DNA of 59,100 bases from Flavobacteriales bacterium (GTDB taxonomy: Bacteria; Bacteroidota; Bacteroidia; Flavobacteriales_F; PHOS-HE28), in the NCBI GenBank assembly GCA_041745875.1, contig JBGTIB010000234.1, positions 1 through 59,100 on the forward strand, given 5' to 3'. Both the position numbers and the translations under genes were made by a program. The number at the start of each line of letters is the position of its first letter. Positions within the stretch are counted from its first letter, which is position 1. This document shows, one piece after another, positions 1 to 59,100 of the stretch. A model generated the notes under the pieces. The model did not search any database. It saw only the letters and a list, made by a program, of their open reading frames with translations, and was not told the DNA's origin.

Positions 1-963
1 CACGCCTGTGCCCTTTTCCGCGATGATGCCCTTGTAGAGTTCATCGCTGGTGCAGTCCGGCACATCGTGGCCGATGTAGGTGTGGTTGTCGCAGTGCGTG
101 CTGCCGTTCAGGACGTACACGCCGTTCAGTTCGGCATGTGCTTCTGGACCAGCGAGCGCGATGTTCACTTCATTGCGGACCAGCCCGCCATGCAGTGTCG
201 TGGTGTCGATGCTGAAGCGGCCTTTCGCACCAATGCTCACGCCATCGAGGCCGATGTGCGCGGGTCCGTTGGCTTCGTTCTGTAGCAGGTGGATGGTGAG
301 CTTCGCGCCTTCACCGACCACACTTTCGCGGATGCTGTTGACGAGCGTCGTGGCTGTCACTCCGAGCGCAGCCGAGGAGTAGACAGCCTCGATGATCACC
401 TCTACTCGGGCGCCTTCATGCAGCATGAACAGGTCGCGTGGTTGGATCAGTTGGCCGCTATCGGTGGTGATGTGCAATACATGGATCGGCTTGCTGGTCT
501 TCGTGCCTTTGGTCGCGAGGATGATCAGACCGTCGGTAGGTGCGGCGGTGTTCATCGCCGTGAAGAGGCGATCACCGGTCGGTGCCAGCGTGCCGTAATG
601 CGCCTTCACCGGCCCATGCGAAAGGTGGTGTTTCAAGCTGTCGATGACGATGCCCTTGTCGGCCTTGAGGTCATCGCTGAGGTCCGCACGGAAATGGCCG
701 TTGACGAAGACGACGCGGGTGGTGTCGAAGGGCAAACGGTCCGGTAGTGAAACGGTCGCTTCGCCTTTCGGTGCGACATACGCATCCTTGAACAGCTTGC
801 CGACGCGGGTGTATTTCCAGGCCTCGGATTTCACGCTGGGGATGGGCAGCGTGTGTAGCTGTGCCAATGCTTCGGCTGCGTTGGGCCAGGTGGAGCCTTC
901 GAGCAGCGGGAGCACTGTGTCCTTGGGGTCGGTGGCGGTGAGGGTGTTCATGGGTTCATCCAT
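1..963 (-). CDS. sufD: Fe-S cluster assembly protein SufD (3' end runs off the window)
   Basis: Hand translation of both ends from ATG at 963 (alternative 951) gives PIPSVKSEAWKYT and HCDNHTYIGHDVPDCTSDELYKGII, in the same frame; follows sufC. Not in the ORF track. Confidence 0.92.
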   Translation of the reverse strand, partial: MDEPMNTLTATDPKDTVLPLLEGSTWPNAAEALAQLHTLPIPSVKSEAWKYTRVGKLFKDAYVAPKGEATVSLPDRLPFDTTRVVFVNGHFRADLSDDLKADKGIVIDSLKHHLSHGPVKAHYGTLAPTGDRLFTAMNTAAPTDGLIILATKGTKTSKPIHVLHITTDSGQLIQPRDLFMLHEGARVEVIIEAVYSSAALGVTATTLVNSIRESVVGEGAKLTIHLLQNEANGPAHIGLDGVSIGAKGRFSIDTTTLHGGLVRNEVNIALAGPEAHAELNGVYVLNGSTHCDNHTYIGHDVPDCTSDELYKGIIAEKGTGV

Positions 964-990
964 TGATAGCGGGCGACGCAGGCGTCGCCA

Positions 991-1739
<749 letters not shown>

Positions 1740-1740
<1 letters not shown>

Positions 1741-2270
1741 TACAAGCTTGTTTCTTTCTTGAGTGTGTTACCACCTTCGCTCCACCACTTCCGAATGTCC
1801 ACCATACGCGCGTCATCGCTGAAAGGACAGGTCTTAAGAGGGGGATAGGATGTGCGGAAGCGGTATGCATCGATTATGTCCATTGCGTGGCCACCTATTG
1901 TGGCGTGTTCGTCCTCATAAACCCAGTGCGATGAGAATACTGACATTACGCAGCACGCTCGTTCGTTCGAGTTCATTTGATCCAACAAGGCGGGAATATT
2001 AGTGCGCTTGATCCAGTCCGGATCGGCTTGTGCATAGACCAGAAGTCGCCTGTCTTTATTCTTGGGAGCGCTGGCGTGAAGTGTTTTCAAGTAGCTCAAT
2101 GCATCGAGACTATTTATCGGATGAACATCTCCAAGGATCGTCCTGATGGTATCTGATGAATTCATCGAGCTATCACTGGCGCCTTCCTGCTCCGCAGAGT
2201 TTGATTGCGGAGGCTGCCCACATGCGAACAGAGTGAGCAATAGCATGGGGTATATCCAGCAAGCGCTCAT
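1740..2270 (-). CDS. Hypothetical lipoprotein (176 aa) inserted between sufB and sufC
   Basis: C-terminal half of track ORF 1740..2777. ATG at 2270 overlaps the sufB stop (ATGA); its TAA overlaps the sufC ATG (TAATG); lipobox-like LLLTLFAC; visibly lower GC. Confidence 0.75.
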
Positions 2271-3715
2271 CCTACGCTTCCTTCGAGTGAAACAGCGAGG
2301 AGCTTCTGAGCCTCCACTGCAAATTCCATCGGCAGTTGATTGAGCACCTCTTTGCAATAGCCGTTCACGATCAGGCTTACAGCCTTCTCCGTCTCGATCC
2401 CACGCTGGTTGAGGTAGAAGATCTGGTCCTCCCCGATCTTGCTCGTCGTGGCTTCGTGCTCCACCATGGCGCTGGGGTTCTCGCTCTCGATGTAGGGGAA
2501 GGTGTGTGCGCCACAGCGGTCGCCGAGCAACAGTGAATCGCACTGGCTGAAGTTGCGGGCACCCTTCGCTCCCTTGCCGATCTTCACCAGGCCGCGGTAG
2601 CTGTTGTTGGAATAGCCCGCGCTGATGCCCTTGCTCACGATGGTGCTCCTGGTGCCCTTGCCGATATGCACCATCTTGGTGCCGGTGTCGGCCTGCTGAC
2701 GGTTGTTGGTCACCGCCACGCTGTAGAACTCGCCGATGCTGTGGTCGCCTTTCAGGATGCAGCTGGGGTACTTCCACGTAATGGCGCTGCCGGTCTCCAC
2801 CTGCGTCCAGCTGATCTTGCTGCGCTCGCCGAGGCAGATGCCACGCTTGGTGACGAAGTTGTAGATCCCGCCCTTGCCCTCCTTGTCGCCGGGGTACCAG
2901 TTCTGGACGGTGCTGTACTTGATCTCGGCGTCCTTCAGTGCGACCAGCTCCACCACGGCAGCATGTAGCTGGTGCTCATCGCGGATGGGTGCCGTGCAGC
3001 CTTCGAGATAGCTCACGTAGGCGCCTTCATCGGCGATCAGCAGCGTGCGCTCGAACTGGCCGGTCATGGCCTCGTTGATGCGGAAGTAGGTGCTGAGCTC
3101 CATGGGGCAGCGCACGCCCGGCGGAATGTAGCAGAAGCTGCCATCGCTGAACACGGCGCTGTTGAGCGCGGCAAAGTAATTGTCCGTGCGCGGCACCACG
3201 CTGCCGAGGTACTTTTTGATCAGCTCGGGATGGTTGTGTACCGCTTCGCTGAAGCTGCAGAAGATGATGCCCTTCTCCTTCAACGCGGCTTGGAAGGTGG
3301 TCTTCACGCTCACGCTGTCGAACACCACGTCCACGGCCACACCGACCAGGCGTTTCTGCTCTTCCAAGGAGATGCCCAGCTTCTTGAAGGTCTCGATCAA
3401 TTCTGGGTCCGCTTCATCGAGGCTGCTTAGTTCCGGCTTCTTCTTTGGTGCGCTGTAGTAGTAGGCGTTCTGGTAATCGATTTTGGGGTAGTGGACGTGC
3501 GCCCAGTGCGGCTCCTCCATCTTCTGCCAGATGCGGTAGGCCTCCAGCCGCCATTCCAGCATCCACTCGGGCTCGTTCTTCTTCGCGCTGATGAAACGCA
3601 CGATGTCCTCGCTCAAGCCCTTGGCGGCCTTATCACTCTCGATGTTGGTGATGAAGCCGTAAGCGTACTCCTTCTCGGTTACCTCGCGGAGGATATCGTC
3701 GGTTTCTTGTGCCAT
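2267..3715 (-). CDS. sufB: Fe-S cluster assembly protein SufB
   Basis: [51 protein letters not shown]. Confidence 0.98.
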
Positions 3716-3792
3716 CTATTGAGCCAGTATGCGTGCAAGTCGACCCAGTGGGTCGACGGTACGGGTGCGTATTTGAGAGCCTTGCGCCATGC

Positions 3793-4119
3793 TTAGATGC
3801 TGAAGCTTTCTCCACAACCACACGTCCGGTTAGCATTGGGGTTCACGAATTGGAAGCCTTTGCCGTTGAGGCCTCCGCTGAAGTCGAGGGTGGTGCCGAG
3901 CAGGTAGAGCAAGCTCTTCTTGTCAACCACCACCTTCACGCCGTTGTCCTCGAAGACCTTGTCGCCGTCCTTCATCTGGTCGTCGAAGTCCAGGTCGTAC
4001 ATCAGGCCGCTGCAGCCGCCGCCCTTCACGCCTACGCGCACAAAGTGGTCCGGCCCGCGGCCTTCCATGCCGAGGAGCTTGGTGACCTCGGACTTGGCGT
4101 TCTCAGAGACTTTGATCAT
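3793..4119 (-). CDS. sufA: A-type Fe-S carrier (HesB/IscA/SufA family)
   Basis: GGGCSG and NPNANRTCGCGESF motifs; first gene of the suf operon. Confidence 0.93.
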   Translation of the reverse strand: MIKVSENAKSEVTKLLGMEGRGPDHFVRVGVKGGGCSGLMYDLDFDDQMKDGDKVFEDNGVKVVVDKKSLLYLLGTTLDFSGGLNGKGFQFVNPNANRTCGCGESFSI

Positions 4120-4130
4120 GGTCGTTTCGC

Positions 4131-4153
4131 TTGTTTAGAATTCGTCTAAATAA
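4131..4153. promoter_or_regulatory. Candidate repressor operator of the suf operon (9-5-9 inverted repeat)
   Basis: TTGTTTAGA-ATTCG-TCTAAATAA, an AT-rich dyad with one mismatch, between the promoter box and the sufA start. Confidence 0.7.
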
Positions 4154-4164
4154 GCATCGGAGCG

Positions 4165-4172
4165 CAAAGGTA
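4165..4172 (-). promoter_or_regulatory. Bacteroidota -7 promoter element for the suf operon
   Basis: TACCTTTG on the minus strand matches TAnnTTTG. Confidence 0.65.
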
Positions 4173-4263
4173 CGCCCCGTGAACCGTGCGGCCAAAGGGC
4201 GGAAGTAAACAGAACCAAGCACCGACTGGTTCGACCGGAGGCCGATGTCGAACTTTGCCGCCC

Positions 4264-5307
4264 ATGTCCGACACCCCCTCCCGCACCGAACTCTCTGCCC
4301 TGGGCGAATTCGGCCTCATTGAGCGCCTTGCCATGCGCATACAATTGCAGCAAGCTTCCTCTGTGAAAGGCATCGGAGATGATGCTGCGGTCATCGACTC
4401 CGAAGGACTTCATCAGGTGGTCACCACGGATATGCTGGTGGAAGGCGTGCACTTCGATCTGGGCTACGTGCCACTGAAGCATCTGGGCTACAAGGCCATC
4501 GTGGTGAACCTCAGCGATGTGTACGCCATGAACGCCACACCCCGGCAGGTGACGGTGGCGCTGGCCCTCAGCAATCGCTTCCCTGTGGAGGCGGTGGATG
4601 AACTCTACGAAGGCATGCTGCTGGCCTGCGCGCACTACGGTGTGGACCTGGTGGGTGGCGATACATGCAGCAGCACCAGCGGGCTCATCATCAGCATCAC
4701 GGCCATCGGCGCAGCACGCCCGGAGGACCTCGTGTACCGCAGCGGCGCCAGTGACAACGATCTCTTGGTGGTGAGCGGTGACCTGGGTGGCGCTTACATG
4801 GGTCTGCAGATCCTGGAGCGCGAGAAGGCCGTATTCACCGAGTCCGGCGCCCAGCCCGACCTCGAAGGCCACGACTATATCCTGGAGCGCCAACTGAAAC
4901 CCGAGGCCCGCAAGGACATCATCGAATTGCTGAAGAAGTTGGAGGTGAAGCCCACGGCCATGATCGACATCAGCGACGGCCTGGCCAGCGAAGCGCTCCA
5001 CATAGCGCGCAGCTCAGGCCTCGGCGTGCGCATCTACGATGAGAAGTTGCCCATCGATCCCACCACGTACAGCGCGGCGCGCGACTTCAACCTGGACCCG
5101 TCCACCTGTGCGCTGAACGGCGGTGAGGACTATGAGTTGCTGTTCACCATTGCCCAAGGCGACTTCGAGAAGGTGAAAGGCAACCCCAGCTTGAGCATCA
5201 TCGGGCACATGACCGACGCAGGGAGTGGAACGCGCTTGGTGGATCGGCAGGGAGGCGAACATGAACTCACGGCGCAGGGCTGGGACGCGTTCCTGAGAAA
5301 GGGCTAG
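4264..5307 (+). CDS. thiL: Thiamine-monophosphate kinase
   Basis: GEFGLI, GIGDDAAV, TTDMLVEGVHFD, NLSDVYAM, IDISDGL, GGEDYELLFT; start moved to ATG 4264. Confidence 0.96.
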   Translation: MSDTPSRTELSALGEFGLIERLAMRIQLQQASSVKGIGDDAAVIDSEGLHQVVTTDMLVEGVHFDLGYVPLKHLGYKAIVVNLSDVYAMNATPRQVTVALALSNRFPVEAVDELYEGMLLACAHYGVDLVGGDTCSSTSGLIISITAIGAARPEDLVYRSGASDNDLLVVSGDLGGAYMGLQILEREKAVFTESGAQPDLEGHDYILERQLKPEARKDIIELLKKLEVKPTAMIDISDGLASEALHIARSSGLGVRIYDEKLPIDPTTYSAARDFNLDPSTCALNGGEDYELLFTIAQGDFEKVKGNPSLSIIGHMTDAGSGTRLVDRQGGEHELTAQGWDAFLRKG

Positions 5308-6866
5308 GCCGCACGCTTCGCGCGTAGGGCGCGCTCCTGTACCGCATCGGCGAAATAGTTGGCGCCCAGCTTGCTTTCAGCCCATGCGATCGGGTCCAGA
5401 TGGTCGAAAACGACCTGTTCCATCGGGTCCGCCTCGATCGGCCGTAGTTCTTCCAGGAATTGTTGCAGGACTGTGGTCCTGGCCATGCCGGGCCCCGCCT
5501 TCAACAATGCGCGCATCATTTTCAGGAAGAGCAATTCAAAGCGATGCGTACGATGACGTGTGTGAAGGAATCGCTCCGTGTTGCGCAAGGTATAGGGGAT
5601 CTGGTCGTGCTTCCCGGACTCCCATAGTCCCAGTATATGGAGGATGCGCCCGAAGCAGACGATCTCCGTGCTTTCATCGATATGCACCTCGTTGAGCAGG
5701 CGATGGACCCATTTCAACGACTGATCGACCTGTCCGGCACCGAAGTAGATGTATGCGATCTGGTACAGGAAGCCGGCCTTGCGTACGGGTCCGATGCGGT
5801 CCTCTTGCGCTGCAAGACGGCGCTCCACCCCGGGCAGCAGATCCAAGGCCTTGGAAAAGGATCCCACCTGGCAATGCATGGACAGCTCAAGACTGGTGCT
5901 GGTGCTGAAGAGCTTGAGTTCCAAGTCCTCGGTCTCGGGCATGCCCCATGTCATGGGGATGGAACGGAATTCACGAAGCACGCTTTGTGCCTCGTCATAG
6001 CGCCCTGTGCGGATGCACACGTAGGTGAGATTGCTCAGCACACCAAGGACGGCGCTGGGCTCATCCACGAACCGGTCCATTTCCGTTGCGAGCAGATCGC
6101 GGTTCGCGTGCAGATGCTTGTAGCACACTGACAGGTCGCCGAGGGCGAAGGATGCAGCGCTATGTATGTGGTGATACAGGTATCGTGCCTTCGCGGTACG
6201 CAGTTTCGTCCGGTCGCTCAGCAAGGGATGATCCAACAGTTGACGTACCTCTTCGCAACCTGCCGTATCACGGGCCTGTCCGCGCGTATAGAGCGCAAGG
6301 AGCACTCCGCTTTTCAGGTGCCAGAGCTTGTCGAGCTCCTCCAGTTCATCTCGTAGGGTACGACCATTTTCCGCTAGATCTTCAAGCATTCCAGGTTCCG
6401 CGGAAGCATAATTGTTGCCTTCGAGTAGCCGCCGCTCCCATTCCAGAACGGCACACAGTATGGCCTGGCGGTCATGCTGTCGAGCCGATCGTGCCACACC
6501 GGCAAGCACCTTGGCGGCATCATCATACAGTGCCCTTTGGTGAAGGATCTCCACGTGATGCAGTGACCGGCCCAGTCGTGCATCGATGGAGGTTTCGGCG
6601 TGAAAGGCGTCGAGGCTGCGGAGGACGCTTTCGTACAACCGTCGTTTGGTGATCGCGAAGCGGTTGGTGAACGCCTCTTCCGCGAACCGTTGCACCAGTG
6701 CCTCCTCGTCATAGTGTGCCATTGCTGCAATGGCGTCGAAGAGCTTATGTTGAATGCAGTGTCTCCCGGCCATACCCCGTCCAGTGTGGACCTTGTAGTA
6801 GCGCTTTTCGGCGCGCGACATGCTGCGTACCAATCGGTGCACATGGTCGTGGGCCTTGTGGGACAT
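5304..6866 (-). CDS. Conserved hypothetical alpha-helical (TPR-like) protein
   Basis: 520-aa ORF; N-terminus LVRSMSRAEKRYYK resembles a Bacteroidota family of unknown function; helical repeat character. Confidence 0.7.
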   Translation of the reverse strand: MSHKAHDHVHRLVRSMSRAEKRYYKVHTGRGMAGRHCIQHKLFDAIAAMAHYDEEALVQRFAEEAFTNRFAITKRRLYESVLRSLDAFHAETSIDARLGRSLHHVEILHQRALYDDAAKVLAGVARSARQHDRQAILCAVLEWERRLLEGNNYASAEPGMLEDLAENGRTLRDELEELDKLWHLKSGVLLALYTRGQARDTAGCEEVRQLLDHPLLSDRTKLRTAKARYLYHHIHSAASFALGDLSVCYKHLHANRDLLATEMDRFVDEPSAVLGVLSNLTYVCIRTGRYDEAQSVLREFRSIPMTWGMPETEDLELKLFSTSTSLELSMHCQVGSFSKALDLLPGVERRLAAQEDRIGPVRKAGFLYQIAYIYFGAGQVDQSLKWVHRLLNEVHIDESTEIVCFGRILHILGLWESGKHDQIPYTLRNTERFLHTRHRTHRFELLFLKMMRALLKAGPGMARTTVLQQFLEELRPIEADPMEQVVFDHLDPIAWAESKLGANYFADAVQERALRAKRAA

Positions 6867-6971
6867 GCTGCGAAATTGTCCTGGGGGATAGGTCACGGTC
6901 CCAAGACACCGAGAAAGTAGTGCTGGCGGCCAGGTCGGTACCCCTGCTCTGCGAGGAACGGTGACGACCTG

Positions 6972-7006
6972 AAAAGGAACGGCCCGGGGATCACCCGGGC
7001 CGTTCC
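6972..7006 (-). terminator. Rho-independent terminator of the adhesin gene
   Basis: 13-bp stem GGAACGGCCCGGG/CCCGGGCCGTTCC followed by TTTT on the minus strand. Confidence 0.75.
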
Positions 7007-7028
7007 AGCGTTGATCGGCGGTATCGGA

Positions 7029-10000
7029 TCAGCGCAACACTTGGATATGTCCCATAAGCTCCTGTTCCATGCCAAGGCGACCATTCACATCTTCCAGGAA
7101 GCGATACCGGATCCGCCACACATACACGTCGTTCTTCACCACCTCGCCCCGGTACGTGCCGTCCCAACCGATGTCCGGGCTGTTGCTTTGGAACATCACG
7201 CCGCCCCAACGATCGAATACTAGCAGTTCCATGCTCGCGATGTTCTTCCCCACCGGAATGAAGATGTCGTTGATGCCGTCACCATTGGGCGTGAAGGTGT
7301 TGGGCAAGTAAATGGCGGAAGGGCAATACTCATTGACCTCGACCGAATCTGTCAAACTACACGCGAAGTCATTGGTGATCTTCACAGTGTACCATCCATA
7401 CCGATCAACGGAGATGCCCTGCGTGGTCTCGCCGGTGCTCCACAGGAATTCGGCTCCAGCATTGCCCGCATCGAGGTACACTTCACGGGGCTCCTCATCC
7501 AGGCAGACGTAATGGATCCTGGTGTGTATCCGATCGGGTACGGGATCGAAGTGGACATATATCGAATCGCCACGGATACAATAGCCGTTGTTCACCAGCA
7601 CGTGATAAAGGCCTGAGCTGGTCACGGCCAATGTGGATGACGAGGAACCTGTGTTCCAAGTGTAGGTGTTGCCTGGACCACCAGCATGAAGCTCAAGCGT
7701 TTCGCCAGCACAGTGTACGGCATCCTGGCCAAGGTCCACCACAGGCGGCGCGACCATTTCCACAGTGGACGAGAATGTTCCGGTACATCCATGGATGTTC
7801 GTTACAACCACACCATAAGTGCCGCTTGCGGTGGGCTGAATGGCCTGTGAAGTGGCTCCCGTGCTCCACAGGAATTCGCCTCCCGGGTTCCCGGCATCCA
7901 ACGTGATCGACTGATCCTCACATGTTGTGATGTTCGATAAGGCATTGGTGGGGGCGGGTAGCACGATCAGGTCGATGACATCGCTTGCACTGCACCAACC
8001 GTTGCTCACGGTCACACCATAGGTTCCGGAAGATCCGGTGTTCAATGTTTGCCCGTTGCTTCCGTTGCTCCATGTGAAAGAGGCACCCGCATTTCCAGCA
8101 TCCAGCACCACGGAGTTCCCTGCGCAGATACTGGTATCATTACCCAGGAAAACGTTCAATGTGGGCATCAGGGTCACCGTCGCGGAGAAAGTGGCACTGC
8201 ATGCCTGGGGGGTGGTGACGGTAACGCTGTAGATGCCACTGGTCGCGGGTTGGATACTCGGTGTGACGTCTCCGGTGCTCCAGACATAACTACTTCCGGG
8301 GTTGCCAGCGTTGAGCACGGGGGGGCTATCCATGCATGCGGTCTCATCCTGAAGGTTGTTCACGGGCAGGGGGTTGAACTGCACGGTCGCTTGATCCGAG
8401 GCCGCGCATCCGTTCGCGTTCGTTACGGTCACGCCATAAGGACCTGAACTGGTCACGCTGATCTGTTGAACACTGGCTCCCGTGGTCCATGCATAGGTGG
8501 ATCCCGGGTTACCTGCGTTCAGCACATGTGCTGTCGCACCACACAAGGACACATCCGGCCCGATGTCCACCGTGGGTAGTTCGAACAACGTGACATTGAA
8601 GGTGGTGATCGCCGTACATCCTTGCGCATCGGTGATCGTCACCGTATGTGGACCACTAGTACCTGGTATGATGCTTTGGCTCGTCGCACCCGTATTCCAG
8701 GCATAGGATGTACCCGCTGCCGGCGCTGCAAGTGTCGGCGGAGCATCGGCACACCCGCTGGCCTGAAGTTGGGCAGGAACACCATCGAACGCGCGTGTGA
8801 TGATCACCGCGTCGCTCACGCTGCAACCGTTCTGGTCGGTAACGGTCGCGGTGTATGTGGCCGAAGCGTCCACCAGGATCGAAGGCGTCTGGATGTTCGC
8901 TGCATTCAGGTTGGACGCGGGGCTCCAGCTGTAGGCAGCATTGGGAACATTGTGCTGGACCCCCAATTGATGGCCCAAGGCTGTGCACAGCGTAACGTCC
9001 GGCCCGACGGTGGCCGTGTAACCTGTGTTCACCACGATGGTAACGCTGGAGGATAATGAGCACCCGGAAGGGATGTCCGTCACGGTACAGAGATAGGTTG
9101 TTGTGCTGGTGGGAGTGGCCACTGGGGCGGGGCTCGAGGGATCGTTCAACGAACCAGCATTGTTCCAACTATAGCTCAGGTTCGCTCCGCCGCTGGCCAG
9201 TGCATTGAGCATCGTGCTCTGTCCCTGGCAAAGCGTGTCATTGGTCACGATGATGCTCAAGTCCAGTAGTTGGCCTACTGTAATGGTGACCTGATCGGTC
9301 GCACCGCATCCGGTGGCACTGAGCGCGGTCACGGTGTAAGTGGTGGTCTCCTGCGGGGTCACTGTAGGGTCAGGTACCGTGATGTTACTGATGGTGCCAT
9401 TGTTCGGCGACCATGACCAGTCGAGGTCGAGGGTCGTATTGGCAACGGCAAGGAGTTGTATTCCCGCAACTGCACAGAGTATGGTGTCATTGTTCACCGA
9501 CAGGTCGAAGGCGGGCTCCACCAGTACGAGCACGGAATCGCTGTACTGGCATCCGGCGGCCGGGTCGGTACCAAGGATCTTGAACCAGCCGGTCCCCGTC
9601 GGGGATGCCTGGGTGGTGGGGTCGGTGGGGTTTGTTACCGAGGCAGGCAACCACTGGTAGTCCAACCAATCATTGTCCACGGCGATGACCATGAAGTCGT
9701 CCACCGCCCAGTTATCCTGACCTGCCCCGGAATGTGTCAATTGCCGTAGGCGGAGCATGGTGTTGGTCGTCAGTGCTGCGGAAGGAAGCGCGAGTTGGAT
9801 GGGAGTGAACCCCGGGTAAGCGTTCTCCTGGAATGTGGCAATGTTGTTCCAAGCGAATCCATTGTTGTTGGAGTACTCCAGCACGACATCTTCACCGGGG
9901 TTCGCGTCGGAGCAAGGAGCCACCCCATCCGCGATCTTCAAATGGAACCGTACCTCTCCACCGTTCTGTGTATTGAACCCGATGGTCTGTGCATAGCGCT

Positions 10001-12044
10001 GCCCGTTGCCATTGAAATAGAGTGCCGATCCACCGACACTTCCACACGCGGTACTGATCGTTCCACCCTGAACTGCGTTCCACAGTCCGCCGGGCGCCGA
10101 GTTGAACTGGTCATGGGCCAACACGCGACGGGCGCTGCTGGCAAGTTGCGTGGAGGCACCGAGGCATATCGTTGAGGGCTCCGCTGAGACGGTCAGGTCC
10201 ACGACCGTGGAAGGAGTGACCTGTACCAGCACACTATCCAACAGGTTGCCGCAACCACTGGGGCTGATCACTTCGACCGTATACCACGTGTCGACCATGG
10301 GTGTCGCCACTGGATCGGAGATCGTGGGGTCGCTGAGTGAACCGGCGGGCGACCATTGGATCTGGAACCAAGCCGGGTCGGGTGGGGGCTCCAATGCCAG
10401 TTGCACGGGTTCGTATTGGCAGACCATTGCATAAGGCGCATCGTTCGCCGTGAGCACGGTAGGGATCGTGAGCGGGACCCCGACATTGAAGGTGAAACTG
10501 CGGGGGCATCCACTCGACGGCTGTTCGCCGCTCACGGTGTAGCTTTCACTGGAGGTCGGGGTAACGGTCAGACTGTTGCCCGTGGCGATCACGGTACCAG
10601 GGTCGCTGTCGGCCACCCAAACAGGGTTCAACAAAGGTTCGGGTGCGTTCAGTGTAAGGGGGCCTCCACCACAGACGACGGAGTCCTGGGGTACTACAGG
10701 TGCTGCGATATCGTGTGCGGTCGTTGCATAGCTCTCTCCGAAACCCATTCCGAACGCGTGGAGTTGGAAGCCGCTCGACGCCTGTACCCTGTGTACTCCT
10801 GCGGGCACCACCATGCTTGCGTAGGACCGATCCGAACAACCGGGATATGCCTGGAAAAGGGCGGGGTTGACAAGGTTCCCGTTCAATGTCAATTGCCCTA
10901 CGGAAGCCGTCGGCACCACCAGACTGATACTATGAAGGTTGATCTGCGGCGAGGTGGGGGTCTGGAACAGAGCGCTTTTGGAAAGCCGATCGGCTGGGGA
11001 TAGCAACAAGAGGGATGGATCGCCATTGCCGGCACAGGCATAGCCCTCCATGATCTGTACAACGCTCACCGGCTTGTTCGCCTCAATGCATACCGGCGTG
11101 GAATTGCCGTTCACCTCATGCCGCTGTCCTGCGTTCAGGATGAAGGGTGCACCGCCCGCAATGGTCACGGAGGTATTGTTCTCATCGGCCATGATCCGGA
11201 AGGTGCTGCTCGAGGCTCCGGAGATGGGAACTGTGAAGTAGCGCGTACCCCATGCGGAGCGCGGTATCGATTGTTCGAAGATCACATCGCATGCGGAACA
11301 GGCGCCTGGTGCTGTGGCACACATGGACCCGCCCATCACCACGAAGGGGCGGCATTCGCCACTTGCGGCAGTGGCCTCCACCAAGGTGCCTGTTAGATCG
11401 AGGAAGTCCTGGGCAGCCTGTACCTGGTACGTTTCGCCGGCGTCCAATTGTACCGTGAAGGGAATACCTGCAGGATTGCCACCCAGCGTATTCACGGAAG
11501 GTGTTATGCTCACCTCGGTGCCGTCCACGGTAGCCACCACCAGCAACTCGCTCTTGTGCAGGTTGTTGAAGTTCGGCAATCCGTGGTATCCGTCCACCCT
11601 GTAACTGTTCCCCAACGAGGACTCGGGGAGGACCTGTGTCAGATCATGCGTGAAATTCTGGAAACTGCTGATGAATACATTGACGCTATCGGCGGATTCG
11701 ATCAGGACACCTTTGTTCAACACGTTCTCCGAGCCCCAGTTCTCCGCGCTCGTGGGTACCGATACCACGGTCGCTCCGTTGGCATTCACAGAGAACGGAG
11801 CACTCCAGCCGGTCAGGGGCATGCTTACGGTACCCGATGTAGCGGAGGATCCCATGATGTGCACCTTGAGCTGTTGTGCGCCGAAACCGTTCTGCATGTA
11901 GCCGGTCCAGAAACGCTTGCCACGGGTGGGCAGGAGCACTCCGCTTTGAGCGCTGGCACCCAGTTGGCTCAGTATGAGGAGCCACAAAGCGACAATTCTG
12001 GTTAGGGAAACCACTGAAAATAAAGGGGTTTGGCGCTGCTTCAT
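7029..12044 (-). CDS. Large T9SS-secreted adhesin-like protein: IgGFc-binding N-terminal domain, reelin-repeat-like domain, Ig-like repeats, type B (gliding motility-associated) CTD
   Basis: Signal peptide ending GASA-Q; GKRFWTGY...GDPSLLLL IgGFc-binding pattern; many LDAGNPGxxYxWSTG repeats; C-terminal YLPNTFTPNGDGINDIF...FDRWG...DVYVW. Confidence 0.9.
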   Translation of the reverse strand: MKQRQTPLFSVVSLTRIVALWLLILSQLGASAQSGVLLPTRGKRFWTGYMQNGFGAQQLKVHIMGSSATSGTVSMPLTGWSAPFSVNANGATVVSVPTSAENWGSENVLNKGVLIESADSVNVFISSFQNFTHDLTQVLPESSLGNSYRVDGYHGLPNFNNLHKSELLVVATVDGTEVSITPSVNTLGGNPAGIPFTVQLDAGETYQVQAAQDFLDLTGTLVEATAASGECRPFVVMGGSMCATAPGACSACDVIFEQSIPRSAWGTRYFTVPISGASSSTFRIMADENNTSVTIAGGAPFILNAGQRHEVNGNSTPVCIEANKPVSVVQIMEGYACAGNGDPSLLLLSPADRLSKSALFQTPTSPQINLHSISLVVPTASVGQLTLNGNLVNPALFQAYPGCSDRSYASMVVPAGVHRVQASSGFQLHAFGMGFGESYATTAHDIAAPVVPQDSVVCGGGPLTLNAPEPLLNPVWVADSDPGTVIATGNSLTVTPTSSESYTVSGEQPSSGCPRSFTFNVGVPLTIPTVLTANDAPYAMVCQYEPVQLALEPPPDPAWFQIQWSPAGSLSDPTISDPVATPMVDTWYTVEVISPSGCGNLLDSVLVQVTPSTVVDLTVSAEPSTICLGASTQLASSARRVLAHDQFNSAPGGLWNAVQGGTISTACGSVGGSALYFNGNGQRYAQTIGFNTQNGGEVRFHLKIADGVAPCSDANPGEDVVLEYSNNNGFAWNNIATFQENAYPGFTPIQLALPSAALTTNTMLRLRQLTHSGAGQDNWAVDDFMVIAVDNDWLDYQWLPASVTNPTDPTTQASPTGTGWFKILGTDPAAGCQYSDSVLVLVEPAFDLSVNNDTILCAVAGIQLLAVANTTLDLDWSWSPNNGTISNITVPDPTVTPQETTTYTVTALSATGCGATDQVTITVGQLLDLSIIVTNDTLCQGQSTMLNALASGGANLSYSWNNAGSLNDPSSPAPVATPTSTTTYLCTVTDIPSGCSLSSSVTIVVNTGYTATVGPDVTLCTALGHQLGVQHNVPNAAYSWSPASNLNAANIQTPSILVDASATYTATVTDQNGCSVSDAVIITRAFDGVPAQLQASGCADAPPTLAAPAAGTSYAWNTGATSQSIIPGTSGPHTVTITDAQGCTAITTFNVTLFELPTVDIGPDVSLCGATAHVLNAGNPGSTYAWTTGASVQQISVTSSGPYGVTVTNANGCAASDQATVQFNPLPVNNLQDETACMDSPPVLNAGNPGSSYVWSTGDVTPSIQPATSGIYSVTVTTPQACSATFSATVTLMPTLNVFLGNDTSICAGNSVVLDAGNAGASFTWSNGSNGQTLNTGSSGTYGVTVSNGWCSASDVIDLIVLPAPTNALSNITTCEDQSITLDAGNPGGEFLWSTGATSQAIQPTASGTYGVVVTNIHGCTGTFSSTVEMVAPPVVDLGQDAVHCAGETLELHAGGPGNTYTWNTGSSSSTLAVTSSGLYHVLVNNGYCIRGDSIYVHFDPVPDRIHTRIHYVCLDEEPREVYLDAGNAGAEFLWSTGETTQGISVDRYGWYTVKITNDFACSLTDSVEVNEYCPSAIYLPNTFTPNGDGINDIFIPVGKNIASMELLVFDRWGGVMFQSNSPDIGWDGTYRGEVVKNDVYVWRIRYRFLEDVNGRLGMEQELMGHIQVLR

Positions 12045-12165
12045 GCTTTTCCACCCGGTGTCCGGCAAGGGTGGCGGGCGTTCTACGGCCGAGACGAAGA
12101 TATAGTTTGTCGACGAATTGACAACATTCGTCGAAGAAAGAACTTCGTTCAGCGATAGGGAAGGG

Positions 12166-13767
12166 CTATTCGACGTCCCATTCGATGCCCAGGTCCCAAG
12201 CGGCACGCACGTTCAAAGTGCCCGTAAAACGCCACACGCGCTCGGGCTGCAGTCCGGCATCCAGATCTCCCGTGTCCCAGCGACCATTGGCATTCTCATC
12301 CGCTATCAAGCGCAAAGAGAAGTTCCCTGGAGCGAGTCGTTCCCACTTAACGGTCGCCCCTTTGCTGGGCGGTTCCGCTACCCGTACTACGCGGCCTTGC
12401 GCATCGAGCAATTGGAGAATGAAGGGCCCTGATATGTTCTTGTCGGGGACGAGCTTCACCCGCAGTGTACCCGTACTCTGTTCGGCAGCCCGCCCGATGC
12501 CGGTGCGCAACGTGTCGTTGTACCCGTCGAATAGGTCGCGCACCGCCTTGGGGAGCAGGACAAGCTGAGCGGATGACCCAGGCCCCAACGCACTGCGCAG
12601 GGTCAATGTCCGACGGGTCGCGGTATCCAGTTCCAGTGTGTATGGTATGTAGATGCTGTCTTGAACAAGCTTGATCCGGGTGGTATCGAACGATGTCAGT
12701 GGTCGGGTGGAACGGATGTATACGACGCCCCCCGTGCTATCCTCGCGAAGTGCTGCCTGGAGGCCTGTGTGGAACGCCAGCTTGCCCGTGGGGCGGTATC
12801 GGACCGTATCCAGCGAAATGCCGTCGACCATTATCTCATAGCGTCCTTGCTGGAGTGCTGTGGTGTCACTCGGCCATAGAAGGACCGTATCGCGCGTGGT
12901 GTTCCATTCCGGGGTCCATTTCAGGACACCACCGGTGCGTGCGATATCGTGGATCGCCAGGTCCCTGGTCGACCTGGCCATCACAAGTTGAAGCGCACCA
13001 TCGGCGGAAACACGCGATCCTCGCACCTGCTGCACCTTGCCCGGTTCGGAGAAGAGCCGTAGTTCATGCACGAGCGCCAGACTGTCGCCGATCTGCGCGG
13101 AAACCGGTTCAGAAAGGAAGGCGATCTGTTCATTGGGCAGGTCGAACCTGTAGTTCGTGTTCATATCGCTCAAGGCGTACAGGTGGTAGTTCGCTGCGCG
13201 CAAATGGTTCAGGACGAAGCGCCCTGTTTCATCGCTCCTTCCTGCGTAGGCCGGTCTTCCGGTACGGATGGTGGTCGTATCGCCCACGGCGTACAGCATC
13301 ACCAATTGCCCTTTTTGAGGCTCCCCAGTGAAGGCATCCGTAACTCCCCCCACCACGATCAGGCTATCCACGAATTCGCCTGTGGATACCACGTAGACCA
13401 GCCCCTTGGCCGGATTTCCTTCAGTCAGGTCCTTCACTGCCTCCCCAATACCGAAGGAATAGGTGGTTCCGGGTTTCAGGGGTGCGCCCAGATCGATGGT
13501 GACGTTACGGCCTCCGGTGATCCGCACATCAGGTGGGACATCCAGCGGCGGTGAGACAAGCATCCTATCCCGGACGCGATCCAATTGGATGCGCTCATCG
13601 AACTGGAGAACAATGCGCTGGCCCTTGAAACCCGTGCTGAGGTGAGGTGGCTCAGCGCCCAACAGCACCGGTGGATCCTCGTCCTTGGGGCCTCCTGAGA
13701 TCTCACCCACTTGTGCACAGGACGACCCCAGCAGCACCAGGGTGGCAAGCCATGGGATCGAACGCAT
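12166..13767 (-). CDS. Ig-like (Big_5) domain lipoprotein
   Basis: Lipobox GSSC, CAQVGEISGGPKDEDPP, FDERI, C-terminal DENANGRWDTGD. Confidence 0.85.
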   Translation of the reverse strand: MRSIPWLATLVLLGSSCAQVGEISGGPKDEDPPVLLGAEPPHLSTGFKGQRIVLQFDERIQLDRVRDRMLVSPPLDVPPDVRITGGRNVTIDLGAPLKPGTTYSFGIGEAVKDLTEGNPAKGLVYVVSTGEFVDSLIVVGGVTDAFTGEPQKGQLVMLYAVGDTTTIRTGRPAYAGRSDETGRFVLNHLRAANYHLYALSDMNTNYRFDLPNEQIAFLSEPVSAQIGDSLALVHELRLFSEPGKVQQVRGSRVSADGALQLVMARSTRDLAIHDIARTGGVLKWTPEWNTTRDTVLLWPSDTTALQQGRYEIMVDGISLDTVRYRPTGKLAFHTGLQAALREDSTGGVVYIRSTRPLTSFDTTRIKLVQDSIYIPYTLELDTATRRTLTLRSALGPGSSAQLVLLPKAVRDLFDGYNDTLRTGIGRAAEQSTGTLRVKLVPDKNISGPFILQLLDAQGRVVRVAEPPSKGATVKWERLAPGNFSLRLIADENANGRWDTGDLDAGLQPERVWRFTGTLNVRAAWDLGIEWDVE

Positions 13768-14252
13768 CAGAATGTTCGAGAAAGGATCTTACACAGTTCC
13801 TCCAACGAACGCACATCCAAGTGAGAGAAGTCGTTCGGATCGCTGCTGTCGATGTCCAACACGGCCACGACCGTTCCAGCGCCATCGCGTACTGGCACCA
13901 CGATTTCCGATCGACTGTGTGGACTGCAGGCGATGTGCCCTGGAAAAAGGTCCACATCGGGGACCACCAGGGTTCGGCCCTCCTTCCAAGCTGTGCCGCA
14001 TACACCCTTGCCGAACGGGATCCGCGCGCATGCTACAGGTCCTTGAAAGGGCCCCAGCAGGAGTTCGTTACCCGAGACCCGATAAAAGCCCACCCAATGC
14101 CATCCGAACGCTTGGTGGATCACGGCGGCCAAATTGGCCATTGCGGCGATGGCATCCTCTTCCCCCGCCAACAAGGCTTCCGCTTGGGGCAATAGTGCAG
14201 CGTGGATCGCGGCCCTGTCAAGCTTATCCGGTACGGTGATGGAGGCTCTCAT
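13767..14252 (-). CDS. msrC: GAF-domain free methionine-R-sulfoxide reductase
   Basis: WVGFY, LGPFQGPVAC, GKGVCG, FPGHIAC, SEIVVP; TACCTTTG promoter at 14262-14269. Confidence 0.88.
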   Translation of the reverse strand: MRASITVPDKLDRAAIHAALLPQAEALLAGEEDAIAAMANLAAVIHQAFGWHWVGFYRVSGNELLLGPFQGPVACARIPFGKGVCGTAWKEGRTLVVPDVDLFPGHIACSPHSRSEIVVPVRDGAGTVVAVLDIDSSDPNDFSHLDVRSLEELCKILSRTF

Positions 14253-14273
14253 GAATGGCCGCAAAGGTACCTG

Positions 14274-14981
14274 CTAAGCGCAGGCTACAGTGCACAAGCT
14301 GATGCGCAGCCCCGGGACATCCGACAGGGCTTTCACACATCCTTCGAGGGTGGCACCCGTTGTGACCACATCGTCCACCAACAAGAGGTGCCGGTCCTTC
14401 AACCGATCCGGGTCGGTCATCTGAAAGGCCTCCTTCACATTGGTCCAGCGATCCCATCTCCCTTTGCGCGTTTGCGAAGGCGTGCGCACCACACGCATCA
14501 AACCCGACCCGACACAGGGGAGGGGCCATACTTCGCGCATGCCATCCACCAGGATCTGACTTTGGTTATACCCGCGCATGCGTTGCTTGCGCGGATGCAA
14601 AGGCACAGGCATGAAGGAATCCACCCCCGAGAAGCGCGGACATTCCATGAGTTCCTTCGCCATAAGCCTGCCCAGGACATGCCCCACCGTGCGGTCGCTC
14701 CGATACTTCAGGCGGTGCAGCATGCGTTGCACCTTGCCCGAGCGTGAGAAGTGGAGCAAGGCTGTGGAGGACTCGAGTTGCACTTTGCCCCAGAAGAGTT
14801 GTTCCACCCGATTGTTCGGATCGCCATGGAAACGTGTGCGAGGCAGGTCGCGCATGCAGCCCAGGCACAGACTCTCCTCGAACCGCATGAGGCCGGTGTC
14901 GCAAGCTGCGCATCGGCGTGGCAGGAAGAGCGACACCAGGTCGCTTGCCCAAAGCTTGAGGGATGGCTTTTGCGGGTTCAA
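14274..14981 (-). CDS. comF: ComF family protein (zinc ribbon + phosphoribosyltransferase fold)
   Basis: CAAC/CLGC, VPLHP..RGYNQS, LLVDDVVTTGAT; start uncertain (TTG 14981 chosen). Confidence 0.9.
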   Translation of the reverse strand: MNPQKPSLKLWASDLVSLFLPRRCAACDTGLMRFEESLCLGCMRDLPRTRFHGDPNNRVEQLFWGKVQLESSTALLHFSRSGKVQRMLHRLKYRSDRTVGHVLGRLMAKELMECPRFSGVDSFMPVPLHPRKQRMRGYNQSQILVDGMREVWPLPCVGSGLMRVVRTPSQTRKGRWDRWTNVKEAFQMTDPDRLKDRHLLLVDDVVTTGATLEGCVKALSDVPGLRISLCTVACA

Positions 14982-15066
14982 TACTTTGTTGATAAGCGGC
15001 AGGGTGGCGGAAATGACCTCCGAACCGCGGGAGTAATTTAGCACCCTCTTAGCCCCAACGGCATCC

Positions 15067-15987
15067 ATGGAACAACAAAGTGCACCGACCCCCCCTGTCG
15101 AGAAGAAGAACCGAGCGAACACGGGCCTGCTACTTCTGGTGGTGCTCCTGCTGATCAGCAACGTGGTGATGCTGTGGCTGCTGATGCAAAGCAGGACCGA
15201 GGGTGAGACCAAGGCCGCCCGGATCGACCAGGTGACCACCGAGAAGGAGAACGTGACCTTCCTGTTGGAGAACATGCTTGCCAGCTACGACACCTTGCAA
15301 ACCGAGAATGACCAGATCACCGTGGAGATGGAGGCCCAGCGTGACCAGATCGAGCAGTTGCTGACCCAGGTGAAGCGCGGCAACTACGACCTGTCCAAGG
15401 CGCGCAAGGAGGCCGAAACGCTCCGCAAGATCATGAAGGGGTATGTGGTCACCATCGATTCCCTCAACCAACTCAACCAGATGCTGACCGCCGAGAATGT
15501 CACGATCAGGCAGGAGTTGGGCGAAGTGGTGGGGCAACGCGAGGCGTTGTCCAGCAAGGCGCAGGCGTTGGAGGGCCAGCTCGCGCAAGGGGCGATCCTT
15601 CACACCACATCCATGAACGCGAACGCACTGTTCATGCGCGGCAATGGCAAACAGGTCGAGACCGATCGTGCGAAGAAGGCCGAAATGGTGAAGTGCTGTT
15701 TCACCTTGGGTGAGAACCGGGTTTCCAAATCGGGCGACAAGACCCTGTACCTGCGCGTGATCAGCCCCGACGGCAAGGTTCTACCTGCTGCCGATAGCGA
15801 CAACCGCTTCAGTTTCGAGGGTGTTGAAGGTGAGTTCAGCGCACGCCGGGAGGTGAACTACCAGAACAACCCGGTGGACGTCTGCATCTTCTGGAATGGT
15901 ACCGAAGAAATGCGTACCGGACTCTATAACGTGGAGATCTATGAGTCGGGTGCGCTCGTCTCGAAGACCTCCTTCACGCTGAAGTAA
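15067..15987 (+). CDS. Membrane-anchored coiled-coil hypothetical protein
   Basis: N-terminal TM helix, long heptad region, C-terminal beta-rich domain; coding-like codon usage. Confidence 0.8.
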   Translation: MEQQSAPTPPVEKKNRANTGLLLLVVLLLISNVVMLWLLMQSRTEGETKAARIDQVTTEKENVTFLLENMLASYDTLQTENDQITVEMEAQRDQIEQLLTQVKRGNYDLSKARKEAETLRKIMKGYVVTIDSLNQLNQMLTAENVTIRQELGEVVGQREALSSKAQALEGQLAQGAILHTTSMNANALFMRGNGKQVETDRAKKAEMVKCCFTLGENRVSKSGDKTLYLRVISPDGKVLPAADSDNRFSFEGVEGEFSARREVNYQNNPVDVCIFWNGTEEMRTGLYNVEIYESGALVSKTSFTLK

Positions 15988-15990
15988 AGC

Positions 15991-18900
15991 TCAGAAGAAG
16001 GCCCGGACCTGTGCTCCACCCACGTGGATCATAGGGACGCCTTCGGAACGGCGTCCGTTGTAGGTGATATCCACCTGAAGGTTGTTGCTTAGGTTGCGTT
16101 GCACGCTTACGCTCCAGGTAAGGTTGGTGCCAGGTTTGAGGCCGGTGAGCAGTTCGTTGCCCAAAGAGGAGTTCACCTCACCATCGTAGGTGATGGCCAC
16201 CACGTTCAACGTGCTGAGGATACTGCCTTTACCCACGGTATTGTATCGAAATTCCGCACCGATATCCTGTAGGACGGCGACCTCGCCACCGAATTCCTCC
16301 TTGTTCCGCTTCTCCGTGTATTTGAAGGAGACCACGGCCCGCAGTGAGGTGTTCGGCTGCCATGTGATCTTGGGCTTCACCCCCTGCTGATCGATCGAGA
16401 AGGTGCGCCCAGCAAGCAGGTCGGAACCGTTCGACACGCGTCCGGTCTCGCCCTCCACCTCGGCGGTCCATTGCCGTGTGGTGTTCCACCGCACACGGGC
16501 GGTGTTGAACTCCCGCGCGCGCGATTCGAAGCCATTGAGGAGGAAGGAGCGGCTCCGGTCGTTCTGCCAGGTATGATCCATGCTCCACTTGCGACTTGTT
16601 CGATCGTAGTACAGGGTATTTCGGGCTGATGAAACGAAGGAGGTGAGCAAGGTGTCGGAAAGGTCCAGTCCGAAGGGGTTGAGCGCTTCGATCACCTCGG
16701 TTGCGCCGGTCTTGCGGTCCACTCTGAAGGAAGCAAGGTCGCTGAACTTGGCCAGCACCTTGCGGATGCCCGTGCTCTCGGCCCAGAGTACGGCAGGGCG
16801 CAGGTCGAGCGAACTGCTGAACTGATTGCTGAAAGCCCTTACGAATTCGGTGCTTGGCACGAATACCCGGATGAAGTTCGCCTCATACCCGAAGTTGGCC
16901 AGTTCGAACTCGTTGAGGTCCTTGATGCCATCGTTGTTGTAGTCGATCCAGACATACAGCCCCTGACCGGCCGGTACTTCCAGATAGATGTACTCGCGAC
17001 GTGGTTCCAGCCCGGAGCCGAACTCGTAGAAGGTGGCTAGTACCGCTGCACCCTTCCACAGAGTGACATTGTAATCCAGCCTGGCGAGATAGGTGTCCTC
17101 CGGCTGTTGGGCCGTGAGCGTACTATCCACGATGGAGAGGCTCCTGTACGTGAATGTCGTACCCAGACGGTTCCTGGGATTCCGGGCAAGGTCGAGCCCA
17201 AGGCTGTACGCATTGGCCACAGTGCTTTGCTGAAGCCCACCTTCGCGCACCACCCTTTCGCGACGCTGGCCTGCGGAAACGCGCCACTTGTTGCGGAAGG
17301 TGTCCGGGCTCTGTACGAAGGCCTCCCAATCATAGAATCCGTAGCTGCCTGCGTTCAGTGAATCCGGTGTGGCCGAAAGGAAGAGATTGCGTTCGTGCTC
17401 ATCGAGATACCCCACGGTGAAGTGTTTGAATCGGTGCGCCAGCCTTCCCTTGTGCCTGAGGAAGTCGCTTTCCCGTGGTTCCTTCGTACGCAACCAGGCG
17501 CCTGTGCCGATCAGTTCCGTACCCCCCACACGCAGGTTGCTGGTCACATCCTGCTTCCATCCGCTGAATCGATCCGTTGCCTGGAACGTGTTGGTCGCAT
17601 AGTGGAACTGACCGATCCGACGACCGCGGACACCCATGCGCGCGGTCGCAAGCAGTTGATCCGCATCCAATGCGATACCCTGTGCGTTCCAGTTGCGTTC
17701 GAATTCGACCGAACGGTAGCGTTCCACGAACCGGAAATCACGTGATGTGGACTCCACCTCAGCCCCGACCACGAATTGAAGGGAGGTGTCCTGCCGGCTG
17801 ATCCGGAAGGCATGTTCCATGTTCGCCATCACGGCAAGACCTTGGTCGTCGCCAGCATCCTCTTTGCTGAAGGTGTTCCGATCATTGTTGCTGTAAGCGA
17901 TCTCCACACTACCCTTGGTCAGGTCCGTGAACCGATGGTCCACCCCCAGGGTGATGAGTTGTTGCTTGCGCGGTGGGATCAGTACGCGCACCGGTGCATG
18001 GTCCCCCCGTCGCACCACGGTACCGTTCACAGTGTCCGGGGCCACCCAACGGAACACGCGACCGTTCGGGGTGAATTCCTGTTGAACATAATCACCAAGG
18101 CCAGCACCCACCTGGGTGAAAATGAGCCTGTAGACGGCATTCTCCGGATCGGTACTGTAGAGATAGACCGGGAAGTAGCCCAAGGTGTCGATCTGCTGGT
18201 ACAGGACCTGGTCCGTTGCGAACCCCGTGCTGTCCACGCCAGGTACAGTGGCTGCCAGGGGATCATCACCTGCAAGGCTGAGCACGTCGCGCTCCTCGTC
18301 GGTCAATTGCTGTTGCAGGGGCTGGTTCCGGTGATCTTGTTCACTGTACAGGTTGAATCGTATGGCGCTCCGCTTACCGATCTCCGTGATGTTCTCCAGC
18401 CGTACCAGGGAGCGCGCGTAGTTCTTGTCCGAATACTGGAACTCCACGGTGATGCGTCGATCCTTGGTGATCATTCGTCTGGCAGTGAAGGTGATCTCGG
18501 CGGTATTGTAGTCGATGACGTAGTCGTTCTCCTGCCCACGCAACAATTGCTGCCCATCGATGAACACCCGTTCGGTACCGCTGAGGACCACGATGAAAAG
18601 CTCGCCATCGTTACCCCTCAGACGATAGGGCCCCTGTACACCCTCCACACCTTGGACCAACTGACGGGCGAACTTGCCTTTGCTGATGGCCACACTGGCC
18701 CCCACCGTGTTTTGCAAGCCGGTGGTGGGTCTCAGCCGGGTTCCATAGCTCAGGCCCTTGGTCTTTTTCAAATAAGTGAGGAAGTGGCTCTTGGGCCGTT
18801 GGAGCACGAAGTCCCCGGCGATCAACTCCCACTTGTTGCCAGGAACTTCAACATCCTCCTCGAACAACTTGATGAATACCTGATCGAAGTCCTGTAGTTC

Positions 18901-19542
18901 GAGCGTATTCCCCCCGGCCTGGATGGGGATGTTGTTGTCCGTGATGGACGCCAACACATTGATCCTGTCCGTGATGCGCCCGCTGAGCTCGAGGTTCAAG
19001 GAGGAGTTCACCGAAAGGTCCTGGTTGTTGCCGAAGAGGATCCCGCGCGATATGCTGCCACTGCGTTCGAGGCCCGCCCCTCCGAGGAGGTCGCTCCGAT
19101 CCCGGGGCGGGGTGTAGCGGAAGGGGTCGTTGCGATCTCCGGAGAGCGTGAGCGTTCGCGCAGGATCCTTGTGGCTTCGCACACCGCTCAACAGAAGGGG
19201 AAGCACCCTGTACCGGACGAAGACCGAATCGGATCCGGGGGCTGTGGTCCAGATCAACCGGGCATTGAACGGATCCACACTGAACTGCGCATCACCGACC
19301 GGCAGCCCATTTGCGTAAAGGTGAAGACTGCCCGGAACGATGGACAAGGTGTCCAACACGAGGGTATCGCCGGCAAGCGGCAACCACCGGGTTCGCAGGT
19401 TCGATCCTGTTTGTGCGAATGCTCCTCCACCGATCGCCAAGGCGACAAGGCCGGTGAGCCATCGGCCGGGCAGGTTGCGGCGCGGTGACCGCCCGATCGA
19501 AGCGGTCAATGCATACAAGTGGCCATGGAACACGGAAGGCAT
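15991..19542 (-). CDS. Large hypothetical outer-membrane protein
   Basis: Signal-like GLVALAIGGGAFA-Q, amphipathic beta strands, C-terminal VRAFF; start uncertain. Confidence 0.8.
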   Translation of the reverse strand: MPSVFHGHLYALTASIGRSPRRNLPGRWLTGLVALAIGGGAFAQTGSNLRTRWLPLAGDTLVLDTLSIVPGSLHLYANGLPVGDAQFSVDPFNARLIWTTAPGSDSVFVRYRVLPLLLSGVRSHKDPARTLTLSGDRNDPFRYTPPRDRSDLLGGAGLERSGSISRGILFGNNQDLSVNSSLNLELSGRITDRINVLASITDNNIPIQAGGNTLELQDFDQVFIKLFEEDVEVPGNKWELIAGDFVLQRPKSHFLTYLKKTKGLSYGTRLRPTTGLQNTVGASVAISKGKFARQLVQGVEGVQGPYRLRGNDGELFIVVLSGTERVFIDGQQLLRGQENDYVIDYNTAEITFTARRMITKDRRITVEFQYSDKNYARSLVRLENITEIGKRSAIRFNLYSEQDHRNQPLQQQLTDEERDVLSLAGDDPLAATVPGVDSTGFATDQVLYQQIDTLGYFPVYLYSTDPENAVYRLIFTQVGAGLGDYVQQEFTPNGRVFRWVAPDTVNGTVVRRGDHAPVRVLIPPRKQQLITLGVDHRFTDLTKGSVEIAYSNNDRNTFSKEDAGDDQGLAVMANMEHAFRISRQDTSLQFVVGAEVESTSRDFRFVERYRSVEFERNWNAQGIALDADQLLATARMGVRGRRIGQFHYATNTFQATDRFSGWKQDVTSNLRVGGTELIGTGAWLRTKEPRESDFLRHKGRLAHRFKHFTVGYLDEHERNLFLSATPDSLNAGSYGFYDWEAFVQSPDTFRNKWRVSAGQRRERVVREGGLQQSTVANAYSLGLDLARNPRNRLGTTFTYRSLSIVDSTLTAQQPEDTYLARLDYNVTLWKGAAVLATFYEFGSGLEPRREYIYLEVPAGQGLYVWIDYNNDGIKDLNEFELANFGYEANFIRVFVPSTEFVRAFSNQFSSSLDLRPAVLWAESTGIRKVLAKFSDLASFRVDRKTGATEVIEALNPFGLDLSDTLLTSFVSSARNTLYYDRTSRKWSMDHTWQNDRSRSFLLNGFESRAREFNTARVRWNTTRQWTAEVEGETGRVSNGSDLLAGRTFSIDQQGVKPKITWQPNTSLRAVVSFKYTEKRNKEEFGGEVAVLQDIGAEFRYNTVGKGSILSTLNVVAITYDGEVNSSLGNELLTGLKPGTNLTWSVSVQRNLSNNLQVDITYNGRRSEGVPMIHVGGAQVRAFF

Positions 19543-19690
19543 ACGCAGTGGCAGGGTGAATATTACCCGATGCTGGTCCTGGGCATTGGTCGGCGTGGGT
19601 TCCATCAACAGTGGGCTGGTGATGGCGCGGAGCAGCGGTCCGGTAAATGTCGGGGTTGCCCGGGTATTTTTGGCGGGTAAGGCACTCCTG

Positions 19691-21409
19691 ATGTCCGTCC
19701 GGTCCAGTACGCTTCCCATCATCGGTCTGCTTGGCCTGCTCGTGGCGTGTTCCCCCACGCTGGAGCCACGCGAACGGGAAGGCAAGGGTGGGCGGTACTA
19801 TGGTGGGGTCCTGAACGCGAACGAGACGGAGGAGCTGCGGGGACTGTACCCATTGAGTCTTGCACAGGCTGCATCGCATCGGATCGCCGCCCAGGTGTAC
19901 GAAGGCTTGGTGGGTTTCGACCAGACCGACCTTTCGGTGCGACCTGCATTGGCGCGATCGTGGACCGTGGATGCAACGGGAACCATTTACACCTTCGATC
20001 TCCGTGAGGGTGTCTTCTTCCACGATGACCCGTGTTTTCCGGATGGTCAGGGCCGTGAACTGGTGGCCGAGGATGTACTCCATTGCTTCACCGCCTTGTG
20101 CACCCGCCATGAGTCGAACCAGATGTTCTGGCTTTTTCAGGACCGCGTGCTGGGTGCGAATGCGCACTACGGTGCCACCATGCGCGGAGAGGGTTCAGCG
20201 GGGGTGAAAGGACTTGAAGTGTTGGACAGGCATACCATACGCATCACCCTGACCACACCCTGGCCCGGGTTCCTATTTGTGCTGGCACACCCTGGATGTT
20301 GGATACACCCTCGCGAACTGCACGCGCACTATAAGGATAGGGCTGCCTGGCATCCTCTGGGTACCGGGCCGTTCAAACTGAAGAGTTTCGATCGCGGCAA
20401 GGCGCTCATTCTGGAACGGAACGCCTCGTATTGGGGAAAGGATGAACATGGGAACGAGCTTCCTTTCCTTGATGCGATCCGTTATACGTTCGTGACCGAC
20501 AAGGAACGGGAACTTGAGGAATTCGAGAAAGGTAATTTGAGCCTGATCTTTGAACTGCCGATCGGCCGGACCGGCGTGCTGGCCCAGTACGCAAAGGGGC
20601 AGTTCCAGATCCAGGATGTACCTGGGCTCACTGTACAATTCTATGGATTCAATACACGCAAGGCTCCATTCAACGACATCCGTGTCCGAAAGGCCTTTCT
20701 TTTGGCCTTGGATCGAAAGGTCCTGGTGGATAGCATACTTGATGGCTTGGCCGTACCCGCCGTACACGGTGTGGTCCCACCGGGTTTTTCGGATTATCCC
20801 TATTCGGATATCCCCACCCTAACCCACGATCCCGTCCGGGCGAAAGAACTACTGGCCGAGGCCGGCTATCCTGGAGGTGCGGGCTTACCCACGGTGTTCC
20901 TGCAAGTGAACAACGATGGCTTCGGATATGTACGCGTTGCCGCTGAAATGCAGGCGATGCTGGAACGTACCTTGGGCGCAAGGGTGGTGTCCTCGGTATT
21001 GCCGGCTGACCAGCACTTCGACCGGATCGAACGAGGAGAGGCCTCCTTCTGGCGGGAAGGCTGGATCGCCGATCATCCCGATCCGGAGAATTTCCTGGCG
21101 TTGTTCCATGGACGCAGTGTACCGGCGGACAGTACGGCACCTTCGTTCCTTAACAGTACCCGATATCGCAACGCCCGCTTCGATTCGTTGTTCACCCTGG
21201 CACAGCGCACCATGGACCCGGTGGTTCGAATGGGCTTGCTGGCACAGGCGGAACAGCAATTGATGGAGGATGCCGTGGTGATCCCGCTCTACCACGAACG
21301 ATCGGTCCGTCTCCTTCAACCGTGGGTGCGCGACCTGCCCATCAATGGCATGGAGTACCGCGACCTGAGGGAGGTATGGTTCGACCCTGCTGCCCGCAAT
21401 AAGCGTTGA
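19691..21409 (+). CDS. ABC transporter substrate-binding lipoprotein (family 5, peptide/nickel type)
   Basis: Lipobox LLVAC, YEGLV, PALARSW, YTFDLREGVFFHD, GTGPF, W.ADHPDPENFL. Confidence 0.92.
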   Translation: MSVRSSTLPIIGLLGLLVACSPTLEPREREGKGGRYYGGVLNANETEELRGLYPLSLAQAASHRIAAQVYEGLVGFDQTDLSVRPALARSWTVDATGTIYTFDLREGVFFHDDPCFPDGQGRELVAEDVLHCFTALCTRHESNQMFWLFQDRVLGANAHYGATMRGEGSAGVKGLEVLDRHTIRITLTTPWPGFLFVLAHPGCWIHPRELHAHYKDRAAWHPLGTGPFKLKSFDRGKALILERNASYWGKDEHGNELPFLDAIRYTFVTDKERELEEFEKGNLSLIFELPIGRTGVLAQYAKGQFQIQDVPGLTVQFYGFNTRKAPFNDIRVRKAFLLALDRKVLVDSILDGLAVPAVHGVVPPGFSDYPYSDIPTLTHDPVRAKELLAEAGYPGGAGLPTVFLQVNNDGFGYVRVAAEMQAMLERTLGARVVSSVLPADQHFDRIERGEASFWREGWIADHPDPENFLALFHGRSVPADSTAPSFLNSTRYRNARFDSLFTLAQRTMDPVVRMGLLAQAEQQLMEDAVVIPLYHERSVRLLQPWVRDLPINGMEYRDLREVWFDPAARNKR

Positions 21410-22141
21410 TCAAGTCCGCCCCATGATGTGTTCGTACACGAGTTGTTTGGCCAGCGGCATGAACGTTTCGATGTAGGGCAATCCATGCTCGGTCTCGAAC
21501 ACGAAGGTCGCAGGTGCGGGAAGACGGGGTTCCCGCTTGAGCAGGTCCGCCTTGATGCCCTCGTAGGTCCATGAGACGCTTACGGCGTACGAGGTGAAAT
21601 AGTGTGTTACGACGCTGCGGTATTGCTGGTCCTCCTGGTGCTCCCGGAAAAGGGGCATGGCATAGTTGTATACCCGGGCTTCACTGCCGTTGCGCAACAA
21701 CAGCCATCCCTCATGGGCCTGCAATGGTTGTATACCGACGGGTTCAAAGCGGATCTTTTCCGCGAACCGCCTCCGCAGATCGACCCCCTCCACCCACATG
21801 CGGTGCATGTCGGGCACTGCGATGTCGATCACTGAATCGATCACCGTGAGCAGTTCATCATCCACCGGTCGCTCGTACAGTGCATGGCCCGTGCGGGGGT
21901 CGAACCCCAACAGCTCCCCGTGCATATTGCGTTTCAGTTCCTCCTTCAGCGAGCGCATGCGCAGAAGTTCGTCCAAGTGCGAACGTAACTCTTCCAAATG
22001 CGGGTAGAGCTTGTGTTCCATGAACCTGTTCCTGACCTTTTGCAGATAGGCCAGCAACGTATAGTGTTTCAATTCCAGATCGATCGCCGGGCTGAACACC
22101 CAATCCTTCTTCAAGCCGTGGTTCGTCATCTCAGGATCCAT
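21410..22141 (-). CDS. Conserved hypothetical protein
   Basis: 243-aa ORF filling the gap; IDLELKHYTLLAYLQ..LYP N-terminus resembles a Bacteroidota family. Confidence 0.75.
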   Translation of the reverse strand: MDPEMTNHGLKKDWVFSPAIDLELKHYTLLAYLQKVRNRFMEHKLYPHLEELRSHLDELLRMRSLKEELKRNMHGELLGFDPRTGHALYERPVDDELLTVIDSVIDIAVPDMHRMWVEGVDLRRRFAEKIRFEPVGIQPLQAHEGWLLLRNGSEARVYNYAMPLFREHQEDQQYRSVVTHYFTSYAVSVSWTYEGIKADLLKREPRLPAPATFVFETEHGLPYIETFMPLAKQLVYEHIMGRT

Positions 22142-22232
22142 GTCGATGGAACGATGTGTTCAAAAAAAATGTTGCCGCAACCGCGTTCACGCCCCCATCG
22201 GGTATCACCTTTGAGGGGACTCCGCTAAAGTT

Positions 22233-23213
22233 ATGACGATGTCTTTGATCCTTCACCGCGCCTTGCCCTGTCTTATAGCCTCCTGGCTGTTGGTCTCCTG
22301 TGTACCTGCCCGTAAATACGAGGAGGAGAAAGCCCGCGCCCGTACCATGCAGGCCGAGGTCGAATCGGCCAACACACGTGCCCGTGACGCCCAGGCGGCC
22401 TACGATGAACTCAAAGCCACCGCTGATGAGGACCGCAAGCGTCTGACCAAACTACAGCAGGACACCACCGTACTGGGCACCTCCCTGCGGCAGATGACCG
22501 TGCAGTACGACAAGATCAATGCATTGAACAATGAACTTTTGGATAAGCACGGGCAACTATTGGCCGGGCAGGGGAGCGAGAACCGCAAGCTGCTCACCGA
22601 TCTGGAGGCCTTGCGACTGGACCTGATGAACAAGGAGGATTCGGTGAACGCTTTGGCGAAGCGGATGCAAGAGAAGGAGAGCCTGCTCCTTGACCGCGAG
22701 GCCAGGTTGGCGGAATTGCAGGACGAACTCGCTTCCAAGGATGCCGCCATGAAGAGCCTGAAGGACCGCGTGAGCGCGGCACTGACGGGATTTGAAGGGA
22801 AGGGTCTCACCGTGGAACAGCGTAATGGGCGTATTTACGTGAGCATGGACAACAAATTGCTGTTCCCCAGTGGGAGCTATGCCGTGGATTCGAAAGGCCG
22901 CGACATTATAGTCAAACTGGCCAAGGCCATTGAGAACGAAGCGGACCTGAACGTTCTGGTGGAAGGGCACACCGATACCGATAAGGTAACGGGTGCAGGT
23001 GCGGTGAAGGACAATTGGGACCTGAGCGTGATGCGGGCGACCAGTGTCGTACGCATCATTCAGGATAACAGCAAGATGGATCCGTTGCGCATCACGGCCG
23101 CCGGGCGTGGGGAATACGTGCCGGTGGATCCTGCTGACAAGGCGAAGAACCGACGCATCGAGATCATCCTTGCACCGGACCTCAAGGAGCTCATGAAGCT
23201 CGTCGGCGAATAG
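22233..23213 (+). CDS. OmpA/MotB C-terminal domain lipoprotein with coiled coil
   Basis: LVSC lipobox, LLFPSGS, VEGHTD, NWDLSVMRA, NRRIEIIL. Confidence 0.92.
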   Translation: MTMSLILHRALPCLIASWLLVSCVPARKYEEEKARARTMQAEVESANTRARDAQAAYDELKATADEDRKRLTKLQQDTTVLGTSLRQMTVQYDKINALNNELLDKHGQLLAGQGSENRKLLTDLEALRLDLMNKEDSVNALAKRMQEKESLLLDREARLAELQDELASKDAAMKSLKDRVSAALTGFEGKGLTVEQRNGRIYVSMDNKLLFPSGSYAVDSKGRDIIVKLAKAIENEADLNVLVEGHTDTDKVTGAGAVKDNWDLSVMRATSVVRIIQDNSKMDPLRITAAGRGEYVPVDPADKAKNRRIEIILAPDLKELMKLVGE

Positions 23214-23279
23214 ACCGCAGAGCGCACGGCGAACCAGGATATGGAGCCGGATGATTGGGATACCATGTGACCAACTCCG

Positions 23280-24059
23280 ATGCTGTACGTTCTCCTGATC
23301 CTTATTGCACTTGTGATATGGCGTCTGATCCATTTGCGCGCGATAAAGCGCAGAATGCCGGCGCCTCCCATGTCCGAAGCGTGGCGAGCGCTCCTATTGA
23401 GTAAGGTGCAATTCTATTCGCTGCTTGAGCCAGGGGACAAGCGCAAATTTGAAGCACGGGTCATGCGCTTCCTTGCCGATGTGCGGATCACAGGGGTCAG
23501 CACCGAGATCACGGACCAGGATAGCTTGTTGGTGGCGGCGAGTGCGGTGATCCCCATTTTCGGCTTTCCGGAATGGCATTACCGCGGCTTGCGCGAGGTG
23601 CTCCTGTATCCATCAGCGTTCAACGAACACTATGCGATCACCGGTGCTGGTCGTGACCGGCTCGGACAAGTAGGCAGCGGCACCATGGGAGGCAAGATGA
23701 TCCTGTCCCGACCCGCCCTGGAACAAGGCTTTTCCAACGAAACGAGCAAGACCCATGTGGGCATCCACGAGTTCGTCCACCTTCTGGACAAGGCCGATGG
23801 TCTGGTGGACGGCCTGCCTGAAGCGCTGTTGGAGCGGCAGTATGCGCTTCCCTGGATGAAGTTGATGCAGGAAAAGATCAAGGGCATCAACACGGGCAAG
23901 TCGGACATCAATCCCTATGGCGGTACCGAGGAGGCGGAGTTCTTTCCCGTGGCCAGCGAGTACTTCTTCAAGCGCCCCAAACTGTTGAAGCGCAAGCATC
24001 CCCGGCTCTACGCCAAGCTGGAGCGCATCTTCAAACAGGATCCTGCAGGCTTTGCCTAA
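23280..24059 (+). CDS. M90 (MtfA-like) zinc peptidase
   Basis: EVLLYP, HEFVHLLD, PYGGTEEAEFFPVASEYFF. Confidence 0.88.
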   Translation: MLYVLLILIALVIWRLIHLRAIKRRMPAPPMSEAWRALLLSKVQFYSLLEPGDKRKFEARVMRFLADVRITGVSTEITDQDSLLVAASAVIPIFGFPEWHYRGLREVLLYPSAFNEHYAITGAGRDRLGQVGSGTMGGKMILSRPALEQGFSNETSKTHVGIHEFVHLLDKADGLVDGLPEALLERQYALPWMKLMQEKIKGINTGKSDINPYGGTEEAEFFPVASEYFFKRPKLLKRKHPRLYAKLERIFKQDPAGFA

Positions 24060-24064
24060 GGGGG

Positions 24065-24940
24065 TCAGTGCTTGTGGCCCGGCTCCCAGATGAGGCGGGT
24101 GAACATGCTGAAGCGCTCGTTCTCCCGGTCAACAGGAATGCCCGTAACAATGCCTACCAACAGGTTCTCGGCAATGCTCACGCGCATCTGCGGCCTGATG
24201 GTACCATCAAAATCATTGCCCTCGAATTGTTTGTTGAACTCCACACCGATGAAATTGCGTGTGCCGGGGATCATGTAATGGAGGTTCGAGTTCACCTCAT
24301 ACCGGCTATGGATATGACCCGTGGCAAAGACTTGTTCGATCCTTGGCCCCGTGTAGATCAATGTATGCCAATTGCTGCCCCAGCGTTTGGCGGCGATCAG
24401 GAAGGGGTTGTACACATTGCCGGTCACCAGCGGATCCCCAAAGCGATCGAACGAGGATAGTTCGAATTCGTTGATGTAGCCTAATGCCAGAGAGGTTGCA
24501 CGTCGCTCGCTCACCAGGAAGGTCCACTGGGCCGCCAGTTTCAGGCTTTCCATGCGATCGGAGGGGCGCAGATCAGCCGCTCCATTGCGCGCTTGCCCAT
24601 AGAATATGAAAGGTGTTTCGATCTCCAGTCCGAACCGGTCGGCAACTGCCCACTCGTATTCCAGGAGCATCTCGTAGCTGTCGTAGTCGAGATTGTCCGT
24701 AAGCCCCACGCCCAGGTTCCACTCCTTTTCACCCTTGCGCGCGCCCAGGTCGCGGATCAGGTCGATGTAGAGCGGTTCGGCGTGCAGCACTTTGGGGCGC
24801 TGGCCCTCCTGTTGTTCCACTTCTGTAATGAACAGGCTGTCCAAGCGTACGTTCCGTTCATTGCGCGTGCTGTCGGGTTCCTGGGCACTCGAGACAGCGG
24901 CGAAAAGTAAGGCCAGGAAGAACAGCGCTGAGCGGGACAT
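24065..24940 (-). CDS. HAEPLYID family outer-membrane protein
   Basis: Literal HAEPLYIDLIRDLGA motif; signal peptide ending SSA-Q. Confidence 0.88.
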   Translation of the reverse strand: MSRSALFFLALLFAAVSSAQEPDSTRNERNVRLDSLFITEVEQQEGQRPKVLHAEPLYIDLIRDLGARKGEKEWNLGVGLTDNLDYDSYEMLLEYEWAVADRFGLEIETPFIFYGQARNGAADLRPSDRMESLKLAAQWTFLVSERRATSLALGYINEFELSSFDRFGDPLVTGNVYNPFLIAAKRWGSNWHTLIYTGPRIEQVFATGHIHSRYEVNSNLHYMIPGTRNFIGVEFNKQFEGNDFDGTIRPQMRVSIAENLLVGIVTGIPVDRENERFSMFTRLIWEPGHKH

Positions 24941-25105
24941 CGATGCGTGTTGTACGGTACGGTCGCGCAAAACTGGTCATAACGACAGGGGTAGGCCACC
25001 CGTGTACGGGTCTTTTGAGAAATGTTAACGTTCCGATGATCGAACGAATCCATCATTGGAGCGTGCGCTACATTACGGCGGCCAAAGGAAGGCAGTAGAT
25101 CGATC

Positions 25106-26233
25106 ATGCGGAACCAACTCACCGCCCTATGCGCTTGTTGCATGCTCATGCTCTCCGGCTGCACCGTGGGCCGTTTCTTCATCTACAACTTCGCTGATAC
25201 CAAGGACCATAAGAAGTTCCCGTCACGACCACTGCCACCGTCGGCCACCCCTGCACCCTATGCAGTGGCCCCCCTCGAGTTCGGCCCCAAGAAGATCACC
25301 TACCAGGAAGAGGAGCAACCGTTCGAAGACTTCCTGAAGGAGCACAAGACGGTCGCGTTCCTTGTGATCCATCGCGACACGATCAAGTACGAGCGCTACT
25401 TCAAAGGCTACGATCAAGCGCGGATCCATACTTCGTTCTCCATGGCCAAGTCGGTGGTGAGCATGCTAATCGGTTGCGCCATAGCCGATGGTTTCATCAC
25501 GAGCGTGGACCAGCCCGTGACCGACTTCATGCCGGAGATGCGGAAGAACGGCTGGGACAAAGTGACGCTGGAGCACGTGCTGCAAATGACCAGCGGCATG
25601 GACTTCAACGAGAGTTATGTGAACCCCTTCGGAACCGCTGCCAAGTTCTACTACGGCCGCCGGCTGTATGCCAACACGGAACGCTTGAAGCTGAAGCGCG
25701 CACCTGGTGAGCGCTTCGAATACGTGAGCGGGAACACGCAAATGCTCGGCTCGATCCTGCAGCAAGCATTGCGTGCAAAAGGCGATCAACGCACGGTGAC
25801 GCAGTACCTCAACGACAAACTTTGGCAGCCGTTGGGCATGGAGTATTACTCCTCATGGAGCATCGACCGTAAGAACAATGGCGTTGAGAAAGCCTTCTGC
25901 TGCATCAATGCACCGGCCCGTGACTTCGCGAAGCTAGGTTCGCTCTACTTGCATGGTGGTAGATGGCAGGGTCACCAGCTGGTACCGTCCGAGTGGGTGG
26001 AGCGCAGCACGCGCGAGGACACCACGAACGGCAGCGCGCAACGTTACCAATACCAGTGGTGGTTGCCCTCCGGCGATGGTGACTACATGGCCCAAGGGAT
26101 CCTCGGCCAGTTCGTCTACGTAGATCCTTCCCGTGATCTGGTGATCGTGCGCCTGGGCACCAAGTATGGCGGAGTGGGCTGGCCGAACATCTTTCGGACC
26201 GTGGCCAGGTTGTACGAGGTGACCGAACGCTAG
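25106..26233 (+). CDS. Serine hydrolase, beta-lactamase-related lipoprotein
   Basis: SFSMAKS (SxxK), LQMTSG, FEYVS, LWQPLGM, GQFVYVDP. Confidence 0.9.
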   Translation: MRNQLTALCACCMLMLSGCTVGRFFIYNFADTKDHKKFPSRPLPPSATPAPYAVAPLEFGPKKITYQEEEQPFEDFLKEHKTVAFLVIHRDTIKYERYFKGYDQARIHTSFSMAKSVVSMLIGCAIADGFITSVDQPVTDFMPEMRKNGWDKVTLEHVLQMTSGMDFNESYVNPFGTAAKFYYGRRLYANTERLKLKRAPGERFEYVSGNTQMLGSILQQALRAKGDQRTVTQYLNDKLWQPLGMEYYSSWSIDRKNNGVEKAFCCINAPARDFAKLGSLYLHGGRWQGHQLVPSEWVERSTREDTTNGSAQRYQYQWWLPSGDGDYMAQGILGQFVYVDPSRDLVIVRLGTKYGGVGWPNIFRTVARLYEVTER

Positions 26234-26865
26234 CGCCCGGGATGCCAGATGTCCTTGGGCACAGGACCACCCATATTCTCTTCCAATAACATCAGCAGGA
26301 AGGCGTTCCCTTCCTCACCGCTGCTGGCGGACATGTGCTGGAAAGCCATGCGAGACAGGTCGAACAGCGAGGTAAGGTCGATCTTCCAAGTGCCATTCTC
26401 GCGTTGGAAACTGAAGCTGGCCGGGGTGGGGAAGCCATGCATCTTGAGCGGGGCTTTGGCCTTGTCCCCGTCCACGCTGATCGTGCCGAGTTCCAGTCCT
26501 TCCGGCCCTTCGTTGGCCATGAGGCCATCACTCACCGAGTGGGCCACAGCTTCTTTGACGCTCATGGACCGCAATGCCTCAGGCGTGTTCTGCATGCGCA
26601 TGGCCAGCACGGTCAGCTTGTCCATGGGGTCCAGGCCGCTCACGGTGATGCTGTCCCCTGTGCGGGCCAGTTCCAGCATGCGGTCGAAATGGGCCAGGGT
26701 GTTGCTGTCCACCAGCTCCGCGGCCTTGGCACCTTCGCCAGCTTTCAGGGCGGCGAAATAAGTATCGTAGCAGACCCGGATGTCCGCCACATCGTCCTTG
26801 GGGCCGCTATCCGAACAAGCCACGAAAAGGAAGGGGAGGGTCAAGAGTTGAACGGAACGTTTCAT
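26230..26865 (-). CDS. Hypothetical lipoprotein
   Basis: LFVAC lipobox; NTF2-like C-terminus FQRENGTWKID. Confidence 0.75.
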   Translation of the reverse strand: MKRSVQLLTLPFLFVACSDSGPKDDVADIRVCYDTYFAALKAGEGAKAAELVDSNTLAHFDRMLELARTGDSITVSGLDPMDKLTVLAMRMQNTPEALRSMSVKEAVAHSVSDGLMANEGPEGLELGTISVDGDKAKAPLKMHGFPTPASFSFQRENGTWKIDLTSLFDLSRMAFQHMSASSGEEGNAFLLMLLEENMGGPVPKDIWHPGR

Positions 26866-26906
26866 GGCCGCAAGATAGCGGCGCACCGGGCACCTACCTT
26901 GGCCAC

Positions 26907-28079
26907 ATGGACAAGGTGGCGATCATCGGTGGCGGGCCCGCTGGCTTGATGGCAGCCTACGTGCTCGCCGATCGGGTTGAGGTGGATCTGTATGAAGCGG
27001 GTCGTACGGTGGGGCGCAAATTCCTTGTGGCTGGCGAGGGAGGATTGAACATCACCAACAGTGCGCAGGGGGAATCGCTGGTGGCCCACTATTCACCGAT
27101 CGAAGTTTTGGAACCCGCATTGTCAGCCTTCGGTCCGGAAGAACTGCGTCATTGGTTGACGGAGTTGAGCATCCCAAGCTTCGTTGGCAGCAGCGGCAGG
27201 GTTTTCCCGGAACGGGGTATCAAACCCGCCGAGGTCCTCAAAGCCATCACTTCGGCACTGGTGGCCAAGGGCGTACGCATCCACACCGAGCATCGCTTCG
27301 TGGGTTTCGATGAACAGTTACGGCCAATCGTTCAGCATGCGGACGTACGCCTCGTCATCGACGCGGTGCGCGTGCTCTTCGCCTTGGGCGGGGCATCCTG
27401 GTCAAAGACAGGCTCCACGGGCGAATGGGTGGAACACTTCGAAGCCATCGGCGTGCGGACGATCCCATTTCGGTCCAGCAACTGCGGGGTGGAGGTCGAT
27501 CTGCCCCAAGCCATGAAGATCCATGCAGGCAAGCCGCTGAAGAACATCGCTGTGCGTAGCGGTGAGCGTTCCGTGCGTGGTGAAGCGACCATCACCGAAC
27601 ATGGGCTGGAGGGCAACGCCATCTACCCGCTTGTTCCGGTCATTCGCGCTGGCTTGGAGGCTGATGGAAAATCCGAGGTGATCATCGACCTGAAGCCGGA
27701 CCTGAGCGAAGAGCAGATCGAGAAGAAACTTCAGGATACCGCGTGGAAGGAGCGTGCAGCCGCGCTTCGATTGAACCGACCTTCCGTCGCTCTGTTGAAG
27801 GCCTTCACACCGATGATGCGCTACATCGATGGCAGCACCATGGCGCAAGACGTGAAGCAGGTGCGCATTCCTGTTCGTTCGCTGCGCCCCATCGATGAGG
27901 CGATCAGTTCGGTGGGCGGCATCGCGCTGGAAGAGATATCCGCCGACCTGTCGCTGAAGAAGCACCCACATTTTTTTGTTGCAGGCGAAATGTTGGACTG
28001 GGATGCACCCACGGGTGGATTCCTACTGCAAGGAGCGTTCAGCTCAGGTCGCTGGGCGGCAATGGGCATGGTGCGTTAG
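26907..28079 (+). CDS. HI0933/BaiN-family flavoprotein
   Basis: IIGGGPAG, GRKFLVAGEGGLNIT, GRVFP, AGEMLDWDAPTGGFLLQ. Confidence 0.92.
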   Translation: MDKVAIIGGGPAGLMAAYVLADRVEVDLYEAGRTVGRKFLVAGEGGLNITNSAQGESLVAHYSPIEVLEPALSAFGPEELRHWLTELSIPSFVGSSGRVFPERGIKPAEVLKAITSALVAKGVRIHTEHRFVGFDEQLRPIVQHADVRLVIDAVRVLFALGGASWSKTGSTGEWVEHFEAIGVRTIPFRSSNCGVEVDLPQAMKIHAGKPLKNIAVRSGERSVRGEATITEHGLEGNAIYPLVPVIRAGLEADGKSEVIIDLKPDLSEEQIEKKLQDTAWKERAAALRLNRPSVALLKAFTPMMRYIDGSTMAQDVKQVRIPVRSLRPIDEAISSVGGIALEEISADLSLKKHPHFFVAGEMLDWDAPTGGFLLQGAFSSGRWAAMGMVR

Positions 28080-28084
28080 GCTAC

Positions 28085-28699
28085 CTATTCGCCTTCCAAC
28101 TCAGCAATGCGCAGGCGAAGAGCTTCTTCTTGAGCGCCGAAGGCAAGGCGGTACATCCAGCGGGTCACCACCCAGCAAAGGGGGGTTAGGATCACTACGG
28201 AGATCAGGAGCAACCAGATCATTCCTGGCTTGGTCATCAGCTCGGCCACTGTCCCGCCGCTGCCGGCCAGGCCACCCAGCACAAAGCCACCAGCGGCACT
28301 GAACGGGTAAACAAGAAGCCCCGAACGCTGTCCAACCTGCACCCAACGCCGCAAGGCCGATAGGTGTCGCTTGAGTTCGTGGAGCACGTTGTTCTCTGCG
28401 CTGATCCCAATTGGAATGGAGGCGCGCAGTTTCCAAGTATCCCATGCGCTCCAAACACAGAACAGCACGGGTACACTGAGACACAGTCGCACGGTCAGGG
28501 AAGGGGTGGAAAGAAGCAGCGCAAGCATGGCGATACCCATGATGACGGCCCAGGCAAGATTGATCGCAAGGTTCTTCCGCAGTGTTGCCAAGGGGTCGCG
28601 AGGGCCGTTGCCTTGCAGTTGCGCCGTTCTGAGCATCGCTCGCAGCGCCGGGTCATCCGGGAGTGGGGCGTTCCACGCGTGTTGAAGTTCCATGGTCAA
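28085..28699 (-). CDS. Membrane protein, probable anti-sigma partner
   Basis: About 4 TM segments; ELQHAW N-terminus; overlaps the ECF sigma stop. Confidence 0.65.
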   Translation of the reverse strand: MTMELQHAWNAPLPDDPALRAMLRTAQLQGNGPRDPLATLRKNLAINLAWAVIMGIAMLALLLSTPSLTVRLCLSVPVLFCVWSAWDTWKLRASIPIGISAENNVLHELKRHLSALRRWVQVGQRSGLLVYPFSAAGGFVLGGLAGSGGTVAELMTKPGMIWLLLISVVILTPLCWVVTRWMYRLAFGAQEEALRLRIAELEGE

Positions 28700-29172
28700 T
28701 GAGGTTTCAATAGTTCCGACAGTCGTTGTTTGATACGGTGCAGCTTCACAGCGAAGTGGTTGGCACTTATGCCAAGCACCTCGGCAGCCTCCTGGTTCGT
28801 GAAACCTTCGAGGTGTAGTCCCACGAGTGCCCTATCCGTTTCGGGAAGCGTGCGGATCGCGGTGTAGAGCCGCTCGCGATCGTCCTGAACGTGGCGGTCA
28901 TCGACCTTGGGTGCCACACGTTCCAGGTCCGGCACCCGGTCCACCGGCCGGTCACGTCGTCGTTGAGTGAGTATGGTATTCAGGCAGATGCGATACAGCC
29001 AGGTGCTGAACTTGGCTTCACCCCGGAACGCGGGCCAGGCTTTCCATGCATTGAGCAGGCTCTCCTGCATCAGGTCCTGCCGCTCGGCTTCGTCGCGCGC
29101 ATACAACAGCACCAACTTGCGTACGATGCACTGGTCCGCCTCGATGCGTGCTGTGAACTCCGCCTGGCTCAA
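28696..29172 (-). CDS. ECF RNA polymerase sigma factor
   Basis: DLMQE, FRGEAKFSTWLYRICLN, region 4 EAAEVLGIS..VKLHRIK. Confidence 0.93.
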   Translation of the reverse strand: MSQAEFTARIEADQCIVRKLVLLYARDEAERQDLMQESLLNAWKAWPAFRGEAKFSTWLYRICLNTILTQRRRDRPVDRVPDLERVAPKVDDRHVQDDRERLYTAIRTLPETDRALVGLHLEGFTNQEAAEVLGISANHFAVKLHRIKQRLSELLKPH

Positions 29173-29194
29173 AGCGACGTAGCTCGGTGGTGGA

Positions 29195-29458
29195 TCATTG
29201 GGCGATGACGTAGCCCAGCGCAGCAGCGCTCAAGCCAAGGTGTGCGATCAGCCAGGCGCGTTGCCAGCGGGGTCGTTCGTTCCAAGGCTGGCTATGGTCG
29301 AAGGGATCGAACACCAATGCCAGGGCCATGAACATGGGTCCTTGTGTGGCGTCGCTTCCAATGAAGGTGAAGGCGATGCCCGCCAGTGTGAATACGCCAT
29401 AGCCCCATTTGTTCCACTTGGTGCTGGCCTGTTCTTGTTCCTGCGTGCAGCTTTCCAT
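29195..29458 (-). CDS. Small membrane protein
   Basis: 87 aa, three hydrophobic segments, LALVFDPFD..PW..RP.WQ; co-oriented with the sigma gene. Confidence 0.65.
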   Translation of the reverse strand: MESCTQEQEQASTKWNKWGYGVFTLAGIAFTFIGSDATQGPMFMALALVFDPFDHSQPWNERPRWQRAWLIAHLGLSAAALGYVIAQ

Positions 29459-29563
29459 GGTCGATGTGTTTGTCCATAGGTCGCACCAGGGTGCCCGATC
29501 ATTACAACCCCACAAATAAATTGTTGTTCGCAAAGCCTGGGCAGCCCTAGATCGATGGCGCGA

Positions 29564-30988
29564 CTAGCCGAACAGGTGCCCAAGCACCTCGTTCACCTGC
29601 CCCACCTGCACCAGTTCGATGCCCTTGACCGGGCCGATGCCCTTGGTACCCTTGGGCAGGAAGATCCGTGCGAAACCCAGCTTGGCGGCCTCTGCGATAC
29701 GCTGTTCGGTGCGGGTCACGGGGCGGATCTCACCGCTCAGGCCTACCTCTCCGCAGAACACGGTGTCCATGGGGATGGCGATATCTGCGTTGCTGCTTAG
29801 CACCGCGCACACAACGGCCAGGTCGATCGCGGGCTCTTCCACCCGGAAGCCTCCGGCCAGGTTGAGGAACACATCCTTCTGCCCCAGTCGGAAGCCACAG
29901 CGCTTCTCCAACACGGCCAGCAGCATGTTCATGCGGCGCAGATCGAAACCGGTCGCGCTGCGTTGGGGAGTGCCATAGACGGCGCTGCTCACAAGAGCCT
30001 GCACTTCGATCAGCAGTGGTCTCTGACCTTCGAGTGTGGCACTCACCGCCACGCCGCTGGGCCGTTCGCGGCGGTCGCCGAGCAGTACCTGGCTGGGGTC
30101 CTCAACAGCCGAAAGACCGATGCCCTGCATCTCGTAGATGCCCAACTCGTTGGTGCTTCCGAAGCGGTTCTTCAGAGGGCGCAAGAGCCGGTAGGCATGA
30201 TCGCGGTCGCCTTCGAATTGTAGTACGCAATCCACCATATGCTCCAGCACCTTGGGCCCGGCGATGAAACCGTCCTTGGTGATGTGGCCGATCAGCACCA
30301 TTGGGATGTCGGTTGCTTTCGCGAAACGCATCAGTTCCGCAGTGCATTCGCGCACCTGCCCCACGCTGCCTGGGCTGGCTTCCAGCGATGCCGTGTGCAA
30401 GGTCTGCACGCTGTCGATCACCACCAGCCCCGGCTTCAGCGCCTCGATGTGCTTGAAGATGTTTTGCGTGTTGGTCTCCGTGAGCACGAAACAGCCGCCA
30501 TTCGCTGCTGGCCGCTGGCCATTGGCTTGGCCGTTATCGGGACCGGCCAATGGCGAATGGCCTGAGGCCAGCAGCCTTTCCGCGCGCATCTTCACCTGGT
30601 GCTCACTCTCTTCTCCGGAAACGTACAGCGTCTTCAGGTGCGGATTCCGCAGGGCGGTCTGCAGCAACAGCGTGCTTTTACCGATGCCCGGTTCACCTCC
30701 GATCAGCGTGATGCTACCCGGCACCAAGCCACCACCCAATACACGCGCCAACTCACGATCATTCAGCAGTATGCGGGGGCCATCCTGTGCCGGGATGTCG
30801 TCGATGGCGATCGGCTTCGGGTTGCGGCTCTTTACGCTTTCGGGTGTTCCGCGCTTCTCCTCCACGCGATCCACGATCTCCTCCACAAGCGTGTTCCATT
30901 CCTTGCATTGGCTGCATTGCCCCAACCACTGCGCATGACTGGTGCCGCAGCTTTGGCAAACGAACTTGGAGCGGACCTTAGCCGCCAT
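29564..30988 (-). CDS. radA: DNA repair protein RadA/Sms
   Basis: C4 zinc finger, [14 protein letters not shown], Lon-like C-terminus. Confidence 0.98.
30500..30572. repeat. Inverted pair of heptamer tandem arrays, in-frame inside radA
   Basis: ATTCGCT GCTGGCC GCTGGCC ATTGGCT ... GGCCAAT GGCGAAT GGCCTGA GGCCAGC. Confidence 0.65.
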
Positions 30989-31487
30989 GGCGGATCTTCT
31001 CGACGGTCGCTGTGGTGGAATAACCCTCCACCAGCTTCAAGCTGCGCACCTCGCCTCCATTGTTCCGCACGTATTCCGCGCCCACGATCTGGTCCTCGGT
31101 GTAGTCACCGCCTTTCACGAGCACGTCGGGCCCGATGTTCTGGATCAGTTCCAGCGGAGTGTCCTGGTCGAAGAGCACGACGGCATCCACCAAGCGCAGC
31201 GCTGCGAGCACTTTGGCCCGGCTGGTCTCATCGTTGTACGGGCGGCCACTGCCCTTGCCCAAGCGTTGCACACTGGCATCGGTATTCACGCCGATCACCA
31301 AGCGGTCGCCCAAGGCAGCGGCTTCGTGCAGGTATTCCACGTGCCCCCGGTGCAGAATGTCGAAGCAGCCGTTGGTGAACACGATGCGGTCGCCCTTCAT
31401 GCGCCAGATGTTGCACAGGCGCTGCAACTGGGTCAGGTCCACGATGCGTTTGTCAATTGGGTCGGTGGCGACCATGGTGCTCATCAT
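30978..31487 (-). CDS. rfaE2: D-glycero-beta-D-manno-heptose 1-phosphate adenylyltransferase (RfaE domain II)
   Basis: [26 protein letters not shown]; ATG overlaps the upstream stop. Confidence 0.92.
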
Positions 31488-32512
31488 TCGGGCGATTTCC
31501 GGTTGTTGGAGATCAAAAGTAGAGATATGCCTCCTAGCACGATGACCATTACGGTTTGCGCCACCCAAAGCAACCACCCCATGGCCAGGGCATCGGGTCG
31601 AAGTAGTCCGCCGCCTTCCGGTGGGGCCATATATACACTCACGATCAGGGCTACGAACGCGGGATATACACCGATGCCTCCCTGTACGAGGATGATCCCC
31701 ACGGAACCCGCAATAAAGCCCGCCATGATCCCGGCCGGGGGTACTTCCGCAGTGGTCTCCAAGGCAAAGAATCCAACCCAGAACATGGCCACATAGAGGC
31801 CCCAGATGAGCAATGTGTGGGCGATGAACGGGATCTTGTCCGGGGTCAGGAACACCGAACGCAGCCCCTCCATCAACCCCCGGATCCCATCGCGCAATCT
31901 GGACCTTACCGCTGGTCTTTTCATGACCAGATAAGCTCCGGTCACAAGGCTCAGAACAACGACCGGGACCATGATCCATACCAGTCCCCATCCATTGCTC
32001 CCCTCCGTCCCGGCACGTTCGTCACGGAAGAATAGGATGCGCTCCTGGAGAAGTTCCAGTTTGTCGAGTTGAAGAAGAAGTGTGACCGCCGTGATACAAG
32101 CCAGCACTACCATATCCACGGCTCGCTCGGCCAGGATGGTCCCAAAGCCCTTCTCGAACGGCACGCCTTCGCTCCGGTACAAGAGGACGGCCCGGGTGGC
32201 TTCCCCGGCACGGGGCAATAAGAGGTTCATGAAATAGCCCGACATGGTGGCATTGTAGGCGTTCCAGTAACCGGGGCGATGACCCATGTAGTTGAGCAGA
32301 TACCTCCACCGCCAGGCGCGGCTCATATGACTACACATGCCACACAGCACGCTCAACCCCAACCACCACCAATTCGCCTCCCGGAAGGCCATGAACAACT
32401 CGCCCCGTTGTTGTTCATCGAGTTGCTTGTAGAAGTAATGTATGAGCCAGATCCCGAGGCCCACCGGAACAGCTATCCTGAGCCCGTTGAGCAGGGCCTT
32501 TCGCATGGTCAA
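31484..32512 (-). CDS. Lysylphosphatidylglycerol synthase TM / flippase-like protein
   Basis: [29 protein letters not shown]; polytopic. Confidence 0.88.
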
Positions 32513-32868
32513 CCCTTGAGCTTGTTCGTATGCTCGTTCGGGAACACCACCGTGGGCCTGAAGGTGCGTGCCTCTTCGAGGGGCATCGATCCATAGGCGA
32601 TCACGATCACGATGTCGCCGACCTGTGCACGCCGGGCAGCCGGGCCGTTGATGCTCACGATCCCGGAACCGCGTTCTCCGAGGATGATATACGTCTCGAT
32701 CCGTTCGCCATTGTTCACGTTCACCACCTGAACCTTTTCCCCTTCCACCATGCCAGCTGCGTCGATCAGGTCCTGATCGATCTGGATACTGCCGATGTAA
32801 TTGAGCGCCGCCTGGGTGATGGACACCCGGTGGATCTTGGCGCGCATGACTTCAATGTTGATGGGCAT
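32509..32868 (-). CDS. panD: Aspartate 1-decarboxylase
   Basis: KIHR, YIGSI, NNGERIETY, INGPAAR; TACATTTG promoter at 32889-32896. Confidence 0.96.
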   Translation of the reverse strand: MPINIEVMRAKIHRVSITQAALNYIGSIQIDQDLIDAAGMVEGEKVQVVNVNNGERIETYIILGERGSGIVSINGPAARRAQVGDIVIVIAYGSMPLEEARTFRPTVVFPNEHTNKLKG

Positions 32869-32921
32869 GCTTGTGCGTGAAGTGGCCGCAAATGTAGATC
32901 CCCCTGACTTGGAGGTAGCTC

Positions 32922-33767
32922 TCAGCGCACCAGGGTGATGTTGTCGATAAGGCGTACCGGCCCTACCGTGGCGGCCACCAGGGCGATGGCATGGTCCAGC
33001 TGGCCCCAGTCGTTCAATGGGGCCAGCGTATCAGGATGTGCAATGCCGAAATGGTCGACGACGATGTCCGGTTCCGCTGCAAGTTCGAGCAACGCAGCCC
33101 CGCGTGTGTCCTGGACCGAGTTTTTGAAGGCCATTTGTGATGCGGCCTGAAGGGAGCGGTACAGCACGGTCGCACTTTTGCGCTGGGGCTCGCTCAGGCG
33201 CTGATTGCGTGAACTCAGTGCGAGCCCATCGGGCTGCCGCAGGGTTGGGCATGGGATCACCTCTTCGGGCCAGTGCAGGTCCGTGGCCACGTACCGGATC
33301 ATCGTCAGCTGTTGACGGTCCTTCTCACCAAAGTAGGCCCTATCCGGTCTTACATAGTGGAAAAGGCGCTCAACCACGTTCGCCACACCCTGGAAATGCC
33401 CTGGGCGGGAGGGACCTTCCCAATGTTGATCCAAGCCACCCAGGTTGAATACAGCAGGTTTGAAGTCCTTGAACAGGGCATCGTCCGTAGGACTGAACAG
33501 TACATGGCAGCCCACTTCCTGTAACAGTTCACGATCCCGACCCGGTTGGCGCGGGTACTTGGCAAGGTCTTGTTGGCTGTTGAACTGGAGCGGGTTCACG
33601 AAGATGCTGCAAACCACTTTGTCGCAGGCGTCAAGTGCGCGCCGCACAAGCTCCAAGTGCCCCTGGTGAAGGGCACCCATGGTGGGCACGAAGCCCACGG
33701 TACACCCGGTTCCACGCATTGTGGCGGACCATTCGGCCGCATGGCTCGGAATTGCGATAATTTCCAA
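32922..33767 (-). CDS. panC: Pantoate--beta-alanine ligase
   Basis: VPTMGALHQGH, SIFVNPLQF, RPGHFQGV, FGEKD, GLALSSRN, RLIDN. Confidence 0.97.
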   Translation of the reverse strand: MEIIAIPSHAAEWSATMRGTGCTVGFVPTMGALHQGHLELVRRALDACDKVVCSIFVNPLQFNSQQDLAKYPRQPGRDRELLQEVGCHVLFSPTDDALFKDFKPAVFNLGGLDQHWEGPSRPGHFQGVANVVERLFHYVRPDRAYFGEKDRQQLTMIRYVATDLHWPEEVIPCPTLRQPDGLALSSRNQRLSEPQRKSATVLYRSLQAASQMAFKNSVQDTRGAALLELAAEPDIVVDHFGIAHPDTLAPLNDWGQLDHAIALVAATVGPVRLIDNITLVR

Positions 33768-33872
33768 TGTCGGCGCGGGTTCCAGGGGTGCGTGTAGGGG
33801 GCGAAGCTAGCGTCCTTGTTGATGGTCCGGGGAAAAGTCTATATTTTTGTACTCAGAATTCCCCATCCCATC

Positions 33873-34694
33873 ATGAGTTTGAAGAACGCGAAGGTCCTGA
33901 CCATCTCTCAATCCATCCACCCATTCCTGGACGGTCCGGAGGACATGGCCAAGGCTACCCGCCAGCTGCCGCAAGGCATTCTGGAGTGTGGGAACGAGAT
34001 CCGGGTGTTCATGCCGAAGTTCGGCTGCATCAATGAACGCCGGCATCAACTCCATGAGGTCATCCGCTTGAGCGGCATGAACCTGATCATCAACGACACC
34101 GACCATGCCCTGCTGATCAAGGTGGCCAGCGTACCCAGCGCACGCATGCAGGTGTACTTCATCGATAATGAGGAGTACTTCAAGCGCAAGGCTGATACCC
34201 ATTGCGGGGAAGGCACCTTCTACGCCGACAATGACGAGCGTGCGCTCTTCTTCGGAAGGGGTGTATTGGAAACGGTGCGCAAACTCGGCTGGGTGCCGGA
34301 CATCATCCACTGCCACGGTTGGATGACGGCCTTCGTGCCACTGTATGTGCGGCACTACTTCGCCGATGACCCCCACTTCGAGAACGCAAAGCTGATCTAC
34401 AGCGCCTATGACCAAAAGGTGGAAGCCTTGGATAAGGACCTGGCCAAGAAATTGACAATGGAAGGCTTCGACAAGGATCTGCTGAAGGGCCTGGCCAAAC
34501 CCACCACGGATGAACTCCAGAAGTTCGCCATGGGACTGAGCGATGGTGTTGTGAAGGCAAGTCCCAAGCTGAACCGCGGCATGGAGACCGCCATCAAGGC
34601 CTACGATCGCCCCATGATGGTGAGTACCGGCGCGGACATTGTCCAGGAACATGCCGAGTTCTACAACAGTGTGTTGGAGGAAGCCTTGGTCTGA
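33873..34694 (+). CDS. Glycogen/starch synthase N-terminal domain (GT5-like) protein
   Basis: RVFMPKFG.INERRHQLHEVIRLSG, DNDERALFF, PDIIHCHGW; TATTTTTG promoter at 33842-33849. Confidence 0.88.
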   Translation: MSLKNAKVLTISQSIHPFLDGPEDMAKATRQLPQGILECGNEIRVFMPKFGCINERRHQLHEVIRLSGMNLIINDTDHALLIKVASVPSARMQVYFIDNEEYFKRKADTHCGEGTFYADNDERALFFGRGVLETVRKLGWVPDIIHCHGWMTAFVPLYVRHYFADDPHFENAKLIYSAYDQKVEALDKDLAKKLTMEGFDKDLLKGLAKPTTDELQKFAMGLSDGVVKASPKLNRGMETAIKAYDRPMMVSTGADIVQEHAEFYNSVLEEALV

Positions 34695-34709
34695 GCATCA
34701 TTGAAGACC

Positions 34710-36056
34710 ATGAGCGCACAAGCATCGGCACGGCCCGCCCCATGGGTCGTGCCGTTCTTTTTCCTGTGGGTGATCAGCACAGGCTGCACAAAACCGGATA
34801 AGGACCTTGGTCTGGACCTGCTACCCGGGGATCCGTTGGGCATACTGGTGGATACGGCTACGTTGCATGTATTCACATATGCTGATAGTGCGATACGCAC
34901 CAGCGGGCTCACGCGTAACTTGTTGGGCTCCTATCTCGATCCGCAGTTCGGTCATGTGAGAGCAGGGATCGTTGCCCAGGTCAGGATCAGTGCGAACAAC
35001 ATCGGGGAGGGACAGGATAACAGCGGTCTGGTCGCCGACAGTATCGTGCTGGCCCTGGCTTTCGATGGCTCCACCTATGGCTATGGCGGTCTGAACCCCC
35101 AGGTGTTCAATGTCCACGAAATATCGGAGAACTTGTCCCCGGACTCGCTCTACGAGAGTGACCATGTGCCTGCTACGGTACCAGGCGACCTTGTGCACGA
35201 ACGTGGCAGGCGGATCACGCCTCGCCCCCTGGCCCAGGTGATCGCCGGTGGAGATACGTTACCACCCCAGCTTCGCATCCGCCTGGACAACGCCCTGGCC
35301 GACCGCTTTCTGGACGCATTCGGTACGGATCTTTTGTCGGACAATGCCAGTTTTCTGGACTTTTTCAAGGGTTTGTATATCACGGTCGACAATGGCCAAC
35401 AGGTGCCGTTCCAACAAGGTATCCTCTATTTCAACCTGCTGAGTGCGGCCTCCAATGTCACTTTGTACTACAGGAATACGCTCCTGCCGGATCCGGTTCC
35501 CGTGAAACTCGAATTTCCGATCAACCAGAACAGCGTGCGTTACACGGTCGTGGAACACGATCATGCCCAGGCACTGGATCTTGGATTGGCCATGGCCCTT
35601 TCCGATACCATCACACCTGCGGAACGCGCCTATGTGCAGGCTTTGGGCGGGCTGCGTACGGTCATCCGGTTCCCACACGTGATGGACTACGCACAGTCCG
35701 GTTCGGCGCTGGCCAAAGCAGAACTCGTAGTGCCCGTGGGCGACACTTACAATGCCTACCTCGTGCCCCCAGCACAATTGTTCCTTTTCCGGAGGGATGA
35801 TGCGGGGGTGGAACAGTTCCTTCCTGACCAGACCGGCGGCATTGGCTCGATCGGGGGGAATTTCAGTGCTGCTGCACAGGAGTATCGGTTCAACATCACC
35901 CGCTATGTTCAGGGCGTGCTCAATGGTTCCATCCCGGGCGGAGGTGTGGAAATGGTGGCCGCAGGCAGTGGAATATCAGCGAACCGAGTGGTCCTGGCGG
36001 GCCCTGCCGCAGAAGGCAACGCCATGCGACTGCGCCTTACATTTACCACCTACTGA
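34710..36056 (+). CDS. DUF4270-family lipoprotein
   Basis: STGC lipobox, LLGSYLDPQFG, FFKGLYI, YRFNITRYVQ; usual position between the GT5 gene and glmS. Confidence 0.8.
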   Translation: MSAQASARPAPWVVPFFFLWVISTGCTKPDKDLGLDLLPGDPLGILVDTATLHVFTYADSAIRTSGLTRNLLGSYLDPQFGHVRAGIVAQVRISANNIGEGQDNSGLVADSIVLALAFDGSTYGYGGLNPQVFNVHEISENLSPDSLYESDHVPATVPGDLVHERGRRITPRPLAQVIAGGDTLPPQLRIRLDNALADRFLDAFGTDLLSDNASFLDFFKGLYITVDNGQQVPFQQGILYFNLLSAASNVTLYYRNTLLPDPVPVKLEFPINQNSVRYTVVEHDHAQALDLGLAMALSDTITPAERAYVQALGGLRTVIRFPHVMDYAQSGSALAKAELVVPVGDTYNAYLVPPAQLFLFRRDDAGVEQFLPDQTGGIGSIGGNFSAAAQEYRFNITRYVQGVLNGSIPGGGVEMVAAGSGISANRVVLAGPAAEGNAMRLRLTFTTY

Positions 36057-36066
36057 AATCACGCGC

Positions 36067-37911
<1,845 letters not shown>

Positions 37912-38175
37912 ACTTAGCCTTCTTGTGGTCGGCTCGCACGCACTCCATGTTGATCTGAAATGTTGTAGGCTGCGTTCTCGTTGGTGGACCGTTACACGCA
38001 TCTTTGGGGAAAAATATACCCACTTCGTGGAGGCGTCGGGGAAAGATCGCCACATGTGAATAGCAACGGGTATATCATTACGGGCAAATGAACGTATGGA
38101 CCAAAGTTGGCAGAGCGCGCGTCAAGCGTTGACCACGTGAACTGCGAGCATGCGACTTCAACGCAACCGACGCTC

Positions 38176-39375
38176 TTGAATAACATATTCCGCCGCATTA
38201 CGTCTACGGGACGTTATATCCCGGAGATCGACGGATTGCGCTTCATTGCGATAATAAGCGTACTTCTCGTGCATGCACATGCCTGGCTTGTGGCGCACTT
38301 GGGCATCACCGATGTAACGCGTATCCAGGGACTCAGCACCCTGGCTCCCTGGCTGATGAGAGGAGGGTACGGGGTGCCGATCTTCTTTGTGATCAGTGGC
38401 TTCATTCTCTCATTGCCCCTTTTGCAGGGGGGAGCGTTCAGTTACCGCACATACCTGCTCAGGCGGCTCACCCGGCTAGAGCCGCCTTACATCATTTCGA
38501 TGATGCTCATTTTCGTGTTGCTCCTCATCACCGGGAAGTACACGTTCAACGAGATGCTGCCTGAATTCCTGGCCTCCCTCGTCTATCTCAACAACATCAT
38601 CTTCCCAGATACGCTGCCCATGGTGAACGGGGTGACGTGGTCCCTGGAGATCGAGGTGCAGTTCTATCTGTTATGCCCGGCGTTGGGGTTATTGCTGCGC
38701 AACAACAAGTACCAACTGCTCTACTACATTCTCCTCCTCCTGATCGCACTGGCGGTCCAGAAGTGGGCTGAACCCGACTTCCTATCCCTGATCTCCGTCG
38801 GATCCTACTTCCTCTTGGGCTACGTGCTGGCCTATGCCTACTTGCGCAAGCCTCTGTTCAGTCTGCCTCCCTTGGCTCGCGATATGATCACCCTGGCTTC
38901 GTTCATCACGATCTGGGCGCTCCTGATCCCCATTGGTACGGACCGTTCCGGATCTTTCATCTGGTATATTCTGGAACATGTCAATCTGTTCCTGTTCTTC
39001 TATATGGTCGTCGTGCAACGTGGCTTGCCGGCGGTTTTCACCGCTCCGGTCATTGCCACGATCGGTGGCATGTGTTATAGCATCTATCTCCTTCATTTCG
39101 CACTTTTCTCGGTGCTGGGCAGGGCATTGGTCACTTTGGACCTGTTCGAGGACACCACCACCACCTATTATGTTTCCATGGTGCTGCTGCTGTTGGGCGC
39201 AATAGGTATTTCTTCCGTGTTCTACCTTTTGTTGGAACGCCCATTCATGCAACGCGACTGGCATCGCAAGTGGATCGGACGCTTGCGTGGCATCCAGGAC
39301 TATGGAGCATCGGGCCATGCGCAGACCTTGGAACCGGAGTTCAAGGAGGAGGTGCCGCCGCCGCGGTCCACATGA
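38176..39375 (+). CDS. Acyltransferase 3 (OafA-like) membrane O-acyltransferase
   Basis: IDGLRFIAI, FFVISGF, RRLTRL, WSLEIEVQFY, YSIYLLH, ERP; start uncertain (TTG). Confidence 0.9.
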   Translation: MNNIFRRITSTGRYIPEIDGLRFIAIISVLLVHAHAWLVAHLGITDVTRIQGLSTLAPWLMRGGYGVPIFFVISGFILSLPLLQGGAFSYRTYLLRRLTRLEPPYIISMMLIFVLLLITGKYTFNEMLPEFLASLVYLNNIIFPDTLPMVNGVTWSLEIEVQFYLLCPALGLLLRNNKYQLLYYILLLLIALAVQKWAEPDFLSLISVGSYFLLGYVLAYAYLRKPLFSLPPLARDMITLASFITIWALLIPIGTDRSGSFIWYILEHVNLFLFFYMVVVQRGLPAVFTAPVIATIGGMCYSIYLLHFALFSVLGRALVTLDLFEDTTTTYYVSMVLLLLGAIGISSVFYLLLERPFMQRDWHRKWIGRLRGIQDYGASGHAQTLEPEFKEEVPPPRST

Positions 39376-39736
39376 AAACACGACCGTTGTTCCGGTATGG
39401 GTCCAAGTCCTTGGTCAGCAACAAATGGCCAAGGTCCAGCAAGACCAACACCCCGAATCCGCCGAAGGTGAGCCCATAGATCACGGCGACCTTGGGTGTG
39501 GTACCCAGGTAGAGCCGATGTGCTCCGAAAGGACCAAGGAACAGCGCCAGGGTACTTCCAACAAGACGGGTGTTCTCTCCTCCGGTTGAAGCAGTGTCCG
39601 CAGTAAGTTCATCAGGCATTTCGTCCAAAACCAGGATCCATTCGGCTTGTCGAAATGGGCCACCCGCATCCACGTCGACACTGAATAGCAGCGCCAAGGC
39701 AAAGAGGGTCATCGGCAGGATCCTACACTCCTTCAT
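39341..39736 (-). CDS. TM2 domain protein
   Basis: LALFLGPFGAHRLYLG; start uncertain. Confidence 0.75.
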   Translation of the reverse strand: MKECRILPMTLFALALLFSVDVDAGGPFRQAEWILVLDEMPDELTADTASTGGENTRLVGSTLALFLGPFGAHRLYLGTTPKVAVIYGLTFGGFGVLVLLDLGHLLLTKDLDPYRNNGRVFMWTAAAAPPP

Positions 39737-39804
39737 GGCGTTGAAAAGCAACGGGCGTTGTGGAACGACCCCACAACGCCCGCTGAATGTACCGTGCCAG
39801 GAAC

Positions 39805-40413
<609 letters not shown>

Positions 40414-40543
40414 GTTCGTCGTTGATTAGGATTGGTATGTCGAGAATCGGCACAAAGATAGCCATCGATGAAGGCCTCATTATGAGGATATTGGTGGAAC
40501 CGTGTAGCTTTGGACGCACTTTCACCAAAACGCACCAATCAGT

Positions 40544-40795
40544 ATGATCAAGAAGTTCGCATTGCTGGCCACGATGGCAGCACTCTTCGTTGCTTGCGGG
40601 AGCAGCAATGAAGCCGAAATGGAAGCCAAAGCCCAGGAGATCGAGGCTGAAGCCCAACAGATGATGGACAAGCTCGAAGCCGAGATGAACGCCGCTGCCG
40701 TGGAGGCCGAGGCCAACATCGATGAGGCTGTGGAGAGTGTCGAAGAAGCCGCCACTGAAGGCGTTGAGCAGGTGGAAGAGACCGTTGCCGAGTAA
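40544..40795 (+). CDS. Small acidic Ala/Glu-rich lipoprotein
   Basis: MIKKF..LFVAC lipobox; own promoter TAGCTTTG (40505-40512) and terminator. Confidence 0.85.
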   Translation: MIKKFALLATMAALFVACGSSNEAEMEAKAQEIEAEAQQMMDKLEAEMNAAAVEAEANIDEAVESVEEAATEGVEQVEETVAE

Positions 40796-40815
40796 TTCGA
40801 TCCTGAACAATAAAG

Positions 40816-40847
40816 AACGGGGTCGTTCCGAAAGGAACGGCCCCGTT
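40816..40847. terminator. Probable bidirectional terminator
   Basis: 14-bp stem AACGGGGTCGTTCC-GAAA-GGAACGGCCCCGTT (one G-T pair) between convergent genes. Confidence 0.75.
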
Positions 40848-40872
40848 GTCGTTACAGGGTGGCTCTTTGTGG

Positions 40873-42495
40873 CTAAGCCCCCGCGCTGAGTTCCTGGCTG
40901 GCGCGTTTGAAGATGCTGTCCGTATCCAGCATGATCTCGTAGAACCCTGAATTTCCCCAGAGGTTACGGGCGATCCCGGCTTTCAACCGGATGGCGATCT
41001 GGCGCCGTGAGCGTTCAAGGTCGCCGGGTTCCTCCACGATGCCTTGTCCTTCGGCGAAACGCCCCAGTTCGCTCAACAATCCATCACTGATCTCATAGCT
41101 CTGAGCAAAACGCTCGTGCGAACCATAGCTCAGCAGCTTGTCACGGTCGCGATCGGCCACGTCGAAGGCGAACTGGTTCAGGGTGCCACTGAAGAACAGA
41201 CGCGTGAGGTATTGGGAGCCCTCGGCGGTATCGGCCGGCACGAAGATGTCGGGCATCACACCTCCACCACCGAAGACCTGACGACCATTGCGGGTGTAAT
41301 GGATCTGGCTGGAATCGATCCGAATGCTATCCGCCGAGAACAACTCACCATGGTCGGAGCGTGAATCGAAGTCATCCAGGTAATCGATCCCTTCACCATA
41401 GGGTCGTTGGATGGAACGCCCCGATGGCGTGTAATACCGCGCGGTCGTCAGGCGTATGGCGCTCAGGTCCGGCAGGTCCACATGCTCCTGGACCAGCCCT
41501 TTGCCGAAGGAGCGCCGCCCTACCACCAGTCCGCGGTCGTTGTCCTGGATGGCTCCGGCGATGATCTCGCTGGCCGATGCCGAGCCCTCGTCGATGAGCA
41601 CGGCCAGTGGAATGTCCTCGAATCGACCCCGCGCCGATGCGGTGATGTCACGTCGGGGCGAATGACGGCCCTGGGTGTACACGATGGTGTTGCCATCGGC
41701 CAGGAACTCATCGGCCAGCTCGATGGCTGAATTCAGATACCCTCCACCATTGCCCCGCAGGTCGACCACCAGGCGCTGCATGCCTTTTTCCTTTAGATCA
41801 ACGGCGGCGTTCATGAACTCCTCGTGCGTGTTCTTGGCAAAACGCACCAGTTTGATGTAGCCGGTCCCATCCTTGGATATCAAGGATGCCGCCACACTAT
41901 GGATGGGGATCTTGCCGCGCTTGATGGTGACCTCGAACGGTTCCGCCCGTCCGCCCCGCAACAGGTTCACGGTGACCTCGCTGCCCTTGGGACCACGCAG
42001 CAGTTTCATCACACCGTCATTGGTGATCCCCACGCCTGCCAGCTTGGAACTGTCGGCTGCCAGGATGCGGTCCCCGGCACGGATCCCGAGTGCTTCACTG
42101 GGACCACCCTCCACGGCTGCCACCACCACCACCGTATCACGTTGGATCGAGAATTCAACGCCGATACCATCAAAACTACCCTCGAGTGGTTCCTGTGCCG
42201 CACGCAGTTCCGCAGCGCTGATGTAGTAGCTGTGCGGGTCAAGGCGTTGCAACATTTCCTGCAGAACTTCTTCCACCAGGGCGTTCTTCTCCACGGTGTC
42301 AACATACTGCCGGTCTATCAGGTCCAACACCTGGCTGATCTTGTCCGCTGCGGAAGGTTGGCGCAACCTCAACATGGTCAGTGGCCCCGATCCATTGGAA
42401 CCCATGTCCTGCCCGATGAACAGGCCGGCCACCAATGCCAAGGAAAGCAACAGCGGATAAAGTGCGGATACAGGTCGTGAAGAAGGGTTCGACAT
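40873..42495 (-). CDS. S41 family C-terminal processing peptidase
   Basis: LDPHSYY, PDZ domain, DLRGNGGG, SASASEI, GRRSFGKG, TARYYTPSGRSIQ. Confidence 0.95.
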   Translation of the reverse strand: MSNPSSRPVSALYPLLLSLALVAGLFIGQDMGSNGSGPLTMLRLRQPSAADKISQVLDLIDRQYVDTVEKNALVEEVLQEMLQRLDPHSYYISAAELRAAQEPLEGSFDGIGVEFSIQRDTVVVVAAVEGGPSEALGIRAGDRILAADSSKLAGVGITNDGVMKLLRGPKGSEVTVNLLRGGRAEPFEVTIKRGKIPIHSVAASLISKDGTGYIKLVRFAKNTHEEFMNAAVDLKEKGMQRLVVDLRGNGGGYLNSAIELADEFLADGNTIVYTQGRHSPRRDITASARGRFEDIPLAVLIDEGSASASEIIAGAIQDNDRGLVVGRRSFGKGLVQEHVDLPDLSAIRLTTARYYTPSGRSIQRPYGEGIDYLDDFDSRSDHGELFSADSIRIDSSQIHYTRNGRQVFGGGGVMPDIFVPADTAEGSQYLTRLFFSGTLNQFAFDVADRDRDKLLSYGSHERFAQSYEISDGLLSELGRFAEGQGIVEEPGDLERSRRQIAIRLKAGIARNLWGNSGFYEIMLDTDSIFKRASQELSAGA

Positions 42496-42500
42496 GGGCC

Positions 42501-42950
42501 TCAGGAGAGTTCCAATTTACGTACGATCAGGCCACCTTTCTCCAGCAGTTCCAAACCAGATGGGTCCTTATATGCATCCACGTATACGAGGCGTTTGATA
42601 CCCGCCTGTAAGATCAGCTTGCTGCATTCCTTGCAGGGCGAGTGCGTGAGGTATAACGTGGCACTGCGCGCATTGTTGGTACTACGGGCAACTTTCAGGA
42701 TGGCGTTCGCCTCGGCGTGTAACACATACCAGTACGTGGTCCCGCTCGGGTCCTCGCAATCATTGGGAAAACCGGTGGGTGTGCCATTGTACCCATCGCT
42801 GATGATCATGCCATCCTTCACGATGATCGCACCAACCTGCTTGCGCGTGCAGTGGCTCAACTTGGCCCACTCCAAAGCCATGCGCATGTAGGCCCGGTCG
42901 TAGCGGTCCTGCTTGGCAGGGTCAGGGTAAACGAGGTCGTTCTGCTGCAT
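42501..42950 (-). CDS. dCMP deaminase family protein
   Basis: GYNGTP, HAEANAI, SPCKEC; start moved to ATG 42950. Confidence 0.93.
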   Translation of the reverse strand: MQQNDLVYPDPAKQDRYDRAYMRMALEWAKLSHCTRKQVGAIIVKDGMIISDGYNGTPTGFPNDCEDPSGTTYWYVLHAEANAILKVARSTNNARSATLYLTHSPCKECSKLILQAGIKRLVYVDAYKDPSGLELLEKGGLIVRKLELS

Positions 42951-42962
42951 CGGGAGGGCATT

Positions 42963-43066
42963 TGCCCATGTGGTCATGTGCTCATGTGCCCATGAATGCA
43001 CGCCTCTGGTTCCGGAGGACCAATGTGCACATGGTCGCATGGTCGCATGTTCACATGACCACATGC
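42963..43066. repeat. Inverted pair of octamer tandem arrays
   Basis: TGCCCATG TGGTCATG TGCTCATG TGCCCATG ... CATGGTCG CATGGTCG CATGTTCA CATGACCA. Confidence 0.75.
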
Positions 43067-43076
43067 CTTCGCTTCG

Positions 43077-43158
43077 TACCCAGGGCGGGACTCGAACCCG
43101 CACGAATTGCTTCACTGGTGTTTGAGACCAGCGCGTCTACCGATTCCGCCACCTGGGT
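43077..43158 (-). tRNA. tRNA-Leu (anticodon CAA)
   Basis: ACCCAGG/CCTGGGT acceptor stem, CTGGT-CTCAAAC-ACCAG anticodon arm, long variable arm, GTTCGAGTC T loop; CCA not encoded. Confidence 0.96.
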
Positions 43159-43164
43159 AGGTGC

Positions 43165-43419
43165 TCACCTTCTTTTGCGGTTGCGAATTTCTTTCAATAA
43201 CTCCTTTCCCGCACCAGACTTCAAGAACTTTTCTCGTCTCCGAGCTTCCTTTCTATCTGGCAACACTTCAACGACCAAAACTTCGAAGGGCCTATAAGCA
43301 CGCGTTGTAGGTTCTTTGCCTCGCTGATGCTCATTGATCCTTCGTTCCACATTCAAGCTCAGTCCCACGTAGATGTACTCCTTCTCCAAGCTGGCTAAGG
43401 CATATACCGAGCAGTTCAT
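43165..43419 (-). CDS. Small GIY-YIG nuclease
   Basis: VYAL...YIYVG, RRINEH, T..YRPF, EARRREKFLKSG; lower GC than neighbours. Confidence 0.9.
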   Translation of the reverse strand: MNCSVYALASLEKEYIYVGLSLNVERRINEHQRGKEPTTRAYRPFEVLVVEVLPDRKEARRREKFLKSGAGKELLKEIRNRKRR

Positions 43420-43426
43420 TCCATTG

Positions 43427-43494
43427 CTGGTGTTTGTGACCAGCGCGCCTGCCTGCCGGCAGGCAGGTCTACCGATTCCGCCACCTGGGTAGGT
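43427..43494 (-). pseudogene. Duplicated 5' half of tRNA-Leu(CAA) interrupted by a 20-bp palindrome
   Basis: ACCTACCCAGGTGGCGGAATCGGTAGA[CCTGCCTGCCGGCAGGCAGG]CGCGCTGGTCACAAACACCAG; matches the intact tRNA plus 4 nt of leader except one base. Confidence 0.92.
43448..43467. repeat. Perfect 20-bp palindrome (REP-like)
   Basis: CCTGCCTGCC/GGCAGGCAGG. Confidence 0.9.
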
Positions 43495-43504
43495 ATTGGG
43501 GCGG

Positions 43505-43512
43505 CGAAGTTA
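43505..43512 (-). promoter_or_regulatory. Probable promoter of the half-tRNA / GIY-YIG / tRNA-Leu unit
   Basis: TAACTTCG, a variant of TAnnTTTG, just upstream of the half-tRNA. Confidence 0.55.
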
Positions 43513-43565
43513 AGCAGCAAGGGCTGCTCAGTGTTATCGAACGAAGCGAGCGGGCCTGTATCCCA

Positions 43566-45359
43566 TCATTCCTTGATGAAGCGGGCACTGATACTTGAAC
43601 CTGCGATGCGCACCGAATACAGCCCGGCGGGCAATCCGGAAACGTCGATGGTCGATGTGGTGCCACTGGTCCTGGTCCGCATCACACAGGCGCCTTTCGT
43701 GTCGAATACGTCCACCCCGGTGCCCGGCAACACATTCGGAGCGGCCAGGTTCAGAAGGGTCGATGTAGGGTTGGGAAAGAGCGCGAGATGATCGGCCGCA
43801 ACTGGCCGTTCATGGAGACCGGTGGGCAACCCATCACAGGCCATTGGCCAACCCTCTTCCACGCTGTTCCACATGCCGGGTATGTCCATCGCGAATGCGC
43901 GAATGCTATCCACACGCTGCTGCAGTGCGGCTACGCTGGCCTCTGGACCTCCGTCCTCTGCACGGGCGTACACATAGGCCAGGAGCAGGTTGATGTGCTC
44001 ACCGGGCTCCAAGGTGCCCGGTCCCATACGGGCCAAAACTCTCCTGTCACCCGGCACATTGCCTGCGCCCACTTCGCTCCATGGCGCTTGTGGTACACCG
44101 CCGGTACCCAGCCCGGCCTGGTCGCTTTCACCTGGGAACACATAGTCGGTGTACACCAATGGAGGAACGCTCGAATATCCAGTTCCGCCGTAGCGCAAGG
44201 GAACGTTGTCCTTCCATATACCGCGCAGGTAACTGTAGAAGTGGGTGTGCGTGGTCGGGTCGGTCATGGAGACCGGTCCCTGTTCCAGCCAATACATGGA
44301 GCCGCTCAATCCATGGCGCTCATTATCGATGATCCCGTCCGCGAACCCGCTGCCGTATTGGTACAGGTATTCGGGTAGTGCGGGGTTATCCATGCCATCG
44401 AGCTCAAGACGCGGCCCCTTCAACACGACCATACCGAATGCGGGTGGGTTGGTACCGAAGCCGGGAGTGCCCAGGCAACTCTCGTCCACTTCATCGCCAT
44501 TCACCGCATAGATCATTCCTCGGGGGGCATCGGTACCTACGAGGTCATCCAGTCCGCACCCCAGATCCAAGTCGGCGAATTGTCCGATCCCAAAGTGCAA
44601 AAGGGTCTGGGTTCCTTGGTTGATGATCTTGTATTGCACGAAGACGGTGTTCGCCAGGGCCGGATCGCTGGTGTATGCGAAAGGCATCATGCGTACCTCC
44701 ACACCGATAGGCTGTCCGCCGCTTCCAGTGATCATGTCATTGAAAATGGCGAATAGCGCCTGATCTCCAAGTATGCAAGGGTGATCGCCGGCGAAGGGGT
44801 CATAGTTGCCATCATTGTCATAGTCGAAGAAGGGTGCGAGGTAGGGGTCTTGAAAGGCTGCCACATCACCCATGGCGGGCCAGGTGATGAAAACATTTGG
44901 AACGGTGTAGCCACCGGGGAATTGCTGGGCCACATCGCAACCAGGGTCGGCCAGGCAATCGAAGTAGGCGCGGTGCAGGATCACATCCGCCTGTTCGACC
45001 TTCCACACCTGATCATATTGTGCGGAGACCTGCGGGGTGATGGTGGCAGATCCGTCGTTGGTCAAGGGGCCGGGCCAGAACTGCTGGGGATCCGTTCCAT
45101 TGAGATGTGCTGCGAGCTTCAATTGGTTGTCCGGGCTGAGGCCCCCCAACCAGAGTCCACTGCTATAAAGCAATGGCGCACTGTTGGCCGAAGGCACAAC
45201 GAAGGCACTGGTGCCGTTGACCAGATCGGGCCCGATGAGACCCGTGGAATGGACCCGGGCGCGGATCTCGTTGATGTCGAGTTCGGCGAAGGCCTGGGCT
45301 CCCGCTTGTTGCGCGGTGAGCAACAACCCGAAAAGGACGGAGGTGTATTTGTGGGCCAT
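43566..45359 (-). CDS. T9SS type A sorting domain protein, function unknown
   Basis: Signal peptide AGA-Q; CTD LFPNPT...IDVSGLPAGLY...RFIKE. Confidence 0.9.
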   Translation of the reverse strand: MAHKYTSVLFGLLLTAQQAGAQAFAELDINEIRARVHSTGLIGPDLVNGTSAFVVPSANSAPLLYSSGLWLGGLSPDNQLKLAAHLNGTDPQQFWPGPLTNDGSATITPQVSAQYDQVWKVEQADVILHRAYFDCLADPGCDVAQQFPGGYTVPNVFITWPAMGDVAAFQDPYLAPFFDYDNDGNYDPFAGDHPCILGDQALFAIFNDMITGSGGQPIGVEVRMMPFAYTSDPALANTVFVQYKIINQGTQTLLHFGIGQFADLDLGCGLDDLVGTDAPRGMIYAVNGDEVDESCLGTPGFGTNPPAFGMVVLKGPRLELDGMDNPALPEYLYQYGSGFADGIIDNERHGLSGSMYWLEQGPVSMTDPTTHTHFYSYLRGIWKDNVPLRYGGTGYSSVPPLVYTDYVFPGESDQAGLGTGGVPQAPWSEVGAGNVPGDRRVLARMGPGTLEPGEHINLLLAYVYARAEDGGPEASVAALQQRVDSIRAFAMDIPGMWNSVEEGWPMACDGLPTGLHERPVAADHLALFPNPTSTLLNLAAPNVLPGTGVDVFDTKGACVMRTRTSGTTSTIDVSGLPAGLYSVRIAGSSISARFIKE

Positions 45360-45478
45360 GGGTGAGGGGTTGAGGTGGAACGGATGATCCGCACCTGAAA
45401 CTACCACCAAGCCTGGCGACCCCAGCCCGCTCACCGGATTACGGCATATTCCGAACGGTCATCGGTCGTTGATGCCCC

Positions 45479-45559
45479 TCACAACTTCCGCAACAACCCC
45501 CGCATATCCACCTTCTCCGCCACGATCCGCTCCACCTCGCCGATGGGCACCCGCTCCTG
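45479..45559 (-). pseudogene. Orphan copy 2 of the glyS 3' end (26 codons + stop)
   Basis: Translates QERVPIGEVERIVAEKVDMRGLLRKL*, versus Gly[28 protein letters not shown]. Confidence 0.93.
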
Positions 45560-45579
45560 GTTGGATCCGCCGCGACAGT

Positions 45580-45951
45580 TCACACTTGTCGCTGTCGCAC
45601 CTTGTGTTCATCCACAGTGGTGAAGCGCCCCGCAAACTGGTAAACCCCCGACCCGACGATACGGACAAGCCTCTTGGCCACCTCTTCAACGTCGAAAGAC
45701 TCATAGCGGAATAGTACCACGCCTTGCCCGACCTTCCTTTCGAGCGCGAAGACCAATGCTCCGAAGTCCTGGTCGTGGGTGACCATGATGCGTTCCTGTT
45801 CCACGGCGTAGGTGAGGATGTCCTCGTCGTCCGGTATTTTGATATCCGTCCCTATTCGGACGACATCGTGCCCATGCATGCGGAGCCGAACGGCAGCGGC
45901 CTTCGAAACATTCTCGTCCAATAGGAAGCGGAGCGCGACCTTACTTTCCAT
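45580..45951 (-). CDS. DUF5615 PIN-like toxin
   Basis: RFLLDENV, GHDV, DEDIL, VTHDQDFG. Confidence 0.88.
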   Translation of the reverse strand: MESKVALRFLLDENVSKAAAVRLRMHGHDVVRIGTDIKIPDDEDILTYAVEQERIMVTHDQDFGALVFALERKVGQGVVLFRYESFDVEEVAKRLVRIVGSGVYQFAGRFTTVDEHKVRQRQV

Positions 45952-45969
45952 CCGCTATTCAGCTTGCCT

Positions 45970-46206
45970 CTATGCGCCTTCCAGCGGCCTGGGATACATG
46001 CCCGAAGCGATGTTCTCGCTCATGAAGGCGTATATGGCTTTGATATGGTTCGGCTTCAGGCGCTCATAGTTCTCCATGAGCTGTGCTTCGGTCCATCCTT
46101 TGGCCATCAATGCGAGGATGAACTCCACGGAAAGCCGGGTGCCTTTGATCGCCGGTTTGCCGGCGAGAACCTTGGGGTTGCTGGTGATGTATCGGCGCCA
46201 GTCCAT
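45970..46206 (-). CDS. DUF433 antitoxin
   Basis: ITSNPKVLAGKPAIKGTRLSVEFIL; TATATTTG promoter at 46212-46219. Confidence 0.9.
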   Translation of the reverse strand: MDWRRYITSNPKVLAGKPAIKGTRLSVEFILALMAKGWTEAQLMENYERLKPNHIKAIYAFMSENIASGMYPRPLEGA

Positions 46207-46243
46207 GGCTTCAAATATAACGCAGCGCAATGCCCAATGCGCC

Positions 46244-46443
46244 CTACAACTTCCGCAACAGCCCTCGTATATCCACCTTCTCCCCCACGATCCGTTCCAC
46301 TTCGCTGATGGGCACACGCTCCTGCTTCATGCTGTCTCGCTCACGAATGGTGACGGCGTTGTCGACCAGCGTGTCGTGGTCCACGGTGATGCAGTAGGGC
46401 GTGCCGATGGCGTCCTGGCGGCGGTAGCGTTCGCCGATGCGTC
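46244..46443 (-). pseudogene. Orphan copy 1 of the glyS 3' end (64 codons + stop)
   Basis: [64 protein letters not shown], colinear with 47430-47624. Confidence 0.96.
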
Positions 46444-46445
46444 GG

Positions 46446-47363
46446 CTATTGCTTGATCCACTTGGCTGTCCCGTGGATCTGGCCGCTTTGGTCCACGATG
46501 GAACATTGGTAGACACCGGGTGGCAAGAGGGAAACATCCACGCCCCCATCCTCCTTTATCGCTTCTTCCATGACGATCCGGCCGGTGATGTCGTGCAGGC
46601 GTAGCGAGGTTTGCCCAAATTCTTCCAAGCTTCTGACCCAGAGTTGGTCGTGCCCAGGGTTGGGATATAGGACCGGCCCTGACGATCGCTGCGGACTTGT
46701 GTCCATCCCCAGGAACAGGTCGCAAGCCGATGGTCCACCTGTATCATAGATCGGAAATGTGTCGTCCTGGTAAGTGCGCAAAGTGGCGCCGAAATCTGAG
46801 ACGATGCATCCTCCTGGGGGGATGACCATCAATGGCGTCCCAATGCGTTCCACGACTGTCGTCATGCCCATCTCGGGATCACCGAACTGGTCGAGATGGA
46901 CCACGGAAACTGTACGCAGCATTACCCCGCTCAATGAAATATGGCCTGTATCGGTCACCTGGAGCATGCCCCATGTTCCTCCACACGTGCTCTCGTCAGC
47001 ACCGATCGGCCACCAACGGTCGCCAGGCACGGCGTTGAACCGGTAGAGGGTGTCCCATTCCCATTGGCCGCTAAATGAGGTCCAGGCGAATACGATGCTG
47101 TCCTCCACACTGGTGTGGAAGTAGGTATCCGTTTCCGTGATCGTGCCTGCAATGTGATCCAGCACATGTCCTGTAACATGGAACTGTTGTGCCGAACGGC
47201 CGTCAATGACCGTGTCTCCCACATAGACGTGGGTCTGGCAGCCATCCGTGAAGGCAGTTTGAATGTTGTAATTCCATACTGCGCCGGGCGGGGACCAAAG
47301 TTGTGCGGAAAGTCCAAGGCCCATGAAGCCTGTGGTCACAGCGAAGGTGATTTTCATGAACAT
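46446..47363 (-). CDS. T9SS type A sorting domain protein, function unknown
   Basis: Signal peptide LSA-Q; [10 protein letters not shown]; CTD LYPNPG...[10 protein letters not shown]...KWIKQ. Confidence 0.88.
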
Positions 47364-47429
47364 GGGTTTGTCTGTTCTCCTAATGTGCAGGAAGAAGACA
47401 CCAGAAGGGACGCCTTCGCTGCTTAAGTC

Positions 47430-48971
47430 CTACAGCTTCCGCAACAACCCCCGCATATCCACCTTCTCCCCCACGATCCGCTCCACCTCACTGATGGGCA
47501 CACGATCCTGTTTCATACTGTCCCGTTCGCGGATGGTGACAGCGTTGTCTACCAGCGTCTCGTGGTCCACGGTGATGCAGTAGGGCGTGCCGATGGCGTC
47601 CTGGCGGCGGTAGCGCTTGCCGATGCTGTCCTTTTCGTCAAACTGGCAATTGTGGTCCAGCTTCAGGCGGTCCATGATCTCGCGGGCCTTCTCCGGCAGA
47701 CCATCCTTCTTGATCAACGGTAGCACAGCCACTTTCACTGGCGCCAGCGCGGCGGGGATGCGCAGCACCTCGCGTGTTTCACCGTTGGGAAGTTGCTCCA
47801 CATCATAGGCCGCGCTCAGGATGGCCAGGAACATGCGGTCCAAGCCGATCGAAGTCTCCACCACGTAAGGCACGTAACTCTCGTTGGCTTCCGGATCGAA
47901 GTACTGCAGCTTGCGACCGCTGTGTTTCTCGTGGCTGCTCAGGTCGAAGTCCGTGCGGCTGTGGATGCCTTCCAGCTCCTTGAAACCCATGGGGAATTGG
48001 AACTCGATGTCGCAGGCGGCGTTGGCGTAGTGGGCCAGCTTGATGTGGTCGTGGAAGCGGTAGTTCTCGGTGGGCAGGCCCAGGGCGCGGTGCCACTTCA
48101 TGCGGTACTCCTTCCAGTGGGCGTACCACTCCATCTCGGTGCCGGGCTTCACGAAGAACTGCATCTCCATCTGCTCGAACTCGCGCATGCGGAACACGAA
48201 CTGCCGCGCCACGATCTCGTTGCGGAAGGCCTTGCCGGTCTGCGCGATGCCGAAGGGGATCTTCATCCGTGCGCTCTTCTGCACGTTCAGGAAGTTCACG
48301 AAGATGCCCTGTGCCGTTTCGGGACGCAGGTAGATGGTGCTGCTCTCGCCGCTCACGCTGCCCAGCTCGGTGGCGAACATCAGGTTGAACTGCCGCACCT
48401 CGGTCCAGTTGGCCGTGCCGCTCACCGGGCACTTGATATCCTCGTCGATGATCAGCTGGCGCACGGCCTCCAGATCGTTCGCGTTGAGGGCCTCCTTCAT
48501 GCGTCCTTCCACCGCATCGATGCGGTCCTGGCTGCGCTTCACGTTGGGGTTGGTGGCGCGGAACTGCGCCTCGTCGAAAGCATCGCCGAACTTCTTCGAC
48601 GCCTTCTCGATCTCCTTGGCGATCTTCTGCTCGTACTTGCCGATGTGCTCTTCCAGCAGCACGTCCGCCCGATAGCGTTTCTTGCTATCCTTGTTGTCGA
48701 TCAGCGGATCGTTGAAGGCGTCCACGTGGCCGCTTGCCTTCCACACGGTGGGGTGCATGAAGATGGCTGCGTCGATGCCCACGATGTTCTCGTTGAGCTT
48801 CACCATGGCCTCCCACCAGTAACGGCGGATGTTGGCCTTCAGCTCGGAACCATATGGGCCGTAGTCGTACGTGGCGCTGAGGCCGTCGTAGATCTCGCTG
48901 CTGGGGAACACGAAGCCATACTCCTTGGCATGGCCGATCAGGGTCTTGAGGCGGTCTTCTTGATTGCTCAT
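47430..48971 (-). CDS. glyS: Glycine--tRNA ligase (alpha2 type)
   Basis: SEIYDGL..YDYGP, ASGHVDAF, LRPETAQGIF, FRNEI, REFEQME, anticodon-binding [14 protein letters not shown]. Confidence 0.98.
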   Translation of the reverse strand: MSNQEDRLKTLIGHAKEYGFVFPSSEIYDGLSATYDYGPYGSELKANIRRYWWEAMVKLNENIVGIDAAIFMHPTVWKASGHVDAFNDPLIDNKDSKKRYRADVLLEEHIGKYEQKIAKEIEKASKKFGDAFDEAQFRATNPNVKRSQDRIDAVEGRMKEALNANDLEAVRQLIIDEDIKCPVSGTANWTEVRQFNLMFATELGSVSGESSTIYLRPETAQGIFVNFLNVQKSARMKIPFGIAQTGKAFRNEIVARQFVFRMREFEQMEMQFFVKPGTEMEWYAHWKEYRMKWHRALGLPTENYRFHDHIKLAHYANAACDIEFQFPMGFKELEGIHSRTDFDLSSHEKHSGRKLQYFDPEANESYVPYVVETSIGLDRMFLAILSAAYDVEQLPNGETREVLRIPAALAPVKVAVLPLIKKDGLPEKAREIMDRLKLDHNCQFDEKDSIGKRYRRQDAIGTPYCITVDHETLVDNAVTIRERDSMKQDRVPISEVERIVGEKVDMRGLLRKL

Positions 48972-48976
48972 GCTTG

Positions 48977-49003
48977 GTCCGCCGAAGCTTTATGCGAAGG
49001 CGG
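48977..49003. repeat. REP-like imperfect palindrome in the glyS 5' leader
   Basis: GTCCGCCGAAGCTTTATGCGAAGGCGG: CCGCC..GC..GC..GGCGG arms with GAA/GAA internal mismatch. Confidence 0.6.
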
Positions 49004-49086
49004 TGGGTTGGCGGTCGCCCTGGAAACCTTCGGCGGCGCGTGCGCAAAGATGGGGAGTTAGGCGCGTTCAATTAAGCAGGGTTCGG

Positions 49087-49133
49087 ATGGACATGCATGG
49101 ACACGGATGGAGGCCGTGTCCATGCATGTCCAT
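49087..49133. repeat. Perfect 20-bp inverted repeat of decamer units
   Basis: ATGGACATGCATGGACACGG-N7-CCGTGTCCATGCATGTCCAT. Confidence 0.85.
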
Positions 49134-49263
49134 GAAAGCCCATTGGGATCGCACAAGCTCTATTACCCTCTAGCCTTCGTCGCGGCACCGCCTAGGTACT
49201 ACCTTCAGACTGCCATCGACACCGCTTCTCTTTTCTCACACCTGCGGATCGATCCACCTGACC

Positions 49264-49803
49264 ATGGAGAACATCTTCTTCAATTCTTGGGAAAGCACCC
49301 TGCGCACCTTGTTGATCACCGTAATGGCCTATGCGCTGCTGGTGTTCATGTTGCGTGTTTCGGGGAAACGCACGCTCTCGCAGATGAACGCCTTCGACAT
49401 GGTGATCACCATCGCCATGGGCAGCACGCTGGCAACGGTAATGTTGAATAAACAAGTGGCATTGTTGGACGGTGCACTCGCCTTGTTCTTGCTGATCTTC
49501 CTACAGTTCATCATCACCTGGAGCAGCGTACGAAGCAGTGCTGTGCGCAAGTTGATCCGTTCATCGCCCACTTTGCTGGTGTACAAGGGTGAAATGGACC
49601 GGCGGATGATGAAGCAGGAGCGCATCACGGTGGAAGAAATTCAGGAGGCGGCGCGTGAGAGCGGTTGCACGTCGATGGACGAACTTCAGGCGGTGGTGCT
49701 GGAGACCACCGGAGAGCTCACGGTGATCAAGAAGTTCAGCGAGCGCATCGATGAGGTGATCACCGATGTCCGGAATTTTCCGGAGCGTCGTTCGTCATTG
49801 TGA
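49264..49803 (+). CDS. DUF421 (YetF-like) membrane protein
   Basis: SGKRTLSQMNAFD, AVVLETTGELTVI. Confidence 0.9.
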   Translation: MENIFFNSWESTLRTLLITVMAYALLVFMLRVSGKRTLSQMNAFDMVITIAMGSTLATVMLNKQVALLDGALALFLLIFLQFIITWSSVRSSAVRKLIRSSPTLLVYKGEMDRRMMKQERITVEEIQEAARESGCTSMDELQAVVLETTGELTVIKKFSERIDEVITDVRNFPERRSSL

Positions 49804-51103
49804 TCACAGCATAGTGCTCCAGCATGACGATGCGATCGTGCGGCGCTTCGATGGTCCGCATCACCGACTCGTAGAGCAGGTCGGCTTGCTGCGCGATGAT
49901 CCTACGCTGAGCATCAGTTCGCGCCCGTTGGAAGATGACCGTCAGCGCCCAGGTGAGGTGTGTGAGCACGGCCGCGTTGCCATGTGCACTCCGCCGGATC
50001 TTGTCGAACGCTGCGCTGAACAAGGATGCGAACGTGGGTTTACGCCGGCTGATGACCCGCAGCACACCTTGCTCGTCCTTTCTGTAGGGTGAGGGGAAGT
50101 TCCGATCGGTTAGTCGGCACATGGCCGAGCACAGGCGGTTGATGCACGCGATGGCGGTGAAGGGATCATTGAGGCTGGGTGAAAGCGCCCGCAACGCGAT
50201 CTCGCTCAGCTGGTCGATCGAGAATTCCATGTCCTGTTCAGAGGTGCGGTAGTACCCGAGGATGATCGTTCCGGCGATCTCCTTCTTCATTTCGCCCGGC
50301 ACCGAGAGGGTACTGTGGAGGACGCAGAACGGTGATCCCTTCACCACATGGTCGCCGGGCTTCACGTTCATTTCCATCACCAGATCGGCCTCCAGGATCA
50401 GCTTCCACAGTGCATCACTATCGACGGCCTGGATGTAACCATCCTCATCATGGGCCACATGGGTAGTGACCGTTCGCCCGGCGAGATCCAGATGCTGCTC
50501 AAGGTGATCTTCCTCCGTACCGCTGCCCAGTTGCTCCGGGAACACTCGGTCCATGCTCGCGTACAGTTCGGTGCTCACACGGCGGATCACCGATTCGGCC
50601 TGGATGGACGTGGAGACATGGTGGATGAAGTAGATCAGCACGAGGATGTTGATGATCGTGAGGATCAGCGCGAAGGCCACGGACAGGTTGGGGATCTGGT
50701 CGGTGTCGTTCTGCGTGATCACGTTGCGTAGCACCACCAGACAATAGATGTACGAAGCCACGAAACTGCCCAAGGTGAGCTGCGTGCTGGTGTCCTTCAT
50801 GAAGGTGCGCAGCAGGCGCGGGCCGAACTGTGTGGAGGAGAGCGAAAGCGCGACGATGGTGATGGAGAAGACCACCCCCGCCACGGTGATCATGGAGTTT
50901 GCGATGGTGGAAAGGATCGCCCGCGCATTGGCACCGCCACCGGTGTAGAACCAGATCGAATCGCTGATCTGGTGTCCTTTGAAGAGCTCATCCACATGCA
51001 GCAACCCGAACGCCAGGGCGATCGATAGCCCGGTCATGAGAAGCGGGATGAACCACAGCGATGAGCGCAGATATTCCCAGATGTTGGAGAGCTTGATGTT
51101 CAT
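49760..51103 (-). CDS. DUF2254 membrane protein
   Basis: SLWFIP, SSTQFGPRLL, IALRALSPSLNDPFTA. Confidence 0.9.
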   Translation of the reverse strand: MNIKLSNIWEYLRSSLWFIPLLMTGLSIALAFGLLHVDELFKGHQISDSIWFYTGGGANARAILSTIANSMITVAGVVFSITIVALSLSSTQFGPRLLRTFMKDTSTQLTLGSFVASYIYCLVVLRNVITQNDTDQIPNLSVAFALILTIINILVLIYFIHHVSTSIQAESVIRRVSTELYASMDRVFPEQLGSGTEEDHLEQHLDLAGRTVTTHVAHDEDGYIQAVDSDALWKLILEADLVMEMNVKPGDHVVKGSPFCVLHSTLSVPGEMKKEIAGTIILGYYRTSEQDMEFSIDQLSEIALRALSPSLNDPFTAIACINRLCSAMCRLTDRNFPSPYRKDEQGVLRVISRRKPTFASLFSAAFDKIRRSAHGNAAVLTHLTWALTVIFQRARTDAQRRIIAQQADLLYESVMRTIEAPHDRIVMLEHYAVITMTNDAPENSGHR

Positions 51104-51190
51104 GGCGATAGCCTAAAGGTACTGGACCGATCCCCGGACGACCTTTGCCCGCTGGGTTCGTCAACGTAACCCTCCCGCTAACTTTACGCC

Positions 51191-51490
51191 ATGTCCAAGC
51201 CCCACCCCGTCTTCGATCGCCGCATCTTCTGGGATGTGGACTTCGACATGCTGGACTACAACGGCAAGTCGGGCTTCATCATCGAGCGGGTGTTCGAGCG
51301 GGGCGATGTGGAGGACATCCGGCAGTGCCGACGGTACTATGGGGATGAGCGGATCCGCGAGGTGTTGCTCAACACCCGCTTCCTGCCAGCACAGCGCATC
51401 CATCTGGCCAGTGCGGTGCTTGGTGAACCCTTGGAGAATTTCCGATGCTACATCCTGAGGCAGTCCCACCCGGAGCTTTACCCGTATTGA
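51191..51490 (+). CDS. DUF6922-like putative antitoxin
   Basis: IFWDVD, FIIERVFERG, YYG; directly upstream of the AbiEii gene. Confidence 0.75.
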   Translation: MSKPHPVFDRRIFWDVDFDMLDYNGKSGFIIERVFERGDVEDIRQCRRYYGDERIREVLLNTRFLPAQRIHLASAVLGEPLENFRCYILRQSHPELYPY

Positions 51491-52074
51491 AGCGGCTGAT
51501 GGCCATGCCCGCCCTGCGCGACCATGCGCTCGTGGGCGGCACGGCACTGTCGCTCCGCTATGGTCACCGGCTTTCGGTGGATCTCGATCTTTTCGGCAAT
51601 GCCGACTTCGATCACGACGGTTGTGTCGCCGCCTTGACCGAGGAGTTCGGCGAAGAGTTCACCTATGAACCCACTGCGGGGAAGCACTTCGGGTTGTTCT
51701 GCTTCATCGAGGGCGTCAAAGTGGATATCGTGCGTTACCCACATCCCCTTCTCGAGCCCATCGTAGTGGAGGATGGCATCCGCATGTATGCCGACAGCGA
51801 CATCTCCGCCATGAAGGTGCAGGCCATCCTAGGCCGTGCGAAGAAGAAGGACTTCTGGGACCTGCATGAACTCATACAGCATCACGACCTCAAGGAGGTC
51901 ATCGTCTGGCACAAGCGCAAGTATCCGCACCAGATGATCGCTATTAGCATCTCATCGGCGCTCAGCTATTTCACGGAAGCTGAGGACAGCGAAGAGCCTG
52001 TGAGCTTGTTGGGCCAGACCTGGCCCGAGGTCAAGCGGTCGATCCAGATGGCGATCAGTGGAATGTTGAAGTAG
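51445..52074 (+). CDS. AbiEii/AbiGii-family nucleotidyltransferase toxin
   Basis: LVGGTALSLRYGHRLSVDLDLF, MKVQAI.GR..KKDFWDL. Confidence 0.9.
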   Translation: MLHPEAVPPGALPVLKRLMAMPALRDHALVGGTALSLRYGHRLSVDLDLFGNADFDHDGCVAALTEEFGEEFTYEPTAGKHFGLFCFIEGVKVDIVRYPHPLLEPIVVEDGIRMYADSDISAMKVQAILGRAKKKDFWDLHELIQHHDLKEVIVWHKRKYPHQMIAISISSALSYFTEAEDSEEPVSLLGQTWPEVKRSIQMAISGMLK

Positions 52075-52086
52075 ATCGGGTTGACC

Positions 52087-52143
52087 ATGAGCTCCGCCGG
52101 CCACGTCTTCGATATGATCGTGCGAATGAAGGAGCTTCTCTAG
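52087..52143 (+). pseudogene. Possible truncated N-terminal remnant related to the next gene
   Basis: MSSAGHVFDMIVRMKELL* shares a GHxxx(x)MIxxxK pattern with the downstream ORF. Confidence 0.35.
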
Positions 52144-52177
52144 CTGGGTGCGTACAGGTATTGAATATCTTGGCCAC

Positions 52178-52438
52178 ATGCTTTGGGGCCACGCCGCAAA
52201 GGCCATGATCGATAGCTTGAAGGCCAACGCGCGTCGCAAGCGCAGGCCTTTCGATCGGGAAGTGGAACCCGTAGGACGGCGTATCCGGCCCGAGTCTTTA
52301 CGCAGGGCCAGCGAAGAAGAACTGTTGCATTGGCGGCAGCGAACGGTGATGGAGCGCAAAGCCCAACAGCGCCGTGAGCGGATCATATTGGCGGTGGTCA
52401 TATGCACATTGTTGGGCTTTATCTTTATTTTCTGGTGA
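52178..52438 (+). CDS. Small basic protein with C-terminal TM anchor
   Basis: 86 aa; TATCTTGG promoter-like box 4 nt before the ATG; C-terminal hydrophobic helix. Confidence 0.7.
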   Translation: MLWGHAAKAMIDSLKANARRKRRPFDREVEPVGRRIRPESLRRASEEELLHWRQRTVMERKAQQRRERIILAVVICTLLGFIFIFW

Positions 52439-52513
52439 CATCGATCGCTCGTTATTGGAGCGCCTTCCAGTAGCGAGCTTTGCTCCACCGGTTCGGTATC
52501 CGGTCACCCCCAC

Positions 52514-54679
52514 ATGCTTCTCGCACTTCCCGAGTTCACGCTGAAGCTCCCGCTCGAGAACCCGGTACTGATCTTCTCGTTGGTGTTGTTCATCATCCTC
52601 TTCGGGCCTTTGGTGCTGAACAGGCTGCGGATCCCGCCGATCATCGGGCTCATCATAGCGGGTATCGTGATCGGGCCGCATGGCTTCAACCTCATGATGC
52701 GCGATGCCAGCATCGTGCTCTTCGGCACGGTGGGCCTGCTCTACATCATGTTCCTCGCTGGTCTGGAGATCGACATGCAGGAGTTCAAGAAGAACAAGTA
52801 CCGCAGTTTGACCTTCGGTCTGCTCACCTTCCTGATCCCCATGGGCATCGGTTGGGCGGTGAGCTACTACTACCTGTCGTACTCCATGAACTCCTCGATC
52901 CTGCTGGCCAGCATGTACGCATCGCACACGCTGATCGCCTACCCGATCGCCAGTCGTTTCGGGGTGATCAAGAATCGCTCGGTGAACATCACGGTCGGCG
53001 GTACCATCATCACCGACACGCTGGCCCTGTTGGTGCTGGCGGTGATCGTGGGCATGCAGTACGGCGAGGTGGGTCCCGCGTTCTGGACGCGCCTGGGCGT
53101 ATCGCTCGCCATCTTCACCATCATCGTCATGTGGGGTTTCCCTTGGGTGGCACGCTGGTTCTTCAAGAAGGAAGGTGACAGCATCTCGCAGTACATCTTC
53201 GTGCTGGCCACCGTGTTCATGGCGGCCTTCCTTGCCGAATTGGCCGGTGTGGAGGCCATCATCGGTGCCTTCGCCGCCGGGCTTGCGCTCAACCGCCTGA
53301 TCCCGCGCAGTTCACCCTTGATGAACCGTATCGAGTTCGTGGGCAACGCCTTGTTCATCCCCTTCTTTCTGATCGGGGTGGGCATGTTGGTGGACTACCG
53401 TGTGTTCTTCAAGGGAACGGAAACATTGAAAGTGGCCGCAACGATGACCATTGTGGCCACGGCTTGCAAGTTCATCGCGGCCTGGTTGAGCAAGGTCAGC
53501 TTCCGCTTCTCCCGCGATGAGTTCCTGATGATGTTCGGCCTGAGCAATGCACAGGCGGCCGCCACCCTCGCCGCCGTCACCGTGGGTTATCGGATCATCA
53601 CCGGACTGGATGCCGATGGTGAGCCGATCCGCCTGCTCAGCGAGCAGGTGCTCAACGGCACCATCGTCATGATCCTGGTCACCTGCACCATCAGCTCATT
53701 CGTGGTGGCGCGCGCCGCGAGCAGGATCGCCATGCTGGAACGCGATGAGGATGACCCTGTGGATGACAGGTCGGTGGGCCGCATCCTGGTGAGCATCGCC
53801 GGTGTGCGTTCGGTGGAACCCCTGGTGGAACTGGCCGTGCTGATGAAACAACCGAAGGTCCGTGAACGGCTTTTCGCACTGCATGTGGTGGACGATGCGA
53901 ACAGCGAAGGAGCGCAGAGCAGGGGGCGCAAGTTGATGGACGAGGCGGTGAAGACCGCTGCTGCATCGGATCACGCCCTGGAACCCTTGGTGCGCCACGA
54001 TATCAACGTAAGCAGTGGGCTCATCTACTCGATCCGCGAGTATCGCATCACCGATGTGGTGCTGGGCATCACGCGTGATGAAGGCGATCCAACCACCCTG
54101 TTCGGCACGCTCACCGATACCGTCCTTCAGCGCACCAGCAAGGCCGTGTACATCTACAGCCCCTTGCAGCCACTGGGCACCATCAAGCGCATCGTGGTGG
54201 CCGTACCGCCGAAGGCCGAATTCGAGCTGGGATTCGTGCGTTGGTTCGACCGCATCAGAGCCATCGCGAAGCAGACCGGCGCCGCGATCACCTTTCATGC
54301 AACACCCACCACCCTGGAGCGACTGCGTGCATTGTGCGAACGCGGTTCCAGTCCACTGAAGGCAGGATCCGCGGTGATGGAGGACTGGGAGGATTTCTTG
54401 ATCGTGGGACGGGAGCTGCGGGCCGATGACCTTCTGGTGGTGATCTCCGCACGCCGCGCATCGCTGAGCTATGATCCGCTGTTCGAGCGACTGCCTCGGT
54501 TGTTGTACCGCTACTTCAAGGACCATGGTCATCTGGTGGTACTGCCCGAGCAGATGGGAGAGGAGTACCATGGCCCAGCCGATCTGAACCCCTCGATGAG
54601 GGAGGCCCTGGAAGTGGGTGTGAAACAGCTTGACAGTGCTGGCCGATTTGTGAAGAAGGTCTTCAAGGGCAGGGGATGA
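52514..54679 (+). CDS. Cation:proton antiporter (CPA2) with C-terminal USP-like domains
   Basis: GIVIGPHG, GLLYIMFLAGLE, ASHTL, GAFAAG; soluble C-terminal region. Confidence 0.93.
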   Translation: MLLALPEFTLKLPLENPVLIFSLVLFIILFGPLVLNRLRIPPIIGLIIAGIVIGPHGFNLMMRDASIVLFGTVGLLYIMFLAGLEIDMQEFKKNKYRSLTFGLLTFLIPMGIGWAVSYYYLSYSMNSSILLASMYASHTLIAYPIASRFGVIKNRSVNITVGGTIITDTLALLVLAVIVGMQYGEVGPAFWTRLGVSLAIFTIIVMWGFPWVARWFFKKEGDSISQYIFVLATVFMAAFLAELAGVEAIIGAFAAGLALNRLIPRSSPLMNRIEFVGNALFIPFFLIGVGMLVDYRVFFKGTETLKVAATMTIVATACKFIAAWLSKVSFRFSRDEFLMMFGLSNAQAAATLAAVTVGYRIITGLDADGEPIRLLSEQVLNGTIVMILVTCTISSFVVARAASRIAMLERDEDDPVDDRSVGRILVSIAGVRSVEPLVELAVLMKQPKVRERLFALHVVDDANSEGAQSRGRKLMDEAVKTAAASDHALEPLVRHDINVSSGLIYSIREYRITDVVLGITRDEGDPTTLFGTLTDTVLQRTSKAVYIYSPLQPLGTIKRIVVAVPPKAEFELGFVRWFDRIRAIAKQTGAAITFHATPTTLERLRALCERGSSPLKAGSAVMEDWEDFLIVGRELRADDLLVVISARRASLSYDPLFERLPRLLYRYFKDHGHLVVLPEQMGEEYHGPADLNPSMREALEVGVKQLDSAGRFVKKVFKGRG

Positions 54680-54724
54680 TACCCATCGTCGCTGCTTCCA
54701 TGCTGTGGGATAGCTTTGGTCCCG

Positions 54725-56143
54725 ATGGAAGAGCGCCCACCTGACGCCAAGGACGGTCCGAAGAAAGCCCGCAGAAAGGGTCCAGGTTTGCGCCTGCTCG
54801 CCGAAGGACGCCGTTTCGTACGCGAAACGATGGACCTGCACTGGGAGGCCCACATCGAGAGCACCACCGAGATCATCCGCAAGGACATGATCTTCCGCGG
54901 CCACGTGGTGTGGGTGCTGGTGTGCAGCATCTTCATCGCCAGCATCGGTCTCAATGTGAACAGCACGGCGGTGATCATCGGCGCCATGTTGATCAGCCCG
55001 CTCATGGGCCCGATCCTGGCCACGGGCATGGCGGTGGGCACCAACGACATGGACCTGCTGCGGCGTGGCTTGAAGAACTTCCTGGTGATGGTGACCGTGG
55101 CCTTGCTTACCAGCACCTTCTACTTCCTGATCACGCCCATCAGCGAACTGCAGAGTGAACTGCTGGCACGCACACGTCCCACCCTGCTCGATGCGGGCGT
55201 GGCCATCTTCGGCGGCATCGCCGGCATCATCGGGGTAAGCCGTCGCAACCGCGGTAACGTGGTGCCCGGTGTGGCCATCGCCACCGCGCTGATGCCGCCA
55301 CTGTGTACGGCAGGCTACGGATTGGCCACCCTGCAGATGAACTTCCTGTTCGGGGCACTGTACCTCTTCCTGCTCAATTCCATCTTCATCTCGTTGAGCA
55401 CCGTGGCGATCGTGCGGGTGTTGAAATTCCCCCTCGCCAAGGAGGTGGACCCCCGGCGCGAGCGGCAGGTGAAGAAGTACATGGCCGTCTCCATCATCCT
55501 GCTGCTGGCGCCCAGCGTATGGGTGTTGTATGGTGTCACCCAGGAGGCCTTCTTCCGGCGCGAGGTGGAGCGTTTCATCGATGCGAACTTCCCCGTGGAA
55601 GGCACGGAGCTCCTGAGCCGCAAGCTGACCATGACCGACAAGGAGAAGCGCATCGATCTGTACTTGGTGGGCGAACCCCTGGAGGAAGGTGCTGTGGCGC
55701 TGCTGAGGAAGCAGCTGGAGGAACGCGAACTGCACGATGTGAACCTGATCCTGCACCAACCCAACGCCGCCAATTACGAGGTCACCACCCAGTTGGCCGA
55801 GGAAATGAAGTCGGGCATCATCCAGGACATGTTCCAGCGCAACGAGGATCGGCTTTTGGCCAAGGACGAGCGCATCCGCCAATTGGAACGGCAGCTCGAC
55901 CCCATCCCCATGGACCTGCTCGTGCGCGAGATGAAGGTGATCTACCCGGGCATCGCACGCTTCAGCTACTCCAATGCGGTGGAGTGGGACGGCGAGAAGC
56001 TCGACACCATTCCCACGGCTTTCGTGGCCTGGAGATCCGACCTCCCCGCACGCACGGTGGCCAAACGCGAGGAGGTGTTGCAGGCCTGGCTGAAGGAGCG
56101 CCTGGGCAAGCCCGATATCAGGGTGGTGCGGGACAAGCGTTGA
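54725..56143 (+). CDS. DUF389 domain membrane protein
   Basis: NSTAVIIGAMLISPLMGPI, RTRPT, PGVAIATALMPPL; TAGCTTTG promoter at 54711-54718. Confidence 0.92.
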   Translation: MEERPPDAKDGPKKARRKGPGLRLLAEGRRFVRETMDLHWEAHIESTTEIIRKDMIFRGHVVWVLVCSIFIASIGLNVNSTAVIIGAMLISPLMGPILATGMAVGTNDMDLLRRGLKNFLVMVTVALLTSTFYFLITPISELQSELLARTRPTLLDAGVAIFGGIAGIIGVSRRNRGNVVPGVAIATALMPPLCTAGYGLATLQMNFLFGALYLFLLNSIFISLSTVAIVRVLKFPLAKEVDPRRERQVKKYMAVSIILLLAPSVWVLYGVTQEAFFRREVERFIDANFPVEGTELLSRKLTMTDKEKRIDLYLVGEPLEEGAVALLRKQLEERELHDVNLILHQPNAANYEVTTQLAEEMKSGIIQDMFQRNEDRLLAKDERIRQLERQLDPIPMDLLVREMKVIYPGIARFSYSNAVEWDGEKLDTIPTAFVAWRSDLPARTVAKREEVLQAWLKERLGKPDIRVVRDKR

Positions 56144-56220
56144 CCACCACCACAAGGCCGGGCCCGTAGCTTCGCGGCGCGGATCCCTCCGCTCGCGCCT
56201 TCCGCACCGGCAGAACCCCC

Positions 56221-56796
56221 ATGATCGAACACCGCGGCACACTCCTCAGCGAAGACCTCTTCGAGCAGCGCTTCGTTTGCGACCTCAACGCCTGCAAGGG
56301 TGCCTGTTGCGTGGCGGGCGAGAGCGGCGCACCCCTGGAAAAGGAAGAAGCCGATCTGCTGCGGGAGCTATGGCCGAAGATCAAGCCCTACATACCCCAG
56401 AAAGGCCAGCGCGCGATCGATGCGCACGGAGTGAGCGAAGTGGACAGCGATGGCGACCTGGTGACCACCCTGGTGGACGGTCGGGGCGAGTGCGCTTTCA
56501 CCGTGTTCGATGAGAAGGGCATCGCGTTGTGCGGCGTGGAGAAAGCCTGGAAGGACGGTGCGATCCCCTTCCGCAAACCGATCAGTTGTCATCTCTACCC
56601 GATCCGGATCGCGAAGCTCAAGTTCCACGATGGCTTGAACTACCACCGCTGGCCCATCTGCAAACCAGCCTGTGCATGCGGTGCGAAACTGAACGTGCCC
56701 GTGTTCCGCTTCCTGAAGGATGCCCTGGTGCGCAAGTATGGGGTGGATTGGTACGAAGAGTTGGAGGTGTTGTACCAGGAGTGGTTGAAGCGGTGA
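56221..56796 (+). CDS. DUF3109 family Cys-rich protein
   Basis: FVCDLNACKGACCV.G..GAPL, KPISCHLYPIR. Confidence 0.88.
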   Translation: MIEHRGTLLSEDLFEQRFVCDLNACKGACCVAGESGAPLEKEEADLLRELWPKIKPYIPQKGQRAIDAHGVSEVDSDGDLVTTLVDGRGECAFTVFDEKGIALCGVEKAWKDGAIPFRKPISCHLYPIRIAKLKFHDGLNYHRWPICKPACACGAKLNVPVFRFLKDALVRKYGVDWYEELEVLYQEWLKR

Positions 56797-56824
56797 AGCG
56801 GGTGTTGCTTGGAAGTACAAATGC

Positions 56825-56930
56825 AACCGGGAATGGACGGAGATGGACGGGAATAAAATGCCGCCACATCCGATCACGGATGTACCATCGCGATGGATCC
56901 ATTCCCGTCCATCTCCATCCATTCCCGGTT
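56825..56930. repeat. 30-bp inverted repeat of decamer units enclosing two small hairpins
   Basis: AACCGGGAATGGACGGAGATGGACGGGAAT / ATTCCCGTCCATCTCCATCCATTCCCGGTT (29/30 match). Confidence 0.85.
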
Positions 56931-57401
56931 AAGATCACCAGTTGCACACGCTGCCACAGGCATCCTTGGGGATACATACCAAGCATGTGGCAAGCAGCCC
57001 ATAAACGCCACGATCACCCCCCATTCCCCGCGATCAGTGATCCTCCTGCCGGGTGCCTGTCCACAGCCCGCTCAACACGGCCGTTACACGAATTTTACAT
57101 CGCTGTTCCGCCCTACGGCCGTGCGGTTTCCCCAATGTTGATGGATCGTGAATAGAAAGCACTTGCACGGATCGTTGTGCACTCCATTGCCCGTCGTTGT
57201 TACGTCCATGGTGCATGTTGAAAACTCCGGACAGTTGGTCCCACTTCATACTTGTCAGCACCCTTCCCCGTTGCCACTTTTGTAACCCGACGACGCCGCT
57301 CCGATCGACGCCGGCGGGAACCACTACCGAGACCGAAGAATTGAAAATTGGGGGCCTCCCCCCTTAGGAAACCTTTGCCCCCGACCGAACCTTATCCCGA
57401 C

Positions 57402-58442
57402 ATGAGCACAAAGACGAAAGAGAGCCAGATGAGCCTGGAGGACGTACTACCCGCCAATGTGGACGCCGCCAACGAACCGCTGCTCAGCGAGAACAAGGAC
57501 CGCTTCGTCATCTTCCCCATCCAGCACAGCGACATCTGGAACTTCTATAAACGGCACGAGGCCAGCTTCTGGACCGCCGAGGAGATCGATCTGCATGCCG
57601 ACCTGGTGGATTGGGCCGAGAAGCTCAACGACGACGAGCGCTATTTCGTGAAGCATGTACTCGCCTTCTTCGCCGCCAGCGATGGCATCGTGAACGAGAA
57701 CCTCGCGGAGAACTTCCTGCACGAGGTGCAATACACAGAGGCCCGTTTCTTCTATGGTTTCCAGATCGCCATGGAGAACATCCACAGCGAGACCTACAGC
57801 CTGCTGATCGACACGCTGATCAAGGACCCCATCGAGAAGGACAAGCTCTTCCACGCCGTGGACACCCTGGACTGCGTGAAGAAGAAGGCCGACTGGGCCT
57901 TGCGCTGGATCGACAAGGGCAGCTTCGCCGAGCGCCTCATCGCCTTCGCCGCCGTGGAGGGCATCTTCTTCAGCGGAAGCTTCTGCAGCATCTTCTGGCT
58001 GAAGAAGCGCGGACTGATGCCCGGCCTGGCCTTCAGCAATGAGCTCATCAGCCGCGACGAGGGACTGCACTGCGACTTCGCCTGCCTGCTTTACACCAAA
58101 CACCTGATCAACAAGCTGCCCAAGAAAACGGTGGAGACCATCATCCGCGATGCCGTGGAGATCGAGAAGGACTTCGTCACCGATGCCCTGCCCGTGAACC
58201 TGATCGGCATGAACGCCAAGCTGATGACCCAGTACATCGAGTTCGTGGCCGACCGCCTGCTGGTGGAACTGGGCAACGAGAAGATCTACAACACTGCCAA
58301 CCCCTTCGACTTCATGGAGATGATCTCCCTGCAGGGCAAGACCAACTTCTTCGAGAAGCGCGTGGGCGAATACCAGAAGGCCGGGGTGCTCAACCAGGGC
58401 GGGAAGGATGAGGCGAAGTTCACGCTGGACGCGGATTTTTAG
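57402..58442 (+). CDS. nrdB: Ribonucleoside-diphosphate reductase beta subunit (class Ia)
   Basis: [54 protein letters not shown]. Confidence 0.97.
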
Positions 58443-58447
58443 TTGTC

Positions 58448-58514
58448 GGCTGACCCCTGTCTTATGTCCTATGCAGCCCAGCACCGTGCATAGGACATAG
58501 GACATCAGTCAGCC
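58448..58514. repeat. Inverted repeat of heptamer units after nrdB
   Basis: GGCTGAC..TGTCTTATGTCCTATGCA / TGCATAGGACATAGGACA..GTCAGCC. Confidence 0.75.
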
Positions 58515-58707
58515 AGCATGCATTCGCAATTCACATTCACCGGTTGAAGATCCACTGATCCGAGACCCACCAACAGGGCCGAAAGAAGACCACCTTGTAG
58601 GCCCTGCTTTTGACAGGAAAAACATCACCGCAGAGCGGGAGCCGAGCGGTCCACATCAACGTAAGGGCGCGGTATGTCGCGCTCCGACAACAACACCAAT
58701 AAGAAGC

Positions 58708-59100
58708 ATGTACGTAATCAAGCGCGACGGACGCCGGGAGGCACTGAAGTTGGACAAGATCACCGCACGGGTGAAGAAGCTCTGCTACGGGCTGGACCCC
58801 ATGGTGGATGCCACACAGGTCACCCTGAAGGTGATCGATGGCATCTTCGATGGTGTCACCACCTCCGAGCTGGACAACCTCACAGCCGAGGTGGCCGCCA
58901 CCATGACGGTGAAGCACCCCGACTACGCGCAGCTCGCCAGCCGCATCGCCGTGAGCAACCTGCACAAGAACACCAAGAAGTCCTTCAGCGAGACCATGAA
59001 GGACCTCTACACGTATATGGACCCGAAGACGGGTGCCAAGGCGGCGCTCCTCGCCGACGATGTCCACGAGATCATCGCGAAGAACGCCGAGGTGCTCGAT
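58708..59100 (+). CDS. nrdA: Ribonucleoside-diphosphate reductase alpha subunit (5' part, ATP cone)
   Basis: Hand translation MYVIKRDGRREALKLDKITARVKKLCYGL...HPDYAQLASRIAVSNLHK; runs off the window. Confidence 0.96.
   Translation, partial: MYVIKRDGRREALKLDKITARVKKLCYGLDPMVDATQVTLKVIDGIFDGVTTSELDNLTAEVAATMTVKHPDYAQLASRIAVSNLHKNTKKSFSETMKDLYTYMDPKTGAKAALLADDVHEIIAKNAEVLD

Follow-up and report, generated by a model that had tools for sequence, protein, structure and literature searches.

What is a small predicted nuclease gene doing between one incomplete and one full copy of the same tRNA gene? The locus that raises this question lies at positions 43076..43512 of the window, the 59,100-nt stretch of a Flavobacteriales genome analysed here.

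Anatomy of the tRNA-Leu locus

Read along the minus strand, a promoter-like motif is followed by a partial tRNA-Leu copy that contains a perfect 20-nt palindrome (HP), by a gene for an 84-aa GIY-YIG protein and by an intact tRNA-Leu(CAA):

43505..43512, minus strand: promoter-like motif TAACTTCG, at a genus-conserved position, form TATCTT[C/T]GC
43504..43491, minus strand: leader after the promoter-like motif
43467..43494, minus strand: left piece, with 4 leader nt and tRNA-Leu nt 1-24, of the partial copy (repeat comparison)
43448..43467, no strand assigned: HP, perfect 20-nt palindrome CCTGCCTGCCGGCAGGCAGG, interrupting the partial tRNA copy
43427..43446, minus strand: right piece of that copy, a 20-nt anticodon arm with one substitution
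43426..43420, minus strand: 7-nt spacer from the partial copy to the ORF
43165..43419, minus strand: single-domain GIY-YIG nuclease gene, 84 aa (Pfam PF01541)
43159..43164, minus strand: 6-nt spacer from the ORF to the intact tRNA, its final 4 nt repeating the native leader
43076..43158, minus strand: intact tRNA-Leu(CAA) (ARAGORN; Rfam tRNA, 59.3 bits, E 6.3e-12)

ARAGORN, Rfam, Pfam and a repeat comparison together bore out the order first read from the sequence, namely half-tRNA, 7 nt, 84-aa GIY-YIG gene, 6 nt and complete tRNA-Leu. The left piece (43494..43467) matches 43162..43135 with 100% identity over 28 nt, and the first C of HP can be assigned equally to tRNA nt 24. The substitution in the right piece is a T to A at 43437, immediately 5' of the anticodon; in the orthologues the stem of this piece is retained and its loop has diverged. 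The original prediction described a 48-nt duplication that included 4 leader nt and one anticodon-loop substitution. Both details stand, but the copy is not contiguous, since HP splits it into 28 + 20 nt, with spacings between the repeats of 332 and 312 nt. A palindrome had also been mentioned, without a position, and is placed here inside the partial copy.

The intact gene is the only tRNA-Leu(CAA) that ARAGORN finds in the genome, and the same tRNA is 100% identical across many genomes of the genus, those lacking the GIY-YIG gene included. No further extra copy of the left tRNA fragment occurs in the 4.66-Mb genome. Because of this, and because the same architecture is present in independent assemblies, the arrangement is not due to chance.

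A scan of 42900-43700 for sigma-70 promoters and intrinsic terminators gave 0 matches, an outcome that is expected for Bacteroidota and carries little information. The promoter that had been proposed is thus without a sigma-70 site, but TATCTT[C/T]GC is found equidistant upstream of the partial copy at occupied genus loci and of the tRNA at empty ones. The motif at 43505..43512 resembles the Bacteroidota -7 element. Since the insert separates the native promoter region from the intact tRNA, that tRNA is necessarily, and the nuclease mRNA probably, read from the native promoter; the conserved position of the motif fits the earlier suggestion that the tRNA promoter is used. The 95-nt leader RNA, comprising the partial copy, HP and the start codon, is predicted to form two hairpins of ordinary energy (z -0.92).

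A single-domain nuclease kept by selection

The protein belongs to the GIY-YIG family, with Pfam PF01541 covering residues 3-68 (E 7.5e-16; 58.6 bits, cut-off 22.6). Among 19 relatives Y17, G19, R27, H31 and E63 are invariant and Y6 is nearly so, and the same comparison revealed a conserved, clade-specific C-terminal motif (EKYLKSGxGKxFL). I-TevI and the Seg proteins carry a DNA-binding module that reads a long target; no such module is evident here, where only a basic tail of ~16 residues follows the Pfam domain. The closest solved structure is 1zg2_A (UPF0213; E 2.3e-4). A PHROGs search returned 0 matches, PADLOC yielded weak PDC-S14 matches alone (E 0.0035), and NCBIfam offered a group I intron endonuclease alone, below threshold (16.5 bits against a cut-off of 56).

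Comparison of orthologous loci gave a dN/dS of 0.08-0.11 at dS 0.67-1.43. The ORF is therefore under purifying selection, and this substitution pattern demonstrates that the protein is kept by selection. Strong constraint would also suit a housekeeping or repair enzyme of the host, a nuclease transcribed together with tRNA and tmRNA genes, in which case the duplications would be by-products of local recombination; such an enzyme could, for instance, act on RNA or resolve structures where RNA genes are heavily transcribed. The great breadth of the GIY-YIG family (2490 representative clusters at E <= 1e-3) can be read in the same way. So can the Slx1 cluster, for which PMC1564403 records a TrmH-like tRNA methyltransferase fusion and proposes a connection with RNA metabolism. 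Against a housekeeping role, this genome holds one copy of the unit, at 1 of its 43 tRNA genes.

Occupied and empty alleles in the genus

Three more species of the genus (G030, G036 and G006) have the same arrangement. Among the four orthologues the GIY-YIG proteins share 82-87% amino-acid identity and the flanking DNA is 79-84% identical, a similar divergence that fits vertical descent within the genus. The same architecture thus appears in at least four separately assembled genomes, and we reject the assembly artefact that the original prediction had allowed for.

Presence of the gene is patchy, which argues against a housekeeping function. It is absent at 15 of the 19 genus loci at which the tRNA could be placed; of 37 genomes, 6 have a GIY-YIG match at E <= 1e-25 and 21 have none at E <= 0.001. 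An empty allele, for which a search had been proposed, was found in exact form: occupied G036 equals empty G090 plus 333 nt, bounded by a 29-nt repeat (-5..+24), and the flanks of the two show 98.6% identity across 2094 nt and 94.9% across 1191 nt. The difference agrees with the unit of about 330 bp in a tRNA gene that had been postulated. Presence or absence at one exact site in close relatives is expected of a free-standing homing endonuclease gene, and a close relative with an exact empty allele is again difficult to reconcile with a housekeeping gene. The empty site can be one that was never invaded or the product of a precise deletion between the repeats.

The 333-nt unit comprises HP, a diverged anticodon arm, the GIY-YIG gene and another copy of leader and tRNA nt 1-24. 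The insert duplicates a portion of the tRNA gene and thereby preserves one intact tRNA. The GIY-YIG gene is its single real ORF; no other ORF was found within the 333 nt, and no recombinase, whose absence the first reading of the locus had stated.

Integrase elements have tRNA and tmRNA genes as their classic targets and leave part of the gene behind as direct repeats. The present unit shares with such islands and prophages the class of target, the flanking direct repeats made of part of the tRNA and the retention of one intact gene. Partial tRNA genes left by integrase-element events are documented in bioRxiv 10.1101/2022.07.05.498093, and the unit could accordingly be viewed as the remnant of an integrase-type island or prophage once resident in the tRNA gene, or else as a tRNA intron. 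However, the entire difference from the empty allele amounts to 333 nt with one 84-aa ORF and no recombinase, the duplicated part is the 5' end, and the same compact unit recurs in many phyla. An intron is contradicted by the uninterrupted tRNA and by the lack of any Rfam intron family at E <= 1 within 42500-44000. Both origins therefore appear extremely improbable. Unlike an integrase island, the unit measures 0.33 kb rather than kilobases, occurs in 5'- and 3'-side forms, and has a displaced copy interrupted by a palindrome.

Two specific candidates were rejected. The 333-nt insert has no tyrosine or serine recombinase gene, which speaks against an integrase-type tRNA-targeting island; a group I intron in tRNA-Leu was dismissed on the continuous tRNA, the missing Rfam intron match and the below cut-off NCBIfam endonuclease score.

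Relatives at tRNA and tmRNA genes across phyla

Relatives' loci were searched from the single 84-aa protein as query. In a first set, 18 of 30 loci had a tRNA or tmRNA gene within 1.5 kb, with partial duplications at 11 of the 18. In a second set drawn from many phyla, a same-strand tRNA or tmRNA gene adjoined 55 of 87 loci and a partial tRNA duplication was present at 26 of 87, both counts including three hand corrections. The linkage was closest among the 28 nearest in-phylum relatives, where a tRNA gene was the site for 26 (24 Leu, 2 Arg) and a duplication accompanied 25 of the 26. The tie between GIY-YIG genes and tRNA duplications, on which the original prediction had made itself depend, is strong in the 87 loci and in the 28 closest relatives. 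Depending on the form, the duplications affect the 5' side or the 3' side of the tRNA or tmRNA gene. One clade of ~14 Verrucomicrobiota loci showed no tRNA linkage whatever, and a pattern-based search of viral contigs found no relative of the protein.

On a FastTree protein tree tRNA type is clustered: it changes 25 times, whereas 1000 shuffles averaged 41.9 changes and never gave fewer than 38. Two proteins with 85% identity, both adjoining tRNA-Ser, come from records labelled Gammaproteobacteria and Patescibacteria, a cross-phylum pair if the labels are right. Several relatives form tandem arrays (7.9 x 364 nt; 3.1 x 323 nt, 100% identical; 3.2 x 345 nt), so that the amplification foreseen for this locus is realised elsewhere with units of 323-364 nt. 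Decay is visible as in-frame stops in 11 among the matches listed. Copy number reaches 12 per genome (G260), and a 0.7-Mb genome of the candidate phyla radiation (CPR) contains 10 PF01541 matches.

These data bear on the housekeeping explanation in both directions. At 29 of the 55 linked loci the gene is placed on the same strand as the tRNA or tmRNA with no detectable duplication, as a co-transcribed host gene would be. In contrast, tandem arrays, decayed copies, as many as 12 copies per genome and lineages bound to one tRNA type across phyla are not features of a housekeeping gene, and we consider this explanation improbable.

The palindrome and its nuclease neighbours

No other non-coding part of the unit is as conserved as HP. 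All 20 of its 20 positions are identical in four orthologous lineages at dS about 1 (0.67-1.43), for which the neutral chance is about 1e-18. It contains no stop codon in any frame. This genome has 17 HP sites, the reversed control 0, and HP is likewise scattered across genomes carrying this nuclease clade. Partial tRNA copies in Bacteroidota and in CPR bacteria contain the identical palindrome.

REP repeats have RAYT transposases as their partners, and Rickettsia palindromic elements have been reported in frame inside genes. HP resembles both in being short, scattered through genomes and mostly intergenic, and it resembles the Rickettsia elements in being read in frame inside an essential gene at least once. 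It differs from them in its 20-21 nt and its identity across phyla, and from REP/RAYT in that its statistical partner is a GIY-YIG gene. HP could be a tiny mobile palindrome with the GIY-YIG clade as its nuclease partner, in the manner of REP and RAYT; tRNA genes would then be a safe harbour of the nuclease gene. The tRNA copies would be disabled by HP insertion, so that the intact copy beside the nuclease gene becomes indispensable, an addiction-like replacement.

Several observations favour such a partnership, in addition to the conservation of HP in the four lineages. The same 20-mer occurs in partial copies beside the GIY-YIG gene in Bacteroidota, and again in Giovannonibacteria and Saccharibacteria records (L099, L105) and a Chitinophaga record (L130). 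Genomes carrying the clade contain from 25 to 189 HP pattern matches, with 38 in a 0.7-Mb genome, against 0 in the reversed control everywhere. Across 401 genomes of the phylum the GIY-YIG clade is present in 22 of 36 HP-positive and 78 of 365 HP-negative genomes (odds ratio 5.8, p 1.3e-6, related genomes being non-independent). In G166, G186 and G525, genomes with one strict HP each, this HP lies 15-55 nt from the GIY-YIG ORF. Within tRNA genes HP recurs at nt 15/16, at nt 24/25 and directly before the T-loop TTCGA, and the partial copies of L209 and L198 are full-length tRNA copies to which HP is the only addition.

Other observations speak against the partnership. No GIY-YIG match at E <= 1e-8 was found in 14 of the 36 HP-positive genomes, including ones with 8 and 5 strict HPs; conversely, 78 genomes have the clade and no strict HP. 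At 39 of 40 viral-contig HP sites there is no GIY-YIG gene within 600 nt, and other GIY-YIG subclades are accompanied by other hairpins (TCCCG...CGGGA, CCGCC...GGCGG) or by none. Y1 transposase genes, a competing partner, are present in 5 of 5 HP-rich genomes tested, and have been excluded for one gene in one genome: around the best Y1_Tnp gene of this genome (C309) lie five copies of another palindrome but no HP. No HP was found near the other two Y1_Tnp genes of this genome. GIY-YIG enzymes hydrolyse DNA, and we know of none that joins strands, so a partnership with HP lacks a means of HP insertion. Overall we judge it rather unlikely that HP is a mobile palindrome served by the nuclease.

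A joint reading of similarly low probability treats the 84-aa nuclease and the 20-nt palindrome as one two-part mobile system that crossed phyla. In such a system the nuclease gene would lodge in a tRNA gene and be hard to lose, because the only intact tRNA copy adjoins it, while HP would disable the other copy. The nuclease would spread HP or recognise it elsewhere, in-frame sites in essential genes included, and HP would leave no target duplication. In a bolder variant, the transcript of partial tRNA and HP might act as handle and guide, bringing the domain-only nuclease to the matching tRNA gene.

A proposed minimal homing-like element in a tRNA gene

On balance we find it somewhat probable that the 333-nt unit is a minimal selfish, homing-like element, specialised for tRNA-Leu and belonging to a large family of mini GIY-YIG elements linked to tRNA and tmRNA genes. 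Decayed copies, tandem arrays, patchy presence and cross-phylum near-identical pairs (if the labels are right) would fit a homing life cycle of invasion, decay and loss with transfer between lineages; the divergence inside the genus, which is like that of the flanks, speaks against it.

According to this selfish-element model, the predicted nuclease would break or nick an unoccupied tRNA gene, or a structure formed by the gene. Homing-like double-strand-break repair would then copy the element from an occupied allele, with tRNA sequence providing the homology arms, and the same tRNA repeats could mediate precise loss and tandem amplification. HP within the partial copy would disable that copy and may restrict exchange between it and the intact gene, as suggested by the perfect identity that always ends at HP. 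HP may also serve as the recognition site of the nuclease. The intact tRNA equals the tRNA of empty genomes, so that under a simple tRNA-gene-cutting model a carrier would cut itself, unless the target reaches into the leader.

Seg proteins are about 200 aa or longer and include a DNA-binding part. The Seg family comprises free-standing GIY-YIG homing endonuclease genes of T-even phages, with SegB within the T4 tRNA gene cluster (PMC2330249). These genes are preferentially inherited, because break repair copies each of them together with its flanks. The present locus likewise has a stand-alone, non-intron GIY-YIG nuclease gene beside a tRNA gene. Seg genes, however, reside in phage genomes and show neither a partial target-gene duplication nor a conserved palindrome, whereas here a bacterial chromosome encodes an 84-aa protein and a partial duplication restores the tRNA gene.

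A second parallel is provided by fungal mitochondria, where mobile GC-rich double-hairpin elements occur in the same genomes as mobile endonuclease ORFs. In work on Allomyces atp6, such ORFs reportedly arrive with a new end for the gene, and the end that they displace persists as a pseudo-copy. There, as here, an endonuclease ORF arrives with a partial duplicate of the invaded gene, and gene function is thereby kept. The mitochondrial ORFs invade 3' ends of organellar protein genes; the present family targets the 5' or 3' side of tRNA and tmRNA genes in bacteria, and one palindrome is common to phyla. The UPF0213, YhbQ and Slx1-cluster proteins share fold family and size class with the protein (PMC1564403; PDB 1zg2) and differ from it in that the clade has its own C-terminal motif.

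In the literature searched we found no description of tRNA-linked mini GIY-YIG inserts or of the tRNA linkage of this clade. If the selfish-element model is correct, the unit would be among the smallest autonomous bacterial mobile units known, at about 330 bp with one 84-aa protein and no recombinase, and would target essential RNA genes without destroying them; it is common in hosts from Bacteroidota to CPR bacteria. It would account for many unexplained small 'GIY-YIG nuclease family' genes beside tRNA and tmRNA genes, for many annotated 'tRNA' calls that are incomplete or over-long and for a palindrome that breaks short-read assemblies. The model raises the questions of how a bare catalytic domain finds its way to one tRNA gene, and how a 20-nt palindrome is identical across phyla and spreads. 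A domain-only nuclease with simple, portable target choice would be of practical interest too.

Contigs from sequencing runs

Sequencing-run contigs break at the palindrome. Each of two runs from one study yielded one contig in which 43168 is joined to 43440 and the ORF is skipped; the shorter side of the join spans 30-34 nt. As a weak hint, these contigs may represent a relative without the ORF, living in the same samples, or a different organism.

Anatomy of the tRNA-Leu(CAA) element

ARAGORN places a single tRNA in the 59.1-kb window, a tRNA-Leu(CAA), and besides this tRNA an Rfam scan of 42500-44000 returned just three chance-level miRNA matches. The gene is preceded by a GIY-YIG open reading frame (ORF) and a partial copy of the tRNA, and the flanking genes encode a Por_Secre_tail protein (upstream) and a dCMP deaminase (downstream).

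Features of the element and the adjoining tRNA gene
43494..43467, minus strand: left piece of the partial copy, 4 leader nt and tRNA nt 1-24 (28 nt, 100% identity)
43467..43448, between both copied pieces: palindrome HP, CCTGCCTGCCGGCAGGCAGG, perfect over 20 nt
43446..43427, minus strand: anticodon-arm copy with one substitution (A for T at 43437), ending 7 nt before the ATG of the ORF
43419..43165, minus strand: 84-aa GIY-YIG ORF (Pfam GIY-YIG E 7.5e-16, residues 3-68)
43158..43076, minus strand: intact tRNA-Leu(CAA) (ARAGORN; Rfam 59.3 bits, E 6.3e-12)

The ORF ends 6 nt before the intact tRNA. The repeat spacings of the two copied pieces are 312 and 332 nt, and therefore 20 extra nt, namely HP, part them. 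The original prediction of a half-tRNA, a nuclease gene and an intact tRNA-Leu was accurate in all measured details, except that it gave the 48 copied nt as one block, which HP in fact splits. The genome has no second tRNA-Leu(CAA) gene, and a genome-wide search for further extra copies of the fragment found none.

Between the tRNA-Leu and deaminase genes lies a CATGTG-rich inverted repeat (42959-43069; 28-nt arms, 86% complementary, 43 nt apart), to which the chance-level Rfam miRNA matches fall; many genus genomes keep it, and one (L074) has GATCAGATGATC repeats in its place. Two sequencing runs of one study (X1 and X2) each gave one assembled contig joining 43168 to 43440, without the GIY ORF and with the partial copy and palindrome. 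These junction contigs, with 30-34 nt on the shorter side, may represent an ORF-less relative in the same samples.

Occupied and empty loci in the genus

With the window protein as query, the GIY-YIG protein is single-copy in its own genome, and a match at E <= 0.001 is present in 32 of 61 genomes of relatives. In three species of the genus (genomes G030, G036 and G006) the locus, with a protein 82-87% identical, shows the same order of parts: a conserved upstream motif with the leader, nt 1-24 of the tRNA, identical HP, diverged anticodon-arm hairpin, ORF, short spacer and intact tRNA. The tRNA-plus-deaminase DNA is present in 120 of 121 genus genomes. A full tRNA could be placed by pattern in 19 of 30 fetched genus loci (the other 11 being L059, L068, L070, L073, L075, L078, L079, L080 and L082-L084); the GIY gene is found in four of these 19 (own genome, G036, G030 and G029) and absent from 15. 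G090 provides the exact empty counterpart of G036: the occupied locus aligns as the empty one plus 333 nt, a 29-nt segment (-5..+24) occurs twice in it, and the flanks are 98.6% identical over 2094 nt downstream and 94.9% over 1191 nt upstream. Genomes either have or lack, at precisely one position, an insert whose anatomy is fixed; by duplicating part of the tRNA it leaves that gene whole. The genus data fit vertical descent with losses and repeated invasion equally well.

The conserved motif TATCTT[C/T]GC, presumably a promoter by its likeness to the Bacteroidota -7 element, precedes the tRNA in empty loci and the partial copy in occupied ones; a sigma-70 scan found no promoter at the locus. 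The intact tRNA of occupied loci has therefore lost its own upstream region; only 6 nt separate it from the stop codon, and its transcription must pass through the ORF. The position of the insert makes the native upstream region common to tRNA and ORF.

Conservation of the GIY-YIG gene

By codon comparison of the four orthologues the gene is functional, with pairwise dN/dS of 0.08-0.11 at dS 0.67-1.43. In an alignment of 19 relatives Y17, G19, R27, H31, T39, E63 and K67 are invariant, Y6 is nearly so, and a C-terminal motif EKYLKSGxGKxFL is kept. Among solved structures, the UPF0213 protein 1zg2_A is the closest in sequence (E 2.3e-4). At E <= 1e-3 the large family comprises 2490 representative clusters, of which 193 remain at <= 1e-10; nearly all are of 75-135 aa.

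Association with tRNA and tmRNA genes

In 18 of 30 loci from relatives a tRNA or tmRNA lies <= 1.5 kb away, and in 11 of these 18 partial copies of that tRNA flank the GIY gene (none were detected in L012, L014, L017, L019, L021, L022 and L026). A scan of one genome per species added 66 loci from Bacteroidota, Ignavibacteriales, Verrucomicrobiota, Patescibacteria, Chloroflexota, Gammaproteobacteria, Omnitrophota and others. Pooling gave 87 distinct loci, with L009, L011, L023 and L152-L154 left out (cut, broken, part of a long frame or weak) and L089-L091, which duplicate the records L003, L002 and L004, counted once. Linkage, defined as a tRNA or tmRNA on the same strand and no more than 450 nt upstream or 200 nt downstream, holds for 52/87 loci and duplication for 23/87; adding by eye L010, L092 and L133, where the stop of the ORF falls within the tRNA, brings these to 55/87 and 26/87. 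Rough arithmetic from ~45 tRNA genes per 4-Mb genome puts chance linkage below 1%.

Matches at E <= 1e-8 occur in 100 of 401 sampled genomes of the phylum. Among the best 28 loci of this sample, 26 have a tRNA on the same strand beside them (Leu of four anticodons at 24 loci, Arg-TCT at 2), with partial duplications in 25 of the 26. Two forms were seen. Ten of the 26 have the window arrangement (upstream partial 5' copy, ORF, intact tRNA), and in the other 16 the intact tRNA leads, with a copy behind the ORF that is partial or sometimes full-length. The window's genus has examples of both at tRNA-Leu(CAA) (L001-L005 vs L006).

Clades in a FastTree phylogeny of the proteins match Leu, Arg-CCT, Val-GAC, Ala-GGC, Gly-GCC, Ser, Met and tmRNA, and several span phyla. 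The tRNA label changes 25 times over 76 labelled tips, vs 41.9 on average and never fewer than 38 in 1000 shuffles, a difference to which relatedness alone contributes. Two tRNA-Ser-linked proteins are 85% identical in records labelled Gammaproteobacteria and Patescibacteria, which are metagenome-bin labels and may be wrong.

In L019, L021 and L022 (genus genomes G004, G017 and G021) and in L017, members of a separate GIY-YIG clade follow the tmRNA gene at a distance of 150-190 nt, with no duplication detected at these four loci. The window's own genome has its tmRNA at 7645-8040 of contig C58, which carries no GIY match.

Turnover

Tandem arrays are common in the family. In G260 a 364-nt unit occurs 7.9 times (92% match). 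G498 has a 323-nt unit 3.1 times, 100% identical, upstream of tRNA-Ser, and in G320 a 345-nt unit occurs 3.2 times behind tRNA-Leu(TAA). In-frame stops interrupt 11 of the matches listed for the 401-genome sample, and one 0.7-Mb genome of the candidate phyla radiation (CPR) has 10 PF01541 matches. Several genus genomes carry ORF-less units of ~75 nt behind tRNA-Leu (L060, L065, L076 and L077; also the occupied L002, L004 and L005). These combine a degenerate duplicate of the variable arm and T-stem with a variant of HP and an exact repeat of the final 20 nt of the tRNA. The insert encodes a conserved nuclease, in lineages loyal to one tRNA type, and it both amplifies and decays.

A housekeeping role of the GIY-YIG protein would fit the selection on the gene and the many tRNA- or tmRNA-linked loci without duplications; we regard it as distinctly improbable, given its misfit with patchiness, arrays, decay and multiplicity.

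The window's own genome also has arrays of partial tRNA-Pro copies with no GIY gene (C194:34540-35060 and C233:8250-8780). The tRNA-Pro(GGG) has two copies before it and at least two after it, with the hairpin TCCCGACAGGGTCGGGA in place of the anticodon arm and the promoter or terminator region included; tRNA-Pro(CGG) is followed by two ~170-nt units, each ending in the last 19 nt of the tRNA.

A proposed homing-like mode of spread

The feature is real, and the interpretation first offered for it, a selfish tRNA-targeting unit, holds as far as sequence comparison can carry. The element would spread when a break or nick induces repair in which the tRNA sequence supplies the homology arms, and the same tRNA repeats would let it be lost precisely or grow in tandem, a scheme that we consider somewhat probable. 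One weak point of this homing-like reading is a bare catalytic domain without an evident way to read its target; another is that the genus data fit descent with losses just as well. The intact tRNA beside the element is identical to the tRNA of empty genomes, so that a simple target within the tRNA would be cut in carriers too; such cutting might account for the tandem arrays. Neither an integrase remnant nor an intron fits, as each fails on its defining features.

The element is best classed as a variant of the free-standing homing-endonuclease kind. Unusually, it rebuilds an essential RNA gene by partial duplication, and its palindrome is conserved across phyla and also dispersed, features that may define a separate kind of element. 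Mobile endonuclease genes of fungal mitochondria, Rickettsia palindromic elements, REP/RAYT systems and I-TevI offer further comparisons. No published account of small tRNA/tmRNA-linked GIY-YIG genes or of HP was found in the full-text literature, whose coverage leaves most subscription journals outside, so that a description elsewhere is possible. Related published work deals with the GIY-YIG superfamily, its Slx1 cluster and a TrmH fusion (PMC1564403), with tRNA gene fragments arising from integrase elements (bioRxiv 10.1101/2022.07.05.498093) and with T4 SegB (PMC2330249).

The palindrome within the elements

HP is the most conserved non-coding part of the element. It is 20/20 identical in the four orthologues, for which chance is ~1e-18 under neutrality at these dS values, and from its letters it has no stop codon in any frame. 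The identical 20-mer interrupts a partial tRNA-Asn copy beside a GIY gene in a Giovannonibacteria record (L099) and likewise interrupts a Saccharibacteria locus (L105), tRNA-Arg elements of two Bacteroidota families (L010, L130, L204 and L208) and most tRNA-Leu elements. By pattern it lies <= 450 nt from the ORF in 18 of the 28 closest loci, with variants seen by eye in at least four more (L194, L205, L206 and L210). Upstream copies carry HP recurrently at nt 9/10, 15/16, 21/22 or 24/25, and downstream copies either at nt 15/16 or immediately ahead of the T-loop TTCGA, with no target duplication at HP sites in tRNA copies. Identity of the partial copy to the intact tRNA is always perfect from the outer end to HP, and the inner part is diverged. 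Other GIY clades have different small GC hairpins, several with GAA or TTCG loops, or no hairpin.

The palindrome beyond the elements

The window's own genome contains 17 sites of HP (CCTGCCTGCC..GGCAGGCAGG, 20-21 nt) vs none for a reversed control: on contigs C1, C16, C25, C36 (three), C61, C118, C151, C222, C238 (two), C273 (two) and C294 (two), and at 43448-43467 in the window. Just one of the 17 has a tRNA near it, and several lie next to other hairpins or at their tips. In other carriers the pattern matches 15-189 times per genome, one perfect site counting up to three. At least 10 matches occur in 12 of 61 relatives, ten of which have a GIY match at E <= 5e-11 (not G024 and G040); among the other 49, three have one at E <= 1.2e-10 (G011, G041 and G059).

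Within the phylum sample the strict pattern occurs in 36 of 401 genomes (control 0/401). The window protein's clade is present in 22/36 HP-positive vs 78/365 HP-negative genomes (odds ratio 5.8, p 1.3e-6; related genomes are not independent), and G166, G186 and G525 have one strict HP each, 15-55 nt from the GIY ORF. The main rival to the homing-like reading makes nuclease and HP partners: HP would have disabled the tRNA copies now seen as partial ones, leaving the cell unable to lose the one that adjoins the nuclease gene. We hold this to be unlikely. Fourteen of the 36 HP-positive genomes have no member of the clade at E <= 1e-8, and of 40 places with the exact 20-mer in viral contigs just one has a GIY gene within 600 nt, which counts against strict dependence of HP on GIY.

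Y1 transposase genes were found in all five HP-rich genomes tested. In the window's own genome the best such gene is flanked by a different palindrome, in five copies, and not by HP: on C309 an IS200-like, RAYT-like gene and then five copies of CGACCCC-NNN-GGGGTCG (6155-6496 and 6635-7351) resemble an ordinary REP/RAYT pair.

The 0.7-Mb CPR genome G145 has several HP copies 21 nt long, and there a 368-aa alanyl-tRNA-synthetase-like ORF (L178:935-2041) reads HP at 1501-1520 in frame (..KKPHLPTGRQVATF.., just before the DTGMGLER motif). On a viral contig (L244:556-647) a full-length tRNA-Met-like gene, called by ARAGORN as a 92-nt tRNA, carries HP at the variable-loop position. The 95-nt 'tRNA-His(atg)' that ARAGORN calls at C118:30454-30548 of the window's own genome is made of GGTGGCGGGCGGAT-type motif repeats, with fragments on four other contigs, and is probably a repeat rather than a tRNA.
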